Below, piece after piece: positions 1 to 41,378 of a DNA stretch of 41,378 nucleotides. The stretch comes from Candidatus Kaiserbacteria bacterium RIFOXYD1_FULL_47_14 (GTDB lineage Bacteria; Patescibacteriota; Minisyncoccia; Phycocordibacterales; Phycocordibacteraceae), in NCBI GenBank assembly GCA_001781915.1, contig MFMU01000009.1, forward strand, positions 7,449 through 48,826, given 5' to 3'. Every line of letters begins with the position of its first letter. Positions within the stretch are counted from its first letter, which is position 1. A program made the translations under genes and the position numbers. Below the pieces are notes generated by a model. It was not told the origin of the DNA. It was given only the letters and a program-made list of their open reading frames with translations, and ran no database searches.

Positions 1-2962
1 GCGCCCACACTTCCATTTCGCCGAATCGCTGACCTCCGTTCTGTGCTTTACCGCCGAGCGGCTGTTGTGTGATGAGCGAGTAGGGTCCGATGGAACGCAT
101 ATGAATCTTGTCTTCCACCATGTGATGGAGTTTGAAGACATACATATAGCCGACCGAAACTGTCTGTGCGAATGCTTCGCCTGAACGACCATCATAGAGC
201 TGCATCTTTCCATTTCTCTCGAAGCCGGCTTTCTCGAGTTCATCGCGAATTTCGTCTGCAGTCGCGCCAGCGAACGGAGGAACAATCGCTTGATACCCAA
301 GCGTATGTGCCGCGATGCCGAGATGCATCTCGAGAATCTGTCCTAGGTTCATACGAGACGGAACGCCAAGCGGTGTGAGAATGATGTCGACAGGATTACC
401 ATCCTTGTCGTACGGCATATCTTCGACTGGAAGCACGCGACTGATAACACCTTTGTTGCCGTGACGGCCGGCGAGCTTATCGCCGACACTCACATTTCGC
501 ACTTGGGCAACAGTAACGACAATTTTCTTAATGATGCCACTCTCGAGTTGATCGCCGCGCTCCCGTGAAAATATTCGGACACCGATAACGCGACCGCGCT
601 TGCCGCCTTCCATGCGGAGCGAGGTATCCTTCACATCTTTCGCTTTGTCGCCAAAGATACTGCGCAAGAGTCGTTCCTCAGGCGTGAGCTGGGTTTCGCC
701 TTTCGGTGTTACCTTTCCGACAAGAATGTCTCCCGATCGTACTTCCGCACCAATACGGATAACGCCCTCTTCGTCGAGATTCTTAAGTCGCAATTCGCCG
801 ACATTCGGAATGTCGTGTGTGGTTGTTTCTGGTCCAAGCTTCGTATCGCGTACGACACAATCGAAGTCCTCGATATGAACGGTGGTGAATTTCGATTCCT
901 CGACAAGCCGTTCAGAGATAATTATAGCGTCCTCGTAGTTCGCGCCGTTCCAGCTCATGAAGGCAACACGCACATTCTGACCCAAAGCGAGCTGACCTTG
1001 CTCGGTCGAAGAATTGTCTGCAAGTACATCTCCTTTCTTCACAACATCTCCAGTTATGACCGATGGTCGTTGCATAAATACCGAACTCTGGTTGGTGCGG
1101 GTAAGTCCTTGAAGGCGATATTCTCGCGTCTTCCCCTCTTTATTTTTTACTAAAATCTTTCGCGCATCAACTTGTGTAATCTCGCCCGCTTCTTCTGCAA
1201 TCACGAGACGACCAGTGCTACGAGCCGCATGCGATTCAATACCGGTCGCAACGAGCGGTGCTTCAGGGATAAGAACCGGAGTCGCCTGCTTCTGCATATT
1301 CGAGCCCATTAAGGCGCGGTTCGCGTCATCATGATTCACGAAAGGAATCATGGCAGTCGCGACGGAGAACATCTGATACAGCGAAGCATCGATAAGCGTA
1401 ATCGCATCGCGTTCGACAATAATCGGTTCGCCCTTATGGCGCGCTTCGACAAGGTCAGGAATAAGGCGGCCATTCTCGTCGAGCTTCGTTGCACCGTGTG
1501 CGACAAATTCATTTTCTTCATCAAGTGCATTCAGATACACAATTTCTTTCGTTACTTCGCCATTCTTCACGCGAGCATACGGTGTTTCGATAACTCCGAA
1601 ACTATTGGTGCGAGCATTAATCGCGAGACGAAGAATAAGACCGATGTTCTGACCTTCTGGTGTATGAATCGGACACAGGCGTCCGTAATGCGAAGGATGC
1701 ACATCGCGCACTTCGAAGCCCGCGCGTTCACGCGTCAAACCGCCGGGACCGAGTGCTGAGAGCGTGCGCATATTCTCAAGTTCTGCGAGAATATTCTGTT
1801 GCTCCATAAACTGCGAGAGCTGGTTCGCGGTGAAGAATTCATGCACTGATGCATGAAAAGGACGCGGATTGACGAGCGCCATCGGGAGTGTGGTCTCGGT
1901 TGGCATCGTCGACATACGATCCTGAATATTGCGCTTCATACGGCTCATACCGATGCGCATGCGCGACTGCAAGAGTTCACCGACGAAACGAACACGGCGG
2001 AAACCGAGATGATCGATATCATCAGGGCGTGCTGCTGGGTCTGCATTGAGTTTTGTTATTTCTGAAATGATATGAACGAAATCGGCGAGAGTGAGCGTGC
2101 GCTTCTCGAGCGACTTTTCAGAGACCGGAAGACCGAAACGCATATTAAGTCGATGACGCCCAACCTTCCCGAGGTCATAGCGTTCAGCGGAGAAGAGCGA
2201 CTGCACGAAGTTCTTCGCGTTCTCCGGAGTCGCGAGATCGCCGTCGCGCATGCGACGATGAATTTCGATATATGCCTCTTCAATCGACTTCGCTTCGTCA
2301 TGTTCGAGCGTCGCCTTTATAGCAGCAAGCGCAAGCGGATCATTCGCAAAATGCTTAGCGACCGCCTCGCCCAAGCCCCCACCGAATACCGAGAGTAGCT
2401 GAGTAATAGGGAACTTGCGTTTCCGATCAATCTTCACAAAAATAGCGCCATCTGCTTCTGATTCAAATTCAATCCAGACACCGCGCAAAGGAATTATCTT
2501 CGCACCGAAAAATGGCTTGCCGCGCAAAAGTTCTGACACAAAGAAAGCGCCAAAGCTTCGCGCGAGTTGCGGAACGATAACGCGTTCAACACCGGAAACG
2601 ATGAAAGAACCGTGAGGTGTCATGAGCGGCATATCCGCGAGGAATATTTCCTGATTCTTTTCCGTGCCGAGTGTTTTATTAATAAGCTTAACCGTCACCT
2701 TGATTGGAGCTTCATAGGTGCGCAAAGTGTCGCGTACGAAATCCTCGTCATATTTCGGTTCACCGATTTCAAATCGTTCAAACTGAAGTTCGAACTTTTT
2801 CCCTGAATAGTCGCTAATCGGAGAGAATTCTTTAAAGAGTTCAGTGAGACCGTCCTTTAGGAGCCAATCGAACGAGCCGCGCTGGTGTCCGACGAAGTCC
2901 GGGAACGGCACTCGAGAGGCCTGAAATGCACCGAAGGTCTTTTGGACGAGGGTTTTGCGCAT
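1..2962 (-). CDS. rpoB: DNA-directed RNA polymerase beta subunit, N-terminal ~987 codons (3' end runs off the window edge, so it is absent from the ORF track)
   Basis: My translation of the minus strand from ATG at 2962 gives MRKTLVQKTFGAFQASRVPFPDFVGHQRGSFDWLL... At the window edge it reads ...GYMYVFKLHHMVEDKIHMRSIGPYSLITQQPLGGKAQNGGQRFGEMEVWA, the conserved RpoB catalytic-region motif. The frame is open throughout. Confidence 0.93.
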   Translation of the reverse strand, partial: MRKTLVQKTFGAFQASRVPFPDFVGHQRGSFDWLLKDGLTELFKEFSPISDYSGKKFELQFERFEIGEPKYDEDFVRDTLRTYEAPIKVTVKLINKTLGTEKNQEIFLADMPLMTPHGSFIVSGVERVIVPQLARSFGAFFVSELLRGKPFFGAKIIPLRGVWIEFESEADGAIFVKIDRKRKFPITQLLSVFGGGLGEAVAKHFANDPLALAAIKATLEHDEAKSIEEAYIEIHRRMRDGDLATPENAKNFVQSLFSAERYDLGKVGRHRLNMRFGLPVSEKSLEKRTLTLADFVHIISEITKLNADPAARPDDIDHLGFRRVRFVGELLQSRMRIGMSRMKRNIQDRMSTMPTETTLPMALVNPRPFHASVHEFFTANQLSQFMEQQNILAELENMRTLSALGPGGLTRERAGFEVRDVHPSHYGRLCPIHTPEGQNIGLILRLAINARTNSFGVIETPYARVKNGEVTKEIVYLNALDEENEFVAHGATKLDENGRLIPDLVEARHKGEPIIVERDAITLIDASLYQMFSVATAMIPFVNHDDANRALMGSNMQKQATPVLIPEAPLVATGIESHAARSTGRLVIAEEAGEITQVDARKILVKNKEGKTREYRLQGLTRTNQSSVFMQRPSVITGDVVKKGDVLADNSSTEQGQLALGQNVRVAFMSWNGANYEDAIIISERLVEESKFTTVHIEDFDCVVRDTKLGPETTTHDIPNVGELRLKNLDEEGVIRIGAEVRSGDILVGKVTPKGETQLTPEERLLRSIFGDKAKDVKDTSLRMEGGKRGRVIGVRIFSRERGDQLESGIIKKIVVTVAQVRNVSVGDKLAGRHGNKGVISRVLPVEDMPYDKDGNPVDIILTPLGVPSRMNLGQILEMHLGIAAHTLGYQAIVPPFAGATADEIRDELEKAGFERNGKMQLYDGRSGEAFAQTVSVGYMYVFKLHHMVEDKIHMRSIGPYSLITQQPLGGKAQNGGQRFGEMEVWA

Positions 2963-3151
2963 ATGGGGATGGCGTGAAGTGGTTAAAATGGGAATATACA
3001 GACGCAAACACACGCGGACTTGCTTCGCTTTGTGTTCTTTCAGTTCACAGTATGAATCTTCTCCTTCGGCGCCCTCCATTACTCACTCGTATCTATGTTT
3101 CTAATGTATCAGTCCCCGCCTTTTCGCGCAAGTACGGGTGGGGATAAAGAG

Positions 3152-3835
3152 CTATTTCTCTTTGCGCCAAGCATCGATATTCGCGTGGTGTCCGGTTTGG
3201 AGGACCTTCGGGACGCTGTAATTTTTACCTTTATACAAAATAGTTTCGGGGCGGGTGTAGACCGCTGATGAAGCGATTCGGCGTTCTTCGACTGACGCAT
3301 CTTTACCCAGAACGCCTGGGAGACGGCGGGTGACAGCGTCGACGATAGCGAGCGCGGGGATCTCTCCGCCGGTATAGACCGCCTCGCCCACAGCGAATTC
3401 TTTTATTGGTGCAAGCGTCTTCAGGATTTTCTTCGCGCGTTCGTCGATTCCTTCGTAACGGCCACAGACGAGAACAACATCGTCATATTTCGTGAGCGCG
3501 TCGGCATCTTTATTCGTAAATTGTTTGCCGCTCGGACTAAACCAAATGACCACTCGCCCATGTTTGGACTTCCGAAGTCCCAAAACTGACTTCTGAAGTC
3601 CTTTTCGCCCAAATGCTTTCTCGACTGCACGAACAACAGACAGTGCAGTCATCACCATCCCAGGCCCACCGCCGTATGGGCGTTCGTCTACCTTGCCCCA
3701 TTTATTATTGACAAAATCGCGCGGGTTCTGATAGTCAACTTTAATTTTTTTCTCTTTTCGAGCGCGTCCAACAATCGATGCATTCAAATAAGCATCGCAT
3801 GTTTCTTCAAACAATGTAATTAAGTGAAATTTCAT
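3152..3835 (-). CDS. trmD: tRNA (guanine37-N1)-methyltransferase TrmD
   Basis: 227-aa ORF with the TrmD motifs ERPYGGGPGMVM, VCGRYEGIDER, YTGGEIPALAIVDAVTRRLPGVLG and YTRP. It carries an in-frame palindromic insert (see the repeat at 3555-3601). Confidence 0.93.
   Translation of the reverse strand: MKFHLITLFEETCDAYLNASIVGRARKEKKIKVDYQNPRDFVNNKWGKVDERPYGGGPGMVMTALSVVRAVEKAFGRKGLQKSVLGLRKSKHGRVVIWFSPSGKQFTNKDADALTKYDDVVLVCGRYEGIDERAKKILKTLAPIKEFAVGEAVYTGGEIPALAIVDAVTRRLPGVLGKDASVEERRIASSAVYTRPETILYKGKNYSVPKVLQTGHHANIDAWRKEK
3555..3601. repeat. REP-B-like palindrome doublet inside trmD, in frame
   Basis: GGACTTCCGAAGTCC (3566-3580, 7-bp dyad) is followed 7 nt later by GACTTCTGAAGTC (3588-3600, 6-bp dyad). 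The 14-nt left flank CGCCCATGTTTGGA (3555-3568) is identical to 39463-39476 in the tkt gene. The element is translated on the minus strand as GLQKSVLGLRKSKHGR. Confidence 0.75.
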
Positions 3836-3841
3836 AAGCGA

Positions 3842-3915
3842 GAGATTTCGTGATTTCGGATAGTTGAAATGCCTAGTGCAGCGAAGCGTAACGCTATCCG
3901 AAATTACGAAATCTC
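3842..3915. repeat. Long intercistronic hairpin (22-bp arms, 30-nt loop) between the KH-protein gene and trmD
   Basis: GAGATTTCGTGATTTCGGATAG (3842-3863) pairs with CTATCCGAAATTACGAAATCTC (3894-3915). Of 22 positions, 21 are Watson-Crick and one is G.T. Each arm holds two GATTTCG / CGAAAT(C) half-sites resembling the REP-B core GATTTCCGAAA. Confidence 0.7.
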
Positions 3916-3921
3916 GAGCGG

Positions 3922-4221
3922 TTACAACTCCTCGACGATCTGATCGACGGTCTTGTGTTCCATTTCGCGTTTGCCGCCGACTGGCTCGTTGATCTTAAGA
4001 TTCACGCGTGCATTCCCTTTCATCCCGACGACGCGCAGGAGGATGCGCAGTGCCTCGGCTGTCTTACCGCTCTTACCGATTATTTTCCCCATATCTTCAG
4101 GATGGACGGTGAGGGTGAGCAGGACGCCCATCTGGTCGATAGTGCGCGTGGTCTCGACCGATTCTGGATGATCGACAAGCGCTTGTACTGCGTATTCGAG
4201 AAATGCTTGGTCTGGTTCCAT
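3922..4221 (-). CDS. KH-domain RNA-binding protein (YlqC/UPF0109-like)
   Basis: The sequence MEPDQAFLEYAVQALVDHPESV...HPEDMGKIIGKSGKTAEALRILL carries the GKSGK (GxxG) KH motif. The ORF-track start at 4356 is rejected because it would overlap rpsP; I use the internal ATG at 4221. Confidence 0.8.
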   Translation of the reverse strand: MEPDQAFLEYAVQALVDHPESVETTRTIDQMGVLLTLTVHPEDMGKIIGKSGKTAEALRILLRVVGMKGNARVNLKINEPVGGKREMEHKTVDQIVEEL

Positions 4222-4255
4222 AAAGGTATATTTAGTCCGCCATCTGGCGGATGAG

Positions 4256-4669
4256 TTACGCCGCCGGAGCGGCTTCTTCTTCGACTTCAACCGCGGGGGT
4301 CTCCGTAACAAGAAGAGCTTCAGCGACAACTTCTGCTTCAGTCGGAGTTTCAACAACAGGAACTGCTTTTACCTCTTCTGTTTTCTCTTTTTCAATAGGA
4401 GTTTTTCTGCCAAGTACATTTATTTTCTTGCCTTCAATGATGCCCTTCGTAATAAGGAGGTTATGGATTGAGCCGGTCAGCTGTGCACCTTTGGCAATCC
4501 ATTCCTTCACGCGGACTTCGTCAATCGTGAGCGCCTTGCTACGAGGATTATAGGTACCGAGCTGTTCGGTAATGCTACCGGCTTTCGCGGCGCGGCTTTT
4601 CTCTAGGAGAACAATGCGAAACGCCGGATCATTGGTCCGGCCGATGCGTTGGAATCGAATCATCAACAT
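4256..4669 (-). CDS. rpsP: 30S ribosomal protein S16 with an acidic C-terminal extension
   Basis: MLMIRFQRIGRTNDPAFRIVLLEKSRAAKAGSITEQLGTYNP is a typical S16 N-terminus. The start at 4669 was chosen because a TATAGT box lies 7 nt upstream. The track start at 4675 is a GTG. Confidence 0.9.
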   Translation of the reverse strand: MLMIRFQRIGRTNDPAFRIVLLEKSRAAKAGSITEQLGTYNPRSKALTIDEVRVKEWIAKGAQLTGSIHNLLITKGIIEGKKINVLGRKTPIEKEKTEEVKAVPVVETPTEAEVVAEALLVTETPAVEVEEEAAPAA

Positions 4670-4676
4670 AGACACA

Positions 4677-4682
4677 ACTATA
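4677..4682 (-). promoter_or_regulatory. -10-like box TATAGT, 7 nt before the rpsP ATG (leaderless-type)
   Basis: The minus strand reads TATAGT tgtgtct ATG(4669). Confidence 0.45.
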
Positions 4683-4703
4683 GCAGAAGTCCTGCAATAT
4701 TGC

Positions 4704-4709
4704 TAGAGT
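4704..4709 (+). promoter_or_regulatory. Extended -10 box TGcTAGAGT, 8 nt before the rnr ATG
   Basis: The plus strand reads TGCTAGAGT gtaagaaa ATG(4718). Confidence 0.4.
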
Positions 4710-4717
4710 GTAAGAAA

Positions 4718-6691
4718 ATGCCGATGGAGACAATATATGAGGGGCCGATAACGATGACTCGGAAGGGTTTCGGTTTTTTCGCTATTGAAGGCGCTTCCGA
4801 AGATCTTCTTATCCCGCCAGAATGGACGAATCACGCCATTTCGGGCGACCAAGTAAAGGTCGCTCCGGCGGGTATGTATCAAGATCCTTCGGGTAAGATG
4901 CCTCCAAGAGCTTCCGGTAAAGTGGTCGAGATCGTTTCGCGTGCGCGCGAAACATTCGTCGGCACGCTCACTGAAGAGAATGGAAAAATACTTTTGGCGC
5001 CTGATTATAAAAAGATGTATGTGCCGATTGAAATAGTAGACACGAAAGATGCCCAGCTCGGCTACAAAGTGTTAGTGCGTCTCCATGATTGGAAAGAAGG
5101 TGCGACCTATCCTTCAGGAATCATCGAAGACATCATCGGCAAAGCGGGTGTGCACGACACCGAGATGCGCGCGCTCGCACTCGGACAAGGATTCTCTTCT
5201 GACTTCCCTCCCGGAGTCATTGCTGAAGCGAAGCGGCTCGAGTCCGAGGGTACGGCGATACTCACGAAAGAAGTAGCAGCGCGAGTCGCCAAAGGCAACC
5301 CGCATACTGACTTTAGGAAAGTCAGTACCTGCACCATCGACCCCTTTGATGCGAAGGACTTCGACGATGCACTCTCGGTGCGCACGCTTCCTGATGGAAC
5401 TATCGAAGTCGGCGTCCATATTGCTGATGTATCGTTCTTCGTAAAACCAGGTGGAGCGCTCGATATCGAAGCTCGCGATAGAGCAACGAGTGTCTATCTT
5501 GTCGATCGCACAATTCCGATGCTCCCAGAGATTCTCTCGAACGATCTTTGTTCACTGAAACAAGATGAGGATCGCCTCGCGGTCTCGGCGGTCTTTACAC
5601 TCGACACTGAAGCGAATGTTCAGGATGTGTGGTTCGGCGAGACCGTCATTCACTCCAATAAACGCTTTACTTACGAAGAAGCACAAGAAGTACTCGATAA
5701 AGGAGAAGGGATACTGAGCGAAGAATTGTCTCTCTTATTAGGTCTCTCGAAGAAAATTCGCGCGCGCCGCGCAGCCAAAGGCGCTATAGAATTCGATACT
5801 GCCGAAGTAAAGGTTGAGCTAGATCCTGAAGGAAAGCCAATAGCAATCCATCTGAAAGAACGCAAAGCAACGAATTTGCTCATCGAGGATTTTATGCTTC
5901 TCGCGAATGAGGCGGTAGCGAAACATCTCTCCAAACTGACGAACAATAAAGGAACAAAATTTGCTTCGCTGTATCGTATTCACGATGTACCCGATGCTGA
6001 TCGTATTGAGAATCTCGTGAATCTCTTGCGTGTTATGGGCTACCAGTTAAAGACCTCTGGCGCCGGCACGGTAACAGGTGCTGAATTAAACAAACTCCTC
6101 GAATCGGTAAAAGGCACTCCGGAAGAATATCTGGTGAAGACCGCGGCGCTTCGTTCAATGAGCAAGGCTGTCTACGCGACACGCAATATCGGCCACTTCG
6201 GTCTCGCATTCGATTTTTATACTCACTTCACCTCACCAATTCGTCGATATCCCGATCTCATCATTCACCGACTCATAAAGTCACATGCTGGCGACGATCT
6301 TATTTCTGAAAAAGAAATGAGCGAGTTCGATGCGCTCGCAGTCCATGCTTCTGAACGCGAAGTCGCGGCTGCTGATGCTGAGCGTGATTCAATTAAGATG
6401 AAACAAGTGGAATTCCTCTCTGAGAGAATCGGTGAAGAATTCGGTGCGGTTATTTCTGGCGTTACCGAACGAGGTCTCTATGTCGAAGAACAAACCACCC
6501 ACGCCGACGGAATGATTCGCATTAAAGATATCGGTAATGATTATTTCGAATATGACGAGAAGCACTATCAGCTCCTCGGCCGCCGCACGCGCAAGTCCTA
6601 TCGCCTCGGCGACCCTATCCGCGTCAAACTCGTCGCCGCCCGTATCGCAGAAAAAGAACTAGATTTTGTGCCTGTACCAATCGCGACATAA
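4718..6691 (+). CDS. rnr: Ribonuclease R (RNB-family 3'-5' exoribonuclease with a C-terminal S1 domain)
   Basis: The RNB-domain motifs DPFDAKDFDDALSV, SVYLVDRTIPMLPE and HFGLAFDFYTHFTSPIRRYPDLIIHR are present, plus an S1-like C-terminus (GAVISGVTERGLYVE). The start at 4718 (MPMETIYEG) is used rather than 4649, which would overlap rpsP. Confidence 0.92.
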   Translation: MPMETIYEGPITMTRKGFGFFAIEGASEDLLIPPEWTNHAISGDQVKVAPAGMYQDPSGKMPPRASGKVVEIVSRARETFVGTLTEENGKILLAPDYKKMYVPIEIVDTKDAQLGYKVLVRLHDWKEGATYPSGIIEDIIGKAGVHDTEMRALALGQGFSSDFPPGVIAEAKRLESEGTAILTKEVAARVAKGNPHTDFRKVSTCTIDPFDAKDFDDALSVRTLPDGTIEVGVHIADVSFFVKPGGALDIEARDRATSVYLVDRTIPMLPEILSNDLCSLKQDEDRLAVSAVFTLDTEANVQDVWFGETVIHSNKRFTYEEAQEVLDKGEGILSEELSLLLGLSKKIRARRAAKGAIEFDTAEVKVELDPEGKPIAIHLKERKATNLLIEDFMLLANEAVAKHLSKLTNNKGTKFASLYRIHDVPDADRIENLVNLLRVMGYQLKTSGAGTVTGAELNKLLESVKGTPEEYLVKTAALRSMSKAVYATRNIGHFGLAFDFYTHFTSPIRRYPDLIIHRLIKSHAGDDLISEKEMSEFDALAVHASEREVAAADAERDSIKMKQVEFLSERIGEEFGAVISGVTERGLYVEEQTTHADGMIRIKDIGNDYFEYDEKHYQLLGRRTRKSYRLGDPIRVKLVAARIAEKELDFVPVPIAT

Positions 6692-6694
6692 TGA

Positions 6695-8929
6695 TTATTT
6701 CGCCACGGCGACGGCCTCGTCGAATTTGACAGAAAGAAGTTTGGAGACGCCGTCGCCGCCCATCGTGACTCCGTAGAGAATGTTGGTGCGGCTCATCGTC
6801 TCGCGGTTGTGCGTAATAACGATAAGTTGTGAGCGCTTCGCGAGGTTCTCTATCATATCGCCGTAACGACGGCTGTTCGCTTCGTCGAGCGCTGCATCGG
6901 TCTCGTCGAGAATAAGAAATGGCGGGGGATTCACCTGACTCATCGCGAAGATAAGCGCAATAGAAGTGAGCGCTCTCTCGCCTCCGGAGAGCTGCATAAG
7001 TGAATGTAATTTCTTTTTCGGCAGATTGACGGTTATTTCTATGCCCGCCCGTTCTTTCTTTCCCTCGTCGTATGACTCCTCGGGATCTTCGGACTCATCT
7101 AATGAGTCCTCGACTTCGGCTTCTTCCGGCTCTTCAAGAGCTAGACGCGCGCTCCCGCCGCCGAACATCAGTGCGAAGTATTCACTAAACGATGCATTAA
7201 CCCGAGCAAGGCCGTCGGAGAAATGCTTCGTGAGTTCTGTGTCCAGATCGCGTATAAGCGCACCGAGACCCGCTGCCGACTTCGCGAGATCGTCTAATTC
7301 TTTGGTAAGAAATGTTTCGCGTTCTGAAATTTCTTTATGTTCATGCCGGATATCTTCGCCCATACCGCCTGCTTCTTCGAGGCGAATCTTCGTACGCTCT
7401 AGAGAGCGCTTGCGTTCTTCTTGCACCTTTCGTTCTTCTGCGACTCCGCCAGCTGGCGGATCGAAAAGCGGATCATAGGAAATGGCTGTTGCACCAGTGA
7501 GCGCAAGCGCTTCGCCTTTATTGCGTTCGAGTTCTTCTTCGAGAAGTGAGAGTTCATATTCGCGCGCTTCGCAGCGAGCCACTTCTCCTTCTTCGTGCGC
7601 TTTTTCTTGAGCGGCATCAAGAATGCGATGGCGAATTTCTCGACCAGTTTCTTCAAATGCGATCATTGCTTCACGCGCGCGAGCGCGCGCGGATTCTGCT
7701 TTTTCAAGCGCTTCCGAAGTGAAAGAATACTTTTCAGCAAGTGCGGTTCGTTCTGTTTCGAGTTTCAGCGCTGCATCTTCTTCATCAGAAAAATAGTCAT
7801 CGCGCGGCGCGCAGTGCCGCGCAAAAAAGATTTTTACTGTCGCGCGAATCGCATCGAGTGCAGCACGCAATGCTTCTATACCGCCATCTGCAACATTCCG
7901 AGTTTGTTTCTCTACTTCCTCATGTAATGCTTCGAGTTCTTCACGAGGTACTTTTGCATACGGCTCGTGTGCGACTGTTGCTGCGCGACGCTTCACTTCG
8001 GCGAGCGCTCCCTCTACACGCCCCATATCGCGCGAGAGTGTCGCTCGTGAGGCCGAAAGTTCAGAGACCTCCTGCTCTGCTCTCCGTAGTGTTTCAGTGC
8101 GCTGCATGGTCTCGTTATCTGTCGATTTTGGATCTGCCACTCGTTCAAGCTCAGCACTCACTACTGCAAGACGCTCTGTCGCCTTTTGTTTTCCTTCTGT
8201 AATTTTTAATTTTTCTTGGGAAAGATAAGCATCTTCAATAGCAAAATAGGTCTGCGCAAGACTGATGAGATCAGCGCGAAGCGCATCAGCACGCTCGAGC
8301 TTCTTCACCTGACCTTCAAGGAACCGTAGATGCGGTGCGAGTTCTCGACGAAGAGAATTCACTTGTCCAATATTTTCTTCGGTTTTCTCGAGTTTCTTCG
8401 TTGCTTCCTGCTTCTTGAATTCATATACCTTCAATCCAAGTGCATCCTCGAGCATCGCACGCCGTTCGCGCGCGGAAGCGAGCAGAATCCGATCTGCTTC
8501 GCCTTGAGAAATAATGTGGTGGCCGGTCTCGCCGATATTCGCGCCCGCGAGCAATTCTTCAATATCGCGCAGGCGCACGCGCGAGCCGTTAATGGAATAT
8601 TCGCTCGTCCCGTCACGGAAGACCGCGCGCTCGATCGCAACTTCATCAAAATCAATTTTGAATGTTCGGCGAGAATTGTCGAAAATAATAACTACCGCCG
8701 CTCGATTCGCGCGCGGTATTGAATGTGAGCCATTGAAAATAAGATCCTCCGCGCGCTTCCCGCGCATACTCTTCATCGACTGCTCGCCGAGCGCGAAGCG
8801 GAACGCCTCGGCGACATTACTTTTCCCTGAACCATTCGGCCCCACAATTGCGGTGGTCGCACTCGAAAAGTCCAAGACGGTCTTCTTGGCGAATGATTTA
8901 AATCCGACGATCTCCAGTCGCTTCAGCAT
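6695..8929 (-). CDS. smc: SMC-family chromosome segregation ATPase, unusually short (744 aa), no recognisable hinge
   Basis: The N-terminal head reads MLKRLEIVGFKSFA...VGPNGSGKSNVAEAFRFALGEQS. The C-terminal head reads LSGGERALTSIALIFAM...PFLILDETDAALDEAN...VITHNRETM...LYGVTM. The roughly 400 aa between them are E/R/A/L/K-rich and look like coiled coil. Confidence 0.88.
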   Translation of the reverse strand: MLKRLEIVGFKSFAKKTVLDFSSATTAIVGPNGSGKSNVAEAFRFALGEQSMKSMRGKRAEDLIFNGSHSIPRANRAAVVIIFDNSRRTFKIDFDEVAIERAVFRDGTSEYSINGSRVRLRDIEELLAGANIGETGHHIISQGEADRILLASARERRAMLEDALGLKVYEFKKQEATKKLEKTEENIGQVNSLRRELAPHLRFLEGQVKKLERADALRADLISLAQTYFAIEDAYLSQEKLKITEGKQKATERLAVVSAELERVADPKSTDNETMQRTETLRRAEQEVSELSASRATLSRDMGRVEGALAEVKRRAATVAHEPYAKVPREELEALHEEVEKQTRNVADGGIEALRAALDAIRATVKIFFARHCAPRDDYFSDEEDAALKLETERTALAEKYSFTSEALEKAESARARAREAMIAFEETGREIRHRILDAAQEKAHEEGEVARCEAREYELSLLEEELERNKGEALALTGATAISYDPLFDPPAGGVAEERKVQEERKRSLERTKIRLEEAGGMGEDIRHEHKEISERETFLTKELDDLAKSAAGLGALIRDLDTELTKHFSDGLARVNASFSEYFALMFGGGSARLALEEPEEAEVEDSLDESEDPEESYDEGKKERAGIEITVNLPKKKLHSLMQLSGGERALTSIALIFAMSQVNPPPFLILDETDAALDEANSRRYGDMIENLAKRSQLIVITHNRETMSRTNILYGVTMGGDGVSKLLSVKFDEAVAVAK

Positions 8930-8937
8930 TACTGACT

Positions 8938-8943
8938 ATTGTA
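8938..8943 (-). promoter_or_regulatory. Extended -10 box TGcTACAAT, 8 nt before the smc ATG
   Basis: The minus strand reads TGCTACAAT agtcagta ATG(8929). Confidence 0.45.
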
Positions 8944-8961
8944 GCAAATACAAAAATTACT

Positions 8962-9000
8962 GGAGGTGAAACACCCAAGTTGCTTGGGTGTTTCACCTCC
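8962..9000. repeat. Palindrome C1 (perfect 18-bp stem, 3-nt loop)
   Basis: GGAGGTGAAACACCCAAG ttg CTTGGGTGTTTCACCTCC. It shares the GGT(G/T)AAAC..AAGTTGCT architecture with C2 (9930-9972) and the string GGTGAAAC(A/C)CCCAAGT with C3 (37867-37889). Confidence 0.85.
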
Positions 9001-9097
9001 AAGTTCTGGGTCTCTTGCTTTTGGCTTCGCAAGGAGCATACTTTATATGTGAGGTTTCGATCTCACTGTTGCTCTTTGGTTCAACCAATAACTCAGT

Positions 9098-9102
9098 GGA
9101 GG
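9098..9102 (+). promoter_or_regulatory. Shine-Dalgarno GGAGG, 5 nt before the ATG at 9108
   Basis: The plus strand reads GGAGG tacct ATG. Confidence 0.55.
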
Positions 9103-9107
9103 TACCT

Positions 9108-9872
9108 ATGGCTTCGGTCAGAAATCGCAAGACGCGGGCTCGAGAGACGCTTGACTATGCTCTCGGAAAGGCAAAATATGTTTCTTTCGGTCAATTGTCT
9201 GTATCCGAAAGTAACGAGCTCTTGAGAACCACGCTGCAAGATGTCGATTTAAGGGAACTGCGCGGGTTCAAACTTCTCAAGGATCTTCTGGTTTTTCGAC
9301 CAGGAAGTACCGTTTACGGAGGAGAGACCTCGCACACTCTGGATCTTAAAACCCTCGAGCTAAGTGACACGGTCTCTTTCTTGACTCGTGGATTCGAAGA
9401 AACTCTTCCAGTAGATATGGCCACTCATGTTCTTCGTCTGTATCGCTGGATATGGAACTGGCAGATGACATTCAAACGAAACGAATCGGGAGAAGAAACG
9501 GATGATAAGAAAGTGGCATCATCCTGGGGCAGGTCCGCACACCATCATAAAGGAAGCGGTGAAGTCCTAGCCGTTCGACGGCCTCACAACCACACCAGGG
9601 CGGACGAGAATCTTATCGTAATCAACTTTTGGTATGAAAAGATCCCGTTTGAGGAAAGGCACATCATCACAAGAATCGAAGTGGACGACCTTCCTCTTCA
9701 AAACTTCCGCAAGCATTTCGGCGTGTTATATGCTCAAGCGGCCGTCGAACTCATCGGAGAGCTCAGAAGTGCCTACTCAAGCACTGCGAGCGAACTCAGG
9801 TCCCAGCTTAATTATATTGAACGCAGGACCGCAGAGTTAGAGCGACTTTCCGGGGCAATAACATATCGATAA
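9108..9872 (+). CDS. Hypothetical protein (254 aa, orphan; no motif recognised)
   Basis: An open frame with a strong SD and its own terminator. The track start at 8988 is a GTG inside palindrome C1 and is rejected. The gene lies on the opposite strand to both neighbours (smc, rnc). Confidence 0.6.
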   Translation: MASVRNRKTRARETLDYALGKAKYVSFGQLSVSESNELLRTTLQDVDLRELRGFKLLKDLLVFRPGSTVYGGETSHTLDLKTLELSDTVSFLTRGFEETLPVDMATHVLRLYRWIWNWQMTFKRNESGEETDDKKVASSWGRSAHHHKGSGEVLAVRRPHNHTRADENLIVINFWYEKIPFEERHIITRIEVDDLPLQNFRKHFGVLYAQAAVELIGELRSAYSSTASELRSQLNYIERRTAELERLSGAITYR

Positions 9873-9888
9873 GTAAGATCTTTGTAGC

Positions 9889-9917
9889 AAAAACCACCGG
9901 AGTTTCGGTGGTTTTTT
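9889..9917 (+). terminator. Rho-independent terminator (usable in both directions)
   Basis: The structure is AAAAA CCACCG gagttt CGGTGG TTTTTT: an A-tract, a 6-bp GC stem and a T-tract. It starts 17 nt after the stop of the 9108-9872 ORF. Confidence 0.75.
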
Positions 9918-9929
9918 GTTTTTATGCAC

Positions 9930-9972
9930 TGAGAGGTTAAACCCTTAAGTTGCTGAGGGGTTTAACCTCTCA
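9930..9972. repeat. Palindrome C2 (15-bp perfect outer stem)
   Basis: TGAGAGGTTAAACCC ttaagttgctgag GGGTTTAACCTCTCA. The centre AAGTTGCT is shared with C1. It lies 4 nt downstream of the rnc stop codon. Confidence 0.85.
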
Positions 9973-9975
9973 AAA

Positions 9976-10677
9976 TTACCACTGCATCTTTTTAAGTCCT
10001 GCTTCTGCAGCTGCTTGTTCCGCCTCTTGCTTGCTCTGCCCTTCTCCGCGAGCAATTTCTTCAGTATCAATAAAAACGCCGACCGTAAAATGCCTTGCAT
10101 GGTCAGGCCCTTCTTCAGAAAGCGTTTCGTAGCGCGGCGTCGCACTGCGTTTTTCTTGCGAGGATTCTTGAAAGCGACTCTTCGCATCCTGATATGAACG
10201 CTTCGCGATTACCTCGTCGATCTTCCCGTAGAGATTCTTCGCGATAAATGCTTCAGCACCCGCATAGCCCGCATCAAGATAAATGGCGCCGATAATCGCT
10301 TCAAATGCATCGGCGAGTATCACATCGCGCGCACGGCCAGTGTCCTTCGCTTCGCCTTTTGAAAGCAAGAGGTAGTCATTAATGCCGAGCGCCTGTGCAC
10401 TTTCGGCGAGCGACATCGTGTTCACGAGCGCAGCACGATAGCTGGTCAAATCGCCTTCCGGCTTCGCAGGAAATTTTTTAAAAAGGAAATCGGTAGCGGC
10501 GAGTTCGAGTACGGCGTCGCCGAGAAATTCGAGTCGTTCATTATGACTGCCGGTATAATCGCGATGTTCGTTGAGGTACGAGCGATGCGTCAACGCCTCG
10601 ATGAGGAGGTTGAAATTGTTGAATAAAACGCCGAGTTGTTTTGAAAAAAGTAAGAAATCAGGCATGAGTACTCGCAT
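9976..10677 (-). CDS. rnc: Ribonuclease III
   Basis: The RNase III signature HRSYLNE...NERLEFLGDAVLEL is present, with a C-terminal dsRBD (GPDHARHFTVGVFI...GEGQSKQEAEQAAA). Confidence 0.93.
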   Translation of the reverse strand: MRVLMPDFLLFSKQLGVLFNNFNLLIEALTHRSYLNEHRDYTGSHNERLEFLGDAVLELAATDFLFKKFPAKPEGDLTSYRAALVNTMSLAESAQALGINDYLLLSKGEAKDTGRARDVILADAFEAIIGAIYLDAGYAGAEAFIAKNLYGKIDEVIAKRSYQDAKSRFQESSQEKRSATPRYETLSEEGPDHARHFTVGVFIDTEEIARGEGQSKQEAEQAAAEAGLKKMQW

Positions 10678-11557
10678 TATCTAAGAGTTTTTGCACCGCT
10701 GCGGTGACGATAGGGAGCATATCATCATAGAAATTGAGGTCAATGATGTCCTTCAAGCGGAACCATTTCGCATCATCGAGCCCGCCGCTTTTCTTCAAAA
10801 CGATTGGTTCGAATTCGCAGGAGGCAAGATAAAAGCAAACATGCTTGCGCACCTTCCCTTTTTCCGGATGCGAAGCGACATATTCGTTCTCGCCAATTTG
10901 ACCTTCTACTTTTACATTGAGATTCAACTCTTCTTTAATAACGCGCGCCACGCCCGCTGCGGGCGTGGCGTCTTGTTCAACATGACCTTTGGAGAGTGTC
11001 CATCGGCCGAATACATCATGCACGAGCGCGAGATAATATTGCCCATCATGTTTTGTGTAGACAATCGCGCCGCCCATTCGTTCTATCGGTAATTCTTCGC
11101 GCTTCATCTTCTTTTCTCCTTGTTCATTCTTCCCCGGTTCGCCGAGCTCTTTATAGACCGCTCCGAGAACGCCATTCACAAAACGCCCACTCGAATCGCC
11201 GCCAAATGTTTTCGCGAGTTCGATGGCTTCATTAATAGCAACTTTCGCCGGCACTTGTGCGCGATCAGCAAAAAGGAGTTCGTAGAGTCCAAGACGCAGA
11301 ATGTTTCGATCAATTGGCGCAATGCGCTCGAGCGACCACTCTGGCGCGGCCTTTTCGATAATGAGATCCACATCATTTTTCTTCGCGAGAACGCCGAGTA
11401 GGAGTCGTTCCATAAACGGATGATCAACATCATCACCTCCGAATTCTGCAGTGTTGCGCGCAAGAATTGTGAGGGTGTCCTTTTCGGATGCACCAGTAGT
11501 GTCCCATTCAAAGAGCGTCTGGAGGACAACTGAGCGCGCTAGGTGTCTATTCGCCAT
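10658..11557 (-). CDS. nusB: NusB antitermination factor fused to a C-terminal Nudix-fold domain
   Basis: The N-terminal ~145 aa are NusB-like (RSVVLQTLFEWD..., ILRLGLYELLF...VPAKVAINEAIELAKTFGG...FVNGVLG). The C-terminal ~150 aa have a Nudix fold with a degenerate box GHVEQDATPAAGVARVIKEELNL. The 3' end overlaps the rnc start by 20 nt. Confidence 0.8.
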   Translation of the reverse strand: MANRHLARSVVLQTLFEWDTTGASEKDTLTILARNTAEFGGDDVDHPFMERLLLGVLAKKNDVDLIIEKAAPEWSLERIAPIDRNILRLGLYELLFADRAQVPAKVAINEAIELAKTFGGDSSGRFVNGVLGAVYKELGEPGKNEQGEKKMKREELPIERMGGAIVYTKHDGQYYLALVHDVFGRWTLSKGHVEQDATPAAGVARVIKEELNLNVKVEGQIGENEYVASHPEKGKVRKHVCFYLASCEFEPIVLKKSGGLDDAKWFRLKDIIDLNFYDDMLPIVTAAVQKLLDNASTHA

Positions 11558-11575
11558 GGAAAGATCTATGCGCGT

Positions 11576-11581
11576 AGTATA
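11576..11581 (-). promoter_or_regulatory. -10-like box TATACT, 18 nt before the nusB ATG
   Basis: The minus strand reads TTGCTATACT acgcgcatagatctttcc ATG(11557). Confidence 0.35.
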
Positions 11582-11633
11582 GCAAACCCGCGACCATGCA
11601 ATACGGCCGCGGGGGATTATCCACAGCTATTAT

Positions 11634-11990
11634 TTATACTCCGCCGCCGAAACCGCTGCGCGCTTTTGGGCGACTTGTTGCTCCGATCGCTTTCCCTTGA
11701 ACTCCTTTTGAACTTTTCACTTCTGCATTTGCATGCTCTTCATGCGAGTGTTCATGCACACGCTTTGTTGTTGGCTCGGTATCAGGACCTTTCACTTTGG
11801 AGATTTGTTTTGCCTTTACCTTCGGGGTAAAAATCTGCTTACCGCGATACATACCCGTCGCCTCGTCGAGGCGATGTGGGAGGCGGAGATTTCCGCTCTC
11901 TTTATCCTTCACTATGGTGATGTTCTTGAGCGCGTGATGCGACCGGCGATTGCCGGCGTGACCACTCGTATTGCGCATGCGAATTGACAT
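11634..11990 (-). CDS. rpmF: 50S ribosomal protein L32 with a ~60-aa Lys/His-rich C-terminal extension
   Basis: [42 protein letters not shown] matches the L32 pattern RRSHDAL...D..SGE..L.H......G.YRG. The ORF is 118 aa, whereas typical L32 is about 57-60 aa. Confidence 0.8.
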
Positions 11991-11996
11991 GTGAGC

Positions 11997-12002
11997 ACCT
12001 TA
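11997..12002 (-). promoter_or_regulatory. Extended -10-like box TGaTAAGGT, 6 nt before the rpmF ATG
   Basis: The minus strand reads TGATAAGGT gctcac ATG(11990). Confidence 0.3.
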
Positions 12003-12027
12003 TCACGCCGCGTCAAAAAAGAAAAGT

Positions 12028-12057
12028 AAAACCCGCAAGATGTTATCTTGCGGGTTT
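12028..12057 (-). terminator. Rho-independent terminator of the 12043-12600 ORF
   Basis: AAACCCGCAAGA t(g)tt(a) TCTTGCGGGTTT forms a 12-bp stem. On the minus strand it is followed by TTTTACTTTTCTTTTTT. It overlaps the stop codon. Confidence 0.8.
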
Positions 12058-12600
12058 CGAGTATTCCGGGTTAAAAAGTTCAACGATTTTTGTCCCATAT
12101 TGCAGGACAACATCGTGAGTTCGACGGCTCCCATAATCCAGTATTCTCAACTTCCCATTGTGAAAGCAAAAATTACGAGGTTCTTCAAAATGATGTCCAT
12201 CATCGGAGACCTTGCCGTTGGTTAACTCGAGAAGCTGCCACCAGAAACCAGTTTCTTCCAATTGGCATGGTTCATCGAATCGTTGAATGTTCAAAAGACC
12301 AAAGAGCGAAAAGTAGGTTGGTTGGAGGAATGGATTTTTTGTCTTTCGGTAAAACCGAAATTCATTCCAGTTAGCAGATAGGCCTCTGAATAAAAACCAT
12401 CTGAAACTGCTCATATTTTTTGTCGGAAATTCGAGATATCTTTTCAGAATTTTCCATCGCCTTCCTTTCGCGCCACAATGAAAGAACATTTGCCATGAAC
12501 AGCGTGCTGCAAAAAAGAAATGCACGATAGGAAGTTTAACTACTATCCCCAATGATGGAAAAACAAACACTATTCGGTCATTACCTTTTCTGATTTGCAT
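12043..12600 (-). CDS. Hypothetical protein, possibly a minimal protein-kinase-like fold
   Basis: 185 aa. Kinase-like landmarks seen by eye are GIVVKLP (beta3 Lys?), NEFRFY (alphaC Glu?), DDGHHFEEPRNF (catalytic-loop D..N?) and ILDYG (DFG-like). The gene is visibly more AT-rich than its neighbours, with a strong SD and its own terminator. Confidence 0.55.
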   Translation of the reverse strand: MQIRKGNDRIVFVFPSLGIVVKLPIVHFFFAARCSWQMFFHCGAKGRRWKILKRYLEFPTKNMSSFRWFLFRGLSANWNEFRFYRKTKNPFLQPTYFSLFGLLNIQRFDEPCQLEETGFWWQLLELTNGKVSDDGHHFEEPRNFCFHNGKLRILDYGSRRTHDVVLQYGTKIVELFNPEYSKPAR

Positions 12601-12604
12601 GCAA

Positions 12605-12612
12605 CACCTCCT
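12605..12612 (-). promoter_or_regulatory. Shine-Dalgarno AGGAGGTG, 4 nt before the ATG at 12600
   Basis: The minus strand reads AAAGGAGGTG ttgc ATG. Confidence 0.55.
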
Positions 12613-12707
12613 TTATTTTTTGGAACAAATTTAGTCAAGTATCAACTTAACTTCTGCACCATACATTACAGTAAAATACGAAAGAAACAAGACACTCGTG
12701 TATCAAA

Positions 12708-13313
12708 TCAATGCAGAAACGACCGTCGATGGAGGATGCAAGGGCCGTATTTCTCGAGCATTTCGTAGTGTGCCTTGGTGCCGTAGCCCTTATGCTTCTC
12801 GAAGCCATAGAGCGGATACTGTGCAGAAAGTTCGACCATCAGTCGATCGCGGACGACTTTTGCTGCGATGGAAGCGAGTGAGATAATCGGAATAAGTTCG
12901 TCGCCGTTGATGATGGTTTCTTGTGCATATTCGACCGGCGCGCGAAGCGCGCCGTCGAGCAGAATGTGGACACCTGGTGTCAAAAGGCCTGTAGACACCG
13001 GGTGTCCACATTCTTCTGCGAGAGCGTTCACGCCGCGCGCGAGCGCGCGACGCACAGCGAATACGATGCCTTCTGTATCAATAACTTCAGCATTTTCGAG
13101 TTCAACTCTGAAACGAACATCACCCTGAGCGACCCGATCCTCGAGCAAAGCGAAAATCTCTTCCCTCTTCTTTTCAGACAGCTTTTTCGAGTCCGCAACA
13201 CCAATAAATTCTTTTGCCACATCAAAACCCTCTGGCACAGCGACCACCCCAACCGAGACCGGCCCCGCCAAAGGCCCTCGTCCCGCCTCATCGACCCCAA
13301 GAATAAATTGCAT
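12708..13313 (-). CDS. rnhB: Ribonuclease HII
   Basis: MQFILGVDEAGRGPLAGPVSVG is the RNase HII DEAGRG motif. Also present are LLDG..., SIAAKVVRD and GYGT..H. The start at 13313 is supported by a TATACT box 6 nt upstream. The gene contains an in-frame palindrome at 12961-13014. Confidence 0.9.
   Translation of the reverse strand: MQFILGVDEAGRGPLAGPVSVGVVAVPEGFDVAKEFIGVADSKKLSEKKREEIFALLEDRVAQGDVRFRVELENAEVIDTEGIVFAVRRALARGVNALAEECGHPVSTGLLTPGVHILLDGALRAPVEYAQETIINGDELIPIISLASIAAKVVRDRLMVELSAQYPLYGFEKHKGYGTKAHYEMLEKYGPCILHRRSFLH
12961..13014. repeat. 54-nt two-tier palindrome (REPIN-like doublet) in frame inside rnhB
   Basis: The outer arms form a perfect 14-bp pair, AGAATGTGGACACC (12961-12974) with GGTGTCCACATTCT (13001-13014). 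The inner arms form a 6-bp pair, GGTGTC (12976-12981) with GACACC (12994-12999). The right half reads GTAG-ACACCGGGTGT-CCACAT. The element is translated as EECGHPVSTGLLTPGVHIL, and the opposite strand gives the mirror peptide MWTPGV.RP.DT.CPHS (ORFs 12868..13128 and 12790..13011). Confidence 0.85.
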
Positions 13314-13319
13314 GCAGAA

Positions 13320-13325
13320 AGTATA
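13320..13325 (-). promoter_or_regulatory. -10 box TATACT, 6 nt before the rnhB ATG (leaderless-type)
   Basis: The minus strand reads GGGTATACT ttctgc ATG(13313). Confidence 0.5.
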
Positions 13326-13329
13326 CCCG

Positions 13330-13347
13330 AGCACTAAATTTAGTGCT
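13330..13347. promoter_or_regulatory. Perfect 18-nt palindrome AGCACTAAATTTAGTGCT between the divergent rnhB and dnaE -10 boxes (candidate operator)
   Basis: A 9+9 nt perfect dyad centred between the two TATACT boxes (13320-13325 and 13353-13358). Confidence 0.3.
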
Positions 13348-13352
13348 GGGTA

Positions 13353-13358
13353 TATACT
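13353..13358 (+). promoter_or_regulatory. -10 box TATACT, 7 nt before the dnaE ATG (leaderless-type)
   Basis: The plus strand reads GGGTATATACT gaatcat ATG(13366). Confidence 0.5.
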
Positions 13359-13365
13359 GAATCAT

Positions 13366-16300
13366 ATGGCGAGCCGATTCATCCACCTCCACACACACAG
13401 CCACTACTCGTTTCTTCAGGCATTACCGAAGATAGACGAGCTGGTCGAGAAGGCGAAAAAAGAAGGAATGGAAGCAGTTGGACTTACCGATGGAGGCAAT
13501 ATGCACGGCGCCATCGAGTTTTATAAAGCCGCAACGAAAGCGGGAATAAAGCCGATCCTCGGCGTCGATGCCTATCTCGCTCCGCGTTCTCGAAGAGAGC
13601 CCGAACAAAACGCCGATATCAAACGCTCGCGCATCGTTCTCTTAGCCGAAAATAATACGGGCTACAAGAATCTCCTCGCGATCGTGACGAAGTCATGGAC
13701 CGAAGGTTTCTCTGAAAAACCGCGTGTCGACAAAGAACTTCTGCGCGAATACCATACCGGCGTCATCGCACTCATTCCTTCTTTCGCTGGTGACATTGCT
13801 CAATGCCTGCGCGCAGGCGACACAAACGGTGCTGCAGCTGCGCTCGCAGAATTTAAAGATATTTTCGGCGCCGATAATGTCTTTCTCGAGATTACGCACC
13901 ATCCGAAAGTCGAAGGGCACGAGGCACTGATGCAGAAAATAATCGCCCTTGCCCGTCAAAATAGTACTCCTCTTGTCGCACAGAACGATGTCTATTATCT
14001 CGACCCGAGCGACCGAGAAGCAACCGAGATTATGCGCCGTATCCAGCACGGCGGGCGCGGAAGGAATGAAGATGAGGACTTCTCTTTCATCAGCGAGAAG
14101 ACCGCTGAAAAATTATTCAAAGATACACCTGAAGCCATCGATAATTCCAAACTGATTGCCGACCGATGCAATCTCTCTTTTGATCTTGGGAAATGGACAT
14201 TCCCTGCCGTTCCTGTCTCGCCGGGCTTCAAAAATCATGACGAAGAACTGCGCGCAAAATCTTACGCTGGTATCGCCACGCGCCATCTCGAAGAAACAAA
14301 AGAAGTCACTGACCGTATTGATTACGAACTGAACATTATCAACAACAAGGGCTTCGCCGTATATTACCTCATCGTCGCCGACCTTCTCGCCTTTGCGCGG
14401 CGCGCTGGCATCTTCACCACCACTCGCGGCTCAGCAGCCGGCTCCTTAGTTGCGTATCTCGTCGGTATTACCAATGTGAATCCACTTTTTTATAAACTTC
14501 CATTCGAACGATTTTTGAATCCTGAACGACCGAAAGCGCCAGATATCGATATGGATATGGCTGATAATCGCCGCGATGAAATGATCGCCTACACGAAGCA
14601 AAAATATGGCGAAGACCATGTCGCACAAATCGGCACCTTCGGCACTATGATGGCACGCGCCGCAGTGCGCGATGTGGCGCGCGCACTTGGCCACTCCTAC
14701 ACCACCGGCGACCGCATCGCAAAACTTATTCCTATCGGCTCACAGGGATTTCCAATGACTATCGATCGCGCACTCGAGCTCGAGCCGGATCTGAAATCTC
14801 TCTATGACGAAGATGATGAATCGCGCGAAGTCATCGACCTCGCGAAACGCATCGAGGGCTGTGTACGACATGTCGGTGTACACGCGGCAGGCGTCGTGGT
14901 TTCGCCGACGCCACTTATCGAATGGACGCCGATTCAGCCCGACCCGAAGGGCACCGGCAAACTTATTACACAATACGACATGTATTCAATCACCGACGAA
15001 TATGGAGGCGTCGGGCTCTTGAAATTCGACTTTCTCGGTATAAAAAATCTCGCTATACTCGCTGATGCGGTTTCGTGCGTGAAGCAAACGCAGCATGTGG
15101 TCGTGGATATCGAGAATGTCCCTATAAATGATACGAAAACATTCGAAATGCTCGCACGCGGAGAGACCGAAGGAGTTTTCCAATTAAACGGTTCAGGCAT
15201 GACGCGCTGGCTAAAGGAACTGCGCCCGACAACTATTCACGATATCAATGCGATGGTAGCTCTCTATCGTCCTGGACCGATGGAAACTATTCCGCAATAC
15301 ATTGAAAGAAAACATAATCCGAAACTTATTCGTTTCGTTGATTCGCGCATGAAGAGCTATCTCGACTTTTCGTACGGCCTCTTGGTTTACCAGGATGATG
15401 TGCTTCTCACTGCAATAAAACTCGGCGGGTATTCATGGCTTGAAGCAGATGCGCTCCGCAAAGCGATGGGCAAAAAAATTCCCGCAGTTATGCAAGCAGA
15501 AAAACAAAAGCTGACGAGAGGATTTATCGGATATGGAAAGCTTTCAGAAGACACTGCTCAAAAACTTTGGCAACTCATCGAACCATTCGCAGCATACGGT
15601 TTTAATAAAGCCCACGCTGCCAGTTACGGGAAAGTCGCCTACCAGACCGCGTATATGAAGGCGAATTATCCGGTCGAGTATCTCGCTGCCCTTCTTACTG
15701 CCGACTCGGGCGATACTGAGCAAATCGCTATTTTTGTCGCCGAAGCGAAGCGTATGAATGTCCTCGTATTGCCGCCGGATGTGAACGAGAGCGGTAGTAA
15801 TTTCACTGTAGTGCATATAGAAACGGGAGGAGAGGGAATTCGATTTGGACTTTCATCTATCAAAAACTTTGGCGATGGAATCTCTGAAGCCATTATTTCT
15901 GAGCGCAAGAATCATGGTGTTTTCAAAACACTTTCTGATTTCCTCTCGCGCATCGGAACAAAGAATCTTAACCGCCGATCGCTCGAATCGCTTATTAAAT
16001 GCGGCGCACTCGATTCTCTCACGCCTCCAGAAAACGGTCGCGGCACCCTGCTCGAAAATATTGAGACGATGCTCTCTTTCCATCGTGAATCGACCGCGAC
16101 AGCGCCTCAGGATTCTCTTTTCGGCGCTCTTATCGCACCGCCGCCACTCGTACTTCCTCCTGGCAAGCACAGCTCGCTTCTCGACAAACTCTCATGGGAA
16201 AAAGAACTGCTCGGCATTTATGTAAGCGGTCATCCGCTCGATGCGCACGCAGCGATAACCGCGAAAGCGAAACTTTCTATCGCAAAAATCAAAGAAAATC

Positions 16301-16554
16301 CTCAACCGGGTATGATGTTCATTCTGCCGGTACTGGTCGTATCAGCACGCGCCATTCTCACCAAGAGCGGCGAGAAAATGGCATTTCTCAAGTTAGAAGA
16401 TAAGACCGATTCGATCGAAGCGGTCCTCTTTCCGAAACTTTTTAAAGAACACGGAAGCGTTGTTGTACCTGGCACTTGTCTGCTCGTGAAGGGAAAGGTC
16501 TCAGTCAGAAACGGCGAACCCTCAATCGCGATTGAAGAACTCAAAATGCTTTAA
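13366..16554 (+). CDS. dnaE: DNA polymerase III alpha subunit
   Basis: MASRFIHLHTHSHYSFLQA is a PHP-domain N-terminus. Also present are PDIDMDM, GVHAAGVVVSP, KFDFLGIKNL and FNKAHAASYG, with an OB-fold C-terminus. The start at 13366 is preferred over 13312, which reads through the promoter and palindrome. Confidence 0.95.
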   Translation: MASRFIHLHTHSHYSFLQALPKIDELVEKAKKEGMEAVGLTDGGNMHGAIEFYKAATKAGIKPILGVDAYLAPRSRREPEQNADIKRSRIVLLAENNTGYKNLLAIVTKSWTEGFSEKPRVDKELLREYHTGVIALIPSFAGDIAQCLRAGDTNGAAAALAEFKDIFGADNVFLEITHHPKVEGHEALMQKIIALARQNSTPLVAQNDVYYLDPSDREATEIMRRIQHGGRGRNEDEDFSFISEKTAEKLFKDTPEAIDNSKLIADRCNLSFDLGKWTFPAVPVSPGFKNHDEELRAKSYAGIATRHLEETKEVTDRIDYELNIINNKGFAVYYLIVADLLAFARRAGIFTTTRGSAAGSLVAYLVGITNVNPLFYKLPFERFLNPERPKAPDIDMDMADNRRDEMIAYTKQKYGEDHVAQIGTFGTMMARAAVRDVARALGHSYTTGDRIAKLIPIGSQGFPMTIDRALELEPDLKSLYDEDDESREVIDLAKRIEGCVRHVGVHAAGVVVSPTPLIEWTPIQPDPKGTGKLITQYDMYSITDEYGGVGLLKFDFLGIKNLAILADAVSCVKQTQHVVVDIENVPINDTKTFEMLARGETEGVFQLNGSGMTRWLKELRPTTIHDINAMVALYRPGPMETIPQYIERKHNPKLIRFVDSRMKSYLDFSYGLLVYQDDVLLTAIKLGGYSWLEADALRKAMGKKIPAVMQAEKQKLTRGFIGYGKLSEDTAQKLWQLIEPFAAYGFNKAHAASYGKVAYQTAYMKANYPVEYLAALLTADSGDTEQIAIFVAEAKRMNVLVLPPDVNESGSNFTVVHIETGGEGIRFGLSSIKNFGDGISEAIISERKNHGVFKTLSDFLSRIGTKNLNRRSLESLIKCGALDSLTPPENGRGTLLENIETMLSFHRESTATAPQDSLFGALIAPPPLVLPPGKHSSLLDKLSWEKELLGIYVSGHPLDAHAAITAKAKLSIAKIKENPQPGMMFILPVLVVSARAILTKSGEKMAFLKLEDKTDSIEAVLFPKLFKEHGSVVVPGTCLLVKGKVSVRNGEPSIAIEELKML

Positions 16555-16561
16555 TTTGTGG

Positions 16562-16567
16562 TATATT
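16562..16567 (+). promoter_or_regulatory. Extended -10 box TGgTATATT, 8 nt before the thrS ATG
   Basis: The plus strand reads TGGTATATT ttgaggat ATG(16576). Confidence 0.45.
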
Positions 16568-16575
16568 TTGAGGAT

Positions 16576-18378
16576 ATGATTTCTATTGAAGAAAAACGAC
16601 ATACGCTCGCTCACCTGCTTGCAGCCGCGGTTATAAATCTTCATAAAGATAAAGAAGCAGCCATTCAACTCGCTATTGGTCCTGTTATTGACGATGGATT
16701 TTACTACGACATTCAGTTCGGTCCGGAGATAAAAATTTCTTCTGAAGATCTCCCGCGTATTGAGAAAAAAATGCGAGAAATCTTAAAGACATGGACGAAG
16801 ATGGAGAGAAAAGAAATCGACGAGCAGACAGCAAAAAGCTGGGCGGGAGCAAATACTTTCAAACACGAACTTATTAATGAGATTCTTGCACGAGGAGAGA
16901 AGGTAATTTTCTATACTGCAGGCGATTTTACTGACCTATGCGGCGGAGGGCACTCGGAAAATCCAGCAAAGGATATTGCGCCCGACTCATTCACGCTCGA
17001 TCGTGTTGCTGGCGCATACTGGCGCGGTGACGAAAAAAATCCAATGCTCACACGCATTTATGGTCTTGCGTTTGATACAAAAGAAGAATTGGTTGCTTAC
17101 CGAGTACAGCAAGAAGAAGCAAAGAAACGCGACCATCGCAAATTAGGCAAAGAGCTAGATTTGTTCCATATAGACGAAATGGTAGGATTAGGTCTTCCAC
17201 TTTGGCATCCGAAAGGCGCACTCCTCTGGCGAATCATCGAAGATTTTTGGTATAACGCACATTTGAAGAACGGATATGGACTTGTGCGTTCGCCTCATAT
17301 CGGCAACCGCATTCTCTGGGAAACTTCCGGGCATTGGGGTTTCTATAACGCTTCTATGTACCCGCCAATGGAAGTCGGCCAATCGCTTGAAGATCGCCAG
17401 CAAAATAAAAAGACAGAGAACTCTGAAGAGTATCTGCTTAAACCAATGAATTGTCCTTTTCATGTGCAAATTTATAAAAATGACAAATATTCATATCGCG
17501 AACTCCCAATGCGCTGGGCAGAATGTGGCACAGTATATCGCTATGAAAAGAAAGGCGAGCTGTCCGGATTAACTCGCGTTCGTGGCTTTACTCAAGATGA
17601 CGCACATATCATCTGTCGTGCTGATCAGGCAGAAGATGAACTTGAGCGAGTCATTGATTTCATCCTGTTTATGTATAAATCGTTCGGCTTTGACCTTAAG
17701 AGTGTGAATGTCTATCTTTCTGTGCGAGATCCGCAAAACAACAAATACGCGGGTACCGATGAGGGTTGGAATTTTACTGAAAATATTTTGGAAAAGATAG
17801 CCATCAAGAAAGGATTTGCTTATCAAAAGGATATTGGCGGAGCAGTCTTCTACGGACCAAAGCTTGACTTCAAGATAAAAGATGCCCTGGGCCGCGAATG
17901 GCAATGTTCAACTTTGCAATTCGATTTTAATTTACCAGAAAGATTTAAGATGTCTTTCATTAGCCAAAATGGTCAAGAAGAACAACCTTACATGCTACAC
18001 AGAGCTCTTTTCGGTTCTTTTGAACGCTTTATTGGCTTGCTTATTGAGCATTATGGCGGGGCATTCCCTCTATGGCTCGCACCCATTCAAGTAAAAGTTT
18101 TGAGTGTGTCTGAAAAACACGCGAGCTATGCGCAAGAAATTGCTGCAGCGTTAAAAGCGGAAAACATTCGCGCAGAGGCAGATGACTCAAACGAATCGCT
18201 CGGCAAGAAAATACGCGAAGCGAAGATGGAAAAAATCCCCTATCTCCTCGTCGTCGGCGATAAAGAAGTTGAAGCAAAAACTATCTCCATAGACAGCCGT
18301 GACAATGGAAAATTGGATACCACTTCTCTTACCGACTTCATCGCCCGCGCAACTTCAGAAATCAAAATTCATGCATAA
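16576..18378 (+). CDS. thrS: Threonyl-tRNA synthetase lacking the N-terminal TGS domain
   Basis: The protein starts at the editing-domain motif RHTLAHLLAAAV. The class II core (KPMNCPFHVQIY, YRYEKKGELSGLTRVRGFTQDDAHI, LHRALFGSFERF) and the anticodon-binding C-terminus are present. The track start at 16558 is a GTG; the ATG at 16576 fits the -10 spacing. Confidence 0.92.
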   Translation: MISIEEKRHTLAHLLAAAVINLHKDKEAAIQLAIGPVIDDGFYYDIQFGPEIKISSEDLPRIEKKMREILKTWTKMERKEIDEQTAKSWAGANTFKHELINEILARGEKVIFYTAGDFTDLCGGGHSENPAKDIAPDSFTLDRVAGAYWRGDEKNPMLTRIYGLAFDTKEELVAYRVQQEEAKKRDHRKLGKELDLFHIDEMVGLGLPLWHPKGALLWRIIEDFWYNAHLKNGYGLVRSPHIGNRILWETSGHWGFYNASMYPPMEVGQSLEDRQQNKKTENSEEYLLKPMNCPFHVQIYKNDKYSYRELPMRWAECGTVYRYEKKGELSGLTRVRGFTQDDAHIICRADQAEDELERVIDFILFMYKSFGFDLKSVNVYLSVRDPQNNKYAGTDEGWNFTENILEKIAIKKGFAYQKDIGGAVFYGPKLDFKIKDALGREWQCSTLQFDFNLPERFKMSFISQNGQEEQPYMLHRALFGSFERFIGLLIEHYGGAFPLWLAPIQVKVLSVSEKHASYAQEIAAALKAENIRAEADDSNESLGKKIREAKMEKIPYLLVVGDKEVEAKTISIDSRDNGKLDTTSLTDFIARATSEIKIHA

Positions 18379-18417
18379 AAGGGAAGTCTGGGTTCCTTAT
18401 TTCTTGTTTTAAAAAAA

Positions 18418-20499
18418 CTACAAATCCACAGTCGCCATTTTTGCGTTGGACTGGATGAATGATTTGCGCGAAGCGACATCGGTGCCCATAAGAATATCAA
18501 AAATGCGGTCGGCTGCAGCCGCGTCGTCAGTCGTCACCCGCTTCAGCACTCTTCGTGCCGGATTCATCGTGGTCTCCCAGAGCTCGCTTGGGTTCATTTC
18601 GCCGAGGCCCTTATAGCGCTGAATGTTCACCTTGGTCGATTTCTTTGTTGCTACTTTTTCTTCCTCTGCTTCGATCTCTTCCGCTAGCTCTGCTGATTCG
18701 TCGTCTGGATTCACCTCCTGCACTTCGCTCGCCGCGACACCAAGCTCTTTCAGAACTTCTTCTTTTTCTTTATCCGAATAGGCATACGCCATCGACTTCC
18801 CTTTGGTGATTTTATAGAGCGGCGGCTGGGCGATATAGACGAAGCCGCCTTCAATAATCGGTTTGAAATGACGATAGAGAAGCGTCAGAAGCAGCGTGCG
18901 AATGTGCGCACCGTCTACATCGGCATCGGTCGCGATGATAATTTTATGGTAACGCAGTTTCGAAATATCAAATATGTCGCCGATGGCAGTGCCCATCGCG
19001 ACGATGAGCGCGCGAATCTCGACCGAAGCGAGCATACGGTCGATGCGCGCGCGTTCTACATTCAAGATCTTTCCGCGCAGCGGTAGAATCGCTTGTGTAC
19101 GACGGTCTCTGCCCTGTTTGCTCGAACCACCGGCTGAATCGCCCTCCACGATGAAGAGCTCGCCTTCTTCAGCGCTCTTGGTCTGACAGTCGGCAAGCTT
19201 CCCTGGTAAAGTCATTCCTTCGAGCGCACCCTTGCGCAACACCGAATCTTTTGCAGCTTTCGCTGCCTTGCGCGCCTTGAGGGCGAGCAGAACTTTATTA
19301 ATAATAGCGCGTGCATCATCAGGATTCTCTTCGAGGAAGGCCGCGAGCGCTTCACCGAAGACCGTCGCGACAGCGCCCTGCGCCTCGACCGAGCCGAGTT
19401 TACTCTTCGTCTGCCCTTCGAACTGAATCTCAGGAAGCTTCACTGAGACCACCGCCGTGATGCCTTCGAGCACATCATCGCCCGTGAAGTTCTCATCCTT
19501 CTCTTTCAGAATATTCGCGTTCCTGCCATAGGTATTCAGAGAACGCGTGAGCGCGGTCTTAAAGCCGGTGATATGCGTACCGCCTTCGCTGTTATAGGTA
19601 TTATTCGCGAAGGCAGTGATACGCGGTGTGATGTCGTCAACATACTGAAGCGCAACTTCGACACCTACATTGTCCTGTTCGTGGTCGACATAAAAAATAT
19701 TTTTATGCACCGGCGTCTGATGCTTATTATAGAAAGCAACAAGCGACTTCAGACCTCCTTCGAAATAGAAGGTCATCGACGGCACGCCGAGTGCCTGATC
19801 GCGCATAAATAACCCTTCGACTCCGCTCAGAATCTTCGCTTCGCTTTGACGCGCATCGACCACTGAAACGCGAACGCCTTTTATCAGATACGCCTGCTGG
19901 CGCACATGCGTAATAATTTTTTCCAAGTCCAATTCAATGCCTTCTTTAAAGATGACGGCATCCGGTTTGAAGATAACAATAGTGCCATGTTCTTTACTAG
20001 TGCCGATTTTCTTCACCTTCGCGACTGGCTTACCGATTTTATATTCCTGCACATGCATCCCGCCATCTTGATGCACAACCACTTTAGTATGTTCGGAGAG
20101 CGCATTCACAACTGACGCACCGACGCCGTGGAGACCGCCTGAGACCTTGTATGCTTCATTGTCGAATTTACCGCCCGCGTGGAGCGTCGTCATAATCGTC
20201 TCGAGCGCTGAGACCTTCGTCTTCGGATGAATGCCGACCGGAATGCCGTTGCCGTTATCCGCTACGCGCACATAATTATCGGGCAGAAGTGCTACCTCGA
20301 TATCATCACAACGACCCGCCATCGCCTCATCGCGCGCATTATCGAAGATTTCCCAGACGAGATGATGAAGCCCATCGGGACCGGTTGTCCCAATATACAT
20401 ACCCGGGCGCTTGCGCACTGGCTCGAGTCCTTCGAGAACAGTAATAGACGAGGCGTCGTACGCCTTCTTTTTGGGTTCTTTTTCAGTCGTTTTAGCCAT
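18418..20499 (-). CDS. gyrB: DNA gyrase subunit B
   Basis: MAKTTEKEPKKKAYDASSITVLEGLEPVRKRPGMYIGTTGPDGLHHLVWEIFDN is a GHKL N-terminus. Also present are the Toprim region (ELFIVEGDSAGGS, IIIATDADVDGAHI) and QRYKGLGEMNP. The upstream extension to 20607 has no homology and is rejected. Confidence 0.95.
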   Translation of the reverse strand: MAKTTEKEPKKKAYDASSITVLEGLEPVRKRPGMYIGTTGPDGLHHLVWEIFDNARDEAMAGRCDDIEVALLPDNYVRVADNGNGIPVGIHPKTKVSALETIMTTLHAGGKFDNEAYKVSGGLHGVGASVVNALSEHTKVVVHQDGGMHVQEYKIGKPVAKVKKIGTSKEHGTIVIFKPDAVIFKEGIELDLEKIITHVRQQAYLIKGVRVSVVDARQSEAKILSGVEGLFMRDQALGVPSMTFYFEGGLKSLVAFYNKHQTPVHKNIFYVDHEQDNVGVEVALQYVDDITPRITAFANNTYNSEGGTHITGFKTALTRSLNTYGRNANILKEKDENFTGDDVLEGITAVVSVKLPEIQFEGQTKSKLGSVEAQGAVATVFGEALAAFLEENPDDARAIINKVLLALKARKAAKAAKDSVLRKGALEGMTLPGKLADCQTKSAEEGELFIVEGDSAGGSSKQGRDRRTQAILPLRGKILNVERARIDRMLASVEIRALIVAMGTAIGDIFDISKLRYHKIIIATDADVDGAHIRTLLLTLLYRHFKPIIEGGFVYIAQPPLYKITKGKSMAYAYSDKEKEEVLKELGVAASEVQEVNPDDESAELAEEIEAEEEKVATKKSTKVNIQRYKGLGEMNPSELWETTMNPARRVLKRVTTDDAAAADRIFDILMGTDVASRKSFIQSNAKMATVDL

Positions 20500-20526
20500 A
20501 AAAATAGCCGATTTTCGGTTACTTCT

Positions 20527-20532
20527 AGTATA
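20527..20532 (-). promoter_or_regulatory. -10-like box TATACT, 27 nt before the gyrB ATG
   Basis: The minus strand reads TGCTATACT followed by a 27-nt leader and ATG(20499). Confidence 0.35.
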
Positions 20533-20668
20533 GCATAAATCAACGCATTTTTCTCCTCTGTTATTTGGTGAAAAATGATCGCTCTTGGGGCTACTGACAA
20601 AATACACTCTATGGTATATGATGTAAAGAGTTGGTAGTTCTCACATCGTAATAGAAAGGTGGTCGGCG

Positions 20669-20767
20669 ATGGTTGGGAAAGATATTCCCTACAGATTGTT
20701 TTGGTTTATTGTAGCTGCAGGAATTATACTAATCGCTGGATTCATTATTTCTGTCATCAGCAAATAA
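20669..20767 (+). CDS. Speculative small membrane peptide (32 aa)
   Basis: The peptide is MVGKDIPYRLFWFIVAAGIILIAGFIISVISK, preceded by AAAGGTGG. It has one hydrophobic helix. The first codons overlap a degenerate REP-B-like sequence, so the ORF may be spurious. Confidence 0.25.
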   Translation: MVGKDIPYRLFWFIVAAGIILIAGFIISVISK

Positions 20768-20779
20768 AAAGGAGAGATC

Positions 20780-20923
20780 ATGGAGAATGTGGTCATCGGC
20801 GCCGACACATTTGAAAATTTCTTGCTGGAAACGGGAACGGAAGCACTGGTTCTCGTTGTCGACGCAACAGATGTTGTCGGTGAAATCGAACGGCACCTCA
20901 TCTGTCGTGGTAATGATGGATGA
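20780..20923 (+). CDS. Speculative small ORF (47 aa)
   Basis: The peptide is MENVVIGADTFENFLLETGTEALVLVVDATDVVGEIERHLICRGNDG. AAAGGAGAG lies 4 nt upstream and the hairpin at 20931-20966 follows. The ORF is below the length cut-off of the ORF track. Confidence 0.3.
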   Translation: MENVVIGADTFENFLLETGTEALVLVVDATDVVGEIERHLICRGNDG

Positions 20924-20930
20924 CGAGACA

Positions 20931-20966
20931 GAACCCCGGATTGGCCAATCGGCTAATCCGGGGTTC
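20931..20966. terminator. 12-bp-stem hairpin between the convergent small ORF and pheT (bidirectional terminator candidate)
   Basis: GAACCCCGGATT ggccaatcggct AATCCGGGGTTC, followed by ATTATTTTTAT on the plus strand. Confidence 0.6.
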
Positions 20967-20981
20967 ATTATTTTTATAGCG

Positions 20982-22760
20982 TTAGCGAACCTCGTATTTC
21001 TTTTCGGTAAGTGCTTCGGTAATTTTCTGCATAATAACATTCACTTCATCATCAGTGAGCGTCCGATCGAATGATTGGAAGACGAGGCGGAATGCGAGCG
21101 AGGTCTTCCCTTCTTTCTCAAATCGATCAAACTGGTCGAGACGAATCAAAAATTCTCCTGCGTTTTCACGAATGATGGATCTCGTAAGTCCATCATCGGC
21201 GTCGCTCGGCAGCCAGAGCGCGATGTCTCGCGTAATAAACGGATAGAGAGAAAATGGTTTATACGCGCCTAGATGATACTGTTTTGGTTCATAATTTTCA
21301 TCATCTTGTATCGCCGGCAATCCGGGCACTGGCTCTGATGTTTCAACTGCAAGTTTCTCGCCGTCTTTGGTGAAAATAGTGCCGATTTCAAAAAGCTTCG
21401 GCTTTTCATTTGGTGCGAGCACCAACGGCGCAAAATATTTTGCGCGTTCGAGTGCTTCTTTCATATTCTCGCTCAAAGTAGCGCGCAATGCTGGTTTCGT
21501 CTTATCGAGCGGATTCGCCAATATAATGTCGCCCTTCTTCGCGAATGATTGTGTCGAAATCTCCGTAAAGCCGTGGTCAATCAGAAAGTCCTTCACACGC
21601 TCGATGCCACGATAGCGCGCTTGATTCGGCTTCTCAGCAGCAGGAGGAAGTTCGACTATTGATACTCGATCATATCCAAGAATGCGACCAACTTCTTCGA
21701 TGAGATCTTCAGGAATCTGAATATCGTTTCGCTCGAAAGACGGTGTAACCGTAAAGGTTTCGCCATCTATTTTGGTATCTAAATCAAGTCGTCTGAACGC
21801 ATCAGCAACTTCTTCTTTTGAAAAATTCACTCCGAGAACGCCATTAATCTTCGCGAGCGACACAGAGACCTCCTGAATCTTTTCTGAACGAGTCGGGTAT
21901 ACATCTATAACACCTATGACTTCCCCGCCGGCAATTTCTTGAATGAGTGCAAGCACATCGCGCATACCATATGCAGCGAGTTCCGGCGACGGACGATTCT
22001 GAAAACGGAGTGATGCCTCGGTCGGAAGCTTCAATGCTTGTGCCGCACGGCGAATGGTCGTGCAGTCGAAGTTAGCTGATTCAACAACAATGTCAGTTGT
22101 TGCAGAAGTAATTTCTGCATGCATGCCACCCTTAACGCCCGCGATACCAATCGGAATATCTGCATTCTCGTCAGTGATGAGAAGTGTGCCCTCGGGCAAA
22201 ATAAATTCTTCTCCTGAAAGCGTCGTGATTTTTTCTTCCTTCTTCGCGCCGCGCACGCCGATAGTAAACGCCTCATCTTTTTCTACCAATTTCGTCGCAT
22301 CAAAAGCGTGCATCGGCTGACCAATGTTGAGCATCACGAAATTCGTCGCATCGACGATGTTGTTTATGGAGCGCTGACCGACTGCTTCAATCGCTTCTCT
22401 AAGCCACATCGGCGACGGACCAATCTTCACCCCCTTCACGAGCGCGCCAACATACCGCAAGCATTTCTTTCCATCTTCAATCTCAACTCTTAAGTGGGGA
22501 CTTACGAAGTCCCCATTTTGGATGGGCGTACGAAGCGGATCGTTCTTGAATGGAAGGTCGAGTATCGCCGCAAGATCTTTCGCGATGCCCCGATGACAGA
22601 GACAGTCCGCCGCGCGATTCGGCAGAACTTTCACATCCATTCTATCTCCATCCTGCTCCTCTATCTCGAAAGAATGAAAAGTGAAAGCGTCAGTAACGAC
22701 ATCTGCCGAAGGCAGCGGCTGGTCAAAATATTTCTGTAGCCAATTTCGTGAGACAATCAT
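20982..22760 (-). CDS. pheT: Phenylalanyl-tRNA synthetase beta subunit (short form, 592 aa)
   Basis: MIVSRNWLQKYF is a typical PheT N-terminus. The B3/4 region (CLRYVGALVKGVKIGPSPMWL), the B5 region and a C-terminal FDX-ACB-like domain are present. The 5' end overlaps the pheS stop by 4 nt. Confidence 0.9.
   Translation of the reverse strand: MIVSRNWLQKYFDQPLPSADVVTDAFTFHSFEIEEQDGDRMDVKVLPNRAADCLCHRGIAKDLAAILDLPFKNDPLRTPIQNGDFVSPHLRVEIEDGKKCLRYVGALVKGVKIGPSPMWLREAIEAVGQRSINNIVDATNFVMLNIGQPMHAFDATKLVEKDEAFTIGVRGAKKEEKITTLSGEEFILPEGTLLITDENADIPIGIAGVKGGMHAEITSATTDIVVESANFDCTTIRRAAQALKLPTEASLRFQNRPSPELAAYGMRDVLALIQEIAGGEVIGVIDVYPTRSEKIQEVSVSLAKINGVLGVNFSKEEVADAFRRLDLDTKIDGETFTVTPSFERNDIQIPEDLIEEVGRILGYDRVSIVELPPAAEKPNQARYRGIERVKDFLIDHGFTEISTQSFAKKGDIILANPLDKTKPALRATLSENMKEALERAKYFAPLVLAPNEKPKLFEIGTIFTKDGEKLAVETSEPVPGLPAIQDDENYEPKQYHLGAYKPFSLYPFITRDIALWLPSDADDGLTRSIIRENAGEFLIRLDQFDRFEKEGKTSLAFRLVFQSFDRTLTDDEVNVIMQKITEALTEKKYEVR
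22492..22518. repeat. REP-B-like palindrome in frame inside pheT
   Basis: AAGTGGGGACTT acg AAGTCCCCATTT forms a 12-bp stem including one G.T pair. It is translated on the minus strand as QNGDFVSPHL. The core GGGGACTTCG.AAGTCCCC resembles GGGACTTCCGA.ATCCC of REP-B. Confidence 0.6.
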
Positions 22761-23473
22761 ATCTTTTTTTCGTCGAATCCGTAAACGAATCGTATATCGC
22801 CAGAATGGAAAAGGCGGATGTCTGGAATGCCATACTTAATCATAACGAAACGCTCGATGCCGAGTCCGAATGCAAAACCTTGATATTTTGTTGCATCAAT
22901 CCCAGCATTCTCAAGCACTTTCGGATGCACCATACCGGCGCCCATCACTTCAAGCCATTTGTTTTGAGCCGAAAACCACACATCTACCTCAACTGACGGT
23001 TCAGTGAAGGGAAAGAAACTTGGACGCAAACGAACTTTTGCCTCACTTCCGAAATATTCTTTACAAAATCGTTCGAGTATGCCTTTTAAATGTCCAAGTG
23101 TAATGTTGGTATCAACCGCAAGACCTTCAAGCTGATAAAACTGCGCTTCGTGCGTCATATCAGTCGCTTCATTACGAAATACTTTTCCTGGCACAATAAT
23201 GCGCGTTGGTGCGCCATGTTTCTCAAGCCAGCGAATCTGCATAGGAGAAGTGTGTGTTCGCATAAGCTTGCGCTCCTCTCCTTCTTTTGTTTTTACCCAA
23301 AAGGTATCCCACATATCTCGCGAGGGATGGTCTGCAGGAATATTTAACGCATCGAAATTATAATGTTCGGTCTCAAGCTCTGGACCTTGAACAACACTGA
23401 AACCCATTCGGCCGAAGATATCCGCTATCTCGCGAATCGCGACTGAAATCGGGTGAAGCCGTCCCTCATGCAT
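22757..23473 (-). CDS. pheS: Phenylalanyl-tRNA synthetase alpha subunit, catalytic core only (238 aa)
   Basis: The protein starts at MHEGRLHPISVAIREI..., the point where the catalytic domain begins in full-length PheS. Present are NFDALNIPADHPSRDMWDTFW, FRNEA.D.THEAQFYQLEG and GAGMVHP. There is no room upstream for the usual N-terminal coiled coil. Confidence 0.9.
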   Translation of the reverse strand: MHEGRLHPISVAIREIADIFGRMGFSVVQGPELETEHYNFDALNIPADHPSRDMWDTFWVKTKEGEERKLMRTHTSPMQIRWLEKHGAPTRIIVPGKVFRNEATDMTHEAQFYQLEGLAVDTNITLGHLKGILERFCKEYFGSEAKVRLRPSFFPFTEPSVEVDVWFSAQNKWLEVMGAGMVHPKVLENAGIDATKYQGFAFGLGIERFVMIKYGIPDIRLFHSGDIRFVYGFDEKKI

Positions 23474-23481
23474 ATCTGGCT

Positions 23482-23487
23482 AGTATA
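23482..23487 (-). promoter_or_regulatory. -10 box TATACT, 8 nt before the pheS ATG; the palindromic AGTATACT may also serve the divergent GT2 gene
   Basis: The minus strand reads CAGTATACT agccagat ATG(23473). Confidence 0.45.
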
Positions 23488-23531
23488 CTGCATTTCTTCA
23501 GTAGAAAAAATGCCTGGAATCTGCTATTCTC

Positions 23532-24785
23532 ATGGTAATTATGGTGTGGAGTCCCGATGTCTATATTTATCCATTCCTCTTCTTAGCGCTCTATTTTGAG
23601 TCATTTTTGCTCGTAACCTTCCTCTCGAAGCCAGCGCGTATGCGACGCCTCAAGACGGCAGAACTCTCTGTGGTCCCTAATGTAGCGATTATCGTCCCGT
23701 GCTGGAATGAAGAGACAACTATCGCTGGTACGGTTGAATCATTGCTCGCGCTCGAATATCCGAAAGAAAAACTCTCACTTATTCTTATTAACGATGGGTC
23801 GACTGACGGCACTCCCGCCGTTATCGATCGCTTCGCCGAGCATCCGCAGATTACAACCATTCATAAAGAAAACGGCGGAAAGTTTACTGCTATGAATATT
23901 GGTATCGAACACGCGAAAGATGCCGAGCTTATCGGCTTTCTCGATGCCGATTCGTTTGTCGCGCCTGACTCTCTACGCGAGATTGTCGCCGCCTTCGATG
24001 CACCCGACATAGCAGCGGTCACTGCGTCAATGTCAATTCATAAACCCATTACCTTATTCCAACGAATGCAGTATGCCGAATATTCTCTTTCTATAACGCT
24101 TCGCCATGTATTTGCATCAATTAATGGTCTGTATGTCGCACCGGGACCTTTCTCATTCTATCGACGCTCTGTCTTCACTGAAATTGGACTGTTTAAACAC
24201 GCCTATCTTGCAGAAGATATGGAGATGTCGATGCGCGTTCAGCGCGCCGGGCTTCGCATCGGTAACGCGATCCGTGCACGCGTGTATACCAAAGGTCCTT
24301 CGACATTTCCGAAACTCCTCACTCAGCGCGTCCGCTGGACAACCGGATTCTTGCGCAATGCACTTTTCGACTATCGTGATTTGCTCGGTAATAAGAAAAA
24401 CAAAGTACTGGGTATGCTCGTTTTACCCTTTGCGCTCTATGCTGTCGTCGGTGGCATTTCCCTTTTTGTATATGGTTTGTACCAGACGATTACACACGGC
24501 CTTCACACTATTTCTATGGCACAAACCGTACCATTTTCTTTTCTGTTTTCTTGGCATCCGTTCAATTGGTTTTATCTCCCTTTCACCATCACCACACTAC
24601 TTGGCGCGGCACTAATGCTGAATGTTTTTGTTTGGATGATGTTGGGTAAATATCTCTCAAAAACACCCGGGAAACTCGTCTTGAATATTGCGATATTTAT
24701 TGTCCTCTATGGTATCGTCGCGCCGGTCTGGCTCATACGCTCGGTCTCTGATGTGGCACTTGGCACACGAACTCCGTGGCGCTAA
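23532..24785 (+). CDS. Family-2 glycosyltransferase, processive membrane synthase type
   Basis: Present are VAIIVPCWNEE, ILINDGSTDGT, FLDADS, EDMEMS and the QRVRW (Q-x-x-RW) motif, with N- and C-terminal transmembrane segments. An alternative start at 23541 is possible. Confidence 0.85.
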   Translation: MVIMVWSPDVYIYPFLFLALYFESFLLVTFLSKPARMRRLKTAELSVVPNVAIIVPCWNEETTIAGTVESLLALEYPKEKLSLILINDGSTDGTPAVIDRFAEHPQITTIHKENGGKFTAMNIGIEHAKDAELIGFLDADSFVAPDSLREIVAAFDAPDIAAVTASMSIHKPITLFQRMQYAEYSLSITLRHVFASINGLYVAPGPFSFYRRSVFTEIGLFKHAYLAEDMEMSMRVQRAGLRIGNAIRARVYTKGPSTFPKLLTQRVRWTTGFLRNALFDYRDLLGNKKNKVLGMLVLPFALYAVVGGISLFVYGLYQTITHGLHTISMAQTVPFSFLFSWHPFNWFYLPFTITTLLGAALMLNVFVWMMLGKYLSKTPGKLVLNIAIFIVLYGIVAPVWLIRSVSDVALGTRTPWR

Positions 24786-24792
24786 TATACTT

Positions 24793-25491
24793 ATGTCTTT
24801 CTTCGCCCGAAACGCACTTATTGCTCTTGGTATTACGGTAGCAATTGCTGGCACCGTAGCATATACAGTCAATTATCTAAATCGGGCGCGCATCACCGAG
24901 CTTGTGGCTATAGAAAATCAACTTTCTATCGACACCCTTTCTCTTGAAACACAATTTTCTCTCCTTGAAACAGCGCCCTGCGACAGTGTCGCTTCCTCAT
25001 CTGTACTAACCAATGAGCTTGCCGATCTCGGCGATCGACTTGCCTACGCTGAAGCCCAACTCGGCAAAAACAATGTCCAGGTGATGCAATTAAAGAAGCA
25101 GTATTCACTACTCGAAATACGCGATTATCTTATTACGAAAAAACTCGCTGCAGCCTGTGGCGCAAAACCGGTAACAGTTCTTTATTTCTATAGCAACTCT
25201 GGCGACTGTAGCGACTGTGATAAGGCCGGCTACGCACTCTCGTATCTGAATACCACCTATCCAGCACTGCGCGTTTACTCGTTCGATTATAATCTTGAAC
25301 TCGGCGCATTAAAGACCTTCATTACTGTAAACAAAGTGCAAAGGGCTCTGCCCGCTTTTGTAGTGAATGGCAAACATCTGTACGGCTTCACCTCGCTCGA
25401 AGACCTTGAGAAAATCTTCCCGAAGGGTGCGCTCGCTTCGACAACTGCGACTGGTTCAACAAGCTCACCGCAAGCAAGTTCCAAACCTTGA
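24793..25491 (+). CDS. Membrane-anchored thioredoxin-fold protein (CxxC)
   Basis: MSFFARNALIALGITVAIAGTVAY is an N-terminal transmembrane anchor. VTVLYFYSNSGDCSDCDKAGY has a C-S-D-C motif in a thioredoxin-like context. The track start at 24688 would overlap the GT2 gene and is rejected. Confidence 0.6.
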   Translation: MSFFARNALIALGITVAIAGTVAYTVNYLNRARITELVAIENQLSIDTLSLETQFSLLETAPCDSVASSSVLTNELADLGDRLAYAEAQLGKNNVQVMQLKKQYSLLEIRDYLITKKLAAACGAKPVTVLYFYSNSGDCSDCDKAGYALSYLNTTYPALRVYSFDYNLELGALKTFITVNKVQRALPAFVVNGKHLYGFTSLEDLEKIFPKGALASTTATGSTSSPQASSKP

Positions 25492-25506
25492 GCCGCCACG
25501 CGATTT

Positions 25507-26520
25507 ATGAAAGAAAATGCCCCAACACTTCAATCAATACCAGAAGAATCAGAAGAGCAATTTCGTACCAGACGAGCGGAACGCGTGGTAAAGTTTTTAG
25601 AAAAAATAGGAGCACTCGAATACGCAAAAAACATTCTCTCGAATGAAACGAATGGAGAAGCCCCTACATTTGAGGAATTTAAAGAATTTTTAAAACGAAT
25701 TAATGGGATTGCGAGAGATATTCCCATTTATGAAAGAAGATTTGATGGCGAAAAAGTTTATATTGATTATCCTCTAGGAGACGAGGAAATGCCCAGACAT
25801 GAAGATAAAGAAGATATTCTTGCATATGCGTATGAAGCCAGAACACATATTGATCCGGAAGATATTAAATATATGCTGCCTGCTGTTATAAACGCTGTAC
25901 ATTTGTTCAGCGATGGGAATGGCAGAACTAGTAGAATTATGCATCTTCTTCTCAAAGACGGTTCTTCTAAAGAAGATATAAAATTAGCTCTTGGGAAATA
26001 TGGTCGGTGGAATTCTTTTGATATAAATCCAGGAATTATCAGTTTTGAAATTGAGCGTATTGTATTGGGAAAGCATGGATGGGTATTTAAAGACAGCAAA
26101 CCAAACGGAAGATTGGGAGTAATTGAAACTGGCGCGAGTCACTATGAAGCGGGCCATCTTGATCAAAATCATCCATCCTATAAGGAAGCAGAAAAACTAT
26201 TTTGTCTATACGGAAAAGATTCTCAATATGTTCTGACTGCAATTCATATGAGTTTAGGAGATGGTAGTGTTCGAGATATATCTTCGAATTATTCTGGAAT
26301 AAATCGGGTATCACCACAAAAAATGTTGGCCACTTTACAACCTGAACAATGGCAGAAGATTATTGATAATTTCTACCAATTAAAGAAAGAACATGTTGAA
26401 ACGCTTGTGGACATATTTGTTGAACCAGACAAATTTATTTATGACGAAAAAAGTGGAGAAACACTGAAAGATATGTTCGAGAGAGAAATTCTACAAGCGC
26501 ACGAAAAATCTATATCTTGA
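25507..26520 (+). CDS. Fic-domain protein (putative AMPylase / adenylyltransferase)
   Basis: The canonical Fic motif HxFx(D/E)GNGRxxR is present as HLFSDGNGRTSR. The gene is visibly AT-rich compared with the flanking core genes. Confidence 0.85.
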   Translation: MKENAPTLQSIPEESEEQFRTRRAERVVKFLEKIGALEYAKNILSNETNGEAPTFEEFKEFLKRINGIARDIPIYERRFDGEKVYIDYPLGDEEMPRHEDKEDILAYAYEARTHIDPEDIKYMLPAVINAVHLFSDGNGRTSRIMHLLLKDGSSKEDIKLALGKYGRWNSFDINPGIISFEIERIVLGKHGWVFKDSKPNGRLGVIETGASHYEAGHLDQNHPSYKEAEKLFCLYGKDSQYVLTAIHMSLGDGSVRDISSNYSGINRVSPQKMLATLQPEQWQKIIDNFYQLKKEHVETLVDIFVEPDKFIYDEKSGETLKDMFEREILQAHEKSIS

Positions 26521-26538
26521 CCTTGAGAAACTAACCTG

Positions 26539-26559
26539 TGTGGCGGTTCAACCGCCACA
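26539..26559. repeat. REP-A copy 1 (just 3' of the RAYT-A stop codon)
   Basis: TGTGGCGGTT c AACCGCCACA is a 10-bp dyad. It lies between the Fic stop (26520) and the RAYT-A stop (26563). Confidence 0.85.
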
Positions 26560-26562
26560 AAA

Positions 26563-27234
26563 CTATTCGAGAAGAAGTCCTCTGAAATCTTTTAATTCCT
26601 CCTTTCTTTGCAAAATCGATTCCAGAGATGAAAGCGCGAACTCTTTATACTCACCAACATTTTTAAATTGCCCTAAAATAATTTCTTTTTCGCAAATGCC
26701 CTTAATCCTCGTATCTATATATTCTCCCCAACTTGACTTGCTCTCTACTAACTTGACAGTTGTGGCGATTGAACCGCCAAGTTGATGCACATGATCATTC
26801 AAATTCACATAGGAACTGGCGTGGAGAAGATATTCGTTTGAATCAATATGTATCGCTTTGAATCTTCCCTGAAATAACGCCCCGTTTCTTTCATATTTAT
26901 TATTAAAGTACCAAGTATATCCGCCAATTCTTTTCATAAACTCACTGATACCTCCATCTACGAGCTGTTCTAAAATGAGATGGTAATGATTCGGATTCAA
27001 ACAATACGCAAGAATATTAACAAGCTTCTCCGACAGTGTGGCGGTTGAACCGCCACACTGTCTACGCGAATTCTCATAGAGACTTCCTATCGGATCAATA
27101 ACATTGAATTCAATCATACTTTTAAAGAACCTTTCTATGTCGTATCGGTTCGTAAAGATAATCCTCTTATCAACCCCTCTGTTGAATACATGATAAAATT
27201 CTTCATTCGCGAAAGGTGCTTTTCTTGTACCCAT
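26563..27234 (-). CDS. IS200/IS605-family Y1 (HUH) transposase-like protein, RAYT-like (paralogue A)
   Basis: Present are FYHVFNRG, the HUH motif NHYHLIL, GALFQGRF and SSYVNLN (Tyr helix). Two internal segments (QCGGSTATLSE and LGGSIATTVKL) are encoded by REP-A palindromes. Confidence 0.85.
   Translation of the reverse strand: MGTRKAPFANEEFYHVFNRGVDKRIIFTNRYDIERFFKSMIEFNVIDPIGSLYENSRRQCGGSTATLSEKLVNILAYCLNPNHYHLILEQLVDGGISEFMKRIGGYTWYFNNKYERNGALFQGRFKAIHIDSNEYLLHASSYVNLNDHVHQLGGSIATTVKLVESKSSWGEYIDTRIKGICEKEIILGQFKNVGEYKEFALSSLESILQRKEELKDFRGLLLE
26763..26779. repeat. REP-A copy 2 (degenerate, inside the RAYT-A ORF)
   Basis: TGGCGATT g AACCGCCA has one mismatch in the 8-bp dyad. It is translated as GGSIAT. 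Confidence 0.65.
27032..27062. repeat. REP-A copy 3 (perfect 15-bp dyad inside the RAYT-A ORF)
   Basis: GACAGTGTGGCGGTT g AACCGCCACACTGTC. It is translated as RQCGGSTATLS, about 15 codons upstream of the HUH motif. Confidence 0.9.
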
Positions 27235-27260
27235 TGTTTATATCCTAACATTCGTTCCTT

Positions 27261-27277
27261 TGGCGGTTGAACCGCCA
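27261..27277. repeat. REP-A copy 4 (5' of RAYT-A, 15 nt from the tRNA-Thr 3' end)
   Basis: TGGCGGTT g AACCGCCA is a perfect 8-bp dyad. Confidence 0.85.
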
Positions 27278-27291
27278 CAAGTGAATAAGTG

Positions 27292-27364
27292 AGCCGAGAG
27301 TCGGATTCGGACCGACGACCTGCTCATTACAAGTGAGCTGCTCTACCAGCTGAGCTATCTCGGC
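27292..27364 (-). tRNA. tRNA-Thr (anticodon UGU), no encoded CCA
   Basis: The minus strand reads GCCGAGA TA GCTC AGCTGGTA GAGC A GCTCA CTTGTAA TGAGC AGGTC GTCGG TCCGAAT CCGAC TCTCGGC T. This is a perfect 7/4/5/5 cloverleaf with anticodon loop CT-TGT-AA. The T-loop reads TCCGAAT (C at position 55) instead of TTCGAAT. Confidence 0.9.
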
Positions 27365-27392
27365 AATTCTTTTTATTCTATTCCCTCTCTAA

Positions 27393-27797
27393 CTATATAC
27401 CAGGAATTTTTGGATGTGTCGCCCCGAGACGGCCCTTAAAATCGGAGAGTGTTTTTACAAACTCTCGCGCATTCTCGCGGGGCGTCTGGTCAATCGCCCG
27501 CTGGGTGTGGAGATGTCGAACGAGGCGTGTAAGAAGTCGTTCGACCGCGCGTACGGTCTGAAGTGAGAGATGTGCGACTTCTCGCGCAATGAGGTGCGAA
27601 AAGTGGTGAACTTCTTCACGCAGAAATGCTCCGAAATCAACATGTTCAATAATGAATTCAATGCGTGCGATACGCTCGTCGAGACGAGCGCGCTCACGCG
27701 CAAATAGTCGAACGCTGCGCCGCATCTCATACTCGGAGAGCACCAAAAAGCCGATAAAGAGCCCAAGAGCAATGAAAATGAAGACAAGGTATTCCAC
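27393..27797 (-). CDS. Hypothetical membrane-anchored protein (134 aa)
   Basis: A GTG start lies 6 nt after the tsf stop. The N-terminal transmembrane helix is YLVFIFIALGLFIGFLVL and the rest is Arg/Glu/His-rich and looks helical. No motif was recognised. Confidence 0.5.
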   Translation of the reverse strand: MEYLVFIFIALGLFIGFLVLSEYEMRRSVRLFARERARLDERIARIEFIIEHVDFGAFLREEVHHFSHLIAREVAHLSLQTVRAVERLLTRLVRHLHTQRAIDQTPRENAREFVKTLSDFKGRLGATHPKIPGI

Positions 27798-27802
27798 AGC
27801 AG

Positions 27803-28384
27803 TTAGCGAATAGAAATACGCACGAAGCGACTTACTTCTATACGCTCGCCGAATTTCTGTGTCGCTTCGTTCAAGAGATCACGCATCACCTTTGATTCAT
27901 CTTTAATGAAGGGCTGTTCAAGAAGCACTTGATCCTGGAAATAACTAGAAAGTTTACCCTCAAGAATCTTCTCGCGCATCTCGGCCGGCTTACCAGTAAC
28001 TTCTTTTTCAAATACTGCAGTAGCGGCATCCCTCGCTTCGCTCGGGATTTCTGCGGTTGTCGCATATTTCGGATCGGTCGCCGTAATCTGCATCGCAATC
28101 TCGCGAGCAAGAACGCCAAACTCTGGATTCTTAGCAACGAAATCGGACTCGCATGAGAGAATAACCATCGCACCAATGGCTCCGTCGTGGATATAACTTC
28201 CTAGAATGCCGGCCTTGAGCGTGCGCTCTGCCTTTTTCTCAGCAGCTTCGGCCGAATGTTTCTTCAGAATAACTTCTGCCTTGGCGAGGTCACCTTCTGC
28301 CTCTTCGAGCGCCTTCTTACACTGCATAACGGATACGCCAGTCATCTCCCGCAGTTGTTTAATGATTTCAGTGGTAATTTCCAT
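27803..28384 (-). CDS. tsf: Elongation factor Ts (short form)
   Basis: MEITTEIIKQLREMTGVSVMQCKKALEEAEGDLAKA is the UBA-like EF-Ts N-terminus, followed by SCESDFVAKNPEF. An alternative start at 28402 lies 9 nt downstream of a TATAGT box. Confidence 0.9.
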   Translation of the reverse strand: MEITTEIIKQLREMTGVSVMQCKKALEEAEGDLAKAEVILKKHSAEAAEKKAERTLKAGILGSYIHDGAIGAMVILSCESDFVAKNPEFGVLAREIAMQITATDPKYATTAEIPSEARDAATAVFEKEVTGKPAEMREKILEGKLSSYFQDQVLLEQPFIKDESKVMRDLLNEATQKFGERIEVSRFVRISIR

Positions 28385-28411
28385 AGAGTGATTATCGCAC
28401 ATATTTCTCGC

Positions 28412-28417
28412 ACTATA
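28412..28417 (-). promoter_or_regulatory. -10-like box TATAGT in the rpsB-tsf spacer
   Basis: The minus strand reads TAGTATAGT gcgagaaat ATG(28402). The homology-supported tsf start is 18 nt further on. Confidence 0.35.
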
Positions 28418-29116
28418 CTATGCTGTTTGTCCTTTCTGAAATGCGTTCGTAAGTTCTTTCAGAATGAACTTCACGGTCTCGCGAGAAGTGTCGTTCGCGA
28501 CAATCGGATATGCTGCATCTCGCAGATCGCAGTCCGAACTCATAATGGCGATAATCGGAATGCCCGCATCATTCGCCTCCTTCACCGCATGCTTTTCATA
28601 TTTGGTATCGACAACAAGAAGCGCATCCGGACGCTTGGTAAGAGTTGTGATGCCATCAAGCCGCTCGCTTAAACGCACTTTCTCGCGCTCAAGCTTCACG
28701 ATTTCGAGCTTTGTGTGCTGTTTCGCGAGCGTGCCCGCAGCTGACTTCTCCAAGAGCTCGGCGAGTCGCTCGACGCGCTTCTTTATCTCACTCCAATTCG
28801 AGATGGTACCGCCGAGCCAGCGTGATGCGACGAATGGCGCATTAATCTCCTGGGCCGCCTTTTTTACAAGTGCCGCGATTTCTATCTTCCCGCCGACGAA
28901 GAGAATCGTCTTCCCTTCCTTCGCAAGCGCCTCCATAACGGCTTTAGAGGCCTCAAGCTGTTCTGCGGTCTGCACCAGGTCGATAATCTCCTGTCGCCCC
29001 TTGGTCCCTACGAGAAATGGCTTCATAGAAGGGTGCCGGCGACTCTTCACCTGCGCGAAATGCGCCCCTGTATCGAAGAGGCGCTTCCATTCTGCCGTAT
29101 CAGTTCCGGTCGTCAT
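28418..29116 (-). CDS. rpsB: 30S ribosomal protein S2
   Basis: LFDTGAHFAQVKSRRHPSMKPFLVG...EIIDL..T, ILFVGGK and VVDTKYEKHAVKEANDAGIPIIAIMSSDCD are typical S2 motifs. Confidence 0.93.
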   Translation of the reverse strand: MTTGTDTAEWKRLFDTGAHFAQVKSRRHPSMKPFLVGTKGRQEIIDLVQTAEQLEASKAVMEALAKEGKTILFVGGKIEIAALVKKAAQEINAPFVASRWLGGTISNWSEIKKRVERLAELLEKSAAGTLAKQHTKLEIVKLEREKVRLSERLDGITTLTKRPDALLVVDTKYEKHAVKEANDAGIPIIAIMSSDCDLRDAAYPIVANDTSRETVKFILKELTNAFQKGQTA

Positions 29117-29124
29117 TTCGAGAT

Positions 29125-29130
29125 ACTGTA
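29125..29130 (-). promoter_or_regulatory. -10-like box TACAGT, 8 nt before the rpsB ATG
   Basis: The minus strand reads TACAGT atctcgaa ATG(29116). Confidence 0.35.
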
Positions 29131-29136
29131 CCCGAA

Positions 29137-29901
29137 TTACGCGGCAGATGCAAGGCGGAGCGCCTCGATAATATCATCGATATCGCCTGCGAGAATTTTC
29201 GGCAGATTATGCCAGGACTTCTGGAGGCGATGGTCGGTCACGCGGTCTTGAAGATAATTATAGGTGCGGATTTTTTCCGAGCGGTCGCCCGTGCCGATCT
29301 GCGCTTTGCGCTCTGCCGCGTGCTCCTTCGCTTCTTGTTCGTCGTGCAGTTGTTCGAGCTTCGCGGAGAGAATCTGCATCGCCTTCTCGCGGTTCGCGAG
29401 CTGGCTGCGCTCTGATGAGGACTTCACATCGATACCGGTCGGAATATGCACGAGCCGTACTGCGGTCTCAACCTTGTTCACATTCTGCCCGCCCGCTCCT
29501 CCGCTTCTCGAGAATTCCATCTGAATATCGGCAGGACGAATATCGACAGTCGACTTCGCGCGGATAGGCAACACAGCAATTGAGGCGGTTGAAGTATGAA
29601 TACGACCCGACTTCTCGGTTAACGGCACTCTCTGGACCCGATGCACGCCGGTCTCGTAGCGCAAAGCATCATACGCATCAGAACCCACAATTTCGAGTGT
29701 GAGCTCGTCGATAATACGCGTCTTCCATCCGCGCCGTTCAGCGTACTTCTGATACATTTCTTTCAAATCACGCGCGAAGATAGTTGCCTCATTTCCGCCT
29801 GCGCCCGCGCGCAATTCCATCACAACTGAAATCGGGCTCGTGTCTGAGCTCCCTTCACTGCTCTTTTGCACTCCTCCTTTTAAATATTCCGAATAGTCCA
29901 T
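29137..29901 (-). CDS. prfA: Peptide chain release factor 1 lacking N-terminal domain 1 (254 aa)
   Basis: Present are [27 protein letters not shown], the RF1-type tripeptide region [28 protein letters not shown] (PxT) and the GGQ motif [24 protein letters not shown]. The protein begins about 20 aa before domain 2. Confidence 0.88.
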
Positions 29902-29909
29902 ATGCCCAT

Positions 29910-29915
29910 ATTATG
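29910..29915 (-). promoter_or_regulatory. -10-like box CATAAT, 8 nt before the prfA ATG
   Basis: The minus strand reads TCATAAT atgggcat ATG(29901). Confidence 0.35.
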
Positions 29916-29957
29916 ACATCCGATGTCCGAATGCACGGGGACATCCGATGTCCGAAT
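29915..29957. repeat. Tandem pair of an 18-nt unit GACATCCGATGTCCGAAT, each containing a GGAC/GTCC-type mini-hairpin
   Basis: Unit 1 is 29915-29932 and unit 2 is 29940-29957 (identical 18-mers, 25-nt period). The dyads are GACAT ccg ATGTC and GGACAT ccg ATGTCC. The pair lies in the rpmE-prfA spacer. Confidence 0.8.
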
Positions 29958-29961
29958 CCAA

Positions 29962-30210
29962 TTATTTCTTCTTCGCTGCTCGTTGTTTAAATCGCTCAAC
30001 ACGACCCGTCTTATCGAGCATACGGTCTTCACCGGTATAGAAAGGATGAGATTTACTCGAGATTTCTACCGTTACTTTCGGGTATTCTTTGCCTTCAAAT
30101 TTTGTCGTTTCTGCAGTCGCAATCGTAGAGCCAATGCAAAACTGCGCGCCCGAGGCGAGATCTTCAAATACGACCGGGCGATACCCTTCTGGATGTATAT
30201 CTTTCTTCAT
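29962..30210 (-). CDS. rpmE: 50S ribosomal protein L31 (type B, no CxxC zinc motif)
   Basis: [24 protein letters not shown]...HPFYTG is typical of L31. Confidence 0.9.
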
Positions 30211-30217
30211 TCCGCCT

Positions 30218-30223
30218 ATACTA
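30218..30223 (-). promoter_or_regulatory. -10-like box TAGTAT, 7 nt before the rpmE ATG
   Basis: The minus strand reads GGTAGTAT aggcgga ATG(30210). Confidence 0.35.
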
Positions 30224-30231
30224 CCACACCT

Positions 30232-32934
30232 CTAAAATTCTTGGAAGAGCGGCAGAATATTCACGATGACCGATTGAGTTACCGAGGGGAAACCGATTGC
30301 CTGACAAGTTATGGTATAGGTTGATTGTGAGAGAATCGTGACCGCTTGTGATCCTGAAAGTGAAGTAGATGCAGTGAGTCCAGGACCTGAAATTGAACAA
30401 CTGTCCATATTGTGGGAACTCCATGAGATAGTTGAATCGGTACCAGATTGAACGCGCGACGGATTCGCACTGATGGTTGCACTTGGTTGCAGAACAATGA
30501 CTGTTACGAGAGCTGGAGCAAAAGTATTGCCATCAGCGTCTGTACAAATAATTTGATAGTTTTGGGTCTCGGTGAGCACTCCGGTGGAGACGCTGCCAGA
30601 TGTAGCTCCGCTGGTGGAGATTCCATTGGCGGGAGTACCGACAAATTCACAAGATGCCGCGCCGGAAAAATTCCACATCAATGTTGTGGACTGACCGCTA
30701 TCTATAGTGTCCAAAATCGCATAGAGAACAGAATCCGACGGATTCACAGTCACTGTAAAGCTGTTGCTCGCCACGGTTTCCCCTGTTGAACTTTTGTTTG
30801 CCCGTATGGAATATCCATAGGTGCCGCCGCTGGCTGTAATTGGCGCAGATACCGACATACTTCCCGTACAGGGAGCATATTCGGTGAGAGGAGCGCCCGT
30901 ATTGTCCAACAGTCGGCAATTAGTATTTGCCGATGTTCCATTGGTGAGCGTGTAGATCGCGGAAATAGTGTTGTTTGGCAAAGTAACTGAGTAGACGGAA
31001 GGACTGACGACAATTGAGAGAGTGGTTGGGATAGGACTTACCACAACTGACATTTCATCCAATCCGGTCAATCCGCCGTTATCAGTAACGGTAAGGCGGA
31101 AAACATAGGTGCCGGCAATCAAACCAGAAAATGTCGGGGTGAGGGTTGTGCTGTCAGTGATAGTAGGAACGGAAGGACCGCTTGTCCGCGTCCACAACCT
31201 CGCGCTGATAGTGCCGTCGGAGTCGCTAGCGCTAGCTCCGGAAACGATGACAGAATTTGTGGGAAGAGTGATAGCCCGATCAGCACCGGCGTTGGCGATT
31301 GGCGCGGAGTTGGCAGAAACACAACTGCTTCCATCCCACGAGCTCCCTGCGGCGCAAGTTGCTGTTGCTGTTTTTGTATCCAGCATAGAACCGCCGTTTT
31401 TCAAATTAAACACTGTTTGCGGATACGCCACCCACACTTGGAGTCCTGGAGATGACTGATTCGCCGAAGTTGAGAGCGTCGTTCCCGTGTTGCCATCTAC
31501 GAGTTTCGGATCTGTCGTATTCGCTGTTGACCATGTCGCATAGACCGTACTGCAGGTGCTTGCTCCGCTCGCGATGACACAGCTTGTTGGAGCAATGGAG
31601 AGAGAACCGGAGGGTGCCTGATTTGTGACACATTTATTCCCATTCCAGGCACTCCCTGCGGCGCAAGTTGCTGTTGCTGTTTTTGTATCCAATATGGTGT
31701 CGCCGCTGTTGAGATAAAACACTGTGCTCGGATACGCCACCCACACCTGTAACCCCCACGGATATGTTGGAGAGGTTGACAGTACCGTTCCCGTATTACC
31801 GTCCACGAGTTTAAAATTTGTCGCGCCTATCGTTGTCCATATTGCATAGACCGTACTGCAGGTGCTTGCTCCGCTCGCGATAACACAGCTTGTTGGAGAA
31901 ACAGAGAGGGATCCTCTAGGCGATTGATCGAAATCTTTCGTCACGACTGACATTTCATCAGACCCGGTTAAACCGGTATTATCAGTAACGGTAAGGCGGA
32001 AGACATAAGTGCCAACATACATCAAATTTGAAAATGTTGGCGTAAGCGAATTGCGGTTCGCGATAGTTGAAACAGTAGGACCGCTTATCTGCGTCCATTC
32101 TCTTGAACGAACATACCCGTCATCGCTTTCGCTAGCGCCAATGGGGCTGACATAGGAGGAAAATATATGGACCTCGAGATCGATACCGGCATTAGCGGTT
32201 GGAGATTGGTTTGGATTCGAAATGACTAAATTAAAGGTCGTGGCTGTTGTACCGCTCGAAACCGTGATGGGATAGATACCGGCTGTAGCGGTCGGCTGAA
32301 CTGAAGCCCTGAGTGTAACAGAACAGCTAGGACCGCTTCCACATCCGGCGGATTCATTAAGAGAAACTCCCGATGGGATTCCTGAAAGCGAGAAATAAAT
32401 TGGTTGGGGAGATCCGGTGATTAGCGTAGCGGTAATAGTATTTGAACCGGTGACGGCATAACTAGGCGACTTGGTAACATAGATTGGACCGGAGTTGGAG
32501 AGACCGTATCTGAACGAAGAAGGAGAATCTGAAATAACTAAATTAAAGATCGTAACTCTGATAATACCGCCGTCCATCGGTTCGCCCATAACTTGAATTG
32601 GAAAGGTGCCAACTGAAGCGGTTGGACTGACATCAAACTGGATGGTCGTAGAACAGCCAGGAACGCAGAAAGCTGGATTTGAAGATCCACTAACTCCTGG
32701 CGGTGTTCCTACTACACTGAATCTAATTACTTTAGACGGTCCCGAGTATAAGTATAATGAGGCGGTAACGGTGTTAAAGCCGTGGACAGTATAACTGGAC
32801 TTAGTGACATTGACAGTGCCGGAGTTGGAAAGCGAATAATTAAAAGAATCTGCATTTGCTGGCGGAATACCTATGGAAAAGAATATCGGCAAAATCAAAA
32901 AACCCATCAAGCAGAACCGTTTAAAAAATTTCAT
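30232..32934 (-). CDS. Secreted or cell-surface protein, 900 aa, built from several pairs of duplicated Ig/PKD-like domains
   Basis: The signal peptide is MKFFKRFCLMGFLILPIFFSIGIPPANA. The composition is Ser/Thr/Gly-rich. There are two PKD-like units (ANAG.D......SGASASDSDG..., GTYVFRLTVTDN.GLTG.DEMSVVV) and two ~100-aa Cys-containing units (PTSCVIASGASTCSTVYA.W...KLVDGNTGT...LQVWVAYP.TVF...TKTATATCAAGS). Confidence 0.8.
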   Translation of the reverse strand: MKFFKRFCLMGFLILPIFFSIGIPPANADSFNYSLSNSGTVNVTKSSYTVHGFNTVTASLYLYSGPSKVIRFSVVGTPPGVSGSSNPAFCVPGCSTTIQFDVSPTASVGTFPIQVMGEPMDGGIIRVTIFNLVISDSPSSFRYGLSNSGPIYVTKSPSYAVTGSNTITATLITGSPQPIYFSLSGIPSGVSLNESAGCGSGPSCSVTLRASVQPTATAGIYPITVSSGTTATTFNLVISNPNQSPTANAGIDLEVHIFSSYVSPIGASESDDGYVRSREWTQISGPTVSTIANRNSLTPTFSNLMYVGTYVFRLTVTDNTGLTGSDEMSVVTKDFDQSPRGSLSVSPTSCVIASGASTCSTVYAIWTTIGATNFKLVDGNTGTVLSTSPTYPWGLQVWVAYPSTVFYLNSGDTILDTKTATATCAAGSAWNGNKCVTNQAPSGSLSIAPTSCVIASGASTCSTVYATWSTANTTDPKLVDGNTGTTLSTSANQSSPGLQVWVAYPQTVFNLKNGGSMLDTKTATATCAAGSSWDGSSCVSANSAPIANAGADRAITLPTNSVIVSGASASDSDGTISARLWTRTSGPSVPTITDSTTLTPTFSGLIAGTYVFRLTVTDNGGLTGLDEMSVVVSPIPTTLSIVVSPSVYSVTLPNNTISAIYTLTNGTSANTNCRLLDNTGAPLTEYAPCTGSMSVSAPITASGGTYGYSIRANKSSTGETVASNSFTVTVNPSDSVLYAILDTIDSGQSTTLMWNFSGAASCEFVGTPANGISTSGATSGSVSTGVLTETQNYQIICTDADGNTFAPALVTVIVLQPSATISANPSRVQSGTDSTISWSSHNMDSCSISGPGLTASTSLSGSQAVTILSQSTYTITCQAIGFPSVTQSVIVNILPLFQEF
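31318..31923. repeat. Tandem duplication of a ~100-codon Cys-containing domain inside the surface-protein gene
   Basis: Long identical DNA stretches recur about 306-309 nt apart. One example is CTCCCTGCGGCGCAAGTTGCTGTTGCTGTTTTTGTATCCA at about 31343 and about 31652. Another is TAGACCGTACTGCAGGTGCTTGCTCCGCTCGCGAT at about 31541 and about 31847. Confidence 0.85.
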
Positions 32935-32946
32935 AGTGTTGCTTAC

Positions 32947-32952
32947 AGTATA
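32947..32952 (-). promoter_or_regulatory. -10 box TATACT, 12 nt before the surface-protein ATG
   Basis: The minus strand reads GAGTATACT gtaagcaacact ATG(32934). Confidence 0.4.
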
Positions 32953-32999
32953 CTCCCCATCTACCTGCCCTTCCTAGAGCTTTGTTCGAGTGTTGATAA

Positions 33000-34355
33000 C
33001 TAATTGTTCGCGAGAAAGTCGATATTGGACTGGATAGAAGAAACCTTCGCCATCACCTGATTCGCGTAGGTCTGCCCCACACCTGCCCAAGCGCCACCTG
33101 CATAATACTTGGCCGCTGCCCTGTGCTCGGCAGTATACCCTCCTGCATCTGCACCAAGATCACCAAGATACAGCGACATCGCCATAATGGCATCCTTCGG
33201 GTCCCAAGGATTTGCAATCGATTTCCCACTTCCTGTCGCGACACGAACAGCATAGGACTTCCAGGTGGAAGGAATAAATTGCGCCGGACCCATCGCGCCT
33301 CCCCATCCGCCCGCGCTCGCGATTGGACACGACACAACCTGATGATGAGGATCAAACCCGAGTTGGAGTCCGAGCGCGAGGAATGGCTGAACATCGCGCG
33401 TCGGGCTCATCACTTTTGCAAAAGCCGTACCAGTGTTCTTCCCGACGCCCGCGCCCGTGGCGTCATTCTTAAGATAACACTGGCCGACATTAGCGCCGAG
33501 ATTGGACTCTTGTGTGAGGATAGAGAGCACGAGTGCCGGATCAACACCAGTTACATTTTGCGCTGCTTGCGCATATTTGAGCGCATCGCCGAAAGAAATT
33601 GCGCTCGCATCACGAAGCGGGAAGAGTGCCGCGCGAATTGCTGCGGCCTTCGCCTGCCGATCAGCAAGAACTTTTTTATATTCAACTTCCTGATTTGCAG
33701 TTATTGAGAGAAGTTGTTGCTTCTGCGTTTTATCGGATGAAATTTGCTTTTGCGTCGTCTCAACGACATATTTCGCATCGGCTGTTTGATTCTGTTTCGC
33801 CGCCAAGTCGGCCTTCTCTTTTTCTGTCTGAACTTTGGTAATACGAATATCGGCAAAAAGGGTCTTGAGATCGGTCTTGATAGAAGAGAAAGCATCCAAG
33901 TCGCTGAAAAATCCTGAAACATCCTGCGAGCCGAATGCAACACTCACGACCGAATAATCATCCAACATCTGGGTTTGGCGCAGAATGGACGCGAGCGCCT
34001 CTTGCCCGCGAGTAATACGGTCTGATAGATGCACGATGACCGCATTCTTCTTCACTATCTGCGCAGCGAGTTGCTTAATGACTATATTTTTCGCATCAAT
34101 TTGCGCCTGCGCCGCTTTAATTTGAGCGTTCAGAAGAGTAACATCGCCTTGCAAAGTATTTTTCTTCGCTTGTGTGTCTTTAATGATTTGCTGCTGGACC
34201 TCAATTTCTTTCAGAAGCTGGTCATACTGCGACTGGAGTGCAACGCGCTCCTCTGGCGTAAGATCTTGCGCCTTCGCTGTGTGTAGAGACACAGCAAAAC
34301 TGTTTCCACAAACCACTACAAATAAAATAAAAGCCCAAACAACTTTTCGAAACAT
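33000..34355 (-). CDS. Secreted coiled-coil protein with a C-terminal lytic-transglycosylase (SLT)-like domain
   Basis: The signal peptide is MFRKVVWAFILFVVVCGNSFAVSLHTAKA. About 270 aa of Q/K/A-rich coiled coil follow (PcsB/CwlO-like architecture), then ALVLSILTQESNLG (the SLT catalytic E-S context) and GPAQFIPSTW. The track start at 34493 would overlap rplY and is rejected. Confidence 0.7.
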   Translation of the reverse strand: MFRKVVWAFILFVVVCGNSFAVSLHTAKAQDLTPEERVALQSQYDQLLKEIEVQQQIIKDTQAKKNTLQGDVTLLNAQIKAAQAQIDAKNIVIKQLAAQIVKKNAVIVHLSDRITRGQEALASILRQTQMLDDYSVVSVAFGSQDVSGFFSDLDAFSSIKTDLKTLFADIRITKVQTEKEKADLAAKQNQTADAKYVVETTQKQISSDKTQKQQLLSITANQEVEYKKVLADRQAKAAAIRAALFPLRDASAISFGDALKYAQAAQNVTGVDPALVLSILTQESNLGANVGQCYLKNDATGAGVGKNTGTAFAKVMSPTRDVQPFLALGLQLGFDPHHQVVSCPIASAGGWGGAMGPAQFIPSTWKSYAVRVATGSGKSIANPWDPKDAIMAMSLYLGDLGADAGGYTAEHRAAAKYYAGGAWAGVGQTYANQVMAKVSSIQSNIDFLANN

Positions 34356-34361
34356 CCCTTT

Positions 34362-34367
34362 AGTATA
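34362..34367 (-). promoter_or_regulatory. Extended -10 box TGgTATACT, 6 nt before the ATG at 34355
   Basis: The minus strand reads TGGTATACT aaaggg ATG. Confidence 0.45.
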
Positions 34368-34374
34368 CCAAAAA

Positions 34375-35031
34375 TTATTTGGTTTCTTCAGAAGCTGGCT
34401 CGCCCGAAGCGGTTTCTTCTTCCTTGCCTTTCCTCTCAACTTCAATTGATGAAATATCAGCTGGTACAACGACTTCTTCTTTTTCTTCAACAACTTCTTG
34501 TACGAGCGCGATAACCTCCTCCAATTCAGTCATAAGCACGACACCCGCAGGAAGTTTAATATCTTTCACATGGATTTTATCATTCATTATTTTCAACATC
34601 GAAAGATCAACCTCAAAAGCGTGTGGAAGATTCATCGGATCTGCTTCCACTTCAATTTCATGAAGTACTTTCACGAGATTTGCACCTTCCTCCACTGCCG
34701 GGGAGATGCCGATAAAGACAATCGGAATAGCAACTTCAACTTTCTCTCCCTTGGTCACCGCATAGAAATCAACATGGCGCGGGCGGTTCGTAATTGGGTC
34801 GAGATCGACTTCGTGGATGAGAGTCGGGAGCGGTTCTCCGAGACCCGAGAGAGAAACAATGGTCGCTTCGCCGGCTTCTTGGAGAATTTTTTCAAATGCT
34901 ACTGCACCAATTGAAATTGGCGTTGCCTCATGATGGGCACCGTAGACAACGCCTGGAATAGAACCTGAACGGCGCAAAGCCGCCATAGTTGCACTATTTT
35001 CCCCGCGTTTCTTAACCTTTAGCGTAAGCAT
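34375..35031 (-). CDS. rplY: 50S ribosomal protein L25 / Ctc form with an acidic C-terminal tail
   Basis: MLTLKVKKRGENSATMAALRRSGSIPGVVYG is the L25 N-terminus, followed by HVDFYAV. The track start at 35163 is a TTG that reads through REP-B1 and the RAYT-B start, so it is rejected. Confidence 0.88.
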   Translation of the reverse strand: MLTLKVKKRGENSATMAALRRSGSIPGVVYGAHHEATPISIGAVAFEKILQEAGEATIVSLSGLGEPLPTLIHEVDLDPITNRPRHVDFYAVTKGEKVEVAIPIVFIGISPAVEEGANLVKVLHEIEVEADPMNLPHAFEVDLSMLKIMNDKIHVKDIKLPAGVVLMTELEEVIALVQEVVEEKEEVVVPADISSIEVERKGKEEETASGEPASEETK

Positions 35032-35039
35032 ATTTTTTA

Positions 35040-35045
35040 AGTATG
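35040..35045 (-). promoter_or_regulatory. -10-like box CATACT, 8 nt before the rplY ATG
   Basis: The minus strand reads GCGGCATACT taaaaaat ATG(35031). Confidence 0.4.
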
Positions 35046-35073
35046 CCGCATCTTTCATATTTCCGCAACTTTC

Positions 35074-35104
35074 CTTATGTGGGATTTCCGAAACCCTACA
35101 TAGG
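35074..35104. repeat. REP-B copy 1 (upstream of RAYT-B)
   Basis: The sequence is CTTATGTGGGATTTC c GAAACCCTACATAGG. The dyad is centred on 35089 with G.T pairs and one A/C mismatch. On the minus strand it reads ATGTAGGGTTTCGGAAATCCCACAT, with a GTAG head. Confidence 0.85.
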
Positions 35105-35107
35105 TAG

Positions 35108-35113
35108 TATACT
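35108..35113 (+). promoter_or_regulatory. -10 box TATACT, 6 nt before the RAYT-B ATG (leaderless-type)
   Basis: The plus strand reads GGTAGTATACT tgtcga ATG(35120). Confidence 0.45.
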
Positions 35114-35119
35114 TGTCGA

Positions 35120-35803
35120 ATGGATTTGTACCATGTACTTAATCGTGGAATTGATGGACGCAAACTATTTCTTGACTCGCAGGACTACGCGCGATTTGTC
35201 CATAATCTGTACGAATTCAACGACACTGCCCCTGCATTAGAATTTACTCGCCGAGATACGCATAATTCGAATGTGGGATTTCCGAAACCCTACATTCGGA
35301 AAAGGAAACGGTTAGTGGAAATTCATGGATGGCATCTTGCAAAGAATCATTACCACTTACTTATTTCAGAGCTGATTGAAGGCGGGTTGGCGACTTTCAT
35401 GAAAAAGCTAAATATTGGTTTTGCAAACTATTACAATGAACGATATAGGCGACAAGGACACCTTTTCCAAGGGAAAACAAAGAAAATCCTCCTTGCGCGG
35501 CATGAACATTTTCTCTACATCCTCCATTACCTTCATTTGAATTCGCTAGATTATTTCCCTGGCGCGAAGAAATGGCGCGAACGAGACAAGGGTATTATTT
35601 CGAACATTCCAAAAATACTCGAATACCTCCGAGAATATCGCTGGAGCAGCTATCTTGATTATTGTGGTACACCGAACTTTCCATCAATCCTCACCACATC
35701 GCTTTTTGGTGATGCTCTTGGCACGAACTATGTCTCTTCTCTTAAAGAATATCTGATGGACCGAACCTCTGAGGATATAGATCAGAAATTACTAGAGTAT
35801 TAG
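35120..35803 (+). CDS. IS200/IS605-family Y1 (HUH) transposase-like protein, RAYT-like (paralogue B)
   Basis: Present are LYHVLNRG, the HUH motif NHYHLLI, GHLFQGK and LHYLHLN (Tyr helix). The protein is collinear with paralogue A. The internal segment SNVGFPKPYIR is encoded by REP-B copy 2. Confidence 0.85.
   Translation: MDLYHVLNRGIDGRKLFLDSQDYARFVHNLYEFNDTAPALEFTRRDTHNSNVGFPKPYIRKRKRLVEIHGWHLAKNHYHLLISELIEGGLATFMKKLNIGFANYYNERYRRQGHLFQGKTKKILLARHEHFLYILHYLHLNSLDYFPGAKKWRERDKGIISNIPKILEYLREYRWSSYLDYCGTPNFPSILTTSLFGDALGTNYVSSLKEYLMDRTSEDIDQKLLEY
35266..35300. repeat. REP-B copy 2 (inside the RAYT-B ORF, in frame)
   Basis: The sequence is TTCGAATGTGGGATTTC c GAAACCCTACATTCGGA. The 17-position dyad is centred on 35283 with wobble pairs and one mismatch. 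The 25-nt core is identical to copy 1. Confidence 0.85.
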
Positions 35804-35810
35804 CCATATA

Positions 35811-35841
35811 ATTATGTGGGACTTCCGAAATCCTACATGAT
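35811..35841. repeat. REP-B copy 3 (between the RAYT-B stop and the fba stop)
   Basis: The sequence is ATTATGTGGGACTTC c GAAATCCTACATGAT. It has the same polarity as copies 1 and 2. Confidence 0.85.
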
Positions 35842-35842
35842 G

Positions 35843-36847
35843 TTAAGTACCTGATACAGCGGAAGAAACCTTGGAGAGGCGGGCGAGAAATGCGGCGCGC
35901 GCATCTACAACATTTTCTTCTTCCCCCTTCCAGATGGTAAGTGCCTCTTCCTGAAGCGCGCGAGAATACGAAAATGTGAGCGGCCAGGGTATGGTTCCTT
36001 CCTGTGCTCGAGACAACCGACAAATTGCGGACAAATTGTCAGTCGCCTGATTTGGTGTCTGTCCGCCAGAGAGAAAGACGACACCCGCTATTTGTCGCGG
36101 AACGCATTTTAAAAGTGCTGCAATAGTGTCTTCTGCGACCTCTTCTGGCGCATCCTTTTTTCCACTTGATTCTCCTGAAAGCGCCATAGCGGTTTTAAGA
36201 ATGATACTCGCGCGATCAACTGACTGTTCGTCGAGCACTGAAAAAAGCATTTCAAGTGTTTCTTCAACAACGGCGCGTGCGCGTGTACGACTATGATTTC
36301 CTTCCAACAACACATCCGGCTCAAGAATAGGAACAAGACCAGCGATCTGCGATTCTTTCGCATAACTTGCGAGACGCTTCGCGTTTTCGTGAAGCGCCTG
36401 CGCTGAAGGCAGCTGGTCACCGTCAATGCGAATGACTGCACGCCACTTCGTAAAGATCGCTCCCTGCTTTTTATAAGCCGCGAGCCGTTCTGGAAGATCA
36501 AAAAGCCCTTGGGTGATAAGTTCATCAGGACTCGAAGGAAATGGTTCAGTGCCTAAATCAACTTTCACGCCCGGTACGATACCGCGCGCCGCGAGCGAAC
36601 GAGAAAATAATTTTTTATCACTGCCTTTCTCAAGAAGTGTTTCGGGAAAAAGAATGACACCTGAAAGATACTGTTCGATTCCTTCGGCGCCAAAAAATAG
36701 ATCGCGATACTGACGACGCATTTCCGCACTCGCTGAAATGCCATAGGAAGCAAGACGCGTCGTCGCCGTATGGACACTCTCATCTGCAGCGAGAATGCCT
36801 TTGCCATGGGCAAAAAATGATCGTGCTATTGCGACAAGATCAGTCAT
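35843..36847 (-). CDS. fba: Fructose-bisphosphate aldolase, class I
   Basis: GKGILAADESVHTATTRL is the class I FBA N-terminal motif, within a TIM-barrel-length ORF of 334 aa. Confidence 0.85.
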   Translation of the reverse strand: MTDLVAIARSFFAHGKGILAADESVHTATTRLASYGISASAEMRRQYRDLFFGAEGIEQYLSGVILFPETLLEKGSDKKLFSRSLAARGIVPGVKVDLGTEPFPSSPDELITQGLFDLPERLAAYKKQGAIFTKWRAVIRIDGDQLPSAQALHENAKRLASYAKESQIAGLVPILEPDVLLEGNHSRTRARAVVEETLEMLFSVLDEQSVDRASIILKTAMALSGESSGKKDAPEEVAEDTIAALLKCVPRQIAGVVFLSGGQTPNQATDNLSAICRLSRAQEGTIPWPLTFSYSRALQEEALTIWKGEEENVVDARAAFLARLSKVSSAVSGT

Positions 36848-36853
36848 ATATTT

Positions 36854-36859
36854 ATCGTA
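36854..36859 (-). promoter_or_regulatory. -10-like box TACGAT, 6 nt before the fba ATG
   Basis: The minus strand reads GCTACGAT aaatat ATG(36847). Confidence 0.35.
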
Positions 36860-36868
36860 GCATGCTAC
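36857..36868. promoter_or_regulatory. 12-nt perfect palindrome GTAGCATGCTAC spanning the divergent fba and PfkB-kinase -10 boxes
   Basis: A 6+6 dyad that overlaps TACGAT (minus strand) and TACACT (plus strand). Confidence 0.25.
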
Positions 36869-36871
36869 ACT
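36866..36871 (+). promoter_or_regulatory. -10-like box TACACT, 9 nt before the ATG at 36881
   Basis: The plus strand reads GCTACACT ctcctatat ATG. Confidence 0.35.
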
Positions 36872-36880
36872 CTCCTATAT

Positions 36881-37864
36881 ATGGACTTCATAGCTATTGG
36901 CGATACAACCGTTGACGAATTTATCCGGCTCAAAGAAGCGCAGGTCAATTGCGATACGAATAACGAGAACTGTACTCTTTCAATGAAATGGAAAGACAAG
37001 ATCCCATATGATTCTGCTGTGCTCGTCCCTGCGGTCGGTAATGCAGCGAACGCCGCGGTCGCCGCGGCGCGCCTCGGTCTCTCTGCTGGATTTATTTCAA
37101 ATGTCGGGAAAGATCATTTTGGAGAAGAAACATTTGCGACATTCGTTCGCGAAGGTGTGGATACAAAACATGTGGTTGTTAACGATGACATTCCAACGAA
37201 TCATCATTTCGTTCTTTGTTACGAAGCGGAACGCACTATCCTTATCCGACACGAATCATATCCGTATGTACTTCCAGAAGGATTCGTGCCACCGAAATGG
37301 ATCTATCTCTCGTCTATAGGCGAACACGCCGAAGCATTTCATATTGAACTTGCACAGTGGCTTATTGAACATCCAGAAACAAAGCTTGCTTTCCAGCCCG
37401 GCACATTCCAAATAAAAATTGGAAAAGAAAAACTCGTAGCGCTTTACGCGGTGACAGAGATTATTGCCTGTAATAAAGAAGAAGCGGAACGAATTCTTGG
37501 AATAGGCGAGACCGACATCAAAGAACTTATGGAAAAGATGCTCGCGCTCGGTCCAAAGATAGCGCTTATCACTGACGGTACGAACGGCGCGTTCGTTTCA
37601 AACGGTACAGAATCGTTCAAAGTGCCGATGTATCCTGACTCGAAACCGCCAATTGACCGCACCGGTGCGGGAGATGCGACGACTTCCACATTTGTCATTG
37701 CGCTCGTACTCGGGAAATCACTCGAAGAAGCGCTTCTCTGGGGGCCGATAAACTCCATGTCGGTCGTTCAGTACATCGGCGCGCAGGAAGGCCTACTCAC
37801 GCGTAACACACTCGAAAAACTTCTCGCCGAAGCGCCTGCGCAATATCGCGCTGAGTCGATTTAA
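36881..37864 (+). CDS. PfkB-family carbohydrate kinase (ribokinase-like)
   Basis: GNAANAAVAAARLG is a GG-type N-terminal motif, and the C-terminal anion-hole/ATP motif is DRTGAGDATTSTF. Confidence 0.8.
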   Translation: MDFIAIGDTTVDEFIRLKEAQVNCDTNNENCTLSMKWKDKIPYDSAVLVPAVGNAANAAVAAARLGLSAGFISNVGKDHFGEETFATFVREGVDTKHVVVNDDIPTNHHFVLCYEAERTILIRHESYPYVLPEGFVPPKWIYLSSIGEHAEAFHIELAQWLIEHPETKLAFQPGTFQIKIGKEKLVALYAVTEIIACNKEEAERILGIGETDIKELMEKMLALGPKIALITDGTNGAFVSNGTESFKVPMYPDSKPPIDRTGAGDATTSTFVIALVLGKSLEEALLWGPINSMSVVQYIGAQEGLLTRNTLEKLLAEAPAQYRAESI

Positions 37865-37866
37865 TT

Positions 37867-37889
37867 ACTTGGGGGTGAAACCCCCAAGT
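37867..37889. repeat. Palindrome C3 / bidirectional terminator-like hairpin
   Basis: ACTTGGGGG tgaaa CCCCCAAGT has a 9-bp stem. It contains GGTGAAACCCCCAAGT, which differs at one position from GGTGAAACACCCAAGT in C1. It lies between two convergent stop codons. Confidence 0.7.
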
Positions 37890-37893
37890 GAAA

Positions 37894-38061
37894 TTATTGA
37901 TTCAATATCGACTGTTGAAGCGAAGAATAGCTCGCTTCGCTTCCGCCGAATGTAGCGACAAAAGCGTTTGTTTGCACGATATGTATAATGAACCATGCCG
38001 CTACCGCGCCTGCAATAAACATAATCAGCATAGCAAAATAAAAATTTACATTTCCTTTCAT
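37894..38061 (-). CDS. Small hydrophobic protein (55 aa), hypothetical
   Basis: MKGNVNFYFAMLIMFIAGAVAAWFIIHIV contains one transmembrane helix. A TATAAT box lies 6 nt upstream and hairpin C3 lies downstream. The track start at 38097 would overlap the tkt C-subunit gene. Confidence 0.45.
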   Translation of the reverse strand: MKGNVNFYFAMLIMFIAGAVAAWFIIHIVQTNAFVATFGGSEASYSSLQQSILNQ

Positions 38062-38067
38062 ATATCT

Positions 38068-38073
38068 ATTATA
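38068..38073 (-). promoter_or_regulatory. -10 box TATAAT, 6 nt before the ATG at 38061
   Basis: The minus strand reads TATAAT agatat ATG. Confidence 0.4.
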
Positions 38074-39067
38074 TATGAATGAATGCACGAATAGCATCTG
38101 CTATGTGGAGAACATCGAGTCCATAGTGAGCGAGCAATTCGTCTGGCTGGCCTGACTGACCAAATTGATCCTGTATACCCAGTCGATGTATCGGCACGGG
38201 ATACTGTTCAGAAAGAAATTCAGTAATCGCACTTCCGAAACCGCCCGCGACTTGATGTTCTTCAATGGTGACGACGCGGCCCGCACGCTTCGCCACATCG
38301 AGCACCGCTTCAGTATCGAGCGGCTTTACGGTCGGTACATGGAGAACGACACACTCGATGCCTTCTTCGGCGAGCGTGCGGGCCGCACAAAGTGCCGTAT
38401 ATCCTAACGAACCAGTCGAAAGAATCGCAATTTTGAGCGTTCCTCCGCCAACTGGCGAATCCCAGAGAAGAAGCGCTTTCCCTATTTCAAATGGTGTTTC
38501 TGAAGTTGTAAAAGTCGGTGTTACTGCACGACCGAAACGAATGTATATCGGTCCATCGGTTGTCGCTGCAGCAACGATTGCCTTCCGCGCTTCTTCTGCA
38601 TCGCACGGCGCAATCACCGTCATATTCGGAAGCATGCGCATCATACCAATATCCTCAAGCATCTGGTGGGTCGCTCCATCAGGACCGACTGAAACGCCCG
38701 CATGCATTCCGCATATCTTTACTGACATCTGATTAAGCGCGATAGTGGTGCGAATGTGTTCATAATTTCTGCCCGGACTGAACACGGCGTAGGACGCAAT
38801 AAAAGGAATTTTCCCTGCAGCCGCCATGCCAGCGGCAACTCCTGCCATATTCTGCTCGGCAACGCCCATTTCAACAAAACGATCAGGGAACTCTTTCTGA
38901 AACTGTTCAGCGCGCGTGCTCTCAGAAACATCAGCGCAGAGCACGACGACGCGCGAGTCGGCTTTTCCTGCTTCCACTGCGCCACTTCCAAAACCATCGC
39001 GCATCGGAGCTTTTTCGATATCGTCCGCGAACACTTTTGCTGACATTCTTGCATCAGGATTAATCAT
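38069..39067 (-). CDS. tkt: Transketolase, C-terminal subunit (pyrimidine-binding and C-terminal domains)
   Basis: Present are MRDGFGSGAVEAGKAD..VVVLCADVSESTR, FVEMGVAEQNMAGVAAGMA and GATHQMLEDIGMMRMLPNM. The start at 39067 overlaps the N-subunit stop by 8 nt (ATGATTAA). An alternative ATG lies at 39046. Confidence 0.88.
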   Translation of the reverse strand: MINPDARMSAKVFADDIEKAPMRDGFGSGAVEAGKADSRVVVLCADVSESTRAEQFQKEFPDRFVEMGVAEQNMAGVAAGMAAAGKIPFIASYAVFSPGRNYEHIRTTIALNQMSVKICGMHAGVSVGPDGATHQMLEDIGMMRMLPNMTVIAPCDAEEARKAIVAAATTDGPIYIRFGRAVTPTFTTSETPFEIGKALLLWDSPVGGGTLKIAILSTGSLGYTALCAARTLAEEGIECVVLHVPTVKPLDTEAVLDVAKRAGRVVTIEEHQVAGGFGSAITEFLSEQYPVPIHRLGIQDQFGQSGQPDELLAHYGLDVLHIADAIRAFIHI

Positions 39068-39944
39068 GGCGGATTTCTTTAAGGAATCGTTCTCCTTCTT
39101 CATCTGTAGGCACTTTCCCGTGCCAATGATAATCATTTTCAATCTCCGGCACGCCCTTGCCGGGAATCGTGTGTGCGATAATGAGCGTCGGTTTTTCATC
39201 TATCGTTTTTGCTTCATCAATTGCTTGTATAAACTCTGTGATGTTGTGCCCATCGACTTCAAGCACATGCCAATTGAATGCGCGATATTTATCAGCGAGC
39301 GGTTCGAGCGGCATTATATCCTCGGTCATACCACCTATCTGTATATTGTTGCGATCTATAATCGCAGTCAAATTTGAAAGTTTATTTTTCCCGATGAACA
39401 TCGCCGCCTCCCAGGTGCTTCCTTCTTCCTGCTCGCCATCGCTCATCACACAGTAAATGCGCCGCCCATGTTTGGATATCGGAAGTCCCACATCTGATGT
39501 GGGACTTCCGATATCCCACATTTTATCGTCCATACGAAAGGCGTACGCTATACCAGCCGCCTGCGAGAGACCTTCGCCAAGCGGACCTGATGTGGTTTCA
39601 ACACCCGGCAATACTAAACGATCAGGATGCCCCTGGAGTCGGCTGCCAAACTTCCGTAGTGAGAGACATTCTTCAATAGGGAAATAGCCAGCGTGTGCCA
39701 TCGTCGCATAGAGTACCGGACAAATATGCCCGTTTGAGAGAACGAGCCGATCGCGCTCTTCCCACTCGGGCCACTTCGGATCGTGATTGAGAATATGAAA
39801 ATAAAATGCTGCAAAGATATCCGCCATACCGAGAGAACCAGCCGTGTGTCCGCTTCCTGCGGCAACAAGCATCTGAACAATTGTCTCGCGAATTGACTTC
39901 GCTCGTTTTTCCAGTGTGAGTAATTGCTCTTCAGTGAGTGCCAT
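39060..39944 (-). CDS. tkt: Transketolase, N-terminal (thiamine-diphosphate-binding) subunit
   Basis: Present are GSGHTAGSLGMADIFAAFYF, RDRLVLSNGH, LQGHP, VMSDGEQEEGSTWEAAMF and IIDRNNIQIGG. The gene contains an in-frame REP-B doublet at 39463-39521. Confidence 0.9.
   Translation of the reverse strand: MALTEEQLLTLEKRAKSIRETIVQMLVAAGSGHTAGSLGMADIFAAFYFHILNHDPKWPEWEERDRLVLSNGHICPVLYATMAHAGYFPIEECLSLRKFGSRLQGHPDRLVLPGVETTSGPLGEGLSQAAGIAYAFRMDDKMWDIGSPTSDVGLPISKHGRRIYCVMSDGEQEEGSTWEAAMFIGKNKLSNLTAIIDRNNIQIGGMTEDIMPLEPLADKYRAFNWHVLEVDGHNITEFIQAIDEAKTIDEKPTLIIAHTIPGKGVPEIENDYHWHGKVPTDEEGERFLKEIRHD
39463..39521. repeat. REP-B doublet (REPIN-like) in frame inside the transketolase N-subunit gene
   Basis: A perfect 20-bp inverted repeat pairs GGATATCGGAAGTCCCACAT (39474-39493) with ATGTGGGACTTCCGATATCC (39497-39516). 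The overlapping unit ATGTGGGACTTCCGATATCCCACAT spans 39497-39521. The left flank CGCCCATGTTTGGA is identical to that of the trmD element. The doublet is translated as MWDIGSPTSDVGLPISKHGR. Confidence 0.9.
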
Positions 39945-39951
39945 TCCTTCT

Positions 39952-39957
39952 AGTATA
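39952..39957 (-). promoter_or_regulatory. Extended -10 box TGtTATACT, 7 nt before the tkt N-subunit ATG
   Basis: The minus strand reads TGTATACT agaagga ATG(39944). Confidence 0.45.
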
Positions 39958-39959
39958 CA

Positions 39960-40673
39960 TTACACCCCATAAGGACTCTGAAGTTCTTCAAATGCCGCGA
40001 TGGCAGCAGCAGGATCGCTGGAGCGTACAATGGCAGAACCGATAATGATACTCGACACACCAAGCGCAACGAGTTTTTTTACTTGTTCAAGAGAAACGCC
40101 GCCATCAACCTGAAGAGGAATGTCCGGATGCCGTGCGTGGAATATTCGTATTTTTTCGAAGACACGCTCATCAAAGGACTGTCCTTGTCGCCCTATATTC
40201 ACAATGCCCATAAATTGCACAAATTCAATCTCACCAATACAGAGTTCGATGAGCGCGATATCGCTCGCGATATTGAGCGCAAGACCGAAAGAAATAAGAG
40301 GTGCTAATCCGCCAGCGCCATACCGTCTGCGAACAGACGAGAGAAGTCGCTGTACATTAGAAGCGCTCTCGGCATGAAAAGTGATGCGCGAGACACCGAG
40401 TGCGAGCCACGATTCGATGACACTTTCAGCGTCAAGGCACATCAGATCAATCTCATACACAAGACGGTCGAGATGCGGGAGCATCTCGCCACTCGCAACC
40501 ATAGTGTGTAATTCTGCAGGAGCGATATAGGGCCACGATGCTGGCGAAGCGAATCGACCATCGACCACATCAATCTGCACCCGGCTAACTGAATTGATCC
40601 GAGAAAAAAGTTCCAACTTCTCTTCAAGCTCATGCTTTGAAGAAGGAAGTACGGCCGGGACAACAATGCCCAT
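39960..40673 (-). CDS. rpe: Ribulose-phosphate 3-epimerase-like TIM-barrel protein (divergent)
   Basis: The landmarks QIDVVDGRF, DLMC, ITFHAES, VQFMGI..G.QGQSF, QVDGGV and IIGSAI are collinear with RPE-family landmarks. The start at 40673 is supported by a TATACT box 7 nt upstream, and the extension to 40739 is rejected. Confidence 0.65.
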   Translation of the reverse strand: MGIVVPAVLPSSKHELEEKLELFSRINSVSRVQIDVVDGRFASPASWPYIAPAELHTMVASGEMLPHLDRLVYEIDLMCLDAESVIESWLALGVSRITFHAESASNVQRLLSSVRRRYGAGGLAPLISFGLALNIASDIALIELCIGEIEFVQFMGIVNIGRQGQSFDERVFEKIRIFHARHPDIPLQVDGGVSLEQVKKLVALGVSSIIIGSAIVRSSDPAAAIAAFEELQSPYGV

Positions 40674-40680
40674 GCATATA

Positions 40681-40686
40681 AGTATA
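40681..40686 (-). promoter_or_regulatory. -10 box TATACT, 7 nt before the rpe-like ATG
   Basis: The minus strand reads GGTCTATACT tatatgc ATG(40673). Confidence 0.45.
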
Positions 40687-40725
40687 GACCAGAAAAGTGC
40701 AAGTGGATTCTGGGTGTTGCGCGAA

Positions 40726-41163
40726 CTAGAACTTTGCAAGCCGTCGCGCGTGGCGTGGAGAATCAGAAAATGGTGTTTCGAGAAATTGCTTCACAGCTTC
40801 CTTCGCTTCTTCTGGAGTGATACATTGGGCGCCGAGTGAAAGCATGTTTGCATTATTATGTTCGCGAGAGAGTTTAATAATTTCTTGCGGACCGCCATAA
40901 AAAACGGCGGCGCGTACGCCGCGTACGCGATTCGCACACATCGCTTCTCCCTCGCCTGATTTTCCGATAACAATACCGCGAGCAGCCGCATCTGATGCGG
41001 CTGCTCGCGCGCAAGGCGTTACAAAATCCGGATAATCATCTTCAGGATTGAACACATATGCTCCCATATCTTCTACCTCATATCCAAGCATGCGAATCTG
41101 TTCAATGAGTACGCTCTTAAGCGCGAATCCTGCATGATCGGAAGCAATAAATACTTTAGACAT
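40726..41163 (-). CDS. rpiB: Ribose-5-phosphate isomerase B
   Basis: Present are MSKVFIASDHAGFALK, GIVIGKSGEGEAMCANRVRGVRAA and EHNNANMLSLG. The start overlaps the gap stop by 8 nt. Confidence 0.9.
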   Translation of the reverse strand: MSKVFIASDHAGFALKSVLIEQIRMLGYEVEDMGAYVFNPEDDYPDFVTPCARAAASDAAARGIVIGKSGEGEAMCANRVRGVRAAVFYGGPQEIIKLSREHNNANMLSLGAQCITPEEAKEAVKQFLETPFSDSPRHARRLAKF

Positions 41164-41378
41164 TCCCTGTAGCGATTACATGTTTTATTAAACTTTCTGC
41201 ATATCCCATCTCGTTATCATACCAAGCGAGAATCTTCACGAGATTTCCGTCCACAACGCGCGTCATCGAGAGATCCGCGACAGAGGCGCAAAGCATACCG
41301 ATAATATCACTTGACACTAATTCTTCGTCAGTCGTCGAGAAGAGACATTCCCAGCGCGGTTTCGAGGCGGCAGCGCGC
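41156..41378 (-). CDS. gap: Glyceraldehyde-3-phosphate dehydrogenase, C-terminal fragment (5' part lies beyond the window)
   Basis: My translation of the minus strand gives ...SSDIIGMLCASVADLSMTRVVDGNLVKILAWYDNEMGYAESLIKHVIATGNV*. WYDNE.GY is the GAPDH C-terminal signature. Confidence 0.85.
   Translation of the reverse strand, partial: RAAASKPRWECLFSTTDEELVSSDIIGMLCASVADLSMTRVVDGNLVKILAWYDNEMGYAESLIKHVIATGNV

Follow-up and report, generated by a model that had tools for sequence, protein, structure and literature searches.

The locus raises the question of how a palindrome comes to stand, in frame, within a transketolase gene, and whether it is a translated and tolerated copy of the repeats found at a transposase-like gene nearby. 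The window, that is, the whole stretch of DNA analyzed, comprises 41,378 nt of contig MFMU01000009.1 of Candidatus Kaiserbacteria bacterium RIFOXYD1_FULL_47_14. In REPIN-RAYT systems, hairpin-forming REP doublets owe their duplication to a single-copy REP-associated tyrosine transposase (PMC3116915; bioRxiv 10.1101/2021.07.10.451892), and REPINs have been described as almost exclusively extragenic (bioRxiv 10.1101/2021.07.10.451892). The earlier note on this DNA took such elements to be extragenic by definition, which is not strictly correct, because intragenic dimers of the GTAG/CGTC class were described in 2013 (PMC3733652); its statement that in-frame palindromes are known from essential genes of Rickettsia was accurate (PMC3733652, PMC10969869).

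The palindromic element and its host gene

The two features from which the analysis starts are the following:

39060-39944, minus strand: split transketolase N-terminal (ThDP-binding) subunit, 294 aa (Pfam Transketolase_N, E 3.7e-60)
39468-39521, minus strand: REPIN-like pair of REP units, head to head (54 bp, 18 codons), read MWDIGSPTSDVGLPISKH

The center of the element had been described as a 20-bp inverted repeat around a 3-nt center at 39474-39516, which is equivalent to the 21+1+21 inverted repeat found here, with 21-nt arms (39474-39494 and 39496-39516) that are 100% complementary and a 1-nt center. About 1e-8 palindromes of this kind would be expected by chance per 41 kb, and the palindrome arm, with up to three mismatches allowed, occurred three times in the window as against none in 100 shuffles. 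The larger element, previously placed at 39463-39521, is indeed a palindromic doublet, with its extent now refined to 39468-39521. Its coding (minus) strand reads ATGTGGGATATCGGAAGTCCCACAT-CAG-ATGTGGGACTTCCGATATCCAAACAT, that is, two inverted units of 25/26 nt with their heads facing across a 3-nt spacer. The 25-nt unit at 39497-39521 is ATGTGGGAYTTCCGAWAYCCYACAT, and one of the two units has a variant outer tail, with TCCAAACAT in place of TCCCACAT on the coding strand. The REPs are short palindromes, imperfect and headed by GT[AG]G, the units having the form ATGTGGGA...TCCYACAT and those of relatives ATGTAGGA. As a single strand, the region is predicted to form a hairpin of -41.5 kcal/mol as RNA (z -7.8) and of -25.8 kcal/mol as DNA (z -8.2).

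The transketolase ORF reads ...GIAYAFRMDDK-MWDIGSPTSDVGLPISKHGR-RIYCVMSDGEQEEG, and translation of the minus-strand ORF 39060-39944 confirmed that it stays open through the element after GIAYAFRMDDK. Both strands are open, as the plus-strand ORF 39457-39687 likewise contains DIGSPTSDVGLPIS, the same peptide, in agreement with the earlier reading. The downstream ORF 38069-39199 contains the Transket_pyr and Transketolase_C domains, which identifies a split transketolase, and the host protein was matched by 6YAK, the N-terminal component of a split-chain transketolase (E 6.4e-74). The SDG found in place of GDG is the motif throughout the clade and not a defect.

An alignment had been proposed as a check for about 18 extra residues before the ThDP motif, and the phmmer alignments gave this result: 6YAK has a gap of 18 residues, and human transketolase one of 17, exactly opposite the segment and just upstream of a strand and the (G/S)DGE motif. 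These unrelated orthologues, whose possession of the segment would have spoken against an insertion, thus have a gap there, and the site is also empty in relatives. With the insert masked and a 99% strain left aside, the closest database relatives were P0017 (87.7% identity) and P0013 (87.6%), both insert-free. The DNA of these nearest relatives (L130 and L131) reads ...ATG GAT GAT AAA AAA CAG CGC..., an empty site, at the junction where the window reads ...ATG GAC GAT AAA (insert) ...CGG CGC..., and neither has a RAYT between the aldolase and L25 genes. The proposed mapping onto a structure also placed the insert in a loop: in an AlphaFold2 model (mean pLDDT 68.5), it was predicted as coil (residues 143-158, pLDDT <50) between helix 123-144 and strand 163-168, the strand that leads to the SDG motif. 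General α/β architecture would place this loop at the cofactor-distal end of the strand.

The RAYT-like gene and other REP copies in the window

The transposase-like gene, here RAYT-1, lies 3.6 kb away from the element and is accompanied by three REP units:

35077-35101, plus strand: REP unit 5' of RAYT-1, 19 nt upstream (ATGTGGGATTTCCGAAACCCTACAT)
35120-35803, plus strand: RAYT-1, RAYT-like Y1/HUH tyrosine transposase gene, 227 aa, between the aldolase and L25 genes
35271-35295, plus strand: REP unit inside the RAYT-1 CDS, in frame as NVGFPKPYI
35814-35838, plus strand: REP unit 3' of RAYT-1, 11 nt downstream (ATGTGGGACTTCCGAAATCCTACAT)

The unit ATGTGGGAYTTCCGAAAYCCTACAT, present 5' of, inside and 3' of ORF 35120-35803, is the same REP unit as that of the transketolase doublet. 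These three copies corroborate the assignment of the unit at 39497-39521 to the family bracketing the RAYT-like gene and, together with family members elsewhere, show that the palindrome is not unique to its locus; uniqueness would have told against its interpretation as a repeat.

By itself, the RAYT-1 protein scored 21 bits with Pfam Y1_Tnp, below the gathering score of 23, which counts against the reading of the element as a RAYT-associated repeat; the same profile matched 16 of 18 RAYT-1 orthologues (best E 3.2e-9). In the alignment of RAYT-1, the HUH motif (H77-x-H79, read H77-Y-H79 in NHYHLL) and Y133/Y137-x-H-L-N are invariant. It was not possible to match the protein to any PDB sequence by phmmer, and a profile of the 18 orthologues gave a weak match only (ISDra2 TnpA, E 0.44); because the sequence searches against the PDB were nearly empty, the predicted fold was compared instead. 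In the model, whose confidence is low (mean pLDDT 53.9; 70-84 in the core), strands and helices follow one another as in Y1 transposases (β-α-β-β-α-β-α), and the model's top Foldseek matches in the PDB were IS608 TnpA, ISDra2 TnpA and the E. coli RAYT 4ER8 (E ~1e-4, TM up to 0.62 on the target), in agreement with a Y1/HUH fold as modeled. With NCBIfam NF047646, the RAYT equivalog, the RAYT-like proteins reached 19.5-24.5 bits (19.5 for RAYT-1), far under the cut-off of 80, and RAYT-1 is therefore named RAYT-like. The suggestion that the neighbor is a RAYT-like enzyme thus stands as regards its Y1/HUH motifs and predicted fold, though not as regards the curated cut-off (~20 vs 80 bits): by context, motifs and modeled fold RAYT-1 is a RAYT, but of a distant family.

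The RAYT-1 family comprises 1862 homologues at E <=1e-10, whose named sources are CPR organisms and which are annotated as "hypothetical protein" or "putative transposase." In 15 related species, as in the window, the aldolase and L25 genes border RAYT-1 on its two sides, as expected of a vertically inherited RAYT. In L001, one gene caller cut the RAYT gene short at its internal REP.

The 41 kb of the genome covered here contain four clean units and one doublet, about three decayed copies and two other REP families. The copies beyond those already listed are:

3555-3601, minus strand: decayed same-family REP doublet in frame in trmD, read GLQKSVLGLRKSKHGR
12958-13017, minus strand: in-frame doublet of another (third) REP family (ATGTGGACACCNGGTGTCYACA) within the RNase HII gene, read ECGHPVSTGLLTPGVH
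22492-22517, minus strand: possible REP-derived hairpin (GGGGACTTCGTAAGTCCCC) in pheT, read NGDFVSPH
26540-27278, minus strand: REP family GTGGCGGTTSAACCGCCAC and the second RAYT-like paralogue to which it belongs (26563-27234)
29915-29957, no strand: intergenic pair of direct REP-core-like copies (GACATCCGATGTCCGAAT, twice)

The TrmD copy amounts to about 12 extra residues relative to solved TrmD and has the 14-mer TCCAAACATGGGCG in common with the transketolase insert, a tail that is also present in the Tgt and class-V aminotransferase genes of L101 and L126. The RNase HII insert adds 12 residues relative to E. coli RNase HII, and the family GTGGCGGTTSAACCGCCAC of the second paralogue has two flanking copies (26540 and 27260) and two in-frame internal ones (26762 and 27038). 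The pheT hairpin is not claimed as an insertion, since the protein is only about two residues longer than solved PheT. A perfect 16+1+16 palindrome in RpiB (40977-41009) was ruled out as an insertion, its length being unchanged relative to the orthologues. With in-frame copies in the transketolase, TrmD, RNase HII and RAYT genes, the REPs of this window do not keep to the extragenic location by which REPs have been defined.

Recurrence in genes of related genomes

Metagenomes were scanned with the doublet center TCCCACATCNGATGTGGGA. Around half of the center matches were set aside as an unrelated short palindrome, TTCCCACATCSGATGTGGGAA, mostly outside ORFs. The scan returned 45 loci, and 23 of these were full doublets whose 9-nt cores vary. 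Each of the 23 stands in frame in a long ORF and reads ...D-xxx-PTSDVG-xxx-S..., with no stop and in multiples of 3 nt. According to Pfam, the hosts are UvrB, a SAM methyltransferase, TsaD, Tgt, a Mur ligase (MurC), GltX, the DNA polymerase III delta' subunit (HolB-like), a class-V aminotransferase, AlaRS (AlaS) and transketolase, and one TGT protein bears two doublets. In all, doublets of relatives occur in at least 10 housekeeping genes other than transketolase, which, together with the TrmD, RNase HII and RAYT genes of the window, substantiates the proposal that a REP-type element colonizes coding sequence in this organism and extends it to relatives. The 12 positions beyond the searched center were fully complementary in 19 of 20 distinct loci, and in GltX, TsaD, the delta' subunit, the methyltransferase, TGT and transketolase the same site was occupied across species by different, compensating cores.

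One frame (PTSDVG) was used at 12 of 13 independent gene sites, the second frame also being open (p 0.0017 at one half); this count includes the TrmD copy of the window and the RpiB doublet of L024, the sole exception. The conserved frame, the lack of stops and the lengths divisible by three speak for translation of the inserts and for some selection on the peptide. At 21 doublet junctions, no convincing target motif or target-site duplication could be found, which counts against an insertion by the RAYT; the right end was usually CACAT-GGGCG and the left flank often A-rich.

The transketolase site, between AFRMD and RVYCxMSDGE, was surveyed at the protein level in 120 sequences and at the DNA level in 80 GTDB species, the homologues coming from Paceibacterota, Kaiserbacteria and Minisyncoccota MAGs. 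The site was empty in about 55 of the 80 species. REP doublets were found there in the window, L001, L024, L029, L035 and L066 (with perfect 27-nt arms in L024 and L035), decayed ones in L003, L023 and L044, one that belongs to a different REP family in L074, and singlets, of several families, in L011, L043, L053 and L065; about eight species showed unrelated short repeats or microsatellites. Every one of these inserts keeps the frame, is free of stops and measures a multiple of 3 nt. Where both were visible, the insert differed from the REP type at the genome's own RAYT by 0-1 mismatch in six of eight genomes, while it usually did not match the REPs of any given foreign genome. In L043 and L065 the insert was unlike the local RAYT REPs, which counts against a kinship with the resident RAYT. 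The statement that each genome has its own REP core proved too strong, as a few core types are common to several genomes.

The presence of an insert was associated with that of a syntenic RAYT-1. Any insert was found in 12 of 16 species with RAYT-1 and in 8 of 42 without it (Fisher p 1.2e-4), and a REP-type insert in 7 of 16 and 5 of 42, respectively (Fisher p 0.013), in tests that counted species as independent and ignored kinship. The five species with a REP-type insert and no RAYT-1 in the fetched flanks also count against a link to this RAYT. In a neighbor-joining tree of masked transketolase N subunits, insert-bearing species were scattered among empty ones; because the tree is short and without support values, it was not used to count gains and losses. 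The very close pair L025/L049 differs by a 42-bp insert, and in L028 the sequence RMDGAKRR may be the footprint of an excision.

The three REPs of RAYT-1 (5', internal and 3') were found at the same positions in 12 species, with the flanking architecture kept. They are nearly identical within a genome and different between genomes, and therefore copies at orthologous positions change together. Nearly all of 120 RAYT homologues have the internal REP in frame at the same codon position. The joint change might be caused by RAYT-dependent replacement, by conversion from copy to copy or by selection to fit the enzyme, and at the transketolase site either repeated insertion or replacement in place is possible.

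Origin of the element and relation to known systems

We consider it quite probable that the 54-bp segment is a translated and tolerated REPIN of the family of the neighboring RAYT. It consists of two GT[AG]G-headed REP hairpin units, head to head, of the family cognate to RAYT-1, an enzyme that would have mobilized it into a permissive surface loop at the far end of the strand bearing the ThDP/Mg (S/G)DG motif. Transcription and translation of the segment would give a loop of 18 residues, many of them Gly, Ser, Pro, Thr and Asp, that is probably neutral and leaves the enzyme functional. This would be a lineage-wide habit of the Paceibacteria (CPR), in which REP/REPIN copies would persist in frame in the loops of housekeeping genes; with almost no intergenic DNA available, copies would be genic and in frame, and different species would often share a codon site. 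Their likeness within a genome may be kept up by fresh RAYT-dependent insertion or replacement, or by conversion between copies. A broader proposal we hold only tentatively, thinking it somewhat more doubtful than not: coding sequence would be the main habitat of REPINs in Paceibacteria, with doublets in one frame at orthologous loops of housekeeping genes across genera, kept identical within a genome by RAYT-dependent replacement or conversion, as a vertically inherited, translated population that evolves in concert within essential genes; the in-frame cognate REP of the RAYT gene would possibly serve autoregulation.

Alternatively, the element might be derived from a REP and yet be kept for a host function, as an mRNA or DNA hairpin, a RAYT binding site or a useful protein loop, with selection at a fixed site and not mobility at work; the hairpin could, for example, control how mRNA of the pentose-phosphate operon is translated or decays. 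Of 80 species, about 55, the nearest relatives among them, do without any insert at the site, unrelated repeat families and microsatellites take up the same site, and decayed copies exist in L003, L023, L044 and the TrmD gene of the window. The host proteins are, moreover, unrelated to one another, and the insert was modeled as a disordered coil. We therefore regard a host function as unlikely, even with what speaks for it: the same codon sites occupied across species (transketolase, GltX, TsaD, HolB, Tgt and the methyltransferase), arms that are perfectly complementary though the cores differ, the in-frame REP that nearly all of the 120 RAYT homologues keep at a single codon position, a very stable hairpin and a near-constant reading frame. 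It is very unlikely that the palindrome was made or perfected locally by hairpin-templated errors (quasi-palindrome correction), with conversion between copies producing its likeness to the REPs at the RAYT gene and nothing transposed into the transketolase gene. All 54 bp are absent from the nearest relatives, and therefore sequence was added, with the full anatomy of two REP units and their GTGG heads; its tail TCCAAACATGGGCG recurs in TrmD of the window and in Tgt and the class-V aminotransferase of L101 and L126. A local origin would agree with the missing target duplication and with the RpiB palindrome, perfect at 16+1+16 and of unchanged length, which indicates that palindromes can be perfected here without insertion.

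Palindromic inserts that are bypassed occur in phage T4 gene 60 and as the mitochondrial byp elements, and the segment resembles them. Ribosomes might likewise pass over the hairpin, predicted at -41.5 kcal/mol as RNA, or the RNA segment might be removed, leaving it untranslated. All 23 doublets and all transketolase inserts, however, keep the frame, free of stops and in multiples of 3 nt, and one of two open frames is used at 12 of 13 sites, a preference that points to selection on the encoded peptide and would not be imposed by bypass; we rate this explanation as highly improbable. Palindromic chimeras are known to occur in amplified metagenomes. That the palindrome is an assembly or amplification artifact nevertheless finds no backing in any result here and is scarcely credible, since L132, a 99% strain with an independent ENA assembly, contains the identical 54-bp insert, which is therefore not an assembly artifact, and homologous inserts are present in dozens of MAGs from different projects.

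As a translated REPIN, the element resembles described REPIN-RAYT systems in its two inverted REP units in one long hairpin, in the REPs flanking a Y1/HUH gene, in that gene's constant position between neighboring genes across many species, implying vertical inheritance, and in the existence of several RAYT paralogues, each with its own REP family. It differs from them in the size of the doublet (54 bp with a 3-nt spacer vs ~100 bp), in the mostly genic and in-frame location of the copies, in the host (CPR/Paceibacteria), in the distant RAYT family (~20 bits vs the cut-off of 80) and in that the RAYT gene bears an in-frame REP of its own. As for the IS200/IS605 Y1 transposases (IS608 TnpA, ISDra2 TnpA), RAYT-1 resembles them in its predicted fold, its HUH and Tyr motifs and its substrates, which are likely ssDNA hairpins. 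Unlike them, it is not part of an IS-like mobile unit and is syntenic and single per family, as RAYTs are, and its C-terminal ~90 residues have no match.

Closer precedents are the intragenic GTAG/CGTC REPs reported in 2013, more than half of which occur as dimers or in groups and code for 20-30 residues (Di Nocera et al., PMC3733652). They are found in uvrB and tRNA synthetase genes, among others, the class also takes in Rickettsia RPE-4 and RPE-6, and there is one reported case, Xanthomonas recB, of different REPs at approximately the same site (PMC3733652). The GT[AG]G heads, the genic head-to-head dimers encoding about 20 residues and the types of host are shared with our elements. The GTAG/CGTC copies, however, are a genic minority of extragenic families (in Proteobacteria, Opitutus and others), whereas all 23 of the doublets sampled here are intragenic; here, moreover, REP variants matching the resident RAYT recur at one codon site across many species, and one frame dominates. 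The Rickettsia palindromic elements (RPEs) are in frame in essential genes of a reduced genome and are presumed to be tolerated in surface loops (PMC3733652, PMC10969869). We liken our inserts to them as functional analogues only, both being palindromic inserts in conserved genes that leave the ORF open. Those of the RPE-1 type are larger, at ~100-150 bp and 30-50 residues as compared with 54 bp and 18 residues, and RPEs are without a demonstrated adjacent partner transposase, whereas here a RAYT-like gene with the same REPs lies 3.6 kb away.

Since intragenic REP dimers and RPEs have already been published, the kind of element is known. Our literature searches gave no report of translated intragenic REPs in CPR/Patescibacteria. 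Within the literature searched, what looks new is the CPR lineage, the very short doublet and the dominance of intragenic copies in a single frame, as well as the recurrent occupancy of orthologous codon sites by variants matching the resident RAYT and the RAYT genes with their own in-frame REP. REPINs serve as a model of persistent, vertically inherited elements that survive by staying outside genes, and a related system in the ultra-compact genomes of CPR appears to be largely inside essential genes, in the form of translated loops. The system also widens the known range of RAYT-like enzymes. The inserts amount to a natural map of insertion-tolerant loops in core enzymes, and as lineage-specific indels they can confuse alignments, gene callers and phylogenies of CPR proteins. 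Through them it also becomes testable what keeps short, dispersed palindromes of one genome similar to each other. For the insert-bearing transketolase, the predicted tryptic peptide is MWDIGSPTSDVGLPISK.

REP doublets and REP-like hairpins within coding sequence

REP-type or REP-like palindromes were located in three further protein-coding genes, and a pair of REP-like sequences was found in an intergenic position:

Window 12958-13017, minus strand: doublet of 60 bp from a third family of REPs (ATGTGGACACCNGGTGTCYACA), in the RNase HII gene
Window 3555-3601, minus strand: decayed REP doublet, in trmD
Window 22492-22517, minus strand: REP-like hairpin GGGGACTTCGTAAGTCCCC, in pheT
Window 29915-29957: GACATCCGATGTCCGAAT, present twice as a direct repeat, intergenic, with likeness to a REP core

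The RNase HII doublet is in frame, with the reading ECGHPVSTGLLTPGVH, and amounts to 12 residues more than in E. coli RNase HII; no further copies of its REP family were found elsewhere within the window. The decayed doublet in trmD, read as GLQKSVLGLRKSKHGR, corresponds to about 12 residues more than in solved TrmD, and it has the 14-mer TCCAAACATGGGCG in common with the transketolase insert. The pheT hairpin, with the reading NGDFVSPH, exceeds solved PheT by no more than about 2 residues, so it is only possibly REP-derived. The GACATCCGATGTCCGAAT pair is upstream of a release-factor-like ORF (29137-29901).

REPs internal to the RAYT-like genes

Both RAYT-like genes of the window carry REPs within their own reading frames:

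Window 35271-35295: REP in frame inside the first RAYT-like gene, at residues ~52-60
Window 26540-27278: second RAYT-like paralogue, with its own REP family GTGGCGGTTSAACCGCCAC

The internal REP of the first gene, with the reading NVGxxxS[YH]I or MSGRTTSRH, is present in nearly all of 120 homologues, and was also seen in the loci L001, L005, L017, L025, L029, L030, L040, L046, L048, L049, and L063. Within each genome, this internal REP and both flanking REPs vary in concert. In L001, the gene call is cut off just downstream of the internal REP. The second paralogue shares 33% identity with the first gene. It has four GTGGCGGTTSAACCGCCAC copies, two flanking and two internal and in frame, the latter with the readings QCGGSTATL and QLGGSIATT.

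The transketolase and RpiB sites

In the homologue alignment, the canonical GDG of the ThDP-binding motif (window 39436-39444) is replaced by SDG in almost the whole clade. At the codon site where the window's transketolase gene has its REP doublet, some species have no REPs but a microsatellite of CTACAAC, with the reading NLQPTTYNLQ, or repeats of the NFQF type, and the loop therefore tolerates several kinds of short repeat:

L021 ~2838-2876 and L005 ~10409-10447: non-REP repeats at the transketolase codon site

One relative has a gene of the bAvd/23S-rRNA-IVP family between the transketolase N- and C-subunit genes (L003 10908-11315; L004 6328-6735).

The gene for RpiB also contains a palindrome:

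Window 40977-41009, minus strand: perfect 16+1+16 palindrome, CGCGAGCAGCCGCATC-G-GATGCGGCTGCTCGCG

Its reading is ARAAASDAAAR. Because RpiB is unchanged in length at this point relative to its orthologues, the palindrome did not arise by insertion; it may instead be a quasi-palindrome that has become perfect. Relatives do have inserts in the RpiB loop that holds it, and in one of them (L024 5925-5975) the loop contains a REPIN doublet that is read in the other open frame.

Palindromes unrelated to the doublets

Perfect or near-perfect hairpins with 19-22-nt arms were also found between genes:

Window 8961-9001, 9930-9972, and 3842-3915: intergenic hairpins

These look like terminators, and their sequences are unrelated to the REP families. 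In the metagenome scan for the doublet centre, a short palindrome, TTCCCACATCSGATGTGGGAA, was repeated across unrelated contigs, mostly outside ORFs (L085, L087, L088, L092, L094, and ~17 more loci); its centre is that of the doublet, whose arms it lacks altogether.
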